A stretch of DNA of 64,000 nt. It comes from a virus. A model generated the notes under the pieces. That model did not search any database. It was not told the origin of the DNA and worked only from the letters and a program-made list of their open reading frames with translations. Below are positions 1 to 64,000 of this stretch, piece by piece; the first letter of the stretch is position 1, and the number at the start of each line of letters is the position of its first letter. Where the stretch lies: IMG/VR virus record IMGVR_UViG_3300009129_001089, one strand, 5' to 3'. The translations under genes and the position numbers were made by a program.

Positions 1-812
1 GGATTTGAACTATTAAAATCAAAACTATCAGGTACTCTAAGTGTAACTTTACCTGTGTTTAAGTATTGTGCCCACATTTCGTATAGTGCTTCATACCTAT
101 CACGTAACTGCATTTTACGAGCAGATCGCATTGTCATTACTTTTTGAAGAGCATAATCTGCCCATGCCATTCCTCGTTCATGCCACGGTTCTCTGGCTCC
201 GCGAGGATCGGATCTCTTCAAAAAGAAATCTACACCAAAGTTTGCAAACGTGTCTTGTAATTGTTCAAACATTAAACTTAAGGCATGTGAGTATGCAGGA
301 TTGACTTCGTTGTGATCTGTTCTAGCCGCATGTCCTAATCTATGCAACAACATCCATCCTGATGATCTTACCCATTGATCTGCCGCATTGCCTAAAAAGA
401 ATACTACTGTTTTGTCTTTGTGTTTTGCGGTTCTACGACCATTTTTTAACACTTCTATTTCATGAAGGAACTTATATCCTTCGGGAAAATCCATTTCAAT
501 TTCTAATGCAGTCGTAGCACCTCTTTCTAAAATTTCATAATTGTAAGCATCTTCGCCAAATACAGGTATAATTAGATAATTGTTTTTTGTTTTTGACCAT
601 GACTTAACAACTCTATCTCGCCACTTTTTTGCTTTAGGTTCGTCTGACAGCCAGTTACGTTTTTCTGGTTCTGTCCATGCAGTAGGTAGGCCGTCTTCGC
701 CAGGTCCAAACCCATCGGTGCCTGTGTGATCATAATCTATTTCTGGATCTGGATCACCCATAGTTTGAATATCACTAATAGGTGCTTCTTTTATTACTTC
801 ACGAAACCGCAT
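1..812 (-). CDS. Partial (runs off window) putative head-packaged protein with HxxxH motif
   Basis: Not in ORF track; read manually from ATG at 812: MRFREVIKEAPISDIQ...WMLLHRLGHAA; N-terminal tag shared with other late proteins. Confidence 0.7.
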   Translation of the reverse strand, partial: MRFREVIKEAPISDIQTMGDPDPEIDYDHTGTDGFGPGEDGLPTAWTEPEKRNWLSDEPKAKKWRDRVVKSWSKTKNNYLIIPVFGEDAYNYEILERGATTALEIEMDFPEGYKFLHEIEVLKNGRRTAKHKDKTVVFFLGNAADQWVRSSGWMLLHRLGHAARTDHNEVNPAYSHALSLMFEQLQDTFANFGVDFFLKRSDPRGAREPWHERGMAWADYALQKVMTMRSARKMQLRDRYEALYEMWAQYLNTGKVTLRVPDSFDFNSSN

Positions 813-1326
813 CGTTATCCTTAAAAAATTTAGGGTTAAAAAACTTTTTTTGTTCTATTTTATCTTGACCTACTTTAACATCTATTGTAGTATTTACACC
901 TTGAACAATTTTGCCTACCGCTGATTCATTAATTACCCAAGCCATGGGTTGTTCTCCTGCGGCAACGGTCATAGAAAGTCTGGTATTTCCGCCTATAAGA
1001 ATATATCCTTTTTCATCATGTAATACAATAGGCAATGGTACTACTTTATCGCTATTAAAAATTTGTTTAACTCTTTCAATTTTATCTTGATCAAATTTAT
1101 CAAACGGAGTTCCTTCAAATGCATCTGTATTTTGTATGTTCATTTCAGGTGTAACTTGTTGGACACTTCCCCGCTTGGCCTTAGAAAGCCATGTTTTCTT
1201 ATTAGGAAAATGTGGCCTATACCTATCACGAAGGGTAGGATCGTCACCTATTACTTCGCCCCACTCTTCTTCAAGATCAGGATAGGTCCAATTAACAAAT
1301 TCGGTCAAGAGTTCTCGATATCTCAT
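799..1326 (-). CDS. ParB/Srx-like domain protein, putative head-packaged
   Basis: PLPIVLHDEKGYILIGGNTRL resembles ParB-N core; starts MRYRELLTE; C-terminal module after INES (GVNTTIDVK). Confidence 0.55.
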   Translation of the reverse strand: MRYRELLTEFVNWTYPDLEEEWGEVIGDDPTLRDRYRPHFPNKKTWLSKAKRGSVQQVTPEMNIQNTDAFEGTPFDKFDQDKIERVKQIFNSDKVVPLPIVLHDEKGYILIGGNTRLSMTVAAGEQPMAWVINESAVGKIVQGVNTTIDVKVGQDKIEQKKFFNPKFFKDNDAVS

Positions 1327-1331
1327 ATTAA

Positions 1332-1337
1332 TATTTA
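1332..1337 (-). promoter_or_regulatory. T4-type late promoter core TAAATA
   Basis: TAAATA 5 nt upstream of ATG 1326. Confidence 0.6.
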
Positions 1338-1349
1338 TTTGATTTGTTG

Positions 1350-1619
1350 TTATAGGAATTTCTCTACGGTGCTGTCGAACTTTCCGGCAATAATATCTTG
1401 TCTAAATTTTGCGGCGTTTTCTTCTATCCACTGCATAATCAAATCATTTACTTCTTCTCTAGTGCCGGTTCTTGCATGGTCATTAATATAATCTTTTATT
1501 AATGTATTTTGTAAGTTCATACTTACTTTATATTGTTGGGCAGAATTGAGGTCACTATACCCTTCGTTAATTATTCTCAATAAACTCTCATTAATTAATA
1601 TAAATGTTCGTAAATTCAT
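1350..1619 (-). CDS. Small late protein with repeated INE motifs
   Basis: MNLRTFILINESLLRIINEG; TAAATA (1625-1630) 5 nt upstream. Confidence 0.6.
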   Translation of the reverse strand: MNLRTFILINESLLRIINEGYSDLNSAQQYKVSMNLQNTLIKDYINDHARTGTREEVNDLIMQWIEENAAKFRQDIIAGKFDSTVEKFL

Positions 1620-1620
1620 A

Positions 1621-2301
1621 CTAATATTTATTGATTATTTTAACATAGTTTCCTTCACGAACCATAAGAGAAATACGGTTATCTTCATTTAGCCCTTCCC
1701 AATATGTATTTGCAATTTCATCAATATTACCATTTAATGATAATATAATAGGATCACCTTGAAAGGAAGGTAATGGGTCTCCGTCTCCCATATATGTTGT
1801 TACGCAATATCCAGTTCCTGGAGGTGTATCGGAATATCGATAAAAACAATGATCGGTATTGCCTGTATGATTTCTTTTTATAACAGAAAGAGAAATATTT
1901 TTAAAATTTTTATCTAAATATCCTGATATTCTAGGAGTGTAATTGGGTGCATCAGGTTCGTAAGTCTCATATGCTAATGATGCTAAAAATCCGCTTCCTA
2001 GCATTAATTTATCATAAATCATATCTGTTTGTGATCCATTACTTACAATAACATTATGTCCTATGCCTCGCATAGCATTATAAATTATTAAAGAAGGATC
2101 TTCTACTAATGAAGGATCAGCGGCTTCAGTACTTAAAATATTATTTTTATATTTAAAAACTCTATTTCTACTGTTATCACTACGACCCATTATCCAGTAA
2201 ATCGCAATAGATTCACCTGCATTGTTATAACCAATAACAATTCCGCGACCAGGATAATTATTATATTGAATATGTGTTTTAAAATTGTTATTTACATTCA
2301 T
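1621..2301 (-). CDS. Stand-alone IMP cyclohydrolase (PurO-like Ntn-hydrolase fold)
   Basis: YPGRG, YWIMGRS..SRNR, LIIYN, VSNGSQTD, YEPDAPNYTPRISG, TTY.GDGDPLPSF motifs. Confidence 0.85.
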   Translation of the reverse strand: MNVNNNFKTHIQYNNYPGRGIVIGYNNAGESIAIYWIMGRSDNSRNRVFKYKNNILSTEAADPSLVEDPSLIIYNAMRGIGHNVIVSNGSQTDMIYDKLMLGSGFLASLAYETYEPDAPNYTPRISGYLDKNFKNISLSVIKRNHTGNTDHCFYRYSDTPPGTGYCVTTYMGDGDPLPSFQGDPIILSLNGNIDEIANTYWEGLNEDNRISLMVREGNYVKIINKY

Positions 2302-3103
2302 CGCAAAGTTGTGGAAATATATGTTCCATTAATGTATCATAATATGCTTTTATAGAGTGATCTCTAGCATCTATTTTTAAAAAACCTTCTTCTAAATGAG
2401 TTTCAGACCAATCCAACGTTTCTGGATCTATATAAATGCCGGAATGAAGAAAAGGAAAACTAGGAAAAAAAGGCACAGGATCATTCCTAAGAGCAACACG
2501 GAAGTGAGTGGGTCTATTTCCAAAAAAGGTCGTAGCGACTTTGGGGCTACCGAAAGTATAAATTTGAACATTGTATCCCTCCTCATGAAACCATAGTCCA
2601 ATTATTTGGGCGATTGCACCACCTAACGAATGACCTGTTAAATATACTGTTTTACGTAATTTATAATTTCTCTTAATATCTGAGTAAATTATATGTGAGG
2701 CATTTCTAAAACCCATATGAAGTAGTGTGCCTAAATCTTTATCATGATGCATTCGCATATCAACATCAGTTTTTACATTTTCCCTATTATCTGTTCCTCG
2801 AAAAACTAGAATAGAAACACCGTCTCGATCTAAAAGATAATATGAAAATTCTTCTTTTAACCTTTGTCCGTCGGAATCAAATAAATCATTAAATTTAGCA
2901 AATTTTGGATCATCCGGACTTCGTCCTGGTTTTTCATAACTTTTAATACAATATTGTGCCATTTCGGTTAACTCCGAAACGTCTACAGGTAATGTAGTAT
3001 AGTTACCATATTCACCGTCATTTACTAATAATTTATTGGTTGCGGCACACCCTGATAATAAGAATATTAAAATAATTAGTATTAACCATTTTTTATTCTG
3101 CAT
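2288..3103 (-). CDS. Class 3 lipase lipoprotein
   Basis: Signal peptide with lipobox LSGC; VFRGT, HMGF, GHSLGG, TFGSPK, DPVP, DHS. Confidence 0.85.
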   Translation of the reverse strand: MQNKKWLILIILIFLLSGCAATNKLLVNDGEYGNYTTLPVDVSELTEMAQYCIKSYEKPGRSPDDPKFAKFNDLFDSDGQRLKEEFSYYLLDRDGVSILVFRGTDNRENVKTDVDMRMHHDKDLGTLLHMGFRNASHIIYSDIKRNYKLRKTVYLTGHSLGGAIAQIIGLWFHEEGYNVQIYTFGSPKVATTFFGNRPTHFRVALRNDPVPFFPSFPFLHSGIYIDPETLDWSETHLEEGFLKIDARDHSIKAYYDTLMEHIFPQLCDECK

Positions 3104-3780
3104 TGCATACTCCACTGACACCAATCTATTTCAAAATCAAGTGATGAAAAAAAATCTAGTATATATTTCATAATTTCTTCCACTGGAATATTTTGTATTG
3201 CAAACACTATAATAGCCGATCCTATCCCCCAAAGAAAACATTGGTACGACCATTTAAGGTATTTATATTTTTTTAATGCTAAAACTTTACCTTGACCATA
3301 TATGTCACCTGCTAAAGCATCATATACTTTATCATCAGTCATTAAAGTATGTGCATAATCATCTTTATATTCGTCAACATCTATATGGGCAAAATGTCCA
3401 AAAAATAAAGGATTAAATTCAGGAGATTTTCTATCTATATCTCCATCCCATGTTTTAGGATAATCTGTTTTTGGGATTATTGCAAATATTGCAAATAATA
3501 ATGAAAAGAAACAACCAAATCCTAATGCAAATAAAGGCCATCTCATTACTTGATTATCTAAATTTGCTATGGTTATTGAAAACACGATAGATGCAACGGT
3601 AATCATAATATTGGCTTTGGCGTCGGCCATTAAACCAAGTCGCATTTGATTGCCGTGATTTACTCGTAGTATATTATCAACCGCAGTACGATTTTCTGGA
3701 ACTACCGCAAAGTGATTTACTTTTGATAGACCATCTTTTTTGATATGTTTGGAACGACTAAAAGGTGTGACATGGCCCAT
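3082..3780 (-). CDS. PycTM-like (DUF5706) transmembrane protein
   Basis: ADAKANIMI, TM pair ending IIPK, NPLFFGHF, GKVLALKKYKYLKWSY plus third TM. Confidence 0.75.
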   Translation of the reverse strand: MGHVTPFSRSKHIKKDGLSKVNHFAVVPENRTAVDNILRVNHGNQMRLGLMADAKANIMITVASIVFSITIANLDNQVMRWPLFALGFGCFFSLLFAIFAIIPKTDYPKTWDGDIDRKSPEFNPLFFGHFAHIDVDEYKDDYAHTLMTDDKVYDALAGDIYGQGKVLALKKYKYLKWSYQCFLWGIGSAIIVFAIQNIPVEEIMKYILDFFSSLDFEIDWCQWSMQCRIKNG

Positions 3781-3783
3781 TCA

Positions 3784-3999
3784 TTAATTTCCGAATTGTT
3801 CTTCTGTTTCGTATTCTGTCGGAGTACGAATAAGAGTACCTTCCATTCGACAGCCATCGACTAGATTAACGGCTTCTCTGGTATCTACATTTATATGACA
3901 AACAGGCTGATTATAGCCCATTCGTTCCATATAAAAGTTTTTTAAGTCTGTACAACTAACTATGCATAGAACGATTGCTGGGAACAGCAAATAATACAT
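3784..3999 (-). CDS. Small putative lipoprotein
   Basis: MYYLLFPAIVLCIVSC lipobox-like; start trimmed from track ORF. Confidence 0.45.
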   Translation of the reverse strand: MYYLLFPAIVLCIVSCTDLKNFYMERMGYNQPVCHINVDTREAVNLVDGCRMEGTLIRTPTEYETEEQFGN

Positions 4000-4786
4000 T
4001 ATCGCGTTCGGCACTAAGTTCTCGTCTTGCTGAAATAACATCAGATTTAATTTCTTTTTCAGGGTGTCCAAGTTTTCTCCTATAATTGGCATAATCTACA
4101 TCTTCTTGATCGGTGCCTGCCCACGTATTCCATTGATCAGCATCGCCTTCATCATCGGTTTGTCCAAAACCATACTTGTATGAATAGGCAAAAACATCTA
4201 CTCTTGGGTCGCTTGCTAACCTCTTCCATATGGAAGCACCGCCCTTACTTTGTTTACTATCTGATATTATTGCAGTACCGAGTTTATTCATAATCCAAAT
4301 ATAAAAATCTACCATGTTTATATCAGAACCGACGCCTTCTGGTACTTTTTGAACATAATGAACTCTGTGTCCGTCAATGGATTGTCCTGTTTCTGGGTTA
4401 GATTCTTTATCTGATAATGTGCGATGTTTTAATTCCATTTGTATAACGACATATTCTCTTGGACCATCAAACTTTCGTATTAGGGCTTCATCCATATCAT
4501 CTAGGTCATCCGACCTTCGCCAAATTGCAGATTTAGAAGTAACACTAGATCTAAATTCTCCGACAAATGGATGAGGAATTTCTTCTGTTATAACTTCAAT
4601 ATCATAATCTGTCGGTACACCTACTTCTCGTAAATCGCGAGTCCATACTTTATAATGATCATCATAAGTACCTATTAGTATTTGATTGAGCTCTTTTCTT
4701 TTTTCAGAAGGAAGACCGTATTGTCCAGCATACATTCCTTCGACATTCCAATATTGAATTTCAGATATTATTTCACGAGCTCTCAT
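3956..4786 (-). CDS. GNAT-like protein, putative head-packaged
   Basis: ISDSKQSKGGASIWKRL resembles the C-terminal motif of phage GNAT-like proteins; MRAREIISE tag; TAAATA 4792-4797. Confidence 0.5.
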   Translation of the reverse strand: MRAREIISEIQYWNVEGMYAGQYGLPSEKRKELNQILIGTYDDHYKVWTRDLREVGVPTDYDIEVITEEIPHPFVGEFRSSVTSKSAIWRRSDDLDDMDEALIRKFDGPREYVVIQMELKHRTLSDKESNPETGQSIDGHRVHYVQKVPEGVGSDINMVDFYIWIMNKLGTAIISDSKQSKGGASIWKRLASDPRVDVFAYSYKYGFGQTDDEGDADQWNTWAGTDQEDVDYANYRRKLGHPEKEIKSDVISARRELSAERDNVLFAVPSNRSMHS

Positions 4787-4794
4787 AGTAATAT

Positions 4795-4962
4795 TTATTT
4801 GACTTTTAAATCTATTCGAACTATATATTGATCAGCATAATCTTGATAGGGATGTAACTCATAAAAGATTTTTTTTGCTTCTTCGATCGAATCTGCTTCT
4901 ATATCTTGATAATGATAGAAATAAGGAGGAAGGACATCTTGGTAAGTTATCGTATAGTGCAT
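4795..4962 (-). CDS. Hypothetical 55-aa protein
   Basis: Manual ORF MHYTITYQ...IEADSIEEAKKIF fills the gap. Confidence 0.55.
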   Translation of the reverse strand: MHYTITYQDVLPPYFYHYQDIEADSIEEAKKIFYELHPYQDYADQYIVRIDLKVK

Positions 4963-4977
4963 CTCAGCACAAACCCC

Positions 4978-5226
4978 TTAATTAATATGAAAGTATTTAT
5001 CGACCCGTCTGATATCGGTCTGATCTACACTTCCTATTTGGATTTCTTTTATTTTTGCTTTGATGTTTTCCTCCCAATACTTTACGAATCGTTGCATTCG
5101 CGGGTACTCGGGAGGAACATCATCGTCCTGAAAACTGAAAAGATTTAAGATATGTTGATAATCAGGAATCCAATAGTATACATGAATAGTAGTTAATTCC
5201 CATTTATCAATCTTAATAAATGCCAC
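4978..5226 (-). CDS. usg: Usg-like protein
   Basis: LTTIHVYYWIPDY..L..F..QDDD..PEYP....F...W pattern of Usg family. Confidence 0.7.
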   Translation of the reverse strand: MAFIKIDKWELTTIHVYYWIPDYQHILNLFSFQDDDVPPEYPRMQRFVKYWEENIKAKIKEIQIGSVDQTDIRRVDKYFHIN

Positions 5227-5230
5227 GTCA

Positions 5231-5545
5231 TCATCCGATGGCGTTTCCGTTATCGGCTTCGTTTATTGCTTTACCTTCAGCAATTTCTGGGTCTTCTTTC
5301 TCTTTGAACCAGTAATCTGTTGATTTCGCTAGTACTGCAACATAGGCACCTAATAAAATATTAAGTAAATCCCTTGAGTCTTGAGGTACTAATTGAAAAA
5401 ACAACAAGCCAACTAAAAGTAGAAAGGTTATCACTATGATAATAGTGATTGAATATCTAGCAAACCAATTGCGTTGTTTTCTTTTTTCTAGTTGTTCGGT
5501 TTTCTTTTCAGAAAGATTTTGGGTTTCCATATTTTCTTCTGCCAT
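5231..5545 (-). CDS. Two-TM holin-like membrane protein
   Basis: Two hydrophobic helices, LLNILLGA...DYWF, charged termini. Confidence 0.5.
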   Translation of the reverse strand: MAEENMETQNLSEKKTEQLEKRKQRNWFARYSITIIIVITFLLLVGLLFFQLVPQDSRDLLNILLGAYVAVLAKSTDYWFKEKEDPEIAEGKAINEADNGNAIG

Positions 5546-5569
5546 AAGTCTTTTTATTAAGTAGTATGT

Positions 5570-6076
5570 TTATTTATTAATTAAGTCTCCCCAAGTTAAT
5601 GGGTTTTTGTTAACTGTATCTTCTTTTTTTGGTTCCTCGACACTAGCATCATTTGGTTCATTATATTTAGGTTTGGGTTCTTCTGTTTTTGTAGAATTAT
5701 CAGATGAAGCACCTTGCTCATATGCTCTTTTTGCATCAGGTCCCATTGCCCCTTCTTTAATACAATCGCCACTAAGTTTACCTAATAATGCTCCTGTTGG
5801 ATCCGTATTTACATGCACCATATAATCTTCAAAACATTCAAATTGAAGTCGTATTTTTTCAGTTATACAAACACATTGATTAATACCTAAATGAGGTACA
5901 ATAGGTGCATTAAACATTCGAAGTGAATTTAAATTTAAATGATTGAAACATTGCAATACCATATTATAAACATGAGCGGTAGTATATTTAAGTTTATGGG
6001 GACATTCTTTTCCGCTAACTACGGTTGGCACTAACAAAAGTGCCACCGCAATTGTTAATTTACTTAACTGTTTCAT
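5570..6076 (-). CDS. Secreted cysteine-rich protein
   Basis: Signal peptide MKQLSKLTIAVALLLV; six Cys including CVC. Confidence 0.55.
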   Translation of the reverse strand: MKQLSKLTIAVALLLVPTVVSGKECPHKLKYTTAHVYNMVLQCFNHLNLNSLRMFNAPIVPHLGINQCVCITEKIRLQFECFEDYMVHVNTDPTGALLGKLSGDCIKEGAMGPDAKRAYEQGASSDNSTKTEEPKPKYNEPNDASVEEPKKEDTVNKNPLTWGDLINK

Positions 6077-7181
6077 TATCTGTTTTGGGTTCCTCTTTTG
6101 GTTCCTCTGTTTTTGGTGGCAGAGGAGCTGTTCTTGGGTTTCCTTGTTTGTCATACAAATCTGCTCCGGTTATTTCTAATTTTTTCAAGGTTACTGTAAC
6201 ATTTTTATAAACACGATCTCGTATTACTACAAGATCAACAGTATCACCTACATTTTTAGTTCTTATTTCATCTGTTAGATCGCCCTGTCTATTAACAGCC
6301 TTACCATTAACACTAATGATAGTATCAAATTTTTCTAACCCTTCTGGCATAGGATCCGATGGTGCAATCATACAACCAAAAGTATTAGGAACTGTTATTC
6401 CAGATTCTTTTACATCTGGTAAATTTTCTATATCAGCTCTATTTAATGGATGTAGATCTACTAATCTTACACCCACAATAGGCCGCACGAATTCTTTACC
6501 TTCTTTAATAACATTCACAATTTCTTTAGCATCATCATTTCGCAATGCTAATGCAACTCCGGCATGAACTTTAGTTTGTGCAGGATTAACTATCATTGAA
6601 TTGACTCCTACTACGTTGCCTGCTGTATTAACTAAAGGCCCTCCTGAATTACCAACATTAATTGTAGTATCTGTTTGAATGTATCGTACATACGGAGATC
6701 TTACAATTCTTTCGTTATTACTAACAATACCTTTTGTAATAGACCATGCCATACCGAATGGATGACCTATTGCAAAAACATCCATACCATCCCAAGGTTC
6801 ATCTTCGGACCATTCTAAATAAGGTAATGGTTTTTTACGTTCAGGTATATGAATAACGGCTATATCTGCAAGAGGATCCGTACCTATGATTTTTACTTCA
6901 TAAATATTCCAATCGTCTTTATCATAAAATGCTAATTTTAATTTAGTTGTTCTGTGGACACAATGATAATTTGTTACAATGTGCCCTTTTTCATTTATTA
7001 CAAAACCACTACATGTACCCCTTCCATTAGGACCGAGAACAGAAGCATTATTACCACTTTGCATTAAAATAAAAACGGTTGCCCCTTTTACTTTATCAAC
7101 TATTTCTTTATTAAGAGAACTAGTAAAAGCAACGGAAGCGATCAATAGATTTGCTATCATTAGAATTAGAAATTTTTTCAT
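6060..7181 (-). CDS. htrA: HtrA/DegP-family serine protease with one PDZ domain
   Basis: Signal peptide; TNYHC, DIAV, GNSGGPL triad; C-terminal PDZ. Confidence 0.92.
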   Translation of the reverse strand: MKKFLILMIANLLIASVAFTSSLNKEIVDKVKGATVFILMQSGNNASVLGPNGRGTCSGFVINEKGHIVTNYHCVHRTTKLKLAFYDKDDWNIYEVKIIGTDPLADIAVIHIPERKKPLPYLEWSEDEPWDGMDVFAIGHPFGMAWSITKGIVSNNERIVRSPYVRYIQTDTTINVGNSGGPLVNTAGNVVGVNSMIVNPAQTKVHAGVALALRNDDAKEIVNVIKEGKEFVRPIVGVRLVDLHPLNRADIENLPDVKESGITVPNTFGCMIAPSDPMPEGLEKFDTIISVNGKAVNRQGDLTDEIRTKNVGDTVDLVVIRDRVYKNVTVTLKKLEITGADLYDKQGNPRTAPLPPKTEEPKEEPKTDNETVK

Positions 7182-7408
7182 AATTTCCACCATATTCCTA
7201 TAAGAATTATTATTACTACGAGTAACTCTATTCCTAAAATGGTATGATAAAAAACCCACTTGGTTTCGTATATTTTGTCGGCTTCTAATTTTAATTCAAG
7301 TTGTTCTTTAAGATTATCTTTTAATTTTTTAGATTCGACGCCTATTCGAACATGCAGATCTTCCAAGGCCTGCTGGCTCTCCTCAAATATTTCACGAAAA
7401 TTACTCAT
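7178..7408 (-). CDS. Small coiled-coil protein with C-terminal TM helix
   Basis: Hydrophobic C-terminus; ATGA overlap with htrA. Confidence 0.6.
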   Translation of the reverse strand: MSNFREIFEESQQALEDLHVRIGVESKKLKDNLKEQLELKLEADKIYETKWVFYHTILGIELLVVIIILIGIWWKL

Positions 7409-7696
7409 TTAGTATATTGTCTCAGTTACTAATTCTCCCTCCGCAAAGCGGTAGACTTCGAAGTCGGTTGTACAAAACAGTTTGTTTAATCTTTCTGCCA
7501 AATTATAGGCATGTCCGGGATTAGAAAATGAGACTTTTTTATATTTCAATCCCGATTTACCTAACTTATTAATAGAGCGTAAATTAATGGGGGCGTCTTG
7601 ATAAAAGACCGCATAAATGTGTTTGGCCTTCAATATTTGAATGACCGAGCCATTATTGTTATTTTCTAATAGAATATCAGGTTGAGGCCGCGCCAT
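7409..7696 (-). CDS. Hypothetical phage protein
   Basis: SD AAGGAG and upstream TAAATA; YKKVSFSNPGHAYNLA. Confidence 0.65.
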   Translation of the reverse strand: MARPQPDILLENNNNGSVIQILKAKHIYAVFYQDAPINLRSINKLGKSGLKYKKVSFSNPGHAYNLAERLNKLFCTTDFEVYRFAEGELVTETIY

Positions 7697-7734
7697 TAAT
7701 AGTATACTCCTTATAATTATTTATTATATCTATC

Positions 7735-8160
7735 TTAAGATAGATATTTTTTGAGTATACCGGCGGGAGCAGTGAGTTTTTGGAGTTTTTCTTCTTGTTT
7801 CAGTCGTAACGCTATTTTTTCATGGCGTTCTCTTTCTTTTTCTTGGGCAATTAATTGTAACTTGTGATAATCTATTTTTATGCCATTATCTTCTAATTTT
7901 GGTTTATCTTCTATATTATCATACCATGTTGTTTCCCAAAAACCTTTTGCCTCGTGCCCTCCCTGGACTATACCTGACATCTTGTCTTTGTTCCACCATA
8001 TATGTAAAAAACCTATAAGTTCGTCATTTGATTGTACTGGATAAAAAAATTCTTTAACACCCATTGATTGATAATACGGAAATACAGGTTGTTGGTATAA
8101 CTGCATTTTAATATTTAATTCAGCATGTTTTCTTATTTTTTCTTTTTCTTCATTTGTCAT
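7735..8160 (-). CDS. Hypothetical protein
   Basis: ORF coupled to rnh stop. Confidence 0.6.
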   Translation of the reverse strand: MTNEEKEKIRKHAELNIKMQLYQQPVFPYYQSMGVKEFFYPVQSNDELIGFLHIWWNKDKMSGIVQGGHEAKGFWETTWYDNIEDKPKLEDNGIKIDYHKLQLIAQEKERERHEKIALRLKQEEKLQKLTAPAGILKKYLS

Positions 8161-9143
8161 TAATTATATCCAGCATTTAAATATAAAGCATGATCTTGAA
8201 CTTGTTGACCTACCCTATCTAAATTATACTTACCACAAAACTTCATGAAATGTATGCCAACCTGTGGTATTTTGTCTTTTTGGACAACTTTTGTAATAGT
8301 CTCATCCATTGCTGTTTTAACCCATTTTGGTTGCTCAGAAAGATCAATGAGTTTTCTGTTCCTTTCGTAATCATCCAACACTCGGTGTTCTTCACCCTCA
8401 TGATCCGTCCAACGTTGAAGCATGAGATTGTTCCAATTATATCCTTGCTTATTTCTATCATCAAATGCTTCAAGTAACCCCACTTTGTTTTTAGTTCCTT
8501 TTTTACGTACACCAGGGTAAGCACTAAAAATATTATCGGAGGTGTCGCCACGCATACACTTCTCGAAAAGAAGCCATCTAGGATTAGGTGCTTCTTTTGG
8601 TTGTCCGGTTTTCTTATCAATACTAAGTTTACCTTTCCCATCATAATATCCTTCCTTTGTTATTGTGGTATCAGTTATGCCATTATAAATTTGCACATTA
8701 TCTGATATAAGTTGAAAAAAATCAGAGTCACTCGAAACAATAACATGTTTATCTTCGGGATGTAATTGTATCCAACGAGCAATCATATCGTCTGCTTCGC
8801 AATCTTTATTTTGCAAAACAGAACAATTTGATTTTTCAGATAAAAAAGTTTGAAATTCCCCAAACTTTTCGAAAAAATATTCATCTTCTTTTTGCTCTTT
8901 TGAAGTAAGAGCATCACGTTTTTCTTGTCTATTGCGTTTATAAGGTTCATATTCATTTTTACGCCACGATCGGCCTTCAAAACAAAATACAACATGACTA
9001 CCGGTAAAATCTCTCCATACTTTGTTTATTGATGTAAACATAATATGCAAAGCCATACCAACTTTTGTATCAAGATCATCTCCTCTTACAACATGTTTTG
9101 CTCTAAAAAACATATTGGTTGTATCAACAAGAATATATGTCAT
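8160..9143 (-). CDS. rnh: T4 RNase H-like 5'-3' exonuclease / flap endonuclease
   Basis: ILVD, WRK..Y..YK.NR, EADD, SSDSDF, GDTSDNI. Confidence 0.92.
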   Translation of the reverse strand: MTYILVDTTNMFFRAKHVVRGDDLDTKVGMALHIMFTSINKVWRDFTGSHVVFCFEGRSWRKNEYEPYKRNRQEKRDALTSKEQKEDEYFFEKFGEFQTFLSEKSNCSVLQNKDCEADDMIARWIQLHPEDKHVIVSSDSDFFQLISDNVQIYNGITDTTITKEGYYDGKGKLSIDKKTGQPKEAPNPRWLLFEKCMRGDTSDNIFSAYPGVRKKGTKNKVGLLEAFDDRNKQGYNWNNLMLQRWTDHEGEEHRVLDDYERNRKLIDLSEQPKWVKTAMDETITKVVQKDKIPQVGIHFMKFCGKYNLDRVGQQVQDHALYLNAGYN

Positions 9144-9505
9144 TCGATTATCTTTCGCCCATCTTTGAGTTGAACAATATTAGGGGCTTCACCTAAAAGA
9201 TCATATTCATCTTCTATTTCTTCCCTAACAATAGTTTTACATAAATCACTAAACCATTTGTCTACTATCATTTCGTCTTCACTACCTTCATAACCATTTT
9301 CTCGCAACATTGCTACAAAAGGTTCATTCCAATCTAATTCAAAAAAACCTTGAGATGGATTATCTGCATCCAATTTAACATTTAATACATCTACCCAAGG
9401 TTCTTTGCTATCCTTAGGATCGACTTTTTTGGGTTTAGGCTTAGGTGGTTCTTTCTTTTTAAACTTATCTTTAATTTTATCAAATATTTTCATTATGTTC
9501 CCCAT
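9140..9505 (-). CDS. Hypothetical phage protein
   Basis: FFELDWNEPFV..L...GY.G; coupled to queE and rnh. Confidence 0.6.
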   Translation of the reverse strand: MGNIMKIFDKIKDKFKKKEPPKPKPKKVDPKDSKEPWVDVLNVKLDADNPSQGFFELDWNEPFVAMLRENGYEGSEDEMIVDKWFSDLCKTIVREEIEDEYDLLGEAPNIVQLKDGRKIIE

Positions 9506-10332
9506 GCGTTTCCGAACAAGTGTACATGTAATCTAGGACTAAATCTATATCCATATTCTAACGCAAGTTCAGCAACATCTTTTTCTGTAAGTTCTAGCCC
9601 TTCAACTGTACCGCCACATGGCATTAAATATACCGGAACATTTAATCCATAGGCATGTTCTGCTGTTTTTACTTCTTTTATATCTTCTTTATCTTGTACT
9701 ACAAATTTTAAATACAGCTCGCTATTTCGTACTCTATTATATTCTTGTACAACCTCAGGCTTTATTGCATTTTTCCAATCCTCACCACTAATCCATAATT
9801 TAGGACTACACGACCAAGTTATATGTATTTTACGTGCATTTAAAAAATTTTTAAAGAAAGGAGTTAATTCTTGTGTCGCATTTGTTTCAATTGTAATATG
9901 TTCCAATCCTGCAAATTCTTCTTGTGATAATAAATCAGGTAACGTTTTTTGCCAAAGCATAGGTTCACCACCAGTAAGAATTAAATGTATACCATTCCAG
10001 TTTTTATGTGGTGTTAAATTTAATAATTTTTTCGCAACTACAGAGTTTTCCTCGTTAGTTGCAATGTGTTTATATAAATGTGACCAAGATGCACTTGTAT
10101 CACATCCTATTTCTGGAACAGGAAGATCATGATATGATTTATAATTAAGTCTATTTGGATCTGTAACATGTGGCATTTGATCCTTTGGTATCCATTTAGA
10201 TTTATCTTTACCTTGACCAAATCCTCTACATTCAAAATTGCATCCAAACATACGCAAAAAGACACTAGGAGTTCCTACCCAACGACCTTCTCCTTGTATA
10301 CTATAAAATGCTTCTGAATATTTAATTTTCAT
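9493..10332 (-). CDS. queE: 7-carboxy-7-deazaguanine synthase (radical SAM)
   Basis: FYSIQGEG..G.PSVFLR.FGCNFEC...CDT, LTGGEP, IETN, SPKL, LKFVV, SPRLH. Confidence 0.9.
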   Translation of the reverse strand: MKIKYSEAFYSIQGEGRWVGTPSVFLRMFGCNFECRGFGQGKDKSKWIPKDQMPHVTDPNRLNYKSYHDLPVPEIGCDTSASWSHLYKHIATNEENSVVAKKLLNLTPHKNWNGIHLILTGGEPMLWQKTLPDLLSQEEFAGLEHITIETNATQELTPFFKNFLNARKIHITWSCSPKLWISGEDWKNAIKPEVVQEYNRVRNSELYLKFVVQDKEDIKEVKTAEHAYGLNVPVYLMPCGGTVEGLELTEKDVAELALEYGYRFSPRLHVHLFGNAWGT

Positions 10333-10504
10333 CTGTTATTATTTCAAATATTGCTTTATCACCTCTTGCTATTTTTTTAAGGATAACTTTATCATTTTCT
10401 TTTAAACCTAATGCCTTTTGTGCATCTAGAGGTAACACTACAGTTTTACCGTCATCTTCTACTTGAAGATCACTTACATTTATATTATACGTTTTATTTT
10501 CCAT
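10322..10504 (-). CDS. AbrB/SpoVT-like DNA-binding protein
   Basis: VVLPLDAQKALGLKENDKV. Confidence 0.6.
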   Translation of the reverse strand: MENKTYNINVSDLQVEDDGKTVVLPLDAQKALGLKENDKVILKKIARGDKAIFEIITDEN

Positions 10505-10512
10505 TTTGTCAA

Positions 10513-10803
10513 TTAGTTTATAGTATCACTTAATGGTGGTCCCATCGTATCTTGAAGACCATTAGTACTAATAAGAGGATTACCATGTTCGTCTAGTATT
10601 TGAAATTTTGTTGCTATTGTTATATTATCGTCTGATGCAAAATCAAATATAAATGTTTTATCATCTGCTCTTAGAGTTAAATTTGCCTGGGTAACAAAAG
10701 ATTCTGCACTTTCAAAATCTTGTGTCAATTTACCGGTAGTTAAAAATAATAATTTAGGAATACTATCTTTATACCTGGTAATTTCCTTTGCATGGGATGA
10801 CAT
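10513..10803 (-). CDS. Hypothetical protein
   Basis: Start trimmed to reduce overlap with HIT gene. Confidence 0.45.
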   Translation of the reverse strand: MSSHAKEITRYKDSIPKLLFLTTGKLTQDFESAESFVTQANLTLRADDKTFIFDFASDDNITIATKFQILDEHGNPLISTNGLQDTMGPPLSDTIN

Positions 10804-11146
10804 GTCTGATACCGCCTCTCGGATCTTCGACATCTCCTTTACGTCTTGGTATAAGGTGAATATGTGGCCAAAAAACAGTTTGACCCGCATCGGCACCATT
10901 ATTATACCCAATATTATACGCTTCAAAATCTCCATTTACAACTCCATTATTGCCCCAATTGTATGCCGCCGCAAAACATTGTATAATATTTACATGTTCT
11001 AATGTTTTAGGCACAAATAATAAATGGCCTTCTGTTACTGGAAAACCATCTTTATATACTATAAATCTACTTTCTTCATGCACTATATTATCATCTGGCC
11101 AAGGTGCATCCTGCCATTTTTTTAATTGCTGTTCGGATTCCACCAT
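10769..11146 (-). CDS. HIT-family nucleotide hydrolase
   Basis: DGFPVTEGHLLFVPK, NIG.NNG..AGQTV, PHIHLIPR. Confidence 0.88.
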   Translation of the reverse strand: MVESEQQLKKWQDAPWPDDNIVHEESRFIVYKDGFPVTEGHLLFVPKTLEHVNIIQCFAAAYNWGNNGVVNGDFEAYNIGYNNGADAGQTVFWPHIHLIPRRKGDVEDPRGGIRHVIPCKGNYQV

Positions 11147-11640
11147 TCCTCCCACGGAAAAACAATCCAACAAGGATCATCTACTTTATTAATTGTTGTA
11201 CCCGAATAATCGCAATCAAAGTCACTCGGTCCATTATCTATTAAACATGCAGTTCTAACATTATTACCAAATATCATATCATTTTGCCATTTAGGATCTG
11301 CTGGTAAATTACCTTGTCGCCAATCCCTTTTAATCCAATTAAAAGTAGATCCGCTATCGTTAATATCATCAAAGACAAGAATATTTTTACCATCATATGC
11401 ATCTTCGGACATCCATGCATTACATTCTGTATCATCTTCGGTATGTTCTCCTATTCCGTCTGCTAATTGTACTTTTAACGTATACATTGGTACACCTGAA
11501 TAATGACTATACATTCCTGCAGGGAAACATCCTCCTCTAACAATACCTACTACATAATCAGGTTGCCAATCTTTCATACTCCGCATAATTTCATGAAGTA
11601 AAAATTCTATTTGTTGCCATGTATAATATATTTTTTTCAT
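11122..11640 (-). CDS. Purine phosphoribosyltransferase (Gpt/Hpt-like, type I PRTase)
   Basis: VGIVRGG, ILVFDDINDSGST PRPP loop, WIVFPWE. Confidence 0.85.
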   Translation of the reverse strand: MKKIYYTWQQIEFLLHEIMRSMKDWQPDYVVGIVRGGCFPAGMYSHYSGVPMYTLKVQLADGIGEHTEDDTECNAWMSEDAYDGKNILVFDDINDSGSTFNWIKRDWRQGNLPADPKWQNDMIFGNNVRTACLIDNGPSDFDCDYSGTTINKVDDPCWIVFPWEEWWNPNSN

Positions 11641-11654
11641 TTATATTCCTTAAA

Positions 11655-11713
11655 GTGGTGACCTGTAAAGAACCAGGAGCCAGAACTCCTGTCTGGAGTC
11701 CCCAGGCCACCTC
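11655..11713 (-). ncRNA. GC-rich structured element in PRTase 5' leader
   Basis: 9-bp stem GGTGGCCTG/CAGGTCACC enclosing alternative hairpins, just before SD TAAGGA. Confidence 0.45.
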
Positions 11714-11719
11714 TATTCT

Positions 11720-11938
11720 TTATGGTTTTTGTGTAATTGAATATTCAAAACAACCTTCAGGATAATTTCGAATACCATTATCTGTTTGTGCTCGGCGTTC
11801 TATTTCCTTGCCTACATTTTCCCGAAATTGTAATTCTTGTTCACACCATTCTTTTACTTGTTTTATTTCTGTGGTGTTTAAATTTTTAATATCTATTACT
11901 GTCATTGCGTTCCTTCCTCCTCTATCCAATGCCTGCAT
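11720..11938 (-). CDS. Hypothetical protein
   Basis: ORF track; true start probably the internal Met after GGAGGAAGG. Confidence 0.5.
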   Translation of the reverse strand: MQALDRGGRNAMTVIDIKNLNTTEIKQVKEWCEQELQFRENVGKEIERRAQTDNGIRNYPEGCFEYSITQKP

Positions 11939-12135
11939 ACAAATTGGTCACCAAACTTATCAATTTCTTCTTGAGGATAGCCATTGTCTACTAACCATTC
12001 TAGAGTATTTGTTATATTATTTGGTAAAATTTTTGGAAAACCATATTTCCAACCACTAGGTGGATCTATCCAGTGTAGGTACCCAACCTCCATCTTAACT
12101 TTGTTTTTCATATAATGTTCTGGGTTCCAAGGCAT
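11902..12135 (-). CDS. Hypothetical phage protein
   Basis: IDPPSGWKYGFPK...WL..NGYP motif. Confidence 0.65.
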   Translation of the reverse strand: MPWNPEHYMKNKVKMEVGYLHWIDPPSGWKYGFPKILPNNITNTLEWLVDNGYPQEEIDKFGDQFVCRHWIEEEGTQ

Positions 12136-12446
12136 TATACTCCCATCGCTTTTTCTTCGGCTTTAAAATAGTATTCACGTACTTCGTCGTCTGCTTCTAC
12201 TTCTTCTTTGCCGTCTTCTTGTATTAGTATTTTTGTAAGTGATCGAGTAGTTTCACACAAATCACTCTTTGCTTCAAAATTAATGCAATCTTCATCGTCC
12301 CAATCATAACAGTCAGCGGCATCATCACATGCTTCTTGCCATGTTTCCGCATCATAATATGTTTCTAATTCTATTGGTCCAACATCTTCTTCTTCGTCGT
12401 CATAAAGCCCTTCGGCTTCCCATAAAAATCTTACTCTAACACTCAT
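12135..12446 (-). CDS. Acidic hypothetical protein
   Basis: Very D/E-rich; coupled to neighbours. Confidence 0.6.
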   Translation of the reverse strand: MSVRVRFLWEAEGLYDDEEEDVGPIELETYYDAETWQEACDDAADCYDWDDEDCINFEAKSDLCETTRSLTKILIQEDGKEEVEADDEVREYYFKAEEKAMGV

Positions 12447-12667
12447 AATGGAAATCTCACTCCTTTTTCGGCCATTGCTTCATTAATAATATCCCTTACA
12501 CCTTGCAAGGCTTCTTCAATGGATTTGAATTGATGATTATCATATTTAACCCAATCACGACATTGTTGTTCAATATCCCATGCTATTAATGCCCAATCCA
12601 TTGCGTTGGATGCAACATTAAATTCATCTTTGTCTTCGGGCAAATTAAATTCAAGTTTTGCTTTCAT
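12443..12667 (-). CDS. Hypothetical phage protein
   Basis: MKAKLEFNLPED motif; ATGA overlaps. Confidence 0.65.
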   Translation of the reverse strand: MKAKLEFNLPEDKDEFNVASNAMDWALIAWDIEQQCRDWVKYDNHQFKSIEEALQGVRDIINEAMAEKGVRFPL

Positions 12668-13311
12668 TCTGAAAATCCTTTCATGCCTTTAAGTAATGCA
12701 AAAAATTCACGCTTTTGAGTTTCTTCTTCTCTTAAAGATCCTCGTACAATAGATGTAGTCATATCACTCTCGTGTTCTTTGACACCTCTATGTGTTAAAC
12801 ACATATGTTCTGCTTTTATAACTACTGCAACTCCTTTTGCTTGTGTTTCCTTTTCAATAAGATCTGCAATTTGTACTGTCATTTCTTCTTGTATTTGTGG
12901 TCTACTTGCTACCCAATCCACTAGCCTATTAAACTTTGATAAACCAATAACATTTTCACCAGGGAATATACCAATCCATGCATTACCAACAATAGGCTGA
13001 AAATGATGAGCACAGGTCGAACGGATTTTAATCGGTCCTGAAATATAAAGTTGATCATATTGATTTGCATTTGGAAATGAAGTTATACGTGGTTTAGGTT
13101 CGTATCTACCAGCAAAGATTTCACGTACTAACATCTTTGCTACACGTTTTGCGGTTTCTTGTGTATTGTGGTCGTTTTCTGTATCTATTAACAATGCATC
13201 TAATACCTTTTGAAAACGTTTTTCAACTTTTCGTTCTATTTTAGCAATACCTTTTTCTGTAACTATATCACTAATGTTATCATTGCATCGTTTTCCGTCA
13301 TAATTTATCAT
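12664..13311 (-). CDS. folE: GTP cyclohydrolase I
   Basis: TAKRVAK, STCAHH, IGLSKFNR, PQIQE, EHMC..RG. Confidence 0.95.
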   Translation of the reverse strand: MINYDGKRCNDNISDIVTEKGIAKIERKVEKRFQKVLDALLIDTENDHNTQETAKRVAKMLVREIFAGRYEPKPRITSFPNANQYDQLYISGPIKIRSTCAHHFQPIVGNAWIGIFPGENVIGLSKFNRLVDWVASRPQIQEEMTVQIADLIEKETQAKGVAVVIKAEHMCLTHRGVKEHESDMTTSIVRGSLREEETQKREFFALLKGMKGFSE

Positions 13312-14420
13312 GTGTTTAATTTTTCTAATAATGGTTTGCAACTAAAAAAGTTTTGTGATAACTTATATGCTTCATCTACTATTGTAGGATATAACTCATT
13401 ATATTTGTCCATTCTTTGGACGATTACATCAATTAATTGTTTTTTGTGTTTTTGATAATTGCCCCAATCTGTAGTCCATTCTGATGGATATTTAAATTCC
13501 CAATCATACATTTCACTATAAGAAAGCCTATCTGGCACCAATGGAATTGCCCCAACTAATGCTCCTTCATATGGGCTAATACCTAATGTTTCTTGTAAGT
13601 TGGCACTAAAGACCATTTTTGCTCTCTTTAGTATAGCATGATACTCAGGTTTTGTCAACTGTTTATCTTGACATACTATCCACTTGTATTTAGGCAATGC
13701 CGTTGTTAAATCTCTAAATATCTCTGGTTGTTTTTCGGGTGCTATTCTATGTGGGAATACTATTAAATTTTCTTTTTCCGGTTGTACATTGTTATCAAAT
13801 AATGTTGTCTTTGAAGCATCTTCTAAATACTCCATTGGCCAACCTGTACGTACTATTTTACTTTTAAGTTTTTCGTGAAAGAATTGGTTACTAGGCACAT
13901 CTGCTGATTCTTCAAATGTTCCAGTAAATGTATAATTAAATAATGTTTCTACAAATAATTTAATATGAAAATTAGTAGCAAAATAGTTATAATCTGAAGC
14001 ATGAAAAATGCTCCGCTCAAAATCAAAAGTCCACTGCTTATCATTAATTAACCTTCCTAAAAAATCATGTGGATCATACGATCCTGCATGCCACATTGAA
14101 TGAATTGTTACAGGTACTTGGAGCAGTTCGCTCATATACTTCAATGTTATAATACCTGGATGCCAAGCATCTGTAAATAAAAAATGATCTCCTGCTTTAA
14201 CTGTACCATCGCAGAACATCCTACCCATTGTTTCTATTTGTTTTGCTTTATAAATGTTAGTGCCACCAAAGTTTAAAAATGCACCTGGGGTAGTTGCTTT
14301 AGGTATGTCGTCTGCTCCTTCGATAGGTACAGATCCTTTTATTAGTTCAGGTAAATGCCATTTCCATTCACATGTATATCTAGATTCAACTGATTCTAAA
14401 TCAACTATGTAAACTGTCAT
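13308..14420 (-). CDS. GT-B (GT4-like) glycosyltransferase
   Basis: FPHRIAPEKQPE, QETLGISPYEG donor-binding motif, PDRLSYSE. Confidence 0.85.
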   Translation of the reverse strand: MTVYIVDLESVESRYTCEWKWHLPELIKGSVPIEGADDIPKATTPGAFLNFGGTNIYKAKQIETMGRMFCDGTVKAGDHFLFTDAWHPGIITLKYMSELLQVPVTIHSMWHAGSYDPHDFLGRLINDKQWTFDFERSIFHASDYNYFATNFHIKLFVETLFNYTFTGTFEESADVPSNQFFHEKLKSKIVRTGWPMEYLEDASKTTLFDNNVQPEKENLIVFPHRIAPEKQPEIFRDLTTALPKYKWIVCQDKQLTKPEYHAILKRAKMVFSANLQETLGISPYEGALVGAIPLVPDRLSYSEMYDWEFKYPSEWTTDWGNYQKHKKQLIDVIVQRMDKYNELYPTIVDEAYKLSQNFFSCKPLLEKLNT

Positions 14421-15060
14421 ATATCTCCTTTACTTTCTCGACTGGATCGCTCGCTTCAGTAATAGATCTTCCAATAACCAAGTAATCAGCACCGAGTTCG
14501 TATGCTTCTCTTGGTGTTGCTGTTTTTGATTGTCCTTTAAGTTCTGTTTTTTCATATTTTATTCCTGGGCAAACCCTAATTAAATTATAATCAGGATCGA
14601 TTCTATCAATATGATGCAAATCTGGAACCGAACATACAATTCCATCAAAATTATGTATTATTTTACCTATATGTTCTTTCCATATATCATGTGAAGTTTC
14701 TTTATATAATTGTAATTCTTCTACAGATGACCACGATGTTAAAGATGTAACACCTAATAATCTAATATCGTTATTATATTGTGAAAGGAGATCAAATACT
14801 TCGGGATTGTTAAAGGTACTTATTGTTGTCATTGATGCACCTTTGGCAATAATTTTTTCTACTATAGTTTTAATTGTATTAGGTGTATCCCATAATTTGC
14901 AGTCTATAAATAATTCTTTATCAGTGTAATCTTTAATATACACAGATTGGCTCCATAACGCATGATTAATTTTAAACCCGTCGACATGGTCACGTAACTT
15001 TGCGGCCATTTCTAGTGCTTCTAACGGATTAGTATAATCTAATGCTACTATTATGCTCAT
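14401..15060 (-). CDS. pyrF: Orotidine-5'-phosphate decarboxylase
   Basis: IVALD, DCKLWDTPNT (DxKxxD), LTS, PGI, LVIGRSIT. Confidence 0.9.
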   Translation of the reverse strand: MSIIVALDYTNPLEALEMAAKLRDHVDGFKINHALWSQSVYIKDYTDKELFIDCKLWDTPNTIKTIVEKIIAKGASMTTISTFNNPEVFDLLSQYNNDIRLLGVTSLTSWSSVEELQLYKETSHDIWKEHIGKIIHNFDGIVCSVPDLHHIDRIDPDYNLIRVCPGIKYEKTELKGQSKTATPREAYELGADYLVIGRSITEASDPVEKVKEIYDSLHS

Positions 15061-15061
15061 G

Positions 15062-15274
15062 TTAGTTTGTTAAAATGACTTTCTGGTCTATTAAATCGCC
15101 AAATATTACACCACATACTTTATCGACACAATCTTCTGTTATTATAACAAAATCACCTAATGCATCTATTATAATGTATCCGCCGTTCTGCTTATACCGA
15201 CGAACTTCATAATCACCGATTACATCTACGTGAGTAGATACATCAATTATTTCTCTAAAATTTTCTAGGTTCAT
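15062..15274 (-). CDS. Hypothetical protein
   Basis: ORF track, operonic. Confidence 0.5.
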   Translation of the reverse strand: MNLENFREIIDVSTHVDVIGDYEVRRYKQNGGYIIIDALGDFVIITEDCVDKVCGVIFGDLIDQKVILTN

Positions 15275-15725
15275 CTACTTGATATGTGCCACCCCTGCCA
15301 TCAGAATATACTTTTCCAATAGCTTCGGTTCGTTGATATTCTTCTTTAAACTTAATTGGATTAGTTGGGTTTATATTAATAAATTCAACCAAACAACCAT
15401 TTTCGCCATCTTCAGATACTTCAATACTAAAATGTCTATGAGGATATTTTTCTTGAATATATTCTCCTAGTTCATCTGCCATCATTTCACATGATTTATA
15501 ATCTAATTGCAAAGTACCTTCTGTATATAACCCTTCTAGTTCACGTTTAAAAAGAATAAATTCTACTTCACGATCATCGTGGAATACTTGTAAATCTACT
15601 CTAAAATGAAACATATGTCTATGTTCATTTGCAAGAAATTCTACTCCTGGATGATTAATAGCATCTGGCCATTTATGTAATCCTTCTTTTTGAAAAGTTA
15701 CAAAAATACGTTTATTATTTTTCAT
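15255..15725 (-). CDS. dpdL: QueD-paralog T-fold protein, DpdL-type (putative CDG decarboxylase)
   Basis: LANEHRHMF = LxxxHRHxF rather than the QueD CxxxHGH; SCEM; VSEDGENG. Confidence 0.65.
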   Translation of the reverse strand: MKNNKRIFVTFQKEGLHKWPDAINHPGVEFLANEHRHMFHFRVDLQVFHDDREVEFILFKRELEGLYTEGTLQLDYKSCEMMADELGEYIQEKYPHRHFSIEVSEDGENGCLVEFININPTNPIKFKEEYQRTEAIGKVYSDGRGGTYQVDEPRKF

Positions 15726-15885
15726 CTTCTTTTTCTATTCCTAAATATTTTTCTACTCGTTGGGCAGTTTGATAGAGTTCCCATAATTTCCAATCCATTG
15801 CTTCCATGGTTTTAAGCATAGTTTTTAATAAATCGTCAGTTGATGATTCATCTTCTTTAATTAATTTAATTTTTTTATTACTCAT
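15715..15885 (-). CDS. Small hypothetical protein (56 aa)
   Basis: Manual ORF MSNKKIK...MDWKLWELY, overlapping both neighbours. Confidence 0.6.
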   Translation of the reverse strand: MSNKKIKLIKEDESSTDDLLKTMLKTMEAMDWKLWELYQTAQRVEKYLGIEKEDEK

Positions 15886-16391
15886 AATATTTTATCGCTT
15901 TTATATTTGTCCCAGGTTGTTTTATTATCGTCTGTACAAACATCCGATAAATTGAAACACCAAACACCATTATTTGTTGCTTCAAAATCTATATCATCAA
16001 TTTTAATATTTAAATTAGGATTTTCATGTTCTAATTCAGGAAAATGCAATGATATTTGTGGTATAAAATTTTCATTTTTATACAAATTATTAAGTTCTTT
16101 TATTACATTATTATGATAATTAATTGGATAATTTAAAGAAACTAAATATCCTGCTGTTATACATTTGTTTACAGTATTATAATTCCAATCTAAATTAGGA
16201 ACAAAAGAATGATTGGCACCTAAGTAAATATGTTCTACTTTATTTTCTTCGGCATGTTTAATTATTTTACTCGTGGGTTGGAGCCCCGCAACAAACAATG
16301 TGCGGAGCCCATGTGCCTTTGTGTTTTCTACTTCTGTTCCAATGAAAAAACTTACATCAGTAGATTTTCCAGTTTCGTAGTCTCTCAGCAT
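15882..16391 (-). CDS. Uncharacterised alpha/beta protein of the deazaguanine cluster
   Basis: FFIGTEVE, TLFV, HIYLGANHSF, KIDD..F..TN.GVW. Confidence 0.65.
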   Translation of the reverse strand: MLRDYETGKSTDVSFFIGTEVENTKAHGLRTLFVAGLQPTSKIIKHAEENKVEHIYLGANHSFVPNLDWNYNTVNKCITAGYLVSLNYPINYHNNVIKELNNLYKNENFIPQISLHFPELEHENPNLNIKIDDIDFEATNNGVWCFNLSDVCTDDNKTTWDKYKSDKIL

Positions 16392-16460
16392 TTTTAATGT
16401 TTTGTAAAATATTCAAAAGGCCAGGTATGCCATCACTATTGCGTGATTCGGCAATTCCCT

Positions 16461-16697
16461 CTAAGCCACTAGTTTCAAGAATTCCTTCTTCACTTTCTGG
16501 TACAGGGACAATTTTTGATTTCGAATTGCCTGTTGTTTTCGATAAGCTCTTATGCACGAAATGATTTCCTCGTTATTAAGGTTGGTGCCCAAAAATACGC
16601 TCTTTCCATAATCTTTAAGGTTTATTTCTCCGTTGGTACAATCGTGTTTTACGATTTCCTGCTTATGATCAACCGACATGGATTTAAATAACAACAC
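16461..16697 (-). CDS. Hypothetical protein
   Basis: SD AGGAGA and TAAATA upstream. Confidence 0.5.
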   Translation of the reverse strand: MLLFKSMSVDHKQEIVKHDCTNGEINLKDYGKSVFLGTNLNNEEIISCIRAYRKQQAIRNQKLSLYQKVKKEFLKLVA

Positions 16698-16747
16698 CCC
16701 AAGCGATCTCTCCTTTAGTAATATTTTAACATATCTAGTTATTTATG

Positions 16748-17689
16748 TCAAGTGATTTCTTTAACTCTTTTTGTGAATTTTTTAATTGCTGTTTGATATC
16801 TAGGATCTGCTTCTTCCCAGGATTTCCATTCTCCTGGTTTAGTTTCTCGCATTCCTTTTAATAATTTGAAAAATTGACTACTCCGAATATAATCTTTTAT
16901 TTGTGGCATCACAGGTTCGGTGCGGTCATAGAATGTATATCTAAATCTTACCGCTTCAGATTCAATCATAGGATCAAATTCTATAGGACTTAAATTATGA
17001 ACTCTATAACCAAATTCAGGATGATCTCTTTCTAAATCGTCATCTCCATATCCAGGTAATCGATCTGTTTGCCCAGTATATGCTAAATCATCTGTTTCCC
17101 ATTCACCTGTTTTTTGATTTAATTTTTTAGAAGTTGTACTTTTAAGTGTATGTTCTTGTGTTAAATGCATAAGCTCATGTCTTAGAGTAGAATTAACACG
17201 TTGTAATGTATAATGTATTTCTCTAAATTGCTCCTTAGGCTTATCTTGAATTAGTATATCCTCCATAATATCGCCCATTATTATTCTAATGGTATGGAGC
17301 CATTTATTTTTACGTACACCAGTTTGGTGTGTTCCTTCTGCCTTTTCATCGGCACCAGGTTTATATACTAATTGTAGTTTAGCATATCCTTCTTCGGTTT
17401 CTGTTTTAGGTGTGTATCTTTTAGGAAAGTCGTCTGGTTTAATATCTATTTCAAGTTTATTATTTTTTCCTTTAGACCAATTTTGCTCAATAGTTATACC
17501 TTTTTTGTTTGCTACTTTGGCAACCATGCCCTTAATATTATCATGTTCTTGTTCATAATCGTCTCTATGAACCTTATAATGATACATGTAATTAAGCATT
17601 TCTTGCTCTAAATGAGCAGAAAATACTTTATATATTCGTTCTGGATATTTTACTAATGCTTCAGATATTTTTAATTGATTTAACTGCAT
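16748..17689 (-). CDS. Zincin-like metallopeptidase, putative head-packaged
   Basis: TLRHELMHLTQ, downstream PIEF; KISEA tag; TAAATA 17694-17699. Confidence 0.6.
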   Translation of the reverse strand: MQLNQLKISEALVKYPERIYKVFSAHLEQEMLNYMYHYKVHRDDYEQEHDNIKGMVAKVANKKGITIEQNWSKGKNNKLEIDIKPDDFPKRYTPKTETEEGYAKLQLVYKPGADEKAEGTHQTGVRKNKWLHTIRIIMGDIMEDILIQDKPKEQFREIHYTLQRVNSTLRHELMHLTQEHTLKSTTSKKLNQKTGEWETDDLAYTGQTDRLPGYGDDDLERDHPEFGYRVHNLSPIEFDPMIESEAVRFRYTFYDRTEPVMPQIKDYIRSSQFFKLLKGMRETKPGEWKSWEEADPRYQTAIKKFTKRVKEIT

Positions 17690-17696
17690 ACAATAT

Positions 17697-18326
17697 TTAT
17701 TCTAAAAGAATAGGAAAGCAAGGAGGCAAAGGACGAGGGTCTTCGACATGTATTTGTCCTATTACATCAAAAGCAATAGTTATTCTTGACTCATCTTTTT
17801 CCCAAATTGAACTATGATGATTTACACTTTTAGTAACTTGAACTTGACCATTTTTATTTTCAATTGGAACATGGTATTCTTTACCTTCGGGGTCTTTCCA
17901 TGAATATGTAGTAGTTGACGGTTCGGCATTTATAGAAACATGCCCTACCATATGAAAATTATGTGTGTGTGGAAATACTTGTCTACCTTTTCTAGTTAAT
18001 GTTGCCCAACAACCTAAATATGTAACAGGTTCTTTAAATTTAGTAAACTTAGTAAATTCTTTAATACCTTTCATTATTATTTGATAAACTTTAAATAATT
18101 CAGGTTCATTTAATAATAAAATATTCCAGCCATTCCATTTTATAATCATTTCGTTGACAGTTCCTGGTTCTTCATTATAATGTCCTTTATCAACTTCTAA
18201 TTTTAAAATTTCTGGTTCTATTTTTTCGACAAATTTTATTATTTTATCATAGTCTAATTCTATACCATGTTCTTTTGCTGGTACTGTAGTTACTGGAAGC
18301 ATGTTATGATATACTGTAGTTGGCAT
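17697..18326 (-). CDS. 2OG-Fe(II)-type oxygenase (HxH variant)
   Basis: CW......QVFPHTH, HH, SRITIAFD. Confidence 0.65.
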   Translation of the reverse strand: MPTTVYHNMLPVTTVPAKEHGIELDYDKIIKFVEKIEPEILKLEVDKGHYNEEPGTVNEMIIKWNGWNILLLNEPELFKVYQIIMKGIKEFTKFTKFKEPVTYLGCWATLTRKGRQVFPHTHNFHMVGHVSINAEPSTTTYSWKDPEGKEYHVPIENKNGQVQVTKSVNHHSSIWEKDESRITIAFDVIGQIHVEDPRPLPPCFPILLE

Positions 18327-18328
18327 AA

Positions 18329-18931
18329 TTAAACCTTAAATGGAAATACTGGTCCACATCCTTTTACTTGTGTATCGTGTGTTGTCATTAAATTAAATGC
18401 TACACTACATCTAGGATAATCTTTATCCCATATATCTGTATTATGAGGTATAGGTCCTAATGTTATAACTAATTGGCCGTTTTTGTTAGGTATAGGTATA
18501 GGTATATCTTCTTTTTCACCTGTATAAAATGTAGTATTACTACCTTCAGAAGATATCCCAACATATCCTAAGACAGGATATCTATGGGCATGATAACTTA
18601 ATTGTTGATCTTTTCGATGAAGATTACCATGAGAATGAATCCATAACGCTTCTTCACCAAATTTAACTTCTTCTGCAAATTGTTCCCATCCTGTTTGAAT
18701 TAATTTATAAATTGGTAATAATGCTGGTTCTACAAATAAAAATATATTCCATTTATTAAATCGAGCAGATAAGTCATCATTTTTATATGCCGTATTTGTA
18801 TCATTAGGCGTAGAACATATTTGTGGTTCGACAAATTCTAAAAATTTTACTATTCGCTCACAATCTATATGAACTCCTGCTTCGTCGGGTTGCATTATAC
18901 AAAATGGAACCCCTTCATGATATTGAATCAT
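18329..18931 (-). CDS. 2OG-Fe(II)-type oxygenase (HxH variant), paralog of neighbour
   Basis: YHAH, IPH, PRCSVAFN; shares WNI, NKNGQ and W.KD..R with 17697-18326. Confidence 0.65.
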   Translation of the reverse strand: MIQYHEGVPFCIMQPDEAGVHIDCERIVKFLEFVEPQICSTPNDTNTAYKNDDLSARFNKWNIFLFVEPALLPIYKLIQTGWEQFAEEVKFGEEALWIHSHGNLHRKDQQLSYHAHRYPVLGYVGISSEGSNTTFYTGEKEDIPIPIPNKNGQLVITLGPIPHNTDIWDKDYPRCSVAFNLMTTHDTQVKGCGPVFPFKV

Positions 18932-20447
18932 TTAACTCCTCCATTTTTTCATCATCCTGTTGATCAAATGTATCTGCATCATTATCGTCTCCTACATCTT
19001 CGGCTTCAAATAAAGAATTAAATACTGCCGCTGATGATCTTCGAGTTCTTTTATCACTAATATCGGCAAATAAGCCTTCTGCTTTTTCAATTAATGTCAT
19101 AGGATTTTCTGCTGTAAATATGTCTTTACATACTTCATTAAAATAAATTAAATTACGTGGAACCCAAGGACTAAATTCATCTTCGTTGCCTGTTGCTTTA
19201 ACTTTACGCCATTCTGTTATTTTAGGTTTATACAACATACTTGCAGTATCTGCAAGTATGTTGGCACGTTGTACAGATTCTATATGCTGATATACGTTAT
19301 GTGCCATCATTAAGAAATAACTAAAACTATCCCAACTAGTTTTGCCTTCCTTCCCTAACTTATTTAAGTCTCCTGGTTTATAATAACAAATATCTCCCAT
19401 AGTCATACGTTCTGCAATAGGACTTGTCCAAGGACAAGGAATGGTACTACCTGCAAGTTTTTTATCATCAACTGCTTTATCCATTATATAACTAAAGCGA
19501 TTATTTCTATGTACATGTTGTGTGTACATTTGTCCATGTGCGGTTGCTATAAAAGGACTAGCACAATCAAATGTAACCATCATATCTTCATTAACATGTT
19601 CACGCAAACATCGCTGTACTGTGGTAAGCATACACGCCCAATCTAATCGCGATGTACCTAAGAAATGAACTACGTCATGTTTGCCTTTTTCTAATAATTT
19701 GTCATCACGTAATACAATTAATCTACGCATAGCAAGGTAGATATTACGCATATTATTAGAACCAAACGCCCAACCTTCAAATGGAAAATGTTTTACTTCT
19801 TCATACCATTGTGATGAAGAAGCCCAATCCATTCCATGAAGAGCATTTAAAAATTTTACATTTCCTTGTCTGTTTGCGACGAACCAAGCATTATTATACA
19901 ATGTGGCTTTGAGTGTTTCGGCATAACTAGACATTTTTGTCCGTCCACGATTAACGGGATCGGCAGTCCATGACGGTACGTCCAGTACGAGGGCATAGTC
20001 AGCGGTATGCTCGAGCCAATTAAGAATCTTACCCCTAACGGCATCAGCATTACCAACATAATTGTTATCAGTAGGTACTTCATAAAAATTCTCCCAATCG
20101 AATTTAATAACACCTTTACCTATTTGGAACCCACCACTATCAGCAAGACACCAAGTTTTCGGCTTATCTCTTTTTTGTACCATACTTTCTTCAACATCAC
20201 TTTTTGCAATATCAAGTTGAGCATGGCCTGCAGAGTACAATGACCATTTATAATTAAAATATGCTTGATCTTCATTAAGAAAATTACAGCCTTCTATACC
20301 ATTTTCAAACTCAGCAGGTATTCTATTCTTAGGTACATATTCTTCTACCCGTTGTTTTGATATAAATGTATTATAAAAGCCACTTATACTAGGAAGAAAG
20401 ACTGCATAATCTTTATTACTTTTAGTTAAATTTTTCCGTGTTTTCAT
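18915..20447 (-). CDS. dpdA: TGT-like 7-deazaguanine DNA transglycosylase (DpdA family)
   Basis: DSGGFQ, LDVP, HFLG, TFD catalytic motifs of TGT fold; no obvious tRNA-TGT zinc motif; folE/queE context. Confidence 0.8.
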   Translation of the reverse strand: MKTRKNLTKSNKDYAVFLPSISGFYNTFISKQRVEEYVPKNRIPAEFENGIEGCNFLNEDQAYFNYKWSLYSAGHAQLDIAKSDVEESMVQKRDKPKTWCLADSGGFQIGKGVIKFDWENFYEVPTDNNYVGNADAVRGKILNWLEHTADYALVLDVPSWTADPVNRGRTKMSSYAETLKATLYNNAWFVANRQGNVKFLNALHGMDWASSSQWYEEVKHFPFEGWAFGSNNMRNIYLAMRRLIVLRDDKLLEKGKHDVVHFLGTSRLDWACMLTTVQRCLREHVNEDMMVTFDCASPFIATAHGQMYTQHVHRNNRFSYIMDKAVDDKKLAGSTIPCPWTSPIAERMTMGDICYYKPGDLNKLGKEGKTSWDSFSYFLMMAHNVYQHIESVQRANILADTASMLYKPKITEWRKVKATGNEDEFSPWVPRNLIYFNEVCKDIFTAENPMTLIEKAEGLFADISDKRTRRSSAAVFNSLFEAEDVGDDNDADTFDQQDDEKMEELNDSIS

Positions 20448-21190
20448 TTATTCATCGCTGGTAAAATATAATCATATGTTGCAAGTCCACTATCAATACT
20501 AATTTGCAAAGCACCTTGATCTGAAATATTCATAACACATGCTCCGCTCATTCCTAATTTAAGAATACCTAATACTTGTTGTAATGGCCAACTCCAATTT
20601 TGATTTAATTGTCCTTCTACATTTCTTGCAAATATACGTTTACCAACATGTCCGCTACCATCGTCAGTACCAACGCCGATAACAACATTACCATTTTCGG
20701 TTTTAACAGAAAAAGTTGGTTCAATTGTTGAATAAATACCTGCAATTTGGGCAAGCTCTTGAACACTTTGTTTAGATGGTTCAAATGATACATTCCAATT
20801 AACTCCTCTAAATTTCACTGTTTTAAGTTGTTGTTCTACAACTTCTTTACTCATAAATCGATATTGATCAGTATTACCATGCTGATCTTCAAACGTCAAT
20901 GACTCTAATACTTGCTCGCCATTGCGTTCACGATTGTTAACATTAATTGTACCTTCATCTGATTTATACCCATCAAGATTAACAATACCATTTAAAAAGC
21001 CTAAATTACCCATACCAAATTCACCAATGAACTCGGCTACTGGGTTAGTTGTTTTTGCATTTAAAATAACAGTTCTATCTGGATCCATTGCTTCAAAAGA
21101 AGTTTCTGAATCCGTACCTGTTACTTTTACATTTTCAATGAACCCAAGACCAGCAGTATGGTCGACAAGGTCCAGAAGAATATCTTTCAT
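20444..21190 (-). CDS. DNA sliding clamp (gp45/PCNA-like)
   Basis: 248 aa two-domain beta-rich pattern ending YDYILPA; near PolB; early promoter. Confidence 0.7.
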   Translation of the reverse strand: MKDILLDLVDHTAGLGFIENVKVTGTDSETSFEAMDPDRTVILNAKTTNPVAEFIGEFGMGNLGFLNGIVNLDGYKSDEGTINVNNRERNGEQVLESLTFEDQHGNTDQYRFMSKEVVEQQLKTVKFRGVNWNVSFEPSKQSVQELAQIAGIYSTIEPTFSVKTENGNVVIGVGTDDGSGHVGKRIFARNVEGQLNQNWSWPLQQVLGILKLGMSGACVMNISDQGALQISIDSGLATYDYILPAMNK

Positions 21191-21219
21191 ATGTCTCCTT
21201 TAGATTAATTAGTTAATAT

Positions 21220-21248
21220 ATTATAACATGCCGAACGGCTAATGTCAA
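21220..21248 (-). promoter_or_regulatory. Consensus sigma70 promoter
   Basis: TTGACA-17nt-TATAAT upstream of clamp/dpdA. Confidence 0.85.
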
Positions 21249-21249
21249 G

Positions 21250-21687
21250 TTAAAATTTAGATATAAATCTTGCAATAGGTTGTACTAATGGTAATAGTAC
21301 GACTGCCATAACTGTATTCACTCCTGTATGTACAAGAGCTACCTGCTTTGTAATGCCCGTAGGCATACCATCACTTACTAACATTCCTGCTATCCATATA
21401 GTGCCTGTTGTGCCTACATTTGCTCCTAATATAGCGGCAATCGCCGACGGAAGTGGTAACGTACCTGAAGCAACGAGACCAATTACCGCAGTTGTAGTAA
21501 GAGATGAAGATTGCCATAGGAGGGTACATATTATTGCTCCAAGAAACATCCAATACGGATTTCCTAAAAACCATTGAAGGTGTTCTAAATGACCCATTGA
21601 TTTCATACCACCTGAAAACATTTTAAGTCCTATATAAAAAATTACCAAACCTAAAAGGGTTTGAAAGACAGGATTATTAAATTCCAT
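21250..21687 (-). CDS. Short Na+/Pi cotransporter-family membrane protein
   Basis: GLKMFSGG, QSSS, GANVGTT, LVH; single repeat, no PhoU domain. Confidence 0.8.
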   Translation of the reverse strand: MEFNNPVFQTLLGLVIFYIGLKMFSGGMKSMGHLEHLQWFLGNPYWMFLGAIICTLLWQSSSLTTTAVIGLVASGTLPLPSAIAAILGANVGTTGTIWIAGMLVSDGMPTGITKQVALVHTGVNTVMAVVLLPLVQPIARFISKF

Positions 21688-21740
21688 GTAGCTTCCTTTT
21701 TTATATTTCCATGAATCGTAAAGTTTTCTATCTTTTTTTT

Positions 21741-21929
21741 TCATTGATTACATTCTTGATCAATATAATCTTCTAACCAAACTTTACCACAATTTGCTTC
21801 TGCATCTTCTATAGTTTGCTCAATTGCTCTAAGCGTTTCTCGTGGTAGTTGTTTTGTATAATCTTTAATCATGTTATCTACATGAGTTACATATTGGGTA
21901 AATGTCATATTCTTCCTATGAAATCTCAA
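21741..21929 (-). CDS. Hypothetical protein
   Basis: ORF track. Confidence 0.45.
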   Translation of the reverse strand: MRFHRKNMTFTQYVTHVDNMIKDYTKQLPRETLRAIEQTIEDAEANCGKVWLEDYIDQECNQ

Positions 21930-24579
21930 ATAATGAGTTAAAAGTATTTGTGGTTTCTGTATCTTTCAGATCCCAATCAAGCACTCCAATTAAATTGTCT
22001 ATCTTTTTATTTATGATAGCATTCTCCATTCCACCATGATCAAATGGCAATTCTTTATACCAATTTGGTAAATGTAATTCATCAATCGGATATGCAATAG
22101 ATGTCATGCCCATTGGATTATTTCTTAATTTACAAACAATAGTTTTCATACCATCTGTAATTTCCATTGAATAGTTATCTGAATATGCTTTGCGTAATCT
22201 GTTCCAATTAATAGCCGCCATTACATGCCCTACTCCGCACTTGCCTGTACGATTGTACATTTTAGTATATTTTGTAAGATTGTTTACACGCTTTGGAGTA
22301 CCTTTTTCCCAACCTGGGCGTTCTTTAAATTTTCCTCTAAAGTCTTTTATTTTTGTAAAGATCTCTGTTTGTCCTTTTCCATCTAATACATCAAACAAAA
22401 TTTCTTCTAAAAATCTTTGCATAAATTCTGGAGTATCACTTCGTTTAAGATCTAAGCCCATGGCCTTAAGTTTACCTGGTTGACCTTCGGTATCTTTACG
22501 ATTGCCTTCTTCGTCATAGACCAAGATACCGTATCTTTTCTTTTTAATAAATAATCCTTTTGTAGCAACAATTTCCCTTGCCGCCGCAATTATTTCTCCG
22601 CTTTCTAAAGTAATACCAAACGCCTTATTCATATACTTCGGAAATGTAGAATTTACTTCCGTACCTATTACATCATATAATTTTATTGCCTGTTCTTTAC
22701 CCCATTCTACAGTTCCATTCTCTATATCTTCCTTGAGAGAATATATAGCACTATAATACACGCTATCAGTATCACCATATATGATACTTGAACCCACATG
22801 ATTGTACTCTCCTGTAAGTACTTTATTAACTTCTGCGGCCATATGCTTTGCAATTGATCTACCTGTTAAAGTTACACTTTGTCCCATTCGTAGATCAAAG
22901 AATCTTGATCCTGGATTTAAAATGGCTCCATATAAACTATTTAAGTTAATTTTCTTTACAAGTTGCCTTTTATCCCAAAATTCTATTCTTCTTTTATCTT
23001 TATCATCTATTGCTTTTTGCAAATTCTTTTGCATCTCTTTACGCTCGGCATACCAACGTTCTAACAAGTTAGGTATAATACCTTTATTATCATATCTAAA
23101 GAGTGTACCGTTTGCAGATATGCCCCAAGGGTTACCTTGATTATGTATTAAATCGTACATTTCTGCACCAGTGTATTGATCTGTATTTCCGTTTTCCCAA
23201 TCAACTGTTATTTTTTCTGCTATATCTCGTTCTTGTATTAAATCATATTCTAATGTATTAAATATTCCTTCCCATGCTTCAGCAAATGTTGCTTTTTTAC
23301 CCATTTTTTCACGAACCATTGCATGAGTTTTATCTAGTCTACATTGCCCTATAATTGTTTCTGGTCCCATATTCATAGCACGAATTACACTAGGATATAG
23401 TGAATTCAAGTCCATAGAACCTATCCAATCATGCATTCCTATTTTTGGTTGTGCTACATAGGCACCTGCGGCAGTACTAAATTCGTCTTCGCTTTTTTGT
23501 TTTTTATCAGGTACTTGTAAACCTTGGCTATGTGCTTCGTTTATAATTGCTTGGTCACTAACGGCTACTGCCCCCATTGTTGTTTGCAGTAATACCGTAT
23601 TAGCATGGGCTAACACATTTGCTAAATCAATGAACTGTAATTTGTCATCCATTTTCTTTAGCATCATTGTATCTTGTCTATTATATGCTATAAATTTTTC
23701 ATAATCATTGTTATATAGTTGATCTAATGTACCTTCATATGTAACTTTTGTTTCGCCAATTTCGTATTCTCCAACAGCATCTAATCTATAACTATGCATT
23801 TCGTGATATGTATACTTGCGATACAACTCTAAATAATCTAAATGTACTCTACCTATTAAATCAAATGTCTCTAATTCTCTGCCAAATTTTTCAAATTCTC
23901 TTTTACGTGGATATTGTCCCCATAAACAAAAGTCTCGCATACGTTCTTTGCCTAATACTCTAGCAACTCTGTTTACAGTATATGGAATATCATAACCTTC
24001 GCTGTTCCATCCGCTTAATATATCTGCATCATCTATTAATTTTAAAAAATTTTCTAACAATTCTTCCTCTGTATTACAGAGCATAGTGTTTTCAAACTTA
24101 TCACATATTTTTTCTGCTTCTGCTCGTTCAACTGTTTTTGGACGAATTGTTAATGTTATTAATTCTTCTATCCAACTACACCATAATGTAACAGAATTAA
24201 TCATTGAGAAAGGATCAGAAGGATCAGCAAACCCTTTACTTTGTTGAAAGTCTACCTCAATATCAAAGAAACATTTATTTAAGTTTGGTGCTTCTTTACC
24301 TAAATAGTTGTCTTCTAAACAACGAAATACAGGATTAATATCAGACTCAAATAACTGTTTATGTGAATGAATTTTCTTTTCCATGCGGAAGGTTTTTCCG
24401 CTTGTGGTGCTTGCTCGAGATAAAGGTGTTCCAAATATAGAACGATATTTTCCTTTTACATCAGGATAATAGAAGATATATTTTGCAGGATATGTTTGAT
24501 ATTCCCGTTTCTTTCTAGATCGCTCTACTATATGTATTGCGTCTTTTTCTCTATCAAAAAATGCGTCTACGTAACTCAT
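21916..24579 (-). CDS. Family B DNA polymerase (T4 gp43-like) with proofreading exonuclease
   Basis: DIEVD, GWNSEGYD, YNRQD, DLNSLYPS, KINLNSLYG, YGDTDS, KKRY. Confidence 0.97.
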   Translation of the reverse strand: MSYVDAFFDREKDAIHIVERSRKKREYQTYPAKYIFYYPDVKGKYRSIFGTPLSRASTTSGKTFRMEKKIHSHKQLFESDINPVFRCLEDNYLGKEAPNLNKCFFDIEVDFQQSKGFADPSDPFSMINSVTLWCSWIEELITLTIRPKTVERAEAEKICDKFENTMLCNTEEELLENFLKLIDDADILSGWNSEGYDIPYTVNRVARVLGKERMRDFCLWGQYPRKREFEKFGRELETFDLIGRVHLDYLELYRKYTYHEMHSYRLDAVGEYEIGETKVTYEGTLDQLYNNDYEKFIAYNRQDTMMLKKMDDKLQFIDLANVLAHANTVLLQTTMGAVAVSDQAIINEAHSQGLQVPDKKQKSEDEFSTAAGAYVAQPKIGMHDWIGSMDLNSLYPSVIRAMNMGPETIIGQCRLDKTHAMVREKMGKKATFAEAWEGIFNTLEYDLIQERDIAEKITVDWENGNTDQYTGAEMYDLIHNQGNPWGISANGTLFRYDNKGIIPNLLERWYAERKEMQKNLQKAIDDKDKRRIEFWDKRQLVKKINLNSLYGAILNPGSRFFDLRMGQSVTLTGRSIAKHMAAEVNKVLTGEYNHVGSSIIYGDTDSVYYSAIYSLKEDIENGTVEWGKEQAIKLYDVIGTEVNSTFPKYMNKAFGITLESGEIIAAAREIVATKGLFIKKKRYGILVYDEEGNRKDTEGQPGKLKAMGLDLKRSDTPEFMQRFLEEILFDVLDGKGQTEIFTKIKDFRGKFKERPGWEKGTPKRVNNLTKYTKMYNRTGKCGVGHVMAAINWNRLRKAYSDNYSMEITDGMKTIVCKLRNNPMGMTSIAYPIDELHLPNWYKELPFDHGGMENAIINKKIDNLIGVLDWDLKDTETTNTFNSLFEIS

Positions 24580-25306
24580 CAGCGTATTTATTATGACATT
24601 CTTGTGTAGGGTGTTTATGAGGTGCTATGGCATTCAAATCTTTAGCAAGATCCATTATACCACCATATTCTGAAGTTTCATTTTGCATAAAAATAAATTT
24701 TGGCCAATCTATTAATTCGTATAATTGTTTTATATTACCTATTATAGCATCTATAGGAGGTTTGTCTACAAATAAATTAAAAATATATTCATCATCTACA
24801 CATAACGATTTATATGAAGGCAAAGTCATGTTGTAGTTTATATTCAAAGATTCTAAATGTAATTGGGTAAAATATATATTACTTAATGTATTATATATTC
24901 CTGCATAATCGGAATAAAAATATTTGTAATATAAATCAATAAATTGCTTACCTTCTTTTTTAACTTTTTGTGACCAATTTGGTCCAACAGTAGTAAACAA
25001 TTTTTCACATTCTTTAGTATTTTCGGTATAAGGCGAATACTCTGTTATATTCTCTGCTTGTAAAAATTCTGCCCTATCATTATAAGACCATGCAACTATA
25101 ACAAAATTAGGTCGACAATAGGTACTAAAATTAATACAAAGGCGCCTAATACCAAAATTAGATAACCCTGGATATGCAAAATTTGCCGCACCTAATATAG
25201 CAGGCCATGCATGTTCGCTAGGATCATTTTTTGCTTCTTCGTATGGTACATCTTCTAATTCGTCGCCAAATGTAATTGAATCCCCAAAAACAATAAATGG
25301 GTTCAT
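24554..25306 (-). CDS. SGNH/GDSL hydrolase-like protein
   Basis: FGDSITFG, PGLSN, HP...H. Confidence 0.65.
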   Translation of the reverse strand: MNPFIVFGDSITFGDELEDVPYEEAKNDPSEHAWPAILGAANFAYPGLSNFGIRRLCINFSTYCRPNFVIVAWSYNDRAEFLQAENITEYSPYTENTKECEKLFTTVGPNWSQKVKKEGKQFIDLYYKYFYSDYAGIYNTLSNIYFTQLHLESLNINYNMTLPSYKSLCVDDEYIFNLFVDKPPIDAIIGNIKQLYELIDWPKFIFMQNETSEYGGIMDLAKDLNAIAPHKHPTQECHNKYADELRRRIF

Positions 25307-25563
25307 GCAGTTCGTCCAACTGCCTGTAATACATCTTCTACTGCTTCAAAGTCATCCTTTGATTGATGCAATGATGCCTTATGTGCTATTTTAATTGCTT
25401 TGTTTAATGTAGCCGCTTTAATTTCCATTTCTTGGGCAACGGCTTTAACTGTATCGCCTAACCCTTCTCGCAAATCTTGAATTTCTTGCGATACTTGAAC
25501 ACCTTCGGTTACAAGTTGTTTAAGTTTAGCAATTTCATTTATACTATATGTTTTTGTTGGCAT
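25303..25563 (-). CDS. Small dsDNA-binding protein (T4 DsbA/GapR-like)
   Basis: Helical IQDLRE...VK....E......LNKAIK pattern; early promoter. Confidence 0.55.
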   Translation of the reverse strand: MPTKTYSINEIAKLKQLVTEGVQVSQEIQDLREGLGDTVKAVAQEMEIKAATLNKAIKIAHKASLHQSKDDFEAVEDVLQAVGRTA

Positions 25564-25592
25564 TTTTCTCCTTTCATAAATAATGTCTTATT

Positions 25593-25621
25593 ATTATAGC
25601 ATACTCTAAAATATGAGTCAA
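25593..25621 (-). promoter_or_regulatory. Sigma70 promoter with extended -10
   Basis: TTGACT-17nt-TATAAT (TGcTATAAT) upstream of the PolB operon. Confidence 0.8.
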
Positions 25622-25622
25622 C

Positions 25623-26153
25623 CTATAAAAAATTAAAATTTATGGTTACCCTAACTTGTTCATCTGTACAATTTGTACTATAATGATCCATAGCTCCGTC
25701 AAAAACTACAAATCGATTTTTTATAGAATCTACTTTAATGTCTCCTATTTGTGTATAGCCATCATTAGTGTTAATATAATATACTGCCGATTTATTGTTG
25801 AATGAAAAATCTTGGTGAGGAGCATGTTCTAATAAATTTTCTGTAGAAGGATACATATTTGCTTTAATTCGTATTAATGCTTTATAATTTAATTTTTCTA
25901 TAATTGGAACTAAATGTTCAAATTCTGGTGCAATAATTCCTTCTGGTTGTCGCCAAATAACAAATGCCCAAAAACAATCTGATGGATCGCCGGTTGATCG
26001 ATTATGCATTTGTTCGACGGCAACTTTACTTTGGAATCGCCATTGAGGGTTTCTACTTAAAAAATGTTCTTCTAATTCGTCTGCTATGCCTTTTGGTAAG
26101 TAGTCATCTATTACCTCAGCAACGATATTGCCTTTGGTATCTTTATGAAACAT
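25623..26153 (-). CDS. 2OG-Fe(II) oxygenase
   Basis: HQD, YYINTNDGYT, H, R.TINFN. Confidence 0.75.
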   Translation of the reverse strand: MFHKDTKGNIVAEVIDDYLPKGIADELEEHFLSRNPQWRFQSKVAVEQMHNRSTGDPSDCFWAFVIWRQPEGIIAPEFEHLVPIIEKLNYKALIRIKANMYPSTENLLEHAPHQDFSFNNKSAVYYINTNDGYTQIGDIKVDSIKNRFVVFDGAMDHYSTNCTDEQVRVTINFNFL

Positions 26154-26155
26154 GT

Positions 26156-26620
26156 TTAATCTTTAGGTATTGCTCTTGAAACATCAAATGTATAAAATTC
26201 AATTTGTCCTAATCTACTTTTACTTCTAGTATCATCACTTGTTTGATCAACAATTTCGCCTTGGACAACTTCTCCTGCTTCTTGTCGTCCTCGTATTTCT
26301 TCTTGTTTTTCGTGATCTTGTTCTGAATACGGAAATCGATATGCTATAGGTTCATCCTCACCTGGATATCCGACCCAATAAAATATCCAATCTGGTTCTT
26401 TAACAGCAGATGATATAACAATAAATTTACCTTCTTTTATTTTATCTGTTGGGTATCCTAACATGCTTTGTACTGTAAAATAAGTCGTAACAGTAAGAGC
26501 AAGAGTAGCAGGAATTATAACAAACATCCATACTTTATCTGCACCATGTTGTATTAAATCCCATAAAAATATTGCAAGTAAAACTAACCATGCTATTATT
26601 AAAAAACTAAATGCTAACAT
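26156..26620 (-). CDS. Two-TM membrane protein, third gene of the MotA/ExbB module
   Basis: Two N-terminal TMs, LGYP. Confidence 0.65.
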   Translation of the reverse strand: MLAFSFLIIAWLVLLAIFLWDLIQHGADKVWMFVIIPATLALTVTTYFTVQSMLGYPTDKIKEGKFIVISSAVKEPDWIFYWVGYPGEDEPIAYRFPYSEQDHEKQEEIRGRQEAGEVVQGEIVDQTSDDTRSKSRLGQIEFYTFDVSRAIPKD

Positions 26621-27516
26621 TAGAATCCCCTCGAATCTGCGCCTATATTATCGTATCTATTTAATTCTGCATCACTTTCTTGTGTTGGAGCAGAATTAAT
26701 TCCTCCTCCTGGTGTTGAATAATAGCTTTCTTCGGTACCACTACTATGAACCTCATCATCATCTGCAGGTATATTATCTTCTATCATATATGATGGCGGA
26801 GATGGGCGATCATCTGGTTCTGCAACACCTTGTATTTGGGTTCCTTCGCCGGCGGCTTCTGCACTTATGCTTGTTGAATGTCCTGAGCCTTCAATAGGGG
26901 AAAGATTACTTCGGTCTCGACCTGCAAATCTTCTTTTTCGTTTATTTTTATTTTTTACATAACCTTCGGGTGTAACTGTAAATCTTATTATTGTTTCTTC
27001 TTGTCTTGTATTTTCTAATGTAACTATACCAGTATGTACTTCTCCATATGGATTAAGTTTTATTACCCTTGTTGTTACTTCGATCGGACCTTCTTGCTGG
27101 CTGCCTTTCATAGAATATAAATGATTATTAACTATATATTCTCCTGGCACTATACCTCTAATTGTCATTACTTCTCGATTTAAATAGATTGTCTTTGTAG
27201 TTCCGTCTGCTAATACTACTTTATCGTTTGATTGGCCTAAATCGTCTTTATCTAAATGTAACAAACCGGCTTGCAAATTAGGAAAACCAACTATATTGCC
27301 AACAGGATCTGCCATCCATAAATCTACATCATATGCAGACTGATCATCCCATTCCATTATGATCATAAATTCTGCTTTTGCTTCTATTTCTGCATCTTTT
27401 TCAACAGGATTAATTAAAATAAAAGCGACTATGAACATAAAAACAAAACCGATTAATACATTAAAAAGTAGATCGGTAAATGCTAGTGTACTTTTATATT
27501 TAGAATTACTGTTCAT
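26620..27516 (-). CDS. MotB/ExbD-like single-TM protein with soluble domain
   Basis: AFTDLLFN Asp-bearing TM; DVDLW..DP, LDKDDLG. Confidence 0.65.
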   Translation of the reverse strand: MNSNSKYKSTLAFTDLLFNVLIGFVFMFIVAFILINPVEKDAEIEAKAEFMIIMEWDDQSAYDVDLWMADPVGNIVGFPNLQAGLLHLDKDDLGQSNDKVVLADGTTKTIYLNREVMTIRGIVPGEYIVNNHLYSMKGSQQEGPIEVTTRVIKLNPYGEVHTGIVTLENTRQEETIIRFTVTPEGYVKNKNKRKRRFAGRDRSNLSPIEGSGHSTSISAEAAGEGTQIQGVAEPDDRPSPPSYMIEDNIPADDDEVHSSGTEESYYSTPGGGINSAPTQESDAELNRYDNIGADSRGF

Positions 27517-27985
27517 GGCGAAAGTAGAATTTATTCTTTTTTCTGTTCTCGTTGTCTACATTAACCAATTGTATTTTTAATGCTAACGAACAGATCAACC
27601 CTATCAATGTTGTATATAAGGCAGTACTCATGCCTAATGCCATTTTTGTAAGCGAACTCTGTATAGTGCTTGTGTTTGCTAAATCAATTTCTGCAAATGC
27701 GCCACTTAACATTAACAAAAATCCGGTAACAGTTCCTATCATCCCCAACGCAAGACAGGCTTCAGCAGTAAACCAGCCAATGCTAACATCTTGCATTTGA
27801 TTTTCAGATTTTTTTGTTCTCCATCCTATCCATATGGATGTTAAAACAAATACTATTAATATTAAAAAACTTATTTTAGTTTGGTCGGCATTATATAAGT
27901 CTATGTGCAAATTAAAATATACTGCAACACCACCGGTAAGATAGGTTAGACAAAATATAAGCCACCATCGTAATAGTGCTTTCAT
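27506..27985 (-). CDS. MotA/TolQ/ExbB proton-channel protein
   Basis: LGMIGTVTG, GMSTALYTTLIGL. Confidence 0.85.
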   Translation of the reverse strand: MKALLRWWLIFCLTYLTGGVAVYFNLHIDLYNADQTKISFLILIVFVLTSIWIGWRTKKSENQMQDVSIGWFTAEACLALGMIGTVTGFLLMLSGAFAEIDLANTSTIQSSLTKMALGMSTALYTTLIGLICSLALKIQLVNVDNENRKKNKFYFRHEQ

Positions 27986-28026
27986 GTTATCCTTATGTTA
28001 ATATTCCCTTGATAGGCTTATTGTTG

Positions 28027-28371
28027 TTATATTATGAGTTGCTTGCTAAAGTGTGGCAACATGTCATTATATTTATACGTTGTTAGCTGGACGGTGTTAC
28101 CTTCAGAATATTCTGTAGGTTTGAATGTTGCTATATCTAATTCTTCTATTAAAGGCTGTTGAACTTTAATTTTATCTTTTAATGATTGATAAACCATTCT
28201 GTGATTATCAGCCGGTGTAATACTGGTGTTAGATTTATTCTTAAACCATTTAGAAACTATTAAAATTTTATATTTTTTAGCCACTAATGCTGACTGTTCT
28301 ACTAACAAATAAGATGGCGTAAATACTTCTTTTAATCTACTTTCTATATCTCTTGAACTATTAGTTTTCAT
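28027..28371 (-). CDS. BolA-like protein (divergent)
   Basis: IESRLK.F.P..L.V, ILIVS..F, HRMVY..LKD, TFKP.E. Confidence 0.6.
   Translation of the reverse strand: MKTNSSRDIESRLKEVFTPSYLLVEQSALVAKKYKILIVSKWFKNKSNTSITPADNHRMVYQSLKDKIKVQQPLIEELDIATFKPTEYSEGNTVQLTTYKYNDMLPHFSKQLII
28070..28077 (-). promoter_or_regulatory. T4 late promoter TATAAATA for the MotA/ExbB operon
   Basis: Exact TATAAATA about 85 nt upstream of ATG 27985. Confidence 0.55.
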
Positions 28372-28838
28372 TTAATTAATCCTGATTTATAACTAGTTTT
28401 ACCTTTAATTCGTAATGCAGTCATTGCTTTTTTACGATTACTTCCATCTAAATTATAAGAACAATGAACCCAGCCACTGTTAGGGCCTTCTGCAGGATTA
28501 TAAAATTCTAAAATTAATTGGTCAAATACTAAATTATCTTTAATCCATTTTGCCAAATCATAATTAGGATAATTTATAATTTCAAAGTCGGCGGCTTGAC
28601 CATTACAATGTTGACTTTTTGCTGATCCTCTAACCGCGGCATTAAGTTTAGGACTTCTGTATCCACTATTTACTGTTACTACTCTACCAAAATGCTCTCG
28701 CACAGGTTGAAGTATATGGCAACATACATTTACCATATTGACTAAGTGTTCTGAATTGGGTGTGTTATCTATTCCTAGTCTAGTTGCTGTAGAACTTTTT
28801 GTTAGTTCTCCTAAACTAAAATTTTTTGTTAACTTCAT
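28368..28838 (-). CDS. Peptidase M15A (putative endolysin)
   Basis: NFSL.E, SGYRS..LN..V.G...SQH..GQAAD, WVHCS. Confidence 0.9.
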   Translation of the reverse strand: MKLTKNFSLGELTKSSTATRLGIDNTPNSEHLVNMVNVCCHILQPVREHFGRVVTVNSGYRSPKLNAAVRGSAKSQHCNGQAADFEIINYPNYDLAKWIKDNLVFDQLILEFYNPAEGPNSGWVHCSYNLDGSNRKKAMTALRIKGKTSYKSGLIK

Positions 28839-28875
28839 CTATTTTCTCCTACGAGTTTATATATGTAGTTATTTA

Positions 28876-31800
28876 TTATGCGGCTTTTGCTATACCTTCA
28901 AGTATTGCACTTTTTTTGGTATATGTTTTATTTTCATGAAGTTTTTTAAAAATGTCAACAAATATTTTTGCATTTGCTTTTGCATCAGATTTATTTCTCC
29001 AATTAGGACCACCATTATATTTTGCATAGGCTTCTTCTGCCGCTTTCATTGGATCTGAATTTGTTTCTAATGCTTCTTTATAATATACTGCAAATGTATC
29101 TGCACCAATATGTGCGGCTAAAAGAGCATCACCCGCAACATCCGACCATTGATACGTTGTACCATGTCGAAGATTATATTCATCTACGACTGCCGGATCA
29201 TAAAGGTAAGGGTTTCCTTGGTCATCTTGTCTTATCTCACCTTTTCTAACATGAAATAACCCCCAAGCACCTCGTGTTCCTCTATCAGTATCTCCTTTAA
29301 ATATTCCTTGCTTTAGTTCACCTTTAACTACACTTGTACCACTTTCTTTTTGTGATAATGCTTTTAATAATTTGGGATCTATTTCGTATTCTGTGCTTAA
29401 TTTTGTTATTAATGTATTATAGGTTTGAGTATCTGCTGGCCATCCAGAGCTGGCTATTCCTTGCCCTGCTATTGCTGATGGTTCGTCTCCTTCTAAACCC
29501 GATTTAACTACTTTATCTATTTTTCTTTCTGAAGTAGATTGATAATCATATAATCCTGTCCATTCTCCAAAATCTGATATAGTATCATCTATATAATCAG
29601 CAACAGAACTAGAACTTTCGTCTCCTTCTAAGTCTAATCCTGTCATTGATTCTGCAGGTAACAATGCAAATAATTCATCTTCTGTCATTCCAAATTTCTT
29701 ATAGATAGACGAAGGATCAAACTGCTGGCCTTTTCGAACTGCTTCTAGTTCTGCGGCTCTAAATTCTTTCATAAGTTCGTTATGCCTTCTCCAGGTTCCT
29801 TGCATGTTTATGTTTCCCTGAAATCCTTTTTTAGAAAATATTCCTACACCTAATTTTCTTTCATTGCCTAATTCGTCTGCTCTTTTACCTACATAATCGC
29901 TAGGATCCCAATTTGGATTTAATGAGTGTTCATGTGTACCACCTGCATGATATTTTGTATCTAAATGATCTTTATTTCCCCTTGTCATGTAAAAAACTTT
30001 CATTCTTGAAGTTCGCATGTTATATTTTATATCTAACCAAGTTGCTGTTCCTTGCGTTCCTTTTTTAGCCATATTTGTCCATGTTTGTTTAGCAACTTCG
30101 TTTGATATAGATTGAGTATAAAGTACAACATCTCCGTCGTTAATGAATGTATTAGGATCTAATATTTCGCCTTTTTTCTTTGCTCTTTTTTCATGTTCAG
30201 TTACATTAATATATGAACCATCAGGTTTTTGCACTACTATTTCAAATTGTTCGTCACGTTGGTCTAATGGTAGAAAAAGTTCTGAGTTTAAATCTCGTTC
30301 AGTCATTGAAGAAAATTTATCGTTAAACATTTTTGATCGTGAGTTAACCTGGTTAGTCATCGAACCTGAACTAGTACCAACACCATATTCGTAAAAGTTT
30401 TTGTCTTTACCCTGTGGTCTATCTGTAAATGGATTTTTTCCTGGAAAAAATTGTTGTCCGTTATAAAACTGATTAGGAGACAATTTTCGCAATGGACTAT
30501 TTTCTGGTAACTTATTTCTATCTTCGTCATATTTTTTAACAAAATTGTCATACGCTAATGCAGATGTTCCCGATAGTAACATATGAAATCCAAGTAATCC
30601 GGCACCTCCTCTAAGTCCCATGCGACCCGGAGGGCGGACCTTCTTGCTCTTTCTGGCTGCCTTTCTGTTTTGTGCTTTTACACCTGTCTCTGCTTGAGCC
30701 CCCATTTTACTAAGTTCTATTTTTGCCTGAGTATGGGTAAGGGGTTTATTATCCATTTTGTTTGCAGGATTTTGCAAATAATATTGTCCATTTTTTCCTC
30801 TTATTAAATGTCTTTCAGGATTACTTGCAGAAGGTCCTAAATTTTTTGATGTTTGAAATCTTGTTTTAGGCGGTATAGGTTTTATATTCGTTGGAGATAT
30901 ATCACCTTTAACAGGTATTTTTATATCTGCACCTACTGGTAATCTTTTTGCCGACTCGTCTGTAATACCATTGAATTTCATTATCTCTCGATAATTAACA
31001 CCATATCGTTTACCTAATTGAGAAATAGTCTCACCTTTTTTAAGTTTATAATTAATTTGTTTAACACCTTTCCTGGCCGCATCTTCTATTTGTGCTTGTG
31101 CCGTTTTTGCTGAGGCTACTTTTTTTCTAGTTTCTTTAATATTTTTTACGTCTTCAGGAGTTTTCTTTGATGCTAGTTCTTGTTTTTTAATATATTCTTC
31201 TAATGATTGTATATGTTTAGATTGTTTTTTTGATTGTGTAAGATGATCTTTAATTCCAGTAATTTTACTTCTATTTTGTTTTAATGCTTCTTGGGTTGCC
31301 AATCGTTTGTTATCTTCGTGTGCCCATTTCTTTTTTAACTCTTGTATTTTTTCAGGTGATAAGTTTTTATTTTTTAATGCTTCTTCGTAATCTATTAGGG
31401 CTTTACGAGAAGCATATTCTGCTTGTCGAAATGCTTTTAGTTTTAATTTTGTTTGTCTTCGTTCTGCATCTGCTCTCTTCCTTAATTCTTCTTGATTTTT
31501 TTCTCTAATCTTTCTATTTTCAGTTTCTTTGTCTATACGAGCTTTTTCTGCTTTTAGCTCAGCAGTATCTAATTTTCTGAGTGCATTTTGTAAATTTTTT
31601 TGTGCCGTCTCTGCGGCTTTTTTTGCCGCAGGAGTTTTTAATTTAGTTGCGTTTAGATTTGCGGCTTTTGCCTGTCTTCTTGCATCTGTAACTTGTTTTC
31701 TTACCCTTCGTAGATAGTCTGAGTCAAATTTACGTATTTTTTGATTTAATTTTTTCTCGTCTTTTTGTAGTATCGTATTTTTTCTTTTTCTCTCTTGTTC

Positions 31801-32454
31801 TTTTTCATGTTTTGCTATTATTTGTTTCTCTTTGTCGATATCTTCAGGTGATACTACTATTGGCTTTTGCCTTGGAGGCGGCTTTAGTTCCTGCTTTTGC
31901 TTTGAAGGCGGCTTTAGTTCCTGCTTTTGCTTTGAAGGCGGCTTTAGTTCCTGATTTTTATTGGCCCAGTTGTGTGGATTAATTCTAGATAATGTTTTCC
32001 TTATTTTGCTAGGAGGTTTTTTCTGAGCACCTGTAATTTTTAGTTTTTGTGAAGGGGATTTCCCTGCTGGTGACCATCGATTTCTATATCCAAGTGTAAG
32101 TGCCGCGGCCGCAGTTAAATCTGCCGGAACTGGCGGTTGTTTATAATTAGGATTTGTAACTAATGCATTAGGATCATTAGGATCATGGGATGGTGGTTCT
32201 GGTGTATCAATCTTTCCGGCCGGATGAGCAGGTTCAGGCTCGACCCACTTATACATATCAGTCCAATGACTAGTTTTATCAGCCTGTTTAAGCCAATCTG
32301 CTTGCTGTCTAGTTACGTCTTTGCCCTTGTATTTTACTTTTTTAATGGCAGGCTCTTTAATATATTCGTTAGGATCTAATTCGGTCAGAGTAAATAGCTC
32401 TTCAAGTTTTCGTTCGAGTAATACTTCTTCCTTTTCGGTAAGACTGTATGTCAT
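28876..32454 (-). CDS. Large virion-associated protein with LysM and C-terminal lytic transglycosylase-like domain
   Basis: LysM YKLKKGETISQLGKRYGV; IDPKLLKALSQKES...AWGLFHV...AKYNGG; long basic coiled coil. Confidence 0.75.
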   Translation of the reverse strand: MTYSLTEKEEVLLERKLEELFTLTELDPNEYIKEPAIKKVKYKGKDVTRQQADWLKQADKTSHWTDMYKWVEPEPAHPAGKIDTPEPPSHDPNDPNALVTNPNYKQPPVPADLTAAAALTLGYRNRWSPAGKSPSQKLKITGAQKKPPSKIRKTLSRINPHNWANKNQELKPPSKQKQELKPPSKQKQELKPPPRQKPIVVSPEDIDKEKQIIAKHEKEQERKRKNTILQKDEKKLNQKIRKFDSDYLRRVRKQVTDARRQAKAANLNATKLKTPAAKKAAETAQKNLQNALRKLDTAELKAEKARIDKETENRKIREKNQEELRKRADAERRQTKLKLKAFRQAEYASRKALIDYEEALKNKNLSPEKIQELKKKWAHEDNKRLATQEALKQNRSKITGIKDHLTQSKKQSKHIQSLEEYIKKQELASKKTPEDVKNIKETRKKVASAKTAQAQIEDAARKGVKQINYKLKKGETISQLGKRYGVNYREIMKFNGITDESAKRLPVGADIKIPVKGDISPTNIKPIPPKTRFQTSKNLGPSASNPERHLIRGKNGQYYLQNPANKMDNKPLTHTQAKIELSKMGAQAETGVKAQNRKAARKSKKVRPPGRMGLRGGAGLLGFHMLLSGTSALAYDNFVKKYDEDRNKLPENSPLRKLSPNQFYNGQQFFPGKNPFTDRPQGKDKNFYEYGVGTSSGSMTNQVNSRSKMFNDKFSSMTERDLNSELFLPLDQRDEQFEIVVQKPDGSYINVTEHEKRAKKKGEILDPNTFINDGDVVLYTQSISNEVAKQTWTNMAKKGTQGTATWLDIKYNMRTSRMKVFYMTRGNKDHLDTKYHAGGTHEHSLNPNWDPSDYVGKRADELGNERKLGVGIFSKKGFQGNINMQGTWRRHNELMKEFRAAELEAVRKGQQFDPSSIYKKFGMTEDELFALLPAESMTGLDLEGDESSSSVADYIDDTISDFGEWTGLYDYQSTSERKIDKVVKSGLEGDEPSAIAGQGIASSGWPADTQTYNTLITKLSTEYEIDPKLLKALSQKESGTSVVKGELKQGIFKGDTDRGTRGAWGLFHVRKGEIRQDDQGNPYLYDPAVVDEYNLRHGTTYQWSDVAGDALLAAHIGADTFAVYYKEALETNSDPMKAAEEAYAKYNGGPNWRNKSDAKANAKIFVDIFKKLHENKTYTKKSAILEGIAKAA
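31863..31953. repeat. 30-bp tandem repeat x3 (QELKPPSKQK)
   Basis: gcttttgc(t/c)ttg(a/g)aggcggctttagttcct repeated three times. Confidence 0.9.
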
Positions 32455-32465
32455 AATGCATGCCG

Positions 32466-34577
32466 TTACTTCACTAAACTAGTTGCTAAATCTTCATTTG
32501 CTGAAGTAAAAATGCGACTCATACCTTTTTTAATTCTAGGATCAACTGATTCCATGCCCATTATATCCATAGCCGGTTCTAGTGCTTCTTCTTCACTAGG
32601 TTCGTCTGTTGGGTGGGGATTAACTTGTTCGTATTCCATATAATGTTTAATAGAACTCATGTAATCTGCAGACTTAGTTATTTTGGCTTGAATCCAAGGT
32701 TCTAAGTTATCTGTATCGCCGATTTGTTGATGAAGTTTAATTGCATATTGTGCAATTTTATATAATTGCTCTTTTGCCATCCATCCATCTTCGTCGGCGG
32801 CATCTAACACGCCTTCTTTAAGTTTGTCATTCTTTTCATTTGTCATTGAATCACCTACTAATTTTCCTTTTGTATAACCTTCAGGGCGGTTTGCTTGTGC
32901 AGGATGATCTGTTTTTGTTTTAACTTGAACACCTGTTTTAACCCCAACTGCTTTTTCTTTAACTGCTTTTGGAAACATTCCTACTTTGTTAGCGTCAGCA
33001 CTAACAGGTTTCTCTCGCCTAATCATTTTACCTTTGCCTAATGGTGCATTAACTGTTGCAACATTTCCAGCACTTGTGCCTCCTGCAGAGGCGGTTTCTT
33101 TTATGTTTTCCATAGTACTACTATTTATGCTAATATTTTGATCTGCAAGCAGATGAGCACCATTGCCTATTTCGATAACTGTTCTCATATTACCGGCCGC
33201 TTGCAAATAAGTTCGTATACTGTATAATCCCATTTCACGATCAAAATCGGGCAATTCTTCTATTTTTTCTTCAGGAAATATATCAACCCATAGTGTCGGG
33301 TTACCCGATTGTCTAGGAGGTTTAAAAATAAAATTAACTTTTTCTAGTTTTGCTTTTAATGTCTCGTCAAATTTTAAATTGGTAAACATAGGATTATTTG
33401 GATCTGCTCCTAACATTACAATATCTATATCACTTCCTAATGTTGTATGGTGTTGTAAAAAATTAAATGTTGCATCTAAAAAATTAAATTCTTGTTGTGG
33501 TGTATTTACTGCACTATTTAATGATTGTGCGGCTCCTGCATATGCACCTCGAATAGATTCTACTGGATCTTGAGCAAAGGCTTGTTGATTAATTTTAAAA
33601 ACATTAAGTCCAAAAAATTCATTAAAATGTGCTTGTAAGTCTACTCCTGCTTTTGTTTTTAATGCAGGTGTATTTAAACTTCTTGTAAGTTGACCTACTT
33701 GTGAGGTGTTTGCTTTTACACTCAATAAATTAATTACAGTATTATCTACTTGTAATACCAAATCTGCTTTAGTTCCTTTTTGATCTTCTGTGCCTACACC
33801 TCGTACTATTACTTTATTAGATGTCTTATCTTCTTTAGGTAATTTTATTTTTTCTATAATGGGTGATTTACTATTAATGTAACTTATTGCACTTTGAAAA
33901 TATCCTCTAAATTCACTTGTGTCGCCTTCTTCTAATATAACTTTTTCTACATGATACATACTATTTTTACGAACCCGTATATTAACATCTAATCTATCAG
34001 GTTCACCATTTTCGTATATAATAGGACTTCCAAAAGTTAAACTACCATCACCACTATTAATTGTACTCTCACTTATGATTTTAAGACAATCTTCAAATGC
34101 AACTTCTTCTTTATTATGATATAAAATTTTAGCAGTAACAGCCAATCCCATAAAAATTTCAGAAACATCGCCCCTATTATATTGTTCTCTTACAGTTATT
34201 TTATCAATATCACTTAATTTAATAGATTCGCCATTGTCCAACTTTAACGTAAATCCTGGAGGCATTTTATTAGGATCTCCGCCGGCAGATACTGTTCGAA
34301 GCAATACTTTGTCTCCACCTTTAATAACTCCTACTTGCTTATTCCAATCCTTTGGAATTCCTTCGGTACCAAATACTGCTTTGTTAAGTTTTTTATATTG
34401 GTCTCCGGCAATAACAACTTGAGATCCGTCTATTAAGGTTACTGGATCTCCATTTTTAATTTTTGTAATTAAATCCCTATAATAACGCATATCACCGTAT
34501 CGTACTTTTCGTAGTTCGGCAAAAGATAATGTTGCTTCATTTAATTTATCTTTGATATAGGCGTTTAATATATTCAT
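32466..34577 (-). CDS. Multi-module head protein with PD-(D/E)xK nuclease-like domain
   Basis: RGDVSE...KADLV...LSVK; modules separated by LNEA, IKET, LKEG; start moved to 34577 after TAAATA 34583-34588. Confidence 0.55.
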   Translation of the reverse strand: MNILNAYIKDKLNEATLSFAELRKVRYGDMRYYRDLITKIKNGDPVTLIDGSQVVIAGDQYKKLNKAVFGTEGIPKDWNKQVGVIKGGDKVLLRTVSAGGDPNKMPPGFTLKLDNGESIKLSDIDKITVREQYNRGDVSEIFMGLAVTAKILYHNKEEVAFEDCLKIISESTINSGDGSLTFGSPIIYENGEPDRLDVNIRVRKNSMYHVEKVILEEGDTSEFRGYFQSAISYINSKSPIIEKIKLPKEDKTSNKVIVRGVGTEDQKGTKADLVLQVDNTVINLLSVKANTSQVGQLTRSLNTPALKTKAGVDLQAHFNEFFGLNVFKINQQAFAQDPVESIRGAYAGAAQSLNSAVNTPQQEFNFLDATFNFLQHHTTLGSDIDIVMLGADPNNPMFTNLKFDETLKAKLEKVNFIFKPPRQSGNPTLWVDIFPEEKIEELPDFDREMGLYSIRTYLQAAGNMRTVIEIGNGAHLLADQNISINSSTMENIKETASAGGTSAGNVATVNAPLGKGKMIRREKPVSADANKVGMFPKAVKEKAVGVKTGVQVKTKTDHPAQANRPEGYTKGKLVGDSMTNEKNDKLKEGVLDAADEDGWMAKEQLYKIAQYAIKLHQQIGDTDNLEPWIQAKITKSADYMSSIKHYMEYEQVNPHPTDEPSEEEALEPAMDIMGMESVDPRIKKGMSRIFTSANEDLATSLVK

Positions 34578-34591
34578 ATTAATATTTATTG

Positions 34592-35107
34592 TTAATCCTC
34601 GTCCCATTGTAAAAGTTCTTGTTTACCATGTTCGGCCAAAAACTCTCTATTTTTCCAATGCTCACCTTTAACATCGTCTTTATTTTGTCCCCAATAACCA
34701 ACTGCATGGCCGTTTTCGCATAGCCATTTATTAACATTAGTCCAGCCACTATGTTCGCCTTCTGCTGTACAATTAATCCAAACCTCGCCTAAAATTCTTC
34801 CAAACTTACCTCGGCTGTCTGCTTCAGGGCATCTAATTTGAATATCTATGTCATCTCTATCTGACATAATTGCCCAATGTACCCATGATTTAAGTGCGGC
34901 CTTACTAAGTAGACCATATACTTTTTCGTTCTTATGTCTTGTTCTTGATTCTGGTGTATCGATGCCTAACATTCTTACACGATGTTTTACCATAACATCA
35001 AAACCTAAATCAAAAACACAATCTAATGTATCTCCGTCTACTACTTTTGTTACTGCTTCTACTCTGTAAATGAATTCACAGGGCTCATCGTTTTTATAAG
35101 TTGCCAT
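34592..35107 (-). CDS. Staphylococcal (thermo)nuclease-like protein
   Basis: VVDGDT, VRMLGIDTPE, GKFGRILG, GHA. Confidence 0.85.
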   Translation of the reverse strand: MATYKNDEPCEFIYRVEAVTKVVDGDTLDCVFDLGFDVMVKHRVRMLGIDTPESRTRHKNEKVYGLLSKAALKSWVHWAIMSDRDDIDIQIRCPEADSRGKFGRILGEVWINCTAEGEHSGWTNVNKWLCENGHAVGYWGQNKDDVKGEHWKNREFLAEHGKQELLQWDED

Positions 35108-35129
35108 ATTTCTCCTCTAAGTTTTATGG

Positions 35130-36614
35130 TTATTCTACTGACATAAAATGTATGTCTTCTGTTTCATTTCCATGAAATTCTCGCCAAGTCCTTTTAGCAT
35201 AATCGGCTTCTTCCATGGTTTTAAATACTGCTACACAATCTGTATATATTGCATCTAAAAATAAATGATTTATTTTAAATTGATATAATTTTGGATTTTT
35301 AAATATAAATTGACAATTTTCAAATACACAATTCGTCATGCCCCATCCAAATTTATTAACTAATTCGTTCCACGCAGTAGGATCAATAACTAATACATGA
35401 TTATAATACGTCATGTCATATAAATCTACTTCAATGCCTGGTTGGTCTGTACTAGTTCGTAATCTAGTTACCATGCGAGATTCGGGCGTACCCCAGGCTT
35501 GTTGTCCAACAAACGGTTGCAATGCTACTGCTTGAAATTTCATTTGCTCATTTAATGCCAGTAAATAGTTTTTATTGTCATATTGCGAGGTGTTTACTGC
35601 ATTATTTCTAAATGATAAATGTTTTGTAAATTCTGAATTAGTTTGTTTAAATTCTTCTGATGGCATTATAGAACCAAAATGTCTAACAAATAATTGTGCT
35701 ACATTATTAATTGAACCTTTTCGTTTTTGTTTATTTTCAAAATAAAATCGTTTTAAGTCTCGCAATGTTACGCCTGCAACATCATAGTCAAATATTTTAT
35801 TTTGAGCTCGTCCTAGCTCTACAGCAAATTTATAAACAAATTTTAAATAGTCTACTATTTCATTATAATTGTTTACTTGTCCCGACATGCTATCAAGTAC
35901 ACCACGCAATCCTCGCCATTCTAATGTTCCTTGGTGATGTGGATTAAGAACACTATATTTGTCAAAAATTCCCATTGCCAATCTATTAACTGTTTGATCA
36001 TACGCAAATTCTAATTTATTTTCTTTTGAAGTTAAATTTTCTAATGATCCTTTAAATTGCTCAACTGATTCTCCCAAATCATTTAAACTTGCATACTCGT
36101 CATCGTCATATTGTGGAATACCTTTATATTCTTTAAATCTTTCAAACAAACCACTATCTAAAAAATAAATTGCAAACCAGGTAGCATCCATTCCGCTTGT
36201 TTTTTCTAACATTCCTAACCCAAAATGAACATGAAAACCACATGATCTATTTGTATATGCACCATTGTCAAGAAACTCTTTTACAATTTTTGCTACTTTT
36301 TGGAAGTTAGGCGGAGTTGCTGTAAGTCTAGCAGATGCACCGTTTTCGTCTTTAATTAAACCTATATCAAATTCAGCACCAAAATGAGTATCTGTGTCAT
36401 CGTCATTTGCTAGAACACTTTGTTCTTCCATTCGACCTAACCCATACTTATCTACTATACGTTGTATATTAGGATGAACTTCCTCTACTGAACCGGGCTC
36501 TAGGTCCATTATTTTAGAATCAAAAGATTTGGCGGCAGGAACAACTATTTCTAACTCAAAGCCAACAGTTATTTCACCAGCCGTTGCTTCGGTTATTAAT
36601 TCTTTTTCTCGCAT
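35130..36614 (-). CDS. Amidoligase (COOH-NH2 ligase) family protein, putative head-packaged
   Basis: TVGFELE, GAE, SCGFHVH, KY, TLEWR; MREKELITEA tag. Confidence 0.75.
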   Translation of the reverse strand: MREKELITEATAGEITVGFELEIVVPAAKSFDSKIMDLEPGSVEEVHPNIQRIVDKYGLGRMEEQSVLANDDDTDTHFGAEFDIGLIKDENGASARLTATPPNFQKVAKIVKEFLDNGAYTNRSCGFHVHFGLGMLEKTSGMDATWFAIYFLDSGLFERFKEYKGIPQYDDDEYASLNDLGESVEQFKGSLENLTSKENKLEFAYDQTVNRLAMGIFDKYSVLNPHHQGTLEWRGLRGVLDSMSGQVNNYNEIVDYLKFVYKFAVELGRAQNKIFDYDVAGVTLRDLKRFYFENKQKRKGSINNVAQLFVRHFGSIMPSEEFKQTNSEFTKHLSFRNNAVNTSQYDNKNYLLALNEQMKFQAVALQPFVGQQAWGTPESRMVTRLRTSTDQPGIEVDLYDMTYYNHVLVIDPTAWNELVNKFGWGMTNCVFENCQFIFKNPKLYQFKINHLFLDAIYTDCVAVFKTMEEADYAKRTWREFHGNETEDIHFMSVE

Positions 36615-36618
36615 TTAA

Positions 36619-37026
36619 TTATCTTAACCTCTTTCTTTCAAGATTTGACATAGGTCCAACTGCCTTAGTTGGGTTAGTATTTGGAGAAACACCGGCTCCT
36701 GCGACTGCTTTTTTATGATAGGCTTGAGGGCCTGGAACCATATCAGTTTTTGCAAATTCAGATCCATCGCCCGGAGTAGGAGGAGATTTTTTAACTATCT
36801 TTTTTCCAACTTCACTGGCCGCATGTATTTTGCCTCCTAATCCATGAGATGCGGCTTTAGCCTTTTTTAAACCAGGTAACAATTTCTTTCCGTAATCCCA
36901 GGCTTTTTTTCCATACCTCAACGCATATGGCGCCGCAAGTCGCGCCGCATGTATTCCTGCGCCTATAACTGCCGGAAGTACTTCATCAACACGTTCTTTT
37001 TTGGTTATTACTTCATTTATTTTCAT
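36619..37026 (-). CDS. Small basic putative internal head protein
   Basis: MKINEVI...VDE; amphipathic Ala/Gly-rich segment. Confidence 0.6.
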   Translation of the reverse strand: MKINEVITKKERVDEVLPAVIGAGIHAARLAAPYALRYGKKAWDYGKKLLPGLKKAKAASHGLGGKIHAASEVGKKIVKKSPPTPGDGSEFAKTDMVPGPQAYHKKAVAGAGVSPNTNPTKAVGPMSNLERKRLR

Positions 37027-37056
37027 TTAATCTCTCCAAGACTAATGTTCATTGGG

Positions 37057-39282
37057 TCAAGTATATCCTGCTTTACTTGTTATTGCATGACACTGGTCCG
37101 CCGACAATCCTAAACGTGAACACATCTTATGTAACTTATCGTGACCTTTTTTACTATTAGAACCAGTTAACACTTGTGCTAACTTAATTACTTTTTTAGG
37201 AGTAACACTTTCACTTTGTACTTTGTTCTCTTCTTCTTCTCGCTTCCAATAATTATCTGCAAGATCTACACCTTGGGCATCTGTGTAATAACTTATGTGA
37301 AATTTTTCATTTCTATTTTTTAATATAGGAGACGTTTGTATCATAGATGTTTGAAAATCTTCTGCGGCCGCTCTAACATCAAATTGAGCATTTGGTACAA
37401 CTTCGCTTCTTTGTAAAACTTCTTCTGCAGAGAAGTTAATATCTTGCATTGACCACCACTCTTTAGATACTTCACCATATTGTTGTTCTTCTCGCACAAC
37501 CCAATCTACAATTTGAACTATTGGTGCTGTTATATAACATCTATTAGGAGAATCTGATGGTAATCCGGGTTTTTCGAATACGATTGCTAAATCTAATCCT
37601 CCGCCCGAATGATTAACGAAATTATAATCAGAATTTTCTAGAGCTGATTTAAATTGTAACACTACTTCATGTCTTATGCCTTCTTCCCATCCTGCGTTGA
37701 CTGCCTCTACTAATATATCAGCAATACCAACATAATCTTGTTCTGTTTTTTCATCATACTTAATAGCATTGTTTAACACGTCTTCCTCAAGTTCGTCGCC
37801 TAATACTGTTGCAAATTCTGTGTTTAATATATTTCGTGTTGCTTCTGGTATATATTTCCATAGCTCATTGTGGCCTGTGTCTTTATTATTGTCTCGTCTT
37901 AATGTTGTTGCCCAATCCTTTATACTCCAAGGCTCATAATCTTCATCTCTATACCGGAGATCTGGGGTCTCTCCATCACGCAATACTTGGTCGTATGTGC
38001 TATTAGCCAATTCATAACTTATTAATGAATATACGTTTGGATATTCATTTGTAATTTGTACAGGTATTTCCATTGCCTGTTTTGCAGTTTTTCCTATAGC
38101 AGTATCGCGTGGTATGAATAGTTGCGGTGTTTGGCTTTCATTATCTAATTTAGTTGTTATAATTTCAACTAATGTGTCATCTATACCTATATCCTCTACA
38201 TATTTGCCTATGTTGTCTCCTGCTAATCCAGGCTTTTTTGCTATAAGTTCTGCGGCATCAGGTAAATCCCATACAGAAAAATTTGCTTCAGGATGATATC
38301 CGCCGCCTTTAATACCTTTAATCTCTTTATTCATTATTAATGTTCTAATAACATTATGATATTTTGCGGAAGGTTTTTGATTTGCATAGCCTTTCATTTC
38401 ACCCAAATATCCTGCACCATCTAATATAAATGTAAGATGTGGTGTCCAATGATATTTTTTATGTGGATGCGGTGTTCTATAACTGAGGATTGTATCATCA
38501 TCCTTGTACGATGCAGTATTACCGCAATGACCCATTGACTCGCCCTCTTTTGAACAAAATGCTCTGTCTAAGTCAAACCATGCCGATCCATCTGGAAACT
38601 TAATAAACTCTTCGTACATTTCTCGGTATTCGGTCTCTTCACCGGTATCCATATCGGACATTACTCCGCCATGTGCTATTGAACGTTCATCATCTTTAAG
38701 AGCTTTAATCCATTCAGTTTCTACGTTGGCCATTCTCATATGAACAGCAGTCGGCGTTTCTTCAGGTTTGAATGTCATATTGCGAATAGTATTACCAAAT
38801 CCATCGTGTTCTATAAAATGATTCATAGAGTAAAAGAATTGATCATCACCGCCTGGAAAGATACCTCTTACACCTTCATTGCCTATTTTTATACCTGCTT
38901 GTTCTGCTTGTTTTCTTATACGTTGTTCTTCTTTTTCTGTGTATAAAGTCGGATAGCCGTAATCTTTATTGTAAATAAGATGTATTTTAGTATCTAATAC
39001 ATACCATCGTAATGCCCATACTACTTTAGAGTTGTCTACTTTACCATCTTGTTTTTGAAATGCTTTTTTTGCTTGGTTTGTAATGGCTTTAAAATCTCTT
39101 AACAAGGTATTATAATTTTGAGTACCAGGACCATGTTCGGGCACTAAACCACGAACTAAACTATTCTGTAAATTGTCTACAATACTTTCGTTTAATAATA
39201 ATGCCTCTACTAAACCACGAACTAGACTATTATGTAAATTGTCTTCATTACTTTTGTTTAATAGAGCCTCAGAAATTCTCAT
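37057..39282 (-). CDS. Large protein with PcfJ-like segment, putative head-packaged
   Basis: EGESMGHCG...LT..L.....EMKG..N.KP; N-terminal duplicated DNL.NSLVRGLV; several LxE/SE sites. Confidence 0.5.
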   Translation of the reverse strand: MRISEALLNKSNEDNLHNSLVRGLVEALLLNESIVDNLQNSLVRGLVPEHGPGTQNYNTLLRDFKAITNQAKKAFQKQDGKVDNSKVVWALRWYVLDTKIHLIYNKDYGYPTLYTEKEEQRIRKQAEQAGIKIGNEGVRGIFPGGDDQFFYSMNHFIEHDGFGNTIRNMTFKPEETPTAVHMRMANVETEWIKALKDDERSIAHGGVMSDMDTGEETEYREMYEEFIKFPDGSAWFDLDRAFCSKEGESMGHCGNTASYKDDDTILSYRTPHPHKKYHWTPHLTFILDGAGYLGEMKGYANQKPSAKYHNVIRTLIMNKEIKGIKGGGYHPEANFSVWDLPDAAELIAKKPGLAGDNIGKYVEDIGIDDTLVEIITTKLDNESQTPQLFIPRDTAIGKTAKQAMEIPVQITNEYPNVYSLISYELANSTYDQVLRDGETPDLRYRDEDYEPWSIKDWATTLRRDNNKDTGHNELWKYIPEATRNILNTEFATVLGDELEEDVLNNAIKYDEKTEQDYVGIADILVEAVNAGWEEGIRHEVVLQFKSALENSDYNFVNHSGGGLDLAIVFEKPGLPSDSPNRCYITAPIVQIVDWVVREEQQYGEVSKEWWSMQDINFSAEEVLQRSEVVPNAQFDVRAAAEDFQTSMIQTSPILKNRNEKFHISYYTDAQGVDLADNYWKREEEENKVQSESVTPKKVIKLAQVLTGSNSKKGHDKLHKMCSRLGLSADQCHAITSKAGYT

Positions 39283-39467
39283 GCCTTAAACCGGTTTCCT
39301 TTTTTTGCTTGTTTTGTTGCTACTGCATACATAACAGATTCACCATCCTTACCATATTGGTCAGTAAAGTTTTTTTTATGTGACTTTAACTTTTTAACAT
39401 TATGTTCTTTGTCACTCTCTTCTTTTTTAGAAAGTTCACGTTCAGATATAATATCTTCAATTAACAT
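39279..39467 (-). CDS. Small putative head protein
   Basis: MLIEDIISE; YGKD.ESVMYAVATK.AK. Confidence 0.6.
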   Translation of the reverse strand: MLIEDIISERELSKKEESDKEHNVKKLKSHKKNFTDQYGKDGESVMYAVATKQAKKGNRFKA

Positions 39468-40357
39468 TCGATCAAACTCCGAAATAATATGTGTTTACTT
39501 TCCATAGCATTAATCATATTAATTGTTTCTTGTTTTCTGTCCGCTTTAGGTGTGCCTACTTCGCCTGATTTAATTGACACCATAGCATTGAACACACCTT
39601 TAACTCTATCTTTGCTTGTAGGGTGTTTTAAAGACGCTTGTACATCAGGTAATAGGTCATCGAACGATTTAGTTAAATCATACTGCCATAACAATCTATC
39701 TACATCGTTCCAATTATTAGATTTCCATAATACTTCTCTAGTACCTTTTGCTTCTCTACCTCTATGATCTTTTTCATATGCTCGTAACTGTAATTCAATA
39801 CCACTTAAATTAAATTCTAATACTTTATTTGTTTTAGGGACACCTAATCCTATACTTGCAAATAATCTATCTATTGTTTTTGTTGCATTTGCTTCTTGAA
39901 TTGCAGTTTTAATAAGACCTAAAATTAATCCTTGTTTTTCTGCAGGCCAATCTAAAAAACTTTTTTTAAATGCACTTTCATCTTTTGTTACTGCTACTAT
40001 ATTATCTATTTGTGCTGTTTTGCCTGCTTCTGTTTGGGGGAACAAAACACTAACAAGTTCACCTGCATTGTATGAACGTCTGCCCGCATACTTATCGCTT
40101 CTAAAAGGTAAAATTTTATTTGCTGATTGATTTTCTAAATAGTTTTGTAATTCTTTTTTAATTGCTTTTTTATCTGTACCTTCAATGTGTACAATTAAAT
40201 CTATGTCGCCGTGATCTTTTTTACCTGCGGCTACACCACCTGTAACTTCTGCAGACACGAAACCAGGAAAACCTGATAACACCGAATCGATATAACTTTT
40301 CGCTGTTGAATTAACATGCTCGTTACTTATTCTATCTCCGCCTGCTACTCCGCTCAT
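39461..40357 (-). CDS. Pol-beta superfamily nucleotidyltransferase (B)
   Basis: TGG....KKDHGDIDL, third acidic residue in QID. Confidence 0.75.
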   Translation of the reverse strand: MSGVAGGDRISNEHVNSTAKSYIDSVLSGFPGFVSAEVTGGVAAGKKDHGDIDLIVHIEGTDKKAIKKELQNYLENQSANKILPFRSDKYAGRRSYNAGELVSVLFPQTEAGKTAQIDNIVAVTKDESAFKKSFLDWPAEKQGLILGLIKTAIQEANATKTIDRLFASIGLGVPKTNKVLEFNLSGIELQLRAYEKDHRGREAKGTREVLWKSNNWNDVDRLLWQYDLTKSFDDLLPDVQASLKHPTSKDRVKGVFNAMVSIKSGEVGTPKADRKQETINMINAMESKHILFRSLIEC

Positions 40358-40360
40358 TGT

Positions 40361-40786
40361 TTATGGCCTCAACTTATGGACAGTACCGGTAGAATCTTTA
40401 TAAATTCCGCCACGGTCTGGCATTTTAGTTGGTTTACTTTTTGGCTTAGTACCAGCACCAGCAATAGCTGAAATCCCATCGTCAGGCCTACCTAAATCTG
40501 CTGTACTTAATCCGGCTCTATTAGGATCAAGTATAGTTTTTGGTTTTGCCTTTGGCATTGTAAGTTGTGATGCATATTGATCTTGAGGTTGAGGAGCATT
40601 CCAGTCTTTTGGCCAAAACTCTCCTACTGGTGGGTTTCGCTTTGAATAATCAAGTGCCGCTTTTCTCATGGAACCTAACTTTGAGTTTTTTGCTTTTAAA
40701 TAAGCATCATGTGTTTTAAAATGTACCCTACCAGCGTTATCAAAATATGTATCGCCGCGTTCTATTAATATTTCATTTAGTCTCAT
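40361..40786 (-). CDS. Small basic putative head protein
   Basis: MRLNEILIE tag. Confidence 0.6.
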   Translation of the reverse strand: MRLNEILIERGDTYFDNAGRVHFKTHDAYLKAKNSKLGSMRKAALDYSKRNPPVGEFWPKDWNAPQPQDQYASQLTMPKAKPKTILDPNRAGLSTADLGRPDDGISAIAGAGTKPKSKPTKMPDRGGIYKDSTGTVHKLRP

Positions 40787-41730
40787 ATATTACTCCTAAG
40801 GTTACTGCTGTCTGGTAAAAACTTTCCTGTTAACCCAAACTCATCCTTATGTTGTAACCAGTATTCTTGTAAATCGTCTGGTATATCTACTCGTGTTCTG
40901 TCTAGTATTTTTAAATAAATTTGCATAACATTATCATACAATGGATGTCCTTTAATTGCATCGTGTAATGTATGATAGTTTGCTAATTGTTGTATTGATA
41001 AATTTAGCCCAAATAATTCATTTAATAGAGCCAATGTGTCGTCGGGAGTTCCTGCAACTACTTCTTTGGTTGCTTTATCTTTAACACCTACTTTATGATC
41101 AAACGAATGATTAGTTGCTTGAAACATTGCTAACATTAATTGTGTTCTATGTAATCCTTTTACATTAGAGTCTTCAGGATAATTAGCCGATGCATAACTA
41201 AATTTAAGCCAATCTAAATTGCCTACCATCCAATCAATTTGTATACCTACATTTAAATTACTACCTTGTTCATCATATTGCGGAAACATTCCAAATGCAT
41301 TACCTGGTGTAACTTTTTTGGGATCCATATGTATAGTAGGTGCATGTTCATTAACATATTCGCTAATTAAAACTAATGCAGTTTTCATAGCAACTTGTTC
41401 ATCACTTGATGTTCTTGCACGTTTTTTAAAAACATCAAATCGTGTAACAAATTCTTCTGGTCTAATATGCCATGCTGTTAGTGTTTGGCTAGAAATGCCT
41501 TGTGGAAACAATTCTGTTGCGTCAACTGCTAAATCTATATCACCACTTGAACTTTTAAGACCTACAGATCCAACTGGATGAAACTTATTAGGTGAGATGC
41601 CTGCGTTAGGAAACACTTGTTGCAATTCAGCAAAGTATCTTTCTAATGTAGGTTGTATATTTTCTTTTGCAATTCGTCCTGTATTTTCTCCAAATACATT
41701 ACCACCTTCTAATAATTCTGCAAAACGCAT
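40783..41730 (-). CDS. Pol-beta superfamily nucleotidyltransferase (A), putative head-packaged
   Basis: VGS..K..SGDIDL, QIDWM, KGLHR; MRFAELLEGG tag. Confidence 0.8.
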   Translation of the reverse strand: MRFAELLEGGNVFGENTGRIAKENIQPTLERYFAELQQVFPNAGISPNKFHPVGSVGLKSSSGDIDLAVDATELFPQGISSQTLTAWHIRPEEFVTRFDVFKKRARTSSDEQVAMKTALVLISEYVNEHAPTIHMDPKKVTPGNAFGMFPQYDEQGSNLNVGIQIDWMVGNLDWLKFSYASANYPEDSNVKGLHRTQLMLAMFQATNHSFDHKVGVKDKATKEVVAGTPDDTLALLNELFGLNLSIQQLANYHTLHDAIKGHPLYDNVMQIYLKILDRTRVDIPDDLQEYWLQHKDEFGLTGKFLPDSSNLRSNI

Positions 41731-42080
41731 TAAATATCCCCAAACTGTTTTTTATATCTGTTTTGACGGGCTAACTTATCGTATGCAGAAACAAGGGTTT
41801 CAAGTTTTCCTTGAAAAACAGGGTTATCTTTACTGTATAATATCTTATATGCTCGCCGTATCATAAACGGATCGGCAGGTTGATCAATATCTGCGGTTGC
41901 AATACTATCAGCAAGTTCTTTTAATTGCCTTGCTACCATATTTTGTAATGATTTTATGTCATATGTTCCACCACTAGGTGGCCATATATCTGTTTCAAAA
42001 GGATCTTTTGGACCTTCTTTAAGTCTGTCTAGTACTTCACGCATTTGTGCAGATTTGGTTCTCTCAGATTCCGGCATCAT
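41730..42080 (-). CDS. Hypothetical late protein
   Basis: TAAATA and SD GGAG upstream. Confidence 0.6.
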   Translation of the reverse strand: MMPESERTKSAQMREVLDRLKEGPKDPFETDIWPPSGGTYDIKSLQNMVARQLKELADSIATADIDQPADPFMIRRAYKILYSKDNPVFQGKLETLVSAYDKLARQNRYKKQFGDI

Positions 42081-42104
42081 GGTACTCCATCTATATATGA
42101 ATAT

Positions 42105-42731
42105 TTATCGGTTTTGCAGAATGCAAAGGGATGTTCCAACTATATGTTGCAACGATTTAAAATCTCTATTACCAAGATATAATTCATTTAATGCTTCAGT
42201 TACGCCAGGCCAATGGGGACTGCTATAGTCATGCCAAAGAATATATCCTCCTCGACGTACTAAATTATATGCAAGTTTAGAATCACTCATTGTATATTCA
42301 TAACTATGTGATCCATCAACAAACATAAAGTCAATTCTATCTATATAATCAGTAAAATCGTAGTCGGCCGAATCACCATATATTTGTTTTATCTGTGGAT
42401 GAGATTTAATAGTTGTGATTTTTCTTTTTCGAGTAGTCCAATCTAAAATGTATTTTGCTTCATCGGGTTCAAGTGGTAATTTAGTTTCGTTAGAAGGTAG
42501 GTCTATAGTAATAACTTCACCATCTTTTGGTTGATTTAGTGCCATATTAATAGTAGTTCTTCCATTAAATGTGCCTATTTCTAATATTTTTTTAGGTTTT
42601 AGTGTGCTTATTAGTAAAGAAATTACAACCAATTCAAGAGGTGTTATATTACCATCTTCAGGATTAAGATTTGTTAATGTTATAGATGTGTTTTTATCTA
42701 ATATATCGTCTATTAGTAACCATGGTATCAT
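42105..42731 (-). CDS. Class I SAM-dependent methyltransferase (Methyltransf_24-like)
   Basis: ILEIGTFNG, GDS, FVDGSHSY, WHDY. Confidence 0.88.
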   Translation of the reverse strand: MIPWLLIDDILDKNTSITLTNLNPEDGNITPLELVVISLLISTLKPKKILEIGTFNGRTTINMALNQPKDGEVITIDLPSNETKLPLEPDEAKYILDWTTRKRKITTIKSHPQIKQIYGDSADYDFTDYIDRIDFMFVDGSHSYEYTMSDSKLAYNLVRRGGYILWHDYSSPHWPGVTEALNELYLGNRDFKSLQHIVGTSLCILQNR

Positions 42732-43651
42732 GTTCTAACCCAAGCTCGAGGATGTTGTAAAGGAAAATCTAATCCACCTATTACTGAATGTATGCATTTT
42801 CTACATATTAAATCATTATCGCCCATTCCTTTACCATACATTTGATCTCTTAAATGATTTGCTTCTTCTGAATTAAGTATATATTCGACACTATCTTTTG
42901 TTATATCTCCTATAATGTTTTCTTGATAATAATCTTGGCAACATAAAAATACCTTTCCTTTATGGTTTATAGAAAAAGTATGTTTTAAAACTTTCTTAAC
43001 ACAATCATACATATAAGTATTACCTTTATATTTTGTCTGATATATATCATATTCGTTTTTATCATTAATTTTAAGATTACCACTTCTATTATTATGTGGC
43101 ATAAAATACCAATCTACGTTAATAGGATGAGTTATTATAGATTCTAATTGGTCTCTTATTTTTCCATTTAATACAATACCTCCTTTTAATTGATTACGAT
43201 TAGAAGAAAAAGTTTTTAATAAATTAAGTAAATTATTAAAAGTTTTCTTAAATTGGGCAGGCGGTAATCCATATGTAGCACACCATTCTTCTTCATCTAA
43301 TGTTGTCATATTAACTTCTATTTTTTGAACTACATGTTTATATTGGTATAAAAATGCAATTTTATCTGCATCTAATCTAGTACCATTAGTATGAAGTTGG
43401 AGGTCTATTTTATATTTGTCTAATAGTTTGATTCGTTCTTTAAAAAATTTATCTAGTAATGGTTCGCCATAGTGATTAAAAACCATATAAAAATATTTGT
43501 ATAATTTATTTGTTTTTCGTAGCTCTTTACATATGTGTTCGAATAGCTCTAAACTCATTGTATCAGCAGGAAGGGGATCCTGACTTTGAGGACAAAATAC
43601 ACATCGTGCATTGCAATGTCTAACTGTTTCTATATCAACATAATTTAACAT
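42728..43651 (-). CDS. Radical SAM protein with SPASM/twitch domain
   Basis: CNARCVFC, GEPLL, TNG, C...G.VFLCCQD...CRKC. Confidence 0.9.
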   Translation of the reverse strand: MLNYVDIETVRHCNARCVFCPQSQDPLPADTMSLELFEHICKELRKTNKLYKYFYMVFNHYGEPLLDKFFKERIKLLDKYKIDLQLHTNGTRLDADKIAFLYQYKHVVQKIEVNMTTLDEEEWCATYGLPPAQFKKTFNNLLNLLKTFSSNRNQLKGGIVLNGKIRDQLESIITHPINVDWYFMPHNNRSGNLKINDKNEYDIYQTKYKGNTYMYDCVKKVLKHTFSINHKGKVFLCCQDYYQENIIGDITKDSVEYILNSEEANHLRDQMYGKGMGDNDLICRKCIHSVIGGLDFPLQHPRAWVRT

Positions 43652-43653
43652 GT

Positions 43654-44421
43654 TTACTTAAAAATATTAGTTTCTACAAAATCAATACAATATTCTATTC
43701 GTTTTAAAATTTTTCTACCATCGGCAATATAATCCATGATATGTTTATGAGCCCGTAAATTCATTAAAGAACCAAACAATGCAATAAATGATCGTATAGC
43801 ATCACTCATATATCGATCCTTATCAACAAAAGCAATATTAGGTTCATGATCAACTTTTGTAAACACGTTTGTTTTAGAACAATAAAACATATTGTTGCTA
43901 GATATCCAATCTACTTCTCCTATGCTACAATATTTTCCTGTAATTATTCCTTCGCCTTTAAAAATTCTTTGAGCTTCGTCATTAAAAAATTTTATTGTAT
44001 TCAACATTGCATCTAAAAATTCATCCATTGAAAAAATCATTTTAGATTTGCCTAATAAAAAATTATATATATCTTCACCGGGTACTCTTGTGGACTTCAG
44101 TATCCACCAATCATCTGTAAGATATGTTGTTATTCTGTTTGTTGGAAAATATGCATTGTTGTAAAATACATCATTTCTTGATATTCTATTTCTATACATC
44201 CCATAATAAATTTTATAAAATTCATCCTTAATTAAATCATGAATAACTACCTTTTGTTCTGATTCTATTTCTATTAAATTTAATTTAGAAGATCTTGTTT
44301 CAATTATCTCAAATTTTTCTAATTTAAATTCTACTAAAAATTTATATAGGAAATGTTCTTTTAATAATTCTATCTCAGAATAATCAAATAAAATTTTACC
44401 ATCAAAAATCGAATAGTTCAT
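43654..44421 (-). CDS. Kinase-like (APH/ChoK fold?) protein
   Basis: YK, D....N, VD.EP; paralog of neighbour (F.NNA.FP). Confidence 0.45.
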   Translation of the reverse strand: MNYSIFDGKILFDYSEIELLKEHFLYKFLVEFKLEKFEIIETRSSKLNLIEIESEQKVVIHDLIKDEFYKIYYGMYRNRISRNDVFYNNAYFPTNRITTYLTDDWWILKSTRVPGEDIYNFLLGKSKMIFSMDEFLDAMLNTIKFFNDEAQRIFKGEGIITGKYCSIGEVDWISSNNMFYCSKTNVFTKVDHEPNIAFVDKDRYMSDAIRSFIALFGSLMNLRAHKHIMDYIADGRKILKRIEYCIDFVETNIFK

Positions 44422-45086
44422 AGAACCTCTTTATCAATAAATTTCATACATTTATCTAAAATTTTTGGCATTTCTAATACAGGAAGAAAATTACAATAAG
44501 GATATGAGTTAAAATTTTCAAAATGTTTTAGCAATCTATAATATGTTTTTTCTAAATATTCGTCACGAGTTAACCAAGCAGACGGTTCTATATCTATATT
44601 TGTTGAAGTATTAGTCTCAATATCATATATAATATTGCTTGCACATGAATCTCCCGCCGAATAGTCCCAATACTTATGTTCTTCTGGAAAAATGCGTCGA
44701 GTTTCATTTTTCACCCATATCAAATTATTTAAAAAACTATCAATTATATTTTCGTTAACTGTATTAGGTTTTAAAAAAAATTTTGATAATAAAGTTCCTT
44801 TAGGTATAGTTTGTTTAACAATCCATATATTTTCTTCAATAACAGATGAAACTAAATGATTTGGAAAATGTGCATTATTAAAAAAGATATAATCGTATTT
44901 TTTTACATATTTTGTATCTTTTATAAAAAAAATTTTATAATAACAATTATTTTTATCAAAAATAATCAATCTTGGATCAGCATGAACATTCGAACTAGTT
45001 GGAATTACTTTATATTCTTTAAGATCATAAATTTTTAAAAAGTTTGATAATAATTCACTTGATTCCATTGACAAGATCTGTTTCAA
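44418..45086 (-). CDS. Kinase-like (APH/ChoK fold?) protein
   Basis: YYK, GDSCASNII, IDIEP. Confidence 0.5.
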   Translation of the reverse strand: MKQILSMESSELLSNFLKIYDLKEYKVIPTSSNVHADPRLIIFDKNNCYYKIFFIKDTKYVKKYDYIFFNNAHFPNHLVSSVIEENIWIVKQTIPKGTLLSKFFLKPNTVNENIIDSFLNNLIWVKNETRRIFPEEHKYWDYSAGDSCASNIIYDIETNTSTNIDIEPSAWLTRDEYLEKTYYRLLKHFENFNSYPYCNFLPVLEMPKILDKCMKFIDKEVL

Positions 45087-45360
45087 TACTAGTTGATGCT
45101 TCTAATTCAAAATCGTAATCCATTGCATCATCTAATGCTTCGGCTATAGAATCGCCTTCGTCGGGTTGAATTGAACGGGTAAGATTTACTTCATAATGAT
45201 GTGTATAATTTTGCACATAATGCAACATAACACTATCTTCCATTGTTTGGACAATATCTTCTGGCCCATGTTTTTGAACGATATTAAAAAAATTTACTGC
45301 TAAGTCATCGGGCAACTCTTCATCCATTTTTAATATCAAATGATTAGTAAATTCAGCCAA
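45055..45360 (-). CDS. Acidic hypothetical protein
   Basis: TTG start with SD AAGGA. Confidence 0.6.
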   Translation of the reverse strand: MAEFTNHLILKMDEELPDDLAVNFFNIVQKHGPEDIVQTMEDSVMLHYVQNYTHHYEVNLTRSIQPDEGDSIAEALDDAMDYDFELEASTSIETDLVNGIK

Positions 45361-45372
45361 TTGTTATTCCTT

Positions 45373-45693
45373 TTAAATTTTAAGAAGAACTTTATCTACT
45401 GAACCGGCAACTCTATTTGTTACTTTTGCTCGTAAATAAACATAATTACCACTAAGAGTCATACCTCGAGTGTTTGAATCCGCTGTTAAATTGAATTCAA
45501 ATAAATCAAACCAGTCTGCTTCAATTGGATTACTAGCAAGAGTAGCCTGAATACTTAAGAGACCAGTATAACCAGTCGTATACATTACTACTGTATGCAA
45601 TCCATCTGCGTAACCGTAATAACCATCTGCTTGTATTTTATCGCCTGTAGTATCGGCACTAACAGTGGTCATCATTACTACACTACTAGCCAT
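45373..45693 (-). CDS. Small beta-rich protein (possible virion decoration)
   Basis: IQATL...P...DWF, GNYVYLRAK. Confidence 0.5.
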   Translation of the reverse strand: MASSVVMMTTVSADTTGDKIQADGYYGYADGLHTVVMYTTGYTGLLSIQATLASNPIEADWFDLFEFNLTADSNTRGMTLSGNYVYLRAKVTNRVAGSVDKVLLKI

Positions 45694-45883
45694 TTTCTGG
45701 AACCTCGCTTACATTAGCTTCTGAAACCACTTCTACCATAACATTTTGCCTGCCAGTAAGTTCACCAATAACTGGTTCCAAATTTGCAAGCATTTCGGGC
45801 GGTAGCAATGGTTGGACAGGATCTGCGTCTTTTAACATTTCAGATATTTTAATAACAATAACTTCTTCGTTTAATTTAGCCAT
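45686..45883 (-). CDS. Hypothetical protein
   Basis: Operonic overlap. Confidence 0.55.
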   Translation of the reverse strand: MAKLNEEVIVIKISEMLKDADPVQPLLPPEMLANLEPVIGELTGRQNVMVEVVSEANVSEVPENG

Positions 45884-46181
45884 ATTTCTCTTTTCTACTT
45901 GCTGATACTTTATCCCATTCGGGTGTTCCTGGAGTTAGACCAAGATATGATTCAGAGTCAGTTGACTGTTTAATAGGGTCTTTCCAAGGAGACATACCAA
46001 TTGCACTAAACATTTCGTCTACTAGTCCCATTTCATAAGAACCGCTTTGCAATTCTTTTCTAAGTTCAAGAAGACCTTTAGTTAAAATTTTGAGCTTTTC
46101 TGAATCTCGCCTACTAACGGCCTTATCAAATGTATCTACTTCTAGTATATTACTATATTTTCGTAAAAGTTTTCCACTCAT
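45876..46181 (-). CDS. Hypothetical late protein
   Basis: TAAATA and SD upstream; LLRKYSNILE. Confidence 0.55.
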   Translation of the reverse strand: MSGKLLRKYSNILEVDTFDKAVSRRDSEKLKILTKGLLELRKELQSGSYEMGLVDEMFSAIGMSPWKDPIKQSTDSESYLGLTPGTPEWDKVSASRKEKYG

Positions 46182-46212
46182 AGGTTATCTTCCTAGTTAG
46201 ATATTACAGTAT

Positions 46213-48411
46213 TTAGCTGAAAAAGACATCTAATTTTATCTTGTCCTTAACAATATCTAATGTTGCTGTGCCTTTTTTGCCAAAGTTTTTTCGGAATAAC
46301 ATTTCTTTGGCGAGTGGTCGTTTAATTTCGTTATTAATTACACGTTGCATAGGCCTTGCACCCATTGCATCGTCATAGCCTTTTTCTACTAACCAATCTA
46401 TAACTACTGGTTTATAAACTACTTCTATATCACGTGGTTTGGAAAGAATATTTAAATCATTAATAAATTTAATTGCTATTTGTTTAACATTTTCTATAGA
46501 TAATTTATTAAAATTAACCATTGCATCTAATCTATTTCTAAATTCAGGCGAAAAGAATTTTTTAACTGCTTTTTCATGGGCATCATCATGTTTGTTACTT
46601 CCAAATCCTATAGCATTTTCGTCTGCTTTTGCGGCACCCAAATTAGATGTCATTATAAGTGTGGCATGTCTGCCACTAACTTGTTTACCATTTGATCCTG
46701 TAATAATTCCGTCATCCATAAATTGTAATAAAATATTAAGAACATCAATATGTGCTTTTTCAACTTCATCGAGTAATAATACACAATTTGTTTTTTCTTC
46801 CAACTCATTTATTAATGCTCCTGATCCTGCAGAACCATCTTCATAACCAACATATCCTGGAGGAGCACCAATCAATTTAGATACTGCATGTCGTTCTTGA
46901 TATTCTGACATATCGAACTTAACCAGTGGCAGATCTAAATAATGTGCTAGTTGTCTTGCTGTTTCGGTCTTCCCACAACCCGTAGGACCTGTAAACAAAT
47001 AACAACCAACAGGTTTCTTTGGATCCTTCAGTCCTGCTTTTGATATATAAATTGCATCTAATAATACAGTTAAAGCATCATCTTGCCCAAATACTTTTGT
47101 TTTTAAATTATTTTCTAAATCTATTATACTTTTATCCTGTTCTACATCTTTATGGCTTATTGTGTCTAAAGGTATTTTTGCTATTTTAGATATTTCTACT
47201 TTAATTTCTTCTGTATCAATAATAAGTTTTCTATCTGATTCTTTTGTAATACGTTGTCTTGCTCCGGCGGCATCGATTAAATCTATTGCTTTATCGGGCA
47301 ATTTTTTATCTAACAAGTATTGTGCTGATAAGTCTACTGCTGAATCTAATGCTTGATCTGTATAGTTTAAATTAAAAAAATCTGCATAATGTATTGAAGC
47401 ACCTCGTACAATTTTCTTTGCATCTTCTATACTAGGTTCATCTATACTAAGTTTTTGAAATCTTCGTACTAACGCTCTATCTTTTTCAAAATGTTGTCTA
47501 TATTCTTCTTGTGTAGTAGATCCGATGCAATGTAGTTTACCCTTTTGCAATGCAGGTTTAAGCATATTAGCAACATCCATAGAACCATTGCCGCCCGAAC
47601 CTGCTCCCATAATCATATGAATTTCGTCGATGAACAATATAGCATCATCACGTTCTTCGAGTTCATCTAATACTGCTTTTAATCGTTCTTCAAAATCACC
47701 TCTATATCTTGTACCTGCTAATAATGCACCTATATCTAAGTTATATACTATATTTTCTTTAATAATTTCGGGCACATTCCCGTCAACAATTAATTTTGCC
47801 AAACCTTCTACTATTGCAGTTTTTCCTACTCCAGGATCTCCTACCATTATTACATTATTCTTTTTACGCCGTGCAATAGTTTGGGCGAGTTGATCAACTT
47901 CCCATTCTCTACCTATAAGTGGATCTATTTTTTTCTTTAAGGCAAGATCATTAAGATTATCACAAAAAATTTCTAGAGCAGTACCGTCTTCATCATCCTC
48001 AGTTAATTTTTCTATTAAAATTTCTTTGCTAATATTATTACGTTGCATGTAAAAACTAGCAGGGGAATGCTGTTCTGCTAAAATAGATAATAGCAGATCT
48101 CGAGGATCTAGTTTATTTTTACCTGTAAATAAACTTTGAGTAAATGCTCTATTAAATACTCGTTCTAAAGTATTTGTTTTTTTAGGTTTAGCATTAGAAT
48201 CTATTTTTATATCATTCATTTCATTAATGACATAATAGTCTACTTCTTTTAATACATCCTTAGAATCTACTTTAATTTCTTTTAAAAAAGATCCGATACT
48301 TCTATCACGAAGTAATGAATGCAATAAATGTTCTAATGTAACGTATTGATGTTTATGTTCCTCTGCTAACTTAAATGCTCGTTTAACAATAGGTTCAATC
48401 TTGTCCGCCAC
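46213..48411 (-). CDS. clpA: ATP-dependent Clp protease ATPase subunit ClpA
   Basis: Clp N-domain, GDPGVGKT, IDEIH, GPTGCGKT, LDEVEK, IGF loop, GARP; no ClpB middle domain. Confidence 0.93.
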   Translation of the reverse strand: MADKIEPIVKRAFKLAEEHKHQYVTLEHLLHSLLRDRSIGSFLKEIKVDSKDVLKEVDYYVINEMNDIKIDSNAKPKKTNTLERVFNRAFTQSLFTGKNKLDPRDLLLSILAEQHSPASFYMQRNNISKEILIEKLTEDDEDGTALEIFCDNLNDLALKKKIDPLIGREWEVDQLAQTIARRKKNNVIMVGDPGVGKTAIVEGLAKLIVDGNVPEIIKENIVYNLDIGALLAGTRYRGDFEERLKAVLDELEERDDAILFIDEIHMIMGAGSGGNGSMDVANMLKPALQKGKLHCIGSTTQEEYRQHFEKDRALVRRFQKLSIDEPSIEDAKKIVRGASIHYADFFNLNYTDQALDSAVDLSAQYLLDKKLPDKAIDLIDAAGARQRITKESDRKLIIDTEEIKVEISKIAKIPLDTISHKDVEQDKSIIDLENNLKTKVFGQDDALTVLLDAIYISKAGLKDPKKPVGCYLFTGPTGCGKTETARQLAHYLDLPLVKFDMSEYQERHAVSKLIGAPPGYVGYEDGSAGSGALINELEEKTNCVLLLDEVEKAHIDVLNILLQFMDDGIITGSNGKQVSGRHATLIMTSNLGAAKADENAIGFGSNKHDDAHEKAVKKFFSPEFRNRLDAMVNFNKLSIENVKQIAIKFINDLNILSKPRDIEVVYKPVVIDWLVEKGYDDAMGARPMQRVINNEIKRPLAKEMLFRKNFGKKGTATLDIVKDKIKLDVFFS

Positions 48412-48913
48412 GTTTTGCTTTCCTATGAAGTTTTCGTAATAACTTTTTTTGCTTTTGTCTAGCCATTTGTAAAGTTAATTTTGCAACTTTATCTGTATAT
48501 AATACACCGTCTAAATGTTCCAATTCATGGCAATAACACCTAGCCATAATTTCAGTAAAAGTCATTGTTTGAACTTTACCATTAGAATCGGTAAATTCTA
48601 CAACTACTTCTGCTGGTCGTCCTATTCTAAGAAACAATCCTGGAAAAGATAAACATCCTTCTACATCATATATCAGTTCGTCTGATGCATTTAAAATTTT
48701 TGGATTAAAACACGCAATGGCTTCTTGTGGATCACCTATTAAAAACATTCTATAATTTAATCCTACTTGAGGTGCCGCTAAACCTATTCCACCATGTTCA
48801 AACATAAGTGGTGCCATTTCTGTAGATAATTTTTCTGGATCTACATCTCCATTAAAATCAAATTCAACAGAAGATTGTCTAAGAACCGGATCAGTATCTT
48901 TAACTAATTCCAT
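48395..48913 (-). CDS. def: Peptide deformylase
   Basis: GIGLAAPQ, EGCLS, HELEH. Confidence 0.92.
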   Translation of the reverse strand: MELVKDTDPVLRQSSVEFDFNGDVDPEKLSTEMAPLMFEHGGIGLAAPQVGLNYRMFLIGDPQEAIACFNPKILNASDELIYDVEGCLSFPGLFLRIGRPAEVVVEFTDSNGKVQTMTFTEIMARCYCHELEHLDGVLYTDKVAKLTLQMARQKQKKLLRKLHRKAKRGGQD

Positions 48914-48927
48914 TTGTCTCCTTAAAA

Positions 48928-48979
48928 TATTTATTGTTAACTAAAACTATAGTATAACATATATCTTAATAATTTACAA
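48928..48979 (-). promoter_or_regulatory. Tandem sigma70-like and late promoters for def-clpA
   Basis: TTGTAA-17nt-TATACT (48951-48979) and TAAATA (48928-48933). Confidence 0.5.
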
Positions 48980-50060
48980 GAAATTTCATTCGTTTTTTGA
49001 TTGATTCTACGGTAGGCTCTGTAGTAATTGTAGGATTCATAAAAATAGATTTATACAATGCTTTATCTAATGTAACATTTGTTTCTATGTTGTCTCTATT
49101 AAAATCCTTTGGTAAGGAATGTCTATATGATGAAAATTTCCAATCTTCGATATTAGTAATATTTTTAACATCTTTTAATATGTTTTCCATTTTCATAATG
49201 TAATTTTTATCTCGTTTAATTTCAACAAATACAAGATAATTACCATCTTCGTCTGATCCCGGAGATACTTCTACATCTAAAATATCATAACCACCCTGTT
49301 CAATAAAATGTGCAAGATCGTGTGCTGGTGGTTCATATTTAAGTACTTTAAATGATGTAACAATTGTCTCTTCTTCAGATCCTAATTTTGGTTGAAATGT
49401 ATCAATTGCTATTACATTGTCAATTACATCTCGCAAGTCGTTTGGTTCAAGTCCTTCACGTACAACTGATTCTGGAAGTTGTGCCGCCATATTAGGATCT
49501 GGTGCAGTTTGGTATTGTTCTTCACCGCCTGCACCTTCATCGTAGGCATCTTTAACATCTTCTAATTCAACATCTTCGTCACCTGATGTACCGGCAGTAT
49601 CTGCCAAAAATTCATCAATAAAATGTCTCGGAATTTCTATTTTAACTAACCAACATGGAAGTTTTATAAGTTTTGCCCTGCGTTTACCTTCTGAAGGTTT
49701 CATTTGTCCTTCATCGGTTAATTTTTCTTCATTAGCCCTAGGTTCGGCATCTTCGGGATGAACAAGTTTTGCAGGTTTTAAATAATGATCTTCTTTGAAA
49801 CTACACTTGATACCATGTTTTGTAAGACGTTTTGTTGCATCTGGATCGGGCATTAACTTATACGGATACATTAATGTACATGTAATCCAGTATTTTTCTA
49901 CTTGGGGGCCGTCAACTAGCTCACCTTTTTTCCAGTTTTGAAATGCATAAATGTCTAAACTATCTAAAACATCTTCCCATTCTAATAGAAGATCGAGTAG
50001 TGTTTCACTACCATGTATTGAGTTTATATTGTTATTGATTGTTTCGAATTCTTGTGGCAT
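48966..50060 (-). CDS. Two-domain hypothetical late protein
   Basis: Acidic linker followed by VREG; TAAATA upstream. Confidence 0.65.
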   Translation of the reverse strand: MPQEFETINNNINSIHGSETLLDLLLEWEDVLDSLDIYAFQNWKKGELVDGPQVEKYWITCTLMYPYKLMPDPDATKRLTKHGIKCSFKEDHYLKPAKLVHPEDAEPRANEEKLTDEGQMKPSEGKRRAKLIKLPCWLVKIEIPRHFIDEFLADTAGTSGDEDVELEDVKDAYDEGAGGEEQYQTAPDPNMAAQLPESVVREGLEPNDLRDVIDNVIAIDTFQPKLGSEEETIVTSFKVLKYEPPAHDLAHFIEQGGYDILDVEVSPGSDEDGNYLVFVEIKRDKNYIMKMENILKDVKNITNIEDWKFSSYRHSLPKDFNRDNIETNVTLDKALYKSIFMNPTITTEPTVESIKKRMKFLVNY

Positions 50061-50086
50061 AATACTCCCAAGGCCATTTACTATAT

Positions 50087-51007
50087 TTAGCCTGTTTTTA
50101 ACTTTTCTAATTCGATTAAAGTTGCAGATAAATTAATTTCAGGGTCGGCTATCATACCATGTTTAACCAATCCATTGCGAATTATAAGAATTGCTTCGTC
50201 TTGTTTATCTTCTTCACCCCAAAACTCTAAATTTCTATACAAAAATCTATATACATCCTCATATTCGTCTAATTTAACTTGTTCACATATAAGTTTTCTT
50301 GCATCTTTAATTTTACCTTCTCTAAATAAACCAACCATTGCTAGTTTATAATCATCTGAACTATCTACATCTGTTGGTAATGTAAGTTTATTATCTATAC
50401 AATGTAATTGTACATTGTTTATAGTTTTACGTAAATCGGGATATGTTGCTTTTACATATGTATCTAATACATCTATTTCAAATTCTATATTCTCTTTTGC
50501 AAGTATTTCGCCTACACGAACAATAAATTCTGTTTGATCTAAATTTTGTATATGGAAACCTTGGCACCTTGAATGTATTGCAGGAATAATTTTTTGTGGA
50601 TAATTACAGGTTATAATAAATCGAAGCACCTCGTGATATTGTTCCATTACTCCACGTAATGCTCCTTGTGCATTAGGAGATAGATAATCTCCTTCGTCTA
50701 GTAAAATAACTTTAAATTCACCCCAAGGCATTGTGCTTGCAAAATTTGTCATTTTATATCTTACATCATCTACTCCTGTTTGCCTTGAAGCATTTATTTG
50801 TAATACATCCGCATCTTCAACTTCTAATGCTTTACATAAAACTTTTGCTAAAGTAGTTTTACCTGTACCTGGACCGCCACTAAACAATAAATGTGGTATT
50901 GATTTTTCTGCAATCCAAGTTTCTACTTGTTGTCGTTGTGAATTGTCTCTAAATACGTATTCGTTTGCAGTTTCAGGTCTGTACTGCTCTGTCCAAAGTT
51001 TTTTCAT
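50087..51007 (-). CDS. Clamp loader AAA+ subunit (T4 gp44/RFC-like)
   Basis: WTEQYRP, GGPGTGKT, INAS, LDEGD, SRC. Confidence 0.93.
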   Translation of the reverse strand: MKKLWTEQYRPETANEYVFRDNSQRQQVETWIAEKSIPHLLFSGGPGTGKTTLAKVLCKALEVEDADVLQINASRQTGVDDVRYKMTNFASTMPWGEFKVILLDEGDYLSPNAQGALRGVMEQYHEVLRFIITCNYPQKIIPAIHSRCQGFHIQNLDQTEFIVRVGEILAKENIEFEIDVLDTYVKATYPDLRKTINNVQLHCIDNKLTLPTDVDSSDDYKLAMVGLFREGKIKDARKLICEQVKLDEYEDVYRFLYRNLEFWGEEDKQDEAILIIRNGLVKHGMIADPEINLSATLIELEKLKTG

Positions 51008-51717
51008 AATGTTAAATATGAATTTGTAAAACCGTACGAACGGTCAGTTTCATTAAAATAATAATTATTTGGATGCAACCAAATATTACCCATAGAACTA
51101 TTTCCAAATGGTTGCGATGTGTTATTAAAAAATTTTATAAACTTAAATTCAATAAACACATTTACATTTGACATATATGCTTGTGCTAAATGAGATATCC
51201 AACTGTCAGTACCTATAAACATAATAGATTTACTTGCTATTTCTGCAAGATATTCCCATTCATAATCAGGTTTATCTATTTGTACTATTGTATAATGTTT
51301 TGAATATTTTGTTAACACATGATCAATAATATTATTTGGTAAAGGTAGTTTGCCTTGTGTATGTAATAATATTATATTTTCTTTCTCTACGCCTTCGTGA
51401 ATATATAATTTAGGCCCTAATATTTTAGGTTTTATTTTAATGTTTAAATAATTAAATAATAAATCAGATCTAGAATTTATATTATATGGTTTACGTATAA
51501 ATTCTAGATCTAGTTTATTAAAATTTAATTCTACTAAATTATCGTCATTATAATCTATTTTTGTTACATATGGGTTGTATTTTAAAAAAGGATTATTATA
51601 TTTGTCGATAAAAGTATATCCTGCCTCATGTAAATTTTCAGGAAACTCTGTCAATATTAAATTATCACCTATTTTAGTTTTTTTATATGAATAGGTTATA
51701 CAAATATTATTTTTCAT
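51004..51717 (-). CDS. GT9-like glycosyltransferase
   Basis: IGD, NPY, FIGTDSWISHLA. Confidence 0.55.
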   Translation of the reverse strand: MKNNICITYSYKKTKIGDNLILTEFPENLHEAGYTFIDKYNNPFLKYNPYVTKIDYNDDNLVELNFNKLDLEFIRKPYNINSRSDLLFNYLNIKIKPKILGPKLYIHEGVEKENIILLHTQGKLPLPNNIIDHVLTKYSKHYTIVQIDKPDYEWEYLAEIASKSIMFIGTDSWISHLAQAYMSNVNVFIEFKFIKFFNNTSQPFGNSSMGNIWLHPNNYYFNETDRSYGFTNSYLTL

Positions 51718-51973
51718 CCATTCCGCTAAAGTGATATAATAGTATACTATAATGTAACGCTTTTAGCAAGTCTTTTTTGTTTTTTCCTTCTTTATCTCCG
51801 AAACGATAAAGATATTTTATTGCATTTGCTCTGCAAAAAGGTTCGGCAATATTAAGATGTTTAAATACATCTTGTATTTGAAAATCATCAGCGGCATAAT
51901 GTTCACCGTATGTTTTATTGATGTATTCTGTTAGTTCTTTTAATATTTCTCCTTCATTGTATCTATATTTCAT
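51707..51973 (-). CDS. DUF3310-like protein
   Basis: HY, FCRANAIKYL.R.G.K....DLLKA.HY. Confidence 0.75.
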   Translation of the reverse strand: MKYRYNEGEILKELTEYINKTYGEHYAADDFQIQDVFKHLNIAEPFCRANAIKYLYRFGDKEGKNKKDLLKALHYSILLYHFSGMDEK

Positions 51974-51980
51974 TTTCTCC

Positions 51981-52424
51981 TTAATCTATCATTTTGACTC
52001 TGACTTCGTGCCTACCACCTAAAAAGTCTGTTTCAAAAAATGTATTTGCTATATTAATTGCTTGGTATGGTGTTACTACTCTTGCTCCCATACATAATAT
52101 ATTTGCATTGTTATGTTGTCTAGCCATCATTGCAGTATATACATCATGGCATAATGCGGCTCGTACACCTTTTACTTTATTAGCAACCATACTCATTCCG
52201 ATACCTGTACCACATATGAGTATACCATAATCTGCATCGCTAGTGGCCACCAAATCAGCGACCATTTTTCCATATTCAGGATAATGTACACTATCAAGTG
52301 AATTGCATCCTACGTCATGAAAACGTGTAGTATCGTCTTTTTTCATTAATGATGTATATAATGCATCTTTAACTGATTGTTTTATCTCATAACCGGCATG
52401 ATCACATCCAATAACAATTTTCAT
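51981..52424 (-). CDS. rpiB: Ribose-5-phosphate isomerase B
   Basis: DHAG, CGTGIG, ANK, HNNAN, GGRH. Confidence 0.95.
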   Translation of the reverse strand: MKIVIGCDHAGYEIKQSVKDALYTSLMKKDDTTRFHDVGCNSLDSVHYPEYGKMVADLVATSDADYGILICGTGIGMSMVANKVKGVRAALCHDVYTAMMARQHNNANILCMGARVVTPYQAINIANTFFETDFLGGRHEVRVKMID

Positions 52425-52432
52425 ATTTTCTC

Positions 52433-52675
52433 CTAATTCAAATAATAAGATGCTATCTCGTCCCCAGATGCCTCAGGCGATGCATCTGCCATTTTTATAA
52501 TTATTTCATGTAATTCATCGGCTTGATCTTCGTCCTCAGGATAGAAATGTGCTTCTTCTGCTCCGATACTTTGTAAATATTCTTTTGATTCTCGTAGCTC
52601 GTGAAGTTCAAAGATTATGCCATTAATACATAATTTACCGTCCACTACACATATAACTGGGTTTTTATCAATCAT
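52433..52675 (-). CDS. Hypothetical protein
   Basis: ORF track. Confidence 0.5.
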   Translation of the reverse strand: MIDKNPVICVVDGKLCINGIIFELHELRESKEYLQSIGAEEAHFYPEDEDQADELHEIIIKMADASPEASGDEIASYYLN

Positions 52676-52678
52676 AAT

Positions 52679-53623
52679 TTAATGATGGAAAAGTCTAATG
52701 CCTGAAAAAATCATAACCATATCATGTTCATCGGCGGCTTCAATTACTTCATTGTCTTTAACACTACCACCTGCTTGTACTATATATTTTACTCCGCATT
52801 TAGCGGCATAATCTATGTTATCTCTAAATGGAAAAAATGCATCTGAGGCTAATGATACTTTATCAAGTTTTTGTTCTTTGGCCCAAGTTGTTGCTTTTGT
52901 GCCTGCCAACTCTGTACAATCTATACGGCTTTGCTGACCTGCTCCAATGCCTATCATTTGTCCGTTTAATGCATAACCTACAGAATTTGATTGAGTATAT
53001 TTAAGAGTAATAGCCGCCAATACTAAATCGTTTTGTGCTATAGCTGATAGTTCTTTATTTTTTGTTACAATTTTAGTTATTAATGTTTCTTTGTTTAATA
53101 TAATATCGTTCCGTTGTTGCGAAAAAACAACTCCATAAATTTCTCTAGTTTCAATAGGAGGAGGTAGGTACCCTGCATCCATTTGTAAGATTAAATATTT
53201 GCCATCCTTTTTTTCTTTTAATAATTCTAATGCATCATCGTCATATCCAGGTGCGGCAATTCCATCTGATACTACTGTTTTAATATACTTTGCACATTCT
53301 AAATCTACTTTTTGACTAAGAGCTATAAAGTCACCAAAGGAAGATTTAGGATCTGCACTCCTTGCTTTTCTATATGCATCTGTTATAGTTTTACCTACTG
53401 CGGCACCTGCAGGGCTAACATGTTTAAACGATGTTGCCGCAGGTAATCCTAATGCACTATCTAATTCTTTAACTAATTGCCATGCATTTATTGCATCTAA
53501 CAAATTAATGTAACCTGGTTGCCCATTCAATTCAGTAAAAGGCAAATTGCGTTTTGCACTTGCTACTGATGCCGATCCTTGATGTGGATTACAGCCATAT
53601 TTTAAAGTTATATAGTTACCCAT
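52679..53623 (-). CDS. purH: Stand-alone AICAR transformylase (PurH C-terminal part only)
   Basis: LKYGCNPHQ, KHVSP, SSFGD, QSNS, GAGQQSR, SDAFFPF, RLFHH; no IMP cyclohydrolase domain. Confidence 0.9.
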   Translation of the reverse strand: MGNYITLKYGCNPHQGSASVASAKRNLPFTELNGQPGYINLLDAINAWQLVKELDSALGLPAATSFKHVSPAGAAVGKTITDAYRKARSADPKSSFGDFIALSQKVDLECAKYIKTVVSDGIAAPGYDDDALELLKEKKDGKYLILQMDAGYLPPPIETREIYGVVFSQQRNDIILNKETLITKIVTKNKELSAIAQNDLVLAAITLKYTQSNSVGYALNGQMIGIGAGQQSRIDCTELAGTKATTWAKEQKLDKVSLASDAFFPFRDNIDYAAKCGVKYIVQAGGSVKDNEVIEAADEHDMVMIFSGIRLFHH

Positions 53624-54246
53624 TTGACATGTCCTACTTTAAGTGTTGGTATTACCTTTGGCTTAACGCCAGTTTTTTCATATACATTTCTTGCAAATAT
53701 TAAATCTTCTGCTACCCAAGTTGTTTCACCACTTGATCGTTCTATTTTAGGTACATAATAAAACGGAAATTCTAACTGTTGAATTAAACTGCTATGTATT
53801 TTCATGAAGCCTCCTGCAACATGATCTACTTCAAATATTTCTTTATGACTTAAAACTTCCTTTGGTGATAACAAAGTTGGTTCATCTTTCCAGTAACCTA
53901 CTAAACTAGTTTGATTATTAGGATTAAAAATATACCACCCGCTTACAAACTTTTCTTCCGAATACATTAATTCTTGCATTTGTTGCAAAGAAAATTTAAT
54001 ATCCGCATCTATAAAAATAAACCATTCTACTGTTTTTGCAAATTCGTATGGGTTAGATTGATTACCTTGTGTTAATAATTTGTTTCGGCCTTCAGTTTGG
54101 TTTGATGCAACCATACTAATAATTTTACCATCTTCGTTTTTGGCAAGCCATTCCTGAAAAGGTACCCATTGTTGAAACAATATATTAGGTACCATTTGTT
54201 GCCCTGACGGTATTAAAAATGCATATTTCATATTGTTTTTAACCAT
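53608..54246 (-). CDS. GT-A fold glycosyltransferase
   Basis: RN, FIDAD, GGFM, EDL.F, VGH. Confidence 0.7.
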   Translation of the reverse strand: MVKNNMKYAFLIPSGQQMVPNILFQQWVPFQEWLAKNEDGKIISMVASNQTEGRNKLLTQGNQSNPYEFAKTVEWFIFIDADIKFSLQQMQELMYSEEKFVSGWYIFNPNNQTSLVGYWKDEPTLLSPKEVLSHKEIFEVDHVAGGFMKIHSSLIQQLEFPFYYVPKIERSSGETTWVAEDLIFARNVYEKTGVKPKVIPTLKVGHVKWVTI

Positions 54247-54884
54247 TCTTGTAATGGCTTTGATACTAGTTCTCCTATCGCTTTGTTACCTTCTAACGTA
54301 GGATGTCCTATAATTTGTCCGCCTTGTTGCCACGGGCCTAGTTCCATATACATTTCATTATGGTAGTTTGGATTTTTATATATTACTTCGTCTATAGAAG
54401 GCTTCACTTCTAATACAGTTGTATTACCATAATTAAATTGTTTTGTATCTCGTCTGCAATGAAACATTGCACATGGCTTATTAATAGAACTAATATAAGC
54501 AACCGCAAAACGACTAAAGGATAATTGGTTATCTGTTGTTTCTTTTTCGCTTCTAATGCTTATTGTTTTACAACTATCTTTTAACGTATAATGGTCTATA
54601 TCATTTGCTTTAATGAAATCAAAATCATCATTATTAGTAAGCAAAAATCTAGGTTCAAATGATTCTTGTAGTAATATATAATCAAATTTAGATATGTCTA
54701 TTTTATCTAGTAATGTTGCATAATTTAAATACCCGCCTCCAGGAAACGAATACACTACAAGATTAGATATTCCTAAAAAATTATACCAACCTATTTGATT
54801 CTCTACAACTTCGCCTAAAGGATTTGACGGATCTAATTTATGTGTTCCGGCTGATATACTACAACCTAATATTAATCCCCTCAT
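54228..54884 (-). CDS. SGNH-like hydrolase
   Basis: LGCSISAG, GHP..EGN..I. Confidence 0.55.
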   Translation of the reverse strand: MRGLILGCSISAGTHKLDPSNPLGEVVENQIGWYNFLGISNLVVYSFPGGGYLNYATLLDKIDISKFDYILLQESFEPRFLLTNNDDFDFIKANDIDHYTLKDSCKTISIRSEKETTDNQLSFSRFAVAYISSINKPCAMFHCRRDTKQFNYGNTTVLEVKPSIDEVIYKNPNYHNEMYMELGPWQQGGQIIGHPTLEGNKAIGELVSKPLQEWLKTI

Positions 54885-55096
54885 ATACCACTAACTCTCT
54901 CCTCATCATCTATAATACTATTGGGCTTAATTTCTACATTTTTTGTTTGGCCACAATGCATACAATGTACTTTTTCGTCAGATGAAAGGGTCAAATTATA
55001 ATTAGTTAATTTAGTAGGAGATACAGCATAACTCCACCATAAATGACATAGATCGCATTCGAAATGATATATTATTTCTGCCGTATATCTGTGCAT
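54881..55096 (-). CDS. Zn-ribbon protein
   Basis: CDLC...CMHC. Confidence 0.65.
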   Translation of the reverse strand: MHRYTAEIIYHFECDLCHLWWSYAVSPTKLTNYNLTLSSDEKVHCMHCGQTKNVEIKPNSIIDDEERVSGI

Positions 55097-55106
55097 ATTA
55101 TTTTTA

Positions 55107-55550
55107 TTAAGTACAATATTCTCGTCCTGTAAATAACTCTTCAGGATTAACCATTGTTTTGATTTCTAATATATTGCCGTTTGGATCTTCTATAAACATT
55201 GTTTCTTGTTCTAAAATTTTTCCTTTAAATCTTACAAAAGGTTCTTCGACAAATTTTATATTATTGTTTATTAATTTTTCTTTTAATGACTTAAATACAT
55301 CTGGATCAAGATGTACACCAAAATGCGGTACTTGCACCCTACCCATATCAACATTGTGCCCTTCATTTTTTGGTTCGCCTCCGCACGAGGCATGTAATGT
55401 AAGCTCATTACCCCAAAAATTTATATCGCACCATGAATCAGGTGGTTTAATTTCTGAATTACCTTTTGTGCATCCTAGCACATTACAATAAAAATCAATT
55501 GCTGTATCTAAGTCACCTGCAAGAATTGCTAAGTGAAAAGTGTTTGCCAT
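55107..55550 (-). CDS. VOC/glyoxalase-family protein
   Basis: FHLA, FY..VLG, PHFG, DPNGNILE. Confidence 0.88.
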   Translation of the reverse strand: MANTFHLAILAGDLDTAIDFYCNVLGCTKGNSEIKPPDSWCDINFWGNELTLHASCGGEPKNEGHNVDMGRVQVPHFGVHLDPDVFKSLKEKLINNNIKFVEEPFVRFKGKILEQETMFIEDPNGNILEIKTMVNPEELFTGREYCT

Positions 55551-55617
55551 TTTATATTACCGCTACTTTGCCCTCTATCACTATCCTAATAGGCTTGTGT
55601 AGTGGCTTCAACTATAT

Positions 55618-56817
55618 TTATTTTAATGGCGGGGCGTATAACAATCCCCCTTTATTATACAATCTATTTAAACCTCTGTCAAGGCCTAATCTTGTTTCTT
55701 TACCTAAATACATTTCAAATATTTCTCTATAATTTCCTATAATAGAAATAATGTCAAAGGCAAAGGTGTTACTAATACCTAATTTTTCACCTAGATTGCC
55801 TTGCTCGCCCATAAACATTTGAACCAACGGATCTTTATGATTAGTAAAATCATCTATGTTAACTTGGTCTATACCAAACTCTTCTGCAAGAAATAAAACA
55901 TATATTGCCCATCTAGCAATATCTGAAAACTGCTGGTCGCCATATTTTATTGCTGGACTTAACGGTTCCTTTGATATAACTTCAGGTAAAATAACATGAG
56001 CAGTAGGATTAGAAAATATAGATTTTTTACCCGCTAGTGCTGAACGATCAGAACCAAACATATCACACTCACCATCCATATAAGCATCTGGTGCAGATTC
56101 ACCTACTTTTAGTGGTACAGGGATAAAGTCTACATCCCAGAGCTCAAAGAAATCTTTGATATTTTGTGCGGCAGTAGATTCTTCATTATAACATACCCTT
56201 GCTCCGGTTAAATCCTTTGCACTTTTAACACCTAAACTTTTGCGTACAATAAACCCTTGCCCATCATAATATGTTGTAGGTAAAAATTCTATACGCCATT
56301 TTACATCACGTGAATATGTCCATGTTGTTGTAGCACTAATAACATCTACAGTACCATCAAATAAATATTCAAATCTAGTTTTACCGTCAACTTCAACGGT
56401 TTTCATTACCCAATCTTCGCCCATAACTGCAATAGCAATTGCGGTACAAATATCTACATCAAATCCTTCCCAATGGGCTGTTCCAAAACTTTGACTAAAT
56501 CCAGGTTTATCGTTATACGAACCACATATCATATATCCCCGATCTCGAATACGTTTTACTGTTTGTCCGAATGTAGGTTTGTATTCCTCACCTAGTTTAT
56601 AAGGAGGAGGCTCATGTTTAGCATGTTTCTTTTTTAATGCCTCAAGTTCTTTTTTTACTCCTTCAAATTTATCTCTATAGTAATTAACATTAGATGCTTT
56701 TTCAGGAGGATAGCCGGCTATTTCGTCAGCAGGATTGCCTGCACTAGAAGGTACTCCGATGCCTAGTAGTACGCAAATACTAATTGTTGTAAAAATCTTC
56801 CTATAGGTTTCCCACAT
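55618..56817 (-). CDS. aapJ: General L-amino-acid ABC substrate-binding protein (AapJ/BztA-like) with N-terminal extension
   Basis: GFDVDIC.AIA.A, TTWT.SRD, YYDGQGF, ISKEPL, GNY.EIF, RGLN.L...GGL.YAPP. Confidence 0.88.
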   Translation of the reverse strand: MWETYRKIFTTISICVLLGIGVPSSAGNPADEIAGYPPEKASNVNYYRDKFEGVKKELEALKKKHAKHEPPPYKLGEEYKPTFGQTVKRIRDRGYMICGSYNDKPGFSQSFGTAHWEGFDVDICTAIAIAVMGEDWVMKTVEVDGKTRFEYLFDGTVDVISATTTWTYSRDVKWRIEFLPTTYYDGQGFIVRKSLGVKSAKDLTGARVCYNEESTAAQNIKDFFELWDVDFIPVPLKVGESAPDAYMDGECDMFGSDRSALAGKKSIFSNPTAHVILPEVISKEPLSPAIKYGDQQFSDIARWAIYVLFLAEEFGIDQVNIDDFTNHKDPLVQMFMGEQGNLGEKLGISNTFAFDIISIIGNYREIFEMYLGKETRLGLDRGLNRLYNKGGLLYAPPLK

Positions 56818-57284
56818 TACTTCAACGTCCTATATATTTCCATCAGCTCAGTGTCGGATATAGGAGTTGCCATTGTGTAATATTTTTGGTGTCCGACAGA
56901 CATAAAACCTTTTAAGTCTGCGAAACTTGGATATGTACTTTGCAAACCGGAAATTAAATGGTCAGGATCTAAATGACATTCAGCACATTCGTTACCTTTT
57001 GACATAACTCTAGTGGCCGCCTTATATCTTTCACTTTGTACTAATACTGAGTTTAAATCTTTTTCAATCCAGTCGACTTTTTCTTGCATGTCGGGAATAA
57101 TGAAAAATATTAACCATGCTAATAAAGCAATAATAATATAATCTAAAGTTTTAATGCCTTTGACTGATTCAAAGGTTTCACTCTCAATTTGCTTTACAGG
57201 TTCAAATTTCACTTCTTCTTCGCCATTTGTAGTTACCGTCGTCTGAACAGTATCTTTTGTAGTTTTAGTTTTTTGTTCTGCCAT
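56817..57284 (-). CDS. Membrane-anchored putative monoheme c-type cytochrome
   Basis: One TM then CAECH. Confidence 0.55.
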   Translation of the reverse strand: MAEQKTKTTKDTVQTTVTTNGEEEVKFEPVKQIESETFESVKGIKTLDYIIIALLAWLIFFIIPDMQEKVDWIEKDLNSVLVQSERYKAATRVMSKGNECAECHLDPDHLISGLQSTYPSFADLKGFMSVGHQKYYTMATPISDTELMEIYRTLK

Positions 57285-57300
57285 GTTAACCTAACTTAAT

Positions 57301-57645
57301 TTACTTTGCTTTTCCAATCTGCGTAAGTTTTTTAGTTATTTGTTGTTGGAACCATTTAAGTACAATAGGTATACTTACATTAGATGTTAATCCAAACAAA
57401 TATCCAACCGGATATTTATAACTTGCATAAGGTGCAAGTTGTGGAATATTTGAAAAAACAATCGATATGAGTAAATATCCTGTTACTGCCATACCAAGAT
57501 TTATAAACCAGTCAAAGACAATCAAACCTCTGTGTCCTGCATATTTGTCTCTGTTATCTTGTCTGTAATTGAATAAGAATATAAATGTAGACGAAAATGC
57601 TACTACACCCATCATTACTAATTCATCTATTGCAAATAAATCCAT
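57301..57645 (-). CDS. Small multi-TM membrane protein (holin-like?)
   Basis: Three hydrophobic segments, basic C-terminus; TAAATA and AGGAGG upstream. Confidence 0.6.
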   Translation of the reverse strand: MDLFAIDELVMMGVVAFSSTFIFLFNYRQDNRDKYAGHRGLIVFDWFINLGMAVTGYLLISIVFSNIPQLAPYASYKYPVGYLFGLTSNVSIPIVLKWFQQQITKKLTQIGKAK

Positions 57646-57663
57646 ATAGTTCCTCCTAAATAT

Positions 57664-58242
57664 TTATCTTTTATCATGGTACTTAATAGAACTATTCGGA
57701 TAATATTTGTTTATTAATTCTGTTCTTTTATTTGCAAACCCTTTGATAATACAGTTGTTTATACACCCTATCGGCAAGGTTGTTACCTTATCAAATCTAT
57801 CTTCTGACCAAAGCATACAAGTTTTATATACATCCTCGGGTTTTCCTGTTATTTTCTTTTTATTAAATACACATCCATAATTTATGGTAATAGGAATATC
57901 ATTAGGTGGTTCAAGAAATACAGGAAAACCTACGGTGTTATTTAAATCTACTAATGTGTCATCAGTAGCAATAACTTTAGGCTGAAAAATAACAAAAGTT
58001 TTATCTGTGGGATGTTCGTGTACTGTAAAATATTTTTCTACGAACTTTTTAAATGATAAATTTTTAGGGAAGGGTAACTTATTTTGCTTGTATAACTTAT
58101 AAATTTCTATGACATTTTCTAACGAGGCAGGCCCAGGGTTTGTACAACACGGATCTTTAATACATTCCTGGCAAGGTTGGTCAGTGCATTTTGTATATTT
58201 TTGTCCGTTTATTAAAAATTGTTTAAATTCATCATGTAACAT
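57664..58242 (-). CDS. Cysteine-cluster (YkgJ-like) protein
   Basis: CQEC...CC, GCVF, C, P.GC; start moved 3' of tRNA-Tyr. Confidence 0.55.
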   Translation of the reverse strand: MLHDEFKQFLINGQKYTKCTDQPCQECIKDPCCTNPGPASLENVIEIYKLYKQNKLPFPKNLSFKKFVEKYFTVHEHPTDKTFVIFQPKVIATDDTLVDLNNTVGFPVFLEPPNDIPITINYGCVFNKKKITGKPEDVYKTCMLWSEDRFDKVTTLPIGCINNCIIKGFANKRTELINKYYPNSSIKYHDKR

Positions 58243-58247
58243 AAGTT

Positions 58248-58332
58248 TGGTGGGCAGGGAAGGAATTTGCACCCTCACAGCATTATGCGGCGGATTTACA
58301 GTCCGTTGAGCTCACTCTTGCTCAGCCTACCC
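58248..58332 (-). tRNA. tRNA-Tyr(GTA)
   Basis: GGGTAGG/CCTGCCC acceptor, CTGTAAA loop, long variable arm, encoded CCA; atypical T-loop TGCAAAT. Confidence 0.85.
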
Positions 58333-58339
58333 ATGTGTT

Positions 58340-58414
58340 TGGCACGCCTGCAAGGATTTGAACCCTGACTTAGTGGTTTGGAATCACTTGTGCTACCGTT
58401 GACACTACAGACGT
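58340..58414 (-). tRNA. tRNA-Trp(CCA)
   Basis: ACGTCTG/CAGGCGT acceptor, TTCCAAA loop, TTCAAAT T-loop, encoded CCA. Confidence 0.9.
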
Positions 58415-58486
58415 ATTGGGATAGTTATTGCAATAAAACAATACCTGTCGCCAATAGTAAATTGGTAATGTGTGTGAAACTAACAT
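58370..58486 (-). CDS. Putative Tyr/Trp-rich leader peptide (38 aa) overlapping tRNA-Trp
   Basis: SD AAGGA, then MLVSHTLPIYYWRQVLFYCNNYPNT...; stop inside the tRNA. Confidence 0.4.
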   Translation of the reverse strand: MLVSHTLPIYYWRQVLFYCNNYPNTSVVSTVAQVIPNH

Positions 58487-58512
58487 AATGATTCCTTTTT
58501 TAATGTTAATAT

Positions 58513-58554
58513 GCTGACTACCCGCATCCTAGCACCTCCGCCACCCTCATCAGC
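58513..58554 (-). ncRNA. G-rich stem-closed element at the start of a putative late transcript
   Basis: GCTGA...TCAGC enclosing six G-runs; TAAATA at 58561-58566. Confidence 0.35.
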
Positions 58555-58563
58555 TAAAATTAT

Positions 58564-58635
58564 TTATGACAATACGACCCAAGTCCAGGCCCATACAAGT
58601 AATATAACTCCAATAAAAACTGCTACTCCTGCCAT
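58564..58635 (-). CDS. 23-aa hydrophobic peptide
   Basis: SD AGAGGT; MAGVAVFIGVILLVWAWTWVVLS. Confidence 0.45.
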   Translation of the reverse strand: MAGVAVFIGVILLVWAWTWVVLS

Positions 58636-58780
58636 GTTACCTCTTTAACTGAATTAACTGAAACACCTTCGCTTAACCCTGCAAAGTAATTTGCTTGTTT
58701 AACTGCATCACTAAAATCTACGGCCTTAATAAAAGTAGTATCTATTATCGTGTCTACTAAAAATTTAATTTCGTAAAATT

Positions 58781-58969
58781 TCATTTCTTTATTGAATTAA
58801 TTAAGGTTTCTAATTGTTCAACCGGAGAAAGATCAACTGGTTTTGGCACATATATTGAATTGATTAAGGTTTCTAATTGTTCCATCGGAGAAGGACCAAA
58901 ACCCGACTGTGGATGCTCCGTTCCTTGGGCGTTACCTAATTCTTGTTCTAGTTTTTTTCGTTCTTTCAT
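58781..58969 (-). CDS. Small protein with duplicated SP.EQLETLINSI
   Basis: About 39-bp imperfect direct repeat, period 63 nt (58791, 58854). Confidence 0.6.
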   Translation of the reverse strand: MKERKKLEQELGNAQGTEHPQSGFGPSPMEQLETLINSIYVPKPVDLSPVEQLETLINSIKK

Positions 58970-59187
58970 ACATCCTCCTTTGGAACTATTTGGTATCCGC
59001 CTTTGTTATAATTAATTGCTACTGTAAATCCTTCTGGTATTTTTACTTCTTTCTTTTCTTTTTTAACTCCGCCGCCTTTTCCTGCTCCTGCCATCATGCG
59101 TTCTGCAAAGTTATCAGGTATGTCATCTAAGACAGAATGCCGAGTATATTGTAAATACCCGGCATTTTCTTTTATAATTTTATCCAT
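58966..59187 (-). CDS. Hypothetical early protein
   Basis: YNKGGYQ motif. Confidence 0.6.
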   Translation of the reverse strand: MDKIIKENAGYLQYTRHSVLDDIPDNFAERMMAGAGKGGGVKKEKKEVKIPEGFTVAINYNKGGYQIVPKEDV

Positions 59188-59401
59188 GTAATCTATATTC
59201 TTTATCCCAGCGAGTATAATGCCTAACGTTTTGATCTAACAATCTATTACTGCGGATAATGTATGCTACATTCTTATCAAGCATCTTTCTTGTTAGTGGG
59301 GACATTTCCTTGTCTAACTTTTGAAGATGCATACATTCTGCAACTTTTTCTGCTTTTTTTTGTTGTGCCCTTACATATTGTTGGAAAGTTAAATCTGCCA
59401 T
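59180..59401 (-). CDS. Hypothetical early protein
   Basis: SD AAGGAG. Confidence 0.6.
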   Translation of the reverse strand: MADLTFQQYVRAQQKKAEKVAECMHLQKLDKEMSPLTRKMLDKNVAYIIRSNRLLDQNVRHYTRWDKEYRLHG

Positions 59402-59402
59402 G

Positions 59403-59564
59403 TTATCTCCTTGAACCTAGGTTAACTGTTCTATACTTAACTCCGCCTAACTCTATTACTTCATCTCCGAGCGTCATTGTTGGTCTTTCTTCCTTAGTCG
59501 TTAACACCTTTTCTAAATGCTTTAATTGTTCGCCTAACCTGTCTTTGTATTCTTTCTTGGCCAT
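59403..59564 (-). CDS. Hypothetical early protein (53 aa)
   Basis: Manual ORF with SD AGGAG, first gene after promoter. Confidence 0.55.
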   Translation of the reverse strand: MAKKEYKDRLGEQLKHLEKVLTTKEERPTMTLGDEVIELGGVKYRTVNLGSRR

Positions 59565-59606
59565 CCTATCTCCTAGTTAATGTTAACTAATTTACTTTAT
59601 GTATAT

Positions 59607-59635
59607 ATTATACTATCTAGGATTAAAAATGTCAA
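59607..59635 (-). promoter_or_regulatory. Consensus sigma70 promoter
   Basis: TTGACA-17nt-TATAAT. Confidence 0.85.
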
Positions 59636-60045
59636 CCTTTATATTCAATTCCTCGCCAGCCGATTTTATTTAAATCATCAGAGATGTCATCTGCGATAAG
59701 TCCTTCATTACCTGAGCAGTAATAGTCGAGATAATCTTCTCCGCTACCTCTGAGTGTTGCGACCAAATCCCCAGCATAACGCCAACTACAATGCCAAGCG
59801 TCATCTTCATTCCCATTGCCATGTAACTGACTATCGTGATACCAATTAATATTGCATAAAGCACCATAGAGTCTTGTAGCATATCCATCTTCACTCCTTA
59901 TTTTATCTTTAATAAATTGACAATCAATTAGATCTTGTTCTAGATCTTTCCTCGGACTCGTCTTAAAATTAAAATTCCTCATCTTCTTCTTCCATTTAAT
60001 CCCACAAATGTTCGTACCACTTAGCAAACAAATGCAATCCTTCAT
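59632..60045 (-). CDS. Hypothetical phage protein
   Basis: LYGALCN...WHCSWRYAG...DYLDYYCSG; true start probably internal. Confidence 0.6.
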   Translation of the reverse strand: MKDCICLLSGTNICGIKWKKKMRNFNFKTSPRKDLEQDLIDCQFIKDKIRSEDGYATRLYGALCNINWYHDSQLHGNGNEDDAWHCSWRYAGDLVATLRGSGEDYLDYYCSGNEGLIADDISDDLNKIGWRGIEYKG

Positions 60046-60436
60046 TTACAGTATTGTAATATTCATTCATATACTCATTATAATTTCTATCACCATCCAT
60101 TGCCTCCGTTTCGTGGTCGTCCTTATGAATAATTAAACCAAATGCACGACACATCTTATCAAGGCGGGTGTTCCAAAGCTCTTCATAATATTTACTTTCT
60201 GCGTCACGATCCAAAATCTCTTCAAATGCCATTTGTCGGTCATATTCACGGTGACATCCATCTTCGTTACGATCGACATCTGGGTAACTTTGATGTTCAT
60301 CTTTAAACTTGCAAAGCAACGGGTGTATAATTGTTGCCATTGTGTAATCAGCATTCCAAGTATCATAACCATCAATATGTACGTGATACGCCCTATTCTT
60401 TCTATATGGTCCGATTTTAACTTTCATTTTTCCCAA
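59996..60436 (-). CDS. Hypothetical phage protein
   Basis: YDTWNAD.T, EGL.LF.KW...LWD. Confidence 0.65.
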   Translation of the reverse strand: MGKMKVKIGPYRKNRAYHVHIDGYDTWNADYTMATIIHPLLCKFKDEHQSYPDVDRNEDGCHREYDRQMAFEEILDRDAESKYYEELWNTRLDKMCRAFGLIIHKDDHETEAMDGDRNYNEYMNEYYNTVNEGLHLFAKWYEHLWD

Positions 60437-60657
60437 AACCTATTTTGAGTTTCTTCAATTGCTTCTTCTTTTGACATGCCTTCTTCTCTACATTCTTTAT
60501 ACAAGTAATATGGAATGTCAGTTAATTCACGTAATTTGTCTTCTACTTCTCCCCACCAGCCAATATCATCTTCTTCACCTATTCTATTTCGTTCTTCTTC
60601 TTCCATTTTTTCTTCAAAACGGAGTTCATCTAACCAATCATTACCAGGGTGGCTCAT
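60424..60657 (-). CDS. Acidic hypothetical protein
   Basis: SD GAGGT. Confidence 0.55.
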   Translation of the reverse strand: MSHPGNDWLDELRFEEKMEEEERNRIGEEDDIGWWGEVEDKLRELTDIPYYLYKECREEGMSKEEAIEETQNRFWEK

Positions 60658-60921
60658 ACATACCTCACTTTATTAAGTTTACGATTTCGTTTACGATCAT
60701 AGAGCTTCTTGTTCTTTTTAATGAACGGTCGTTGTCGTGTTATTAACATTATAGTGCTCCAAAAAATATGTATTGATCCATAAATGCCCAAACTTCGTGT
60801 GGTAATTCGGCCCATCTACAAAATTTAATGAATTTAAGATGCCAGAACGAATACCATTCTGCACTAATAAAACTGTATGCATAACCTAGTAAAAATCCTA
60901 GTAATAGTATAACTGTTGTTT

Positions 60922-61182
60922 TCATACAAGAGTTATATTTTTTTCAATGTTACGGATTTGCCATCGCTCCCAAACAATAGTACCAAATTCATCTTCATCG
61001 GTACCTATAAGAGCAAATGTTTTGAATACTTGAGCTGGACGATATCCGTCCATGGTGTGCAAGGTATGAGTAGCACCTTGATCTTCTGACCACTTGCAAG
61101 GTGCGCCTAAATTACAGAAGTGCCTAAGTCCTACTTCTACCTCGTTAAAACTGACGTTGTGATTTTGAAGTTGTCTTAGCAT
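60922..61182 (-). CDS. Hypothetical early protein
   Basis: SD AGGAG after sigma70 promoter. Confidence 0.6.
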   Translation of the reverse strand: MLRQLQNHNVSFNEVEVGLRHFCNLGAPCKWSEDQGATHTLHTMDGYRPAQVFKTFALIGTDEDEFGTIVWERWQIRNIEKNITLV

Positions 61183-61219
61183 GGAATCTCCTATGCAAGT
61201 GTTTAATTATTATACTAGT

Positions 61220-61248
61220 ATTATACTACCTAAGATACTAGAAGTCAA
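61220..61248 (-). promoter_or_regulatory. Sigma70 promoter
   Basis: TTGACT-17nt-TATAAT. Confidence 0.8.
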
Positions 61249-61255
61249 CCTTTTT

Positions 61256-61837
61256 TTACCTAAATGGCTCTCCTGTTGCCCATGAAACTAAGGCATATCT
61301 AGTTCCAGTGAATACTGGTGTTGCCTCATGTAGTAAGTATGAAGGGAAGAATGTAGCCGAGTTGTATTTTTTATTAATGCAAAAAGGCTCGTGGCTTAAA
61401 TGTAAAAGGGTGTCGCCTCCAGTATATTCATTTTCGTTTGATAGTTGCACAACCAATGATAATTTTCTATTAGTAGCATTACCACCTAAATCTAAATGTG
61501 CTTTATAAAAATTATCTGCTTCATATTTTAATAAAAATACATCATAGATCATTGAAAGATTATAACAAAAATACCTGTTGTTAACATCTACAAATTTTCG
61601 CATTAATGTTTGGTACAAATAATTTGAATCATTATGTTGTTCAATAATAATATTTTTTGAATTTCGCACATCTGTTGCTTTAGGCTTTTTTGGATCTCCG
61701 ACCCAGGCATATTCCCATTTTTCGGTATCCATAAGATGATTAATATATTCTAAACATGATGCATCAAAGAAATCATCTTGATTAAAAACATTGGGTTGGG
61801 CTATGTGAGGTGCAAGTAAGTTTGGAGGTATTAACAT
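61256..61837 (-). CDS. PKHD-type 2OG-Fe(II) hydroxylase
   Basis: HLD, RKLS, YTGG, FPS..LHE..PV..GTRYALV.W. Confidence 0.85.
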   Translation of the reverse strand: MLIPPNLLAPHIAQPNVFNQDDFFDASCLEYINHLMDTEKWEYAWVGDPKKPKATDVRNSKNIIIEQHNDSNYLYQTLMRKFVDVNNRYFCYNLSMIYDVFLLKYEADNFYKAHLDLGGNATNRKLSLVVQLSNENEYTGGDTLLHLSHEPFCINKKYNSATFFPSYLLHEATPVFTGTRYALVSWATGEPFR

Positions 61838-62499
61838 GGTATTATCCTTGCATTAACTGCTATAATATATCTATCAGATTTACCATAATATGGAATTGCC
61901 GCATGATCCAAGAAGCCAGGAAATACTATTATTTGTCCGTCTTTTGGAATAAAATCTATTAAATCATTTTGAATCCAATTTAATCCTATATCACCAACAG
62001 GAACAATGGTATTAAATGGTTTATAAAATCTCATACTACCATTTTTATAATCACATTCCGAAACATCTAAAAAATAGATAGCAGAAAAAGACGAATGTGC
62101 ATGATTATGTAAATCGTGATAACCTCCAGTTTTTGTTATATGATACCAACTTTCAGTAACTTCACATTTTTCATCTTGATAGTTAGTATTTTTGGTTAAT
62201 GTTTTAGTGCCAGTTCGAGAACATAAAACTCTATATAACTCAACTATTATTGTTTCGAAATGTTTTTTTAAATTATTTAATACATCATTATTTGCTTCTT
62301 CAAAAAACTTTAAATTAGGAGCAGATTCTGCTAGGTTATATTTTATATGAGGAGATACAAAATCCTTATCTTTTATTTTATTTTGTTTGTCATACTCTTT
62401 AATAAAAGTTACTAGTTGATCTTTATGTTGTTCGTGATCAGGATACACCGTATCTGCTAAAAAACAATCAGAAAAAATATTACCTATATTACTCATCAA
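61831..62499 (-). CDS. 2OG-Fe(II)-type oxygenase (HxH variant)
   Basis: SW.....GG.H..HNH, SAIYFL, FPG.L.H, R...A.N. Confidence 0.8.
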   Translation of the reverse strand: MMSNIGNIFSDCFLADTVYPDHEQHKDQLVTFIKEYDKQNKIKDKDFVSPHIKYNLAESAPNLKFFEEANNDVLNNLKKHFETIIVELYRVLCSRTGTKTLTKNTNYQDEKCEVTESWYHITKTGGYHDLHNHAHSSFSAIYFLDVSECDYKNGSMRFYKPFNTIVPVGDIGLNWIQNDLIDFIPKDGQIIVFPGFLDHAAIPYYGKSDRYIIAVNARIIPC

Positions 62500-63199
62500 A
62501 TTCCCTATACATTATATGCGAATCTTTTCTAAGATTAACTGCTTGATCATAATATTCTTTACTTGCTTGCATAGAAGGATCGCCTAGTCGAAGTTCTACT
62601 GTTTTTTCTTTTCGTTCTACAGGTATAATACACATTAACGGATCTCCTGCTTTTAATGTTATATAACTAAACTCAGTAAGAGGTTTTGTTCGTTTTAGAA
62701 ACAAAGGAAATATTAAATCATGATGATAATTTGTGTTTAATGCACCAGGTATAACTTCATAATCTTTGTCATATTGGAACCACATTGGAGTTTGTATAAC
62801 AGCATATTTTTTTTGAGTTTTACATTGCCAAGGACAATGTAATTTTAATATGCTATGAAAAAAGTTATCTGGCAGATGGGGTCGAACAGTCGCAACTTCT
62901 GGATAATGCCATGAACAAAATTCTTTAGTAACATTTGAATTAAGGGTAACTTCTTGGTCTTCCCAGCGTTCTGCCGGACCAAGTGCAATTTGTAAATCAA
63001 ACCACATTGGTACAACATAGCCATGTTTATATAAATCTTGAAACCCCGGACATCTAGCAGGCGGCGGATGTTTAATGTACTCGTGTTTGTAGTTTACCGC
63101 CGACTGTATAGGATATCTATCATAAATGTATTTCCATTTAGGATCTATATTAAAAATAACATCTTTTTCTTTTTTTAAAAAATTAAACATTAGGTCCAA
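62489..63199 (-). CDS. DUF6065-like beta protein typical of oxygenase clusters
   Basis: CPG..D....GY..P.W, PW, PG...T, GDPL..IIP..R. Confidence 0.55.
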   Translation of the reverse strand: MDLMFNFLKKEKDVIFNIDPKWKYIYDRYPIQSAVNYKHEYIKHPPPARCPGFQDLYKHGYVVPMWFDLQIALGPAERWEDQEVTLNSNVTKEFCSWHYPEVATVRPHLPDNFFHSILKLHCPWQCKTQKKYAVIQTPMWFQYDKDYEVIPGALNTNYHHDLIFPLFLKRTKPLTEFSYITLKAGDPLMCIIPVERKEKTVELRLGDPSMQASKEYYDQAVNLRKDSHIMYREFDE

Positions 63200-63977
63200 T
63201 TCCTTGTTTTACATTCATACATTTAAATAATAATGTTGTACGTAATCCTGGAAAGAACTTATTTGGTTGCATACCTGTCCTAGGTATCATAGAACTAAAA
63301 AATAAAAATCGTCCTGGTTTTGGATACACAGATTTAATAATTTCTGGCTCACTATCTTTTAATGTATCTACACCTTTATAAAATACTGTTGCTCCGTCCC
63401 ATTCTGGTTTCCACATAGGATTAACATAGTATAATACATTCCAAATATGTCCATCTTTATCGTCTGCATGGGGCAAGCCAAATCTACTTTCTGTGATACC
63501 ATGAGCAGAACAATCCAAAATATCTAATTCCATGTCGACAAATTCTTCTGCTAGTTTAACCCGAATTGCTTTCCATAAATCATGTACTCTAAAATTATTT
63601 TGTTGCCACGAATACAATAGATCGCCATTAAAAGACATTTCCCAATGTTGATCTAAAAATTTTACTCCATATTCTTTAGAATCATATTTTTTATCAGATA
63701 AATTATACGACCATTCCTCATATCTATGATTTCCGATATGACCATATTGCCAACCAGGTGCAGTAATTATTTTTGTTAATTCTTCTTGTATTTCTTTATC
63801 GATCAAATCATCATATTGATATATATGTTCATACCACATTTTACCGGATTGATCTTGTTCGCCTATATAACGATCTTTTCCATCTACCTTCCATTTTTTT
63901 GGCATAGTTGTGTATTCTTTTTCTTCAATCGTGTATTCTGGCAATGTTTCTTTTAACTGTTTCTTTTTATCTTCCAT
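63183..63977 (-). CDS. 2OG-Fe(II) oxygenase-like protein
   Basis: HAD, LYY.N..W...WDG.T.F, PKPGR; distal His position reads IPR. Confidence 0.7.
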   Translation of the reverse strand: MEDKKKQLKETLPEYTIEEKEYTTMPKKWKVDGKDRYIGEQDQSGKMWYEHIYQYDDLIDKEIQEELTKIITAPGWQYGHIGNHRYEEWSYNLSDKKYDSKEYGVKFLDQHWEMSFNGDLLYSWQQNNFRVHDLWKAIRVKLAEEFVDMELDILDCSAHGITESRFGLPHADDKDGHIWNVLYYVNPMWKPEWDGATVFYKGVDTLKDSEPEIIKSVYPKPGRFLFFSSMIPRTGMQPNKFFPGLRTTLLFKCMNVKQGIGPNV

Positions 63978-64000
63978 TTTATTTCCTTTTAAAGAACTTT

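Follow-up and report, generated by a model that had tools for sequence, protein, structure and literature searches.

The window, by which we mean the whole 64,000-nucleotide stretch of DNA analysed here (IMG/VR virus record IMGVR_UViG_3300009129_001089), is a contig of an uncultured marine giant phage, with a GC content of 33% and genes that lie exclusively on the minus strand throughout its length. It carries a tRNA-Trp(CCA) gene (58340..58414, minus strand; called by ARAGORN, 51 bits against Rfam RF00005), which is followed after a spacer of 7 nt by a gene for tRNA-Tyr(GTA) with a long variable arm and an unusual T-loop (58248..58332, minus strand). Both genes encode their CCA. The tRNA-Tyr was not called by ARAGORN and scores 32.3 bits against RF00005, for a cut-off of 29 bits. 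A 192-aa gene with no assigned function (57664..58242, minus strand) begins 5 nt past the tRNA-Tyr CCA, without a Shine-Dalgarno sequence (SD).

The features 5' of this tRNA pair all lie on the same strand. Just ahead of the tRNA leader is a 23-aa hydrophobic ORF (MAGVAVFIGVILLVWAWTWVVLS; 58564-58635), whose stop codon is overlapped by the heptamer ATAAATA (58561..58567). Across the whole window this heptamer occurs 21 times in the sense orientation against 6 in antisense, mostly 11-38 nt 5' of gene starts, and because it is strand-biased and placed ahead of gene starts in this way its behaviour is consistent with that of a T4-type late promoter core. There follow a 57-nt G-rich segment containing a hairpin closed by GCTGA/TCAGC (58499..58555), an SD (AAGGA, 58493..58497) 6 nt 5' of an ATG, and the 38-codon leader ORF that this ATG opens (58370..58486; ATG 58486-58484, TAA 58372-58370). 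A 5-mer SD at the proper distance is found at 23% of long ORFs versus 4.9% of all ATGs.

The 23-aa ORF, which probably encodes a real small membrane peptide, is kept in one relative of the locus (L056) and has a counterpart in another (L068); in a third (L057), as in a Logan contig, it is longer by an in-frame insertion of 18 nt. The small ORFs near the leader measure 23, 53 and 62 aa. A contig from an RNA library spans 58512-58743 only, and thus stops short of the leader. A sigma-70 promoter candidate within the leader (TTAACA-16-TATGTT, 58509-58482; 9/12) was discarded, as its -35 element is deleted in L057 and L068 offers no fit; the idea that the leader is a decayed tRNA was likewise set aside, with nothing called in 58415-58560 by Rfam (E up to 1) or by relaxed ARAGORN.

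A leader ORF rich in Tyr and Trp codons runs into the tRNA-Trp gene

The leader ORF translates as MLVSHTLPIYYWRQVLFYCNNYPNTSVVSTVAQVIPNH and is divided by the tRNA boundary into 24 leader codons (MLVSHTLPIYYWRQVLFYCNNYPN) and 14 codons within tRNA-Trp (TSVVSTVAQVIPNH), after which comes the TAA. A sequence-only reading of this DNA had described an SD and an ATG at 58486 opening a frame with four Tyr and one Trp in 13 codons, the two amino acids of the downstream tRNA-Trp/tRNA-Tyr pair, and had followed this frame through the tRNA-Trp anticodon to a stop at 58370; all of its letters and coordinates hold. The codons in question are Y10, Y11, W12, Y18 and Y22. The frame overlaps tRNA-Trp by 45 nt, passing through the CCA anticodon, and does not enter tRNA-Tyr, such that a same-strand frame has its stop codon inside a valid tRNA-Trp gene.

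Tyr and Trp together make up 22% of the leader codons past the start in the window and 43% in L068, against a background of about 6-7%. At least four Tyr and one Trp in any 13-codon stretch were found in 3 of the 456 short ORFs (24-60 aa) of the window (0.7%), and the same richness within the first 24 codons in 8 of the 456 (1.8%); among dinucleotide shuffles of the leader that stayed open, 3.8% reached the observed Tyr/Trp count. Because these chance rates run from 0.7 to 3.8%, the enrichment is out of the ordinary without being extreme, and it was singled out after the fact. It is common in itself for an ORF to lie across the 5' end of a tRNA: an ATG frame crosses that end in 37 of the 87 distinct tRNAs (43%) in related phage loci.

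Relatives of the locus keep the start codon, the frame and the Tyr/Trp richness

Metagenome contigs were searched with the downstream 192-aa protein, which gave 12 loci, and only the two closest of these, L056 (94% amino-acid identity) and L057 (86%), carry the tRNA pair. In the nine farther homologues (40-57%) with a readable upstream region, a gene of ~320 aa stands in that place and there are no tRNAs; L058 is truncated at its 5' end, so that its upstream region falls outside this count. An exact tRNA-Trp pattern search of IMG/VR yielded one additional and more diverged contig, L068, and the exact patterns had no match in GTDB genomes. IMG/VR searches with the neighbouring 192-aa and 399-aa proteins gave no relatives, and a 53-aa extension of the leader peptide used as a query gave no candidates. 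Clamp-loader relatives (about 60% identity) lack the tRNA pair and have no tRNA within 10 kb, and cultured phages have only the tRNAs in common with the window.

The three relatives that came to light independently of the ORF (L056, L057 and L068) all keep the ATG and the frame, and every one of the indels in their leaders (6 nt in L057, 24 nt and 3 nt in L068) is in frame. The L056 leader, on a contig of 253 kb, is identical to that of the window. Besides the 6-nt deletion, the L057 leader shows S4L, C19R and a synonymous TAC>TAT as its three substitutions. L057 is also without the 57-nt G-rich segment; its SD comes directly after ATAAATAATTTT and the region reads ATAAATAATTTT-AAAGGAATCATT-ATG, in which ATAAATA-N5-AAAGGA-N6-ATG matches the canonical late gene starts of the window phage. 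In L068 the leader reads ATG AAA CAT TGG CGA CAA TTT TAT TAT TAT TAT ATC TAT TCC AAT up to the tRNA, and the encoded peptide (MKHWRQFYYYYIYSN) retains the Tyr/Trp richness despite strong divergence: 8 of the 45 bases that align with the window differ and a further 27 columns are gaps, versus 2 differences in about 165 positions for the tRNA pair. The SD of L068 is a weaker AAGAA, and ATAAATA is retained 5' of the leader in all three relatives.

The sequence-only reading had made its proposal depend on the ORF and its cognate codons being kept in relatives. Such conservation is seen in L056, L057 and the diverged L068, where the ATG, frame and Tyr/Trp richness are all retained; the locus has an SD-ATG mini-ORF with codons that match the downstream tRNAs and that is kept in relatives. 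The clade is narrow, with only two or three independent lineages behind this conservation. In a phmmer search of 1.84 billion protein representatives, the leader peptide found two variants, P0005 (...MLVLHTFYYWRQVLFYHNYLPN...) and P0006 (MLIIHTFRYWRQVLFYYTNPN...), together with one long repetitive protein and nothing else; because P0005 and P0006 are discoverable only through intact frames, they were not counted as unbiased evidence. Marine metagenomes from 14 studies contain the stretch. Logan records 4 and 16 were left out of the counts, since unlisted substitutions prevent their reconstruction. Record 16 has paired +1/-1 indels, which are in frame on balance, and in record 4 the 180 nt 5' of TATTGG are swapped for 51 nt and the tRNA's TAA is also replaced.

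Constraint acts on the nucleotides and frame of the leader

When the window is compared with L056, the 4-fold sites of the flanking genes differ at 6/56 and 2/19 positions, the leader at 0/72 and the tRNA pair at 3/166; in the comparison with L057, the corresponding figures are 18/50 and 3/15 for the 4-fold sites, 3/66 plus the 6-nt deletion for the leader, and 4/165 for the tRNA pair. Changes in the leader are far fewer than at nearby 4-fold sites, and among close relatives the leader is about as conserved as the tRNAs. The three changes in L057 fall at codon positions 2, 3 and 1, and the replacements are radical (S>L, C>R). Constraint acts on the nucleotides and the frame and not on the peptide, as in leader peptides.

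RNA structure accounts for part of this constraint. A 16-bp hairpin (58414..58456, minus strand), whose ATTGG/CCAAT base adjoins nucleotide +1 of tRNA-Trp, holds Y11, W12, Y18 and Y22 and has a folding energy of -13.2 kcal/mol (z -3.7), which was equalled by 0 of 200 shuffles. It is present in the window, L056 and L057, while L068 keeps only the 5-bp base and its fold is not stable. The base of this hairpin is formed by two conserved blocks, ATTGGCGA and TC(C/T)CCAAT, one for each arm.

The sequence-only reading had also pointed out an ATTGG (58455-58451) able to pair with either an upstream CCAAT (58465-58461) or a CCAAT at the tRNA boundary (58419-58415). All three motifs are present in the window; the alternative pairing does not survive comparison, the upstream partner being deleted in L057 and absent in L068, and the only conserved pairing that overlaps the regulatory codons is the ATTGG/CCAAT hairpin base. 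No terminator-like site was found on the sense strand of 57600-59200, and the leader hairpin, which ends at nucleotide +1 of the tRNA, is rich in AU and lacks a U tract. Of the attenuator-style leader that had been proposed, the SD-led ORF with its cognate codons stands and is kept in relatives; the terminator is absent, the alternative pairing is not conserved, and the frame stops short of tRNA-Tyr.

History of the tRNA cassette

The 57-nt G-rich segment aligns in blocks with a ~200-nt tRNA-like element of L068 and L076, of which it is probably an internally deleted remnant. The element is intact at about 6345-6545 (minus strand) in L068 and about 2436-2625 (plus strand) in L076, in the same place as the window segment, and consists of an acceptor stem of 7-9 bp, a D arm and a GTTAGGTTCGATTCCTAAC T arm, with a ~115-nt structured insert replacing the anticodon region. 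It was not called by Rfam or by ARAGORN in its tRNA, intron and tmRNA modes. L076 has TATAAATA ahead of the element and no leader; the element is followed by AAGGAATTAC and directly by tRNA-Tyr, without tRNA-Trp, ATG or ORF. AATTAC lies on either side of the tRNA-Tyr of L076.

The leader and tRNA cassette are flanked by a direct repeat, AATCAT(T)ATGTTA, found at the leader start and immediately 3' of the tRNA-Tyr CCA (12/13 in L056; AAACTTATGTTA in the window), with copies at 58240-58250 and 58484-58492 in the window and at 2749-2763 and 2992-3006 in L056. These flanking repeats suggest either cassette insertion with duplication or an ongoing homogenisation of the flanks. In relatives without tRNAs, ATGTTACC, or (A/T)TGTTACC, is the native start of the 192-aa gene. 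On the strength of the repeat and of this native start, we suggest with modest confidence that the SD and ATG of the leader may be a displaced copy of the 192-aa gene start, made when the tRNA cassette was inserted. In L068 only ATGTTATCAAATAAA, a remnant of the 192-aa gene start, follows tRNA-Tyr (about 6125-6140, minus strand) and an unrelated 141-aa gene comes next, implying that the tRNA cassette moved or that its neighbour was replaced.

Leaders at other phage tRNA loci

Other phage tRNA loci had been named by the sequence-only reading as a place to look for upstream ORFs enriched in cognate codons, and the outcome is mixed. The 41 first-in-cluster tRNAs of related phages show no general excess of cognate codons upstream; two ORFs of the related giant phage G003 do fit the expectation. 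At one, AGGAG-N7-ATG opens MEDEHEEEDEEDEER, which includes 9 GAA codons and runs directly into tRNA-Glu(UUC) (L028 2401-2524, = L080; minus strand), preceded by a terminator-like hairpin. At the other, on the same contig, AAAGGA leads an ORF encoding MKRKAKKT and a stop, 57 nt 5' of three tRNA-Lys genes, and this SD can pair with a CTGTCCT just past the stop. Among the SD-preceded short ORFs listed at 50 tRNA blocks, these are the sole two in which the fraction of in-block amino acids exceeds 0.5. The Glu-rich leader is absent before tRNA-Glu in G001 and G002, and no further copy was found in IMG/VR. Literature searches returned no published account of codon-matched leader ORFs before phage tRNA genes.

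Unannotated tRNA-Tyr genes in giant phages of Caulobacter and Brevundimonas are 84% identical to the tRNA-Tyr of the window. In Caulobacter phage CcrColossus (L001 2460-2500), a terminator is followed by GAGGAG-N6-ATG AAC AAC GGC GGG TAA, a 5-codon mini-ORF that contains no Tyr and ends 9 nt 5' of an unannotated tRNA-Tyr heading a tRNA array. The members of this tRNA-Tyr lineage (the window, L001 2501-2587, L068 and L076) have an 8-nt T-loop, TGCAAATT or TGCGAATT, which is not of the TTCRANN type, and other tRNA-Tyr genes of marine phages (L069-L075) share the anticodon arm and have a normal T-loop. In four of the latter (L069, L070, L072 and L073), tRNA-Tyr comes after a tRNA-Pro(TGG), and a small membrane-protein CDS (...VLQVL(F/I/L)GA) stops at a TAG formed by nucleotides 8-10 of that tRNA-Pro.

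A possible sensor of tRNA supply

What the sequences show is the ORF and its SD, the promoter-like motif, the hairpin, the conservation of the frame and of the Tyr/Trp richness, and the nucleotide-level constraint; translation of the ORF, stalling of ribosomes on it, and the direction and size of any effect on tRNA maturation are inferred. The reading that we tentatively prefer, while putting it somewhat below an even chance, is that a codon-matched leader senses the supply of Tyr- and Trp-tRNA. The stretch would then be the 5' leader of a late-transcribed tRNA-Trp/tRNA-Tyr precursor and would carry a translated, codon-matched ORF. Ribosomes would load at the SD and AUG, read the Tyr and Trp codons and, unless slowed, run 45 nt into tRNA-Trp, where a ribosome inside the tRNA body would keep the D and anticodon arms unfolded. 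If Tyr-tRNA or Trp-tRNA were scarce, ribosomes would dwell on the upstream Tyr and Trp codons, which in the window clade lie on the 5' arm of the hairpin adjoining the RNase P site, and with ribosomes held upstream the tRNA could fold and be cut out. As dwelling ribosomes would thus leave the tRNA free to fold and be cut, tRNA output would track decoding demand, with no terminator needed.

Such a sensing leader fits the SD and motif signals, the in-frame indels, the Tyr richness and the parallel at tRNA-Glu. Several points count against it. The only Trp codon is part of a stem arm that is conserved; a hairpin rich in UAU can give rise to Tyr codons passively, as can, in L068, a (TAT)4 repeat, in which any change of length is inherently in frame. 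The passage of one ribosome would hold up folding for no more than a short time, and it is uncertain which way the effect would go, because a ribosome stalled at Y22, or on the run of Tyr codons in L068, would sit over the RNase P site. The locus has no terminator and no conserved alternative pairing, the L068 hairpin is unstable and the L068 SD weak, and the frequency of ORFs across tRNA 5' ends and the lack of a cognate excess at the 41 first-in-cluster tRNAs likewise tell against a sensor. It is possible, though we hold this a little more loosely than sensing as such, that the leader is a terminator-less supply sensor in which ribosome speed on Tyr/Trp codons decides the folding and maturation of the tRNA-Trp/Tyr precursor, and that large phages more widely gate their tRNA genes by cognate-codon leaders, an undescribed habit of which this would be one architecture.

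Almost as likely as a sensor is that the frame is an incidental by-product of a structured tRNA leader. The leader would then be conserved as RNA, as a hairpin by the RNase P site and as the 5' UTR that follows a late promoter; its SD and ATG would be the displaced or duplicated start of the downstream gene, left by insertion of the tRNA cassette; its Tyr codons would be a by-product of UAU-rich sequence; and any translation would, after the RNase P cut, yield a non-stop message without consequence. In keeping with this, the conserved blocks are the arms of the base of a hairpin with a z of -3.7, the substitution pattern is not protein-like, the AATCAT(T)ATGTTA repeat recurs past the tRNA-Tyr CCA and ATGTTACC natively starts the 192-aa gene where relatives have no tRNAs, L076 has AAGGAATTAC 5' of tRNA-Tyr yet no ATG, ORF or tRNA-Trp, and some ATG frame crosses the 5' end in 43% of related tRNAs. 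An incidental frame, however, needs several coincidences jointly: a cognate enrichment with a chance of about 1-4%, three in-frame indels, an ATG and Tyr richness in the hairpin-less L068, and a good SD behind a promoter-like motif. The 5' part of the leader that lies outside the hairpin, from the SD to codon 10, also speaks against it, being nearly invariant in close relatives.

We consider it unlikely that the ORF is a genuine small gene, encoding a fast-evolving, aromatic-rich peptide of 29-38 aa whose last 14 codons and stop are shared with tRNA-Trp through tight packing. The SD, ATG and promoter-like motif would suit such a gene, the neighbouring ORFs are small too, P0005 and P0006 were predicted by metagenome gene callers, and the membrane-protein CDS of L069, L070, L072 and L073 likewise ends inside a tRNA. 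The peptides of the window and L068, however, share only WRQ, F-Y and Y-(P/S)-N, all of which fall where blocks of nucleotides are conserved; the replacements are radical, and the length varies over that range; the tRNA sets the sequence of the last 14 residues; processing of the tRNA would destroy the message across the 45-nt overlap; and phmmer returned little beyond P0005 and P0006. Very improbable indeed is a classical transcription attenuator of the trpL/pheL type, in which transcription would end at a terminator hairpin ahead of the tRNAs except when a ribosome stalled. It would explain a short cognate-codon ORF ahead of regulated genes, but it is opposed by the lack of a sense-strand terminator-like site, by the nature of the sole leader hairpin, AU-rich, without a U tract and ending on tRNA nucleotide +1, and by an ORF that ends inside the tRNA and not before it.

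Phage tRNAs, tRNA-Tyr included, rescue infection after host defences cut host tRNAs (PMC11555353, PMC10264068). If the preferred sensing leader is real, it would give the phage a demand-driven tRNA supply through a leader that reads the codons served by its own tRNAs, which could help against host nucleases that cut tRNA-Tyr (cf. PMC11555353). Leader-peptide sensing, a feature of enzyme operons, would in this terminator-less form also reach stable RNA genes, and what would be new is the cognate-codon sensing of tRNA genes by a leader frame that runs directly into the tRNA. The question bears on why phages carry tRNA genes and on how such genes are controlled. Should the frame be incidental, the locus still documents how, in marine giant phages, tRNA cassettes are placed after late promoters and gene starts.

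Comparison with known leader systems

Ribosome-mediated leader-peptide attenuators control amino-acid operons, as in trpL, pheL and hisL of E. coli. These attenuators (PMC1183508, PMC3082878) resemble the window in having a short, SD-led ORF whose peptide sequence is unimportant and whose cognate codons are enriched, with decoding speed as the would-be signal in the window. They differ in that the genes regulated in the window would be tRNAs and not biosynthetic enzymes, in that the window has no terminator or antiterminator and its ORF ends inside the regulated RNA, and in that two amino acids are matched there to two tRNAs. Translational attenuation of the ermC/cat kind (cf. PMC5118997) shares with the window the absence of a terminator and the principle that the 3' arm of a hairpin would be freed once a ribosome stalls on the 5' arm. 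In ermC/cat the stall is signalled by an antibiotic and a ribosome-binding site is freed; in the window tRNA supply would be the signal, and the RNase P site or the tRNA fold would be what is freed. Nor is the window hairpin conserved in L068.

Same-strand overlaps between a CDS and a t(m)RNA gene have been catalogued for Pfam-positive protein genes, where they are rare, at about 1 in 15,000 CDSs, and should lead to non-stop mRNAs (Hudson, Lau & Williams 2014, PMC4131195). As in those cases, a same-strand frame enters a tRNA gene in the window and an RNase P cut would remove its stop codon; unlike them, the window frame is a 24-codon leader with no conserved peptide and a cognate-codon bias. 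The tRNA-Glu leader of G003 is alike in layout, being also an SD-ATG mini-ORF of cognate codons reading into a tRNA; in the window the match is to two tRNAs and makes up a moderate share of the codons (22-43%). The leader ORF belongs formally to the same-strand CDS/tRNA overlaps, probably without a bona fide protein. As proposed here, it would work most like a combination of trpL/pheL sensing with terminator-less hairpin opening of the ermC type, and it is a member of neither family: a terminator was looked for and not found, and the alternative pairing is not conserved in relatives.
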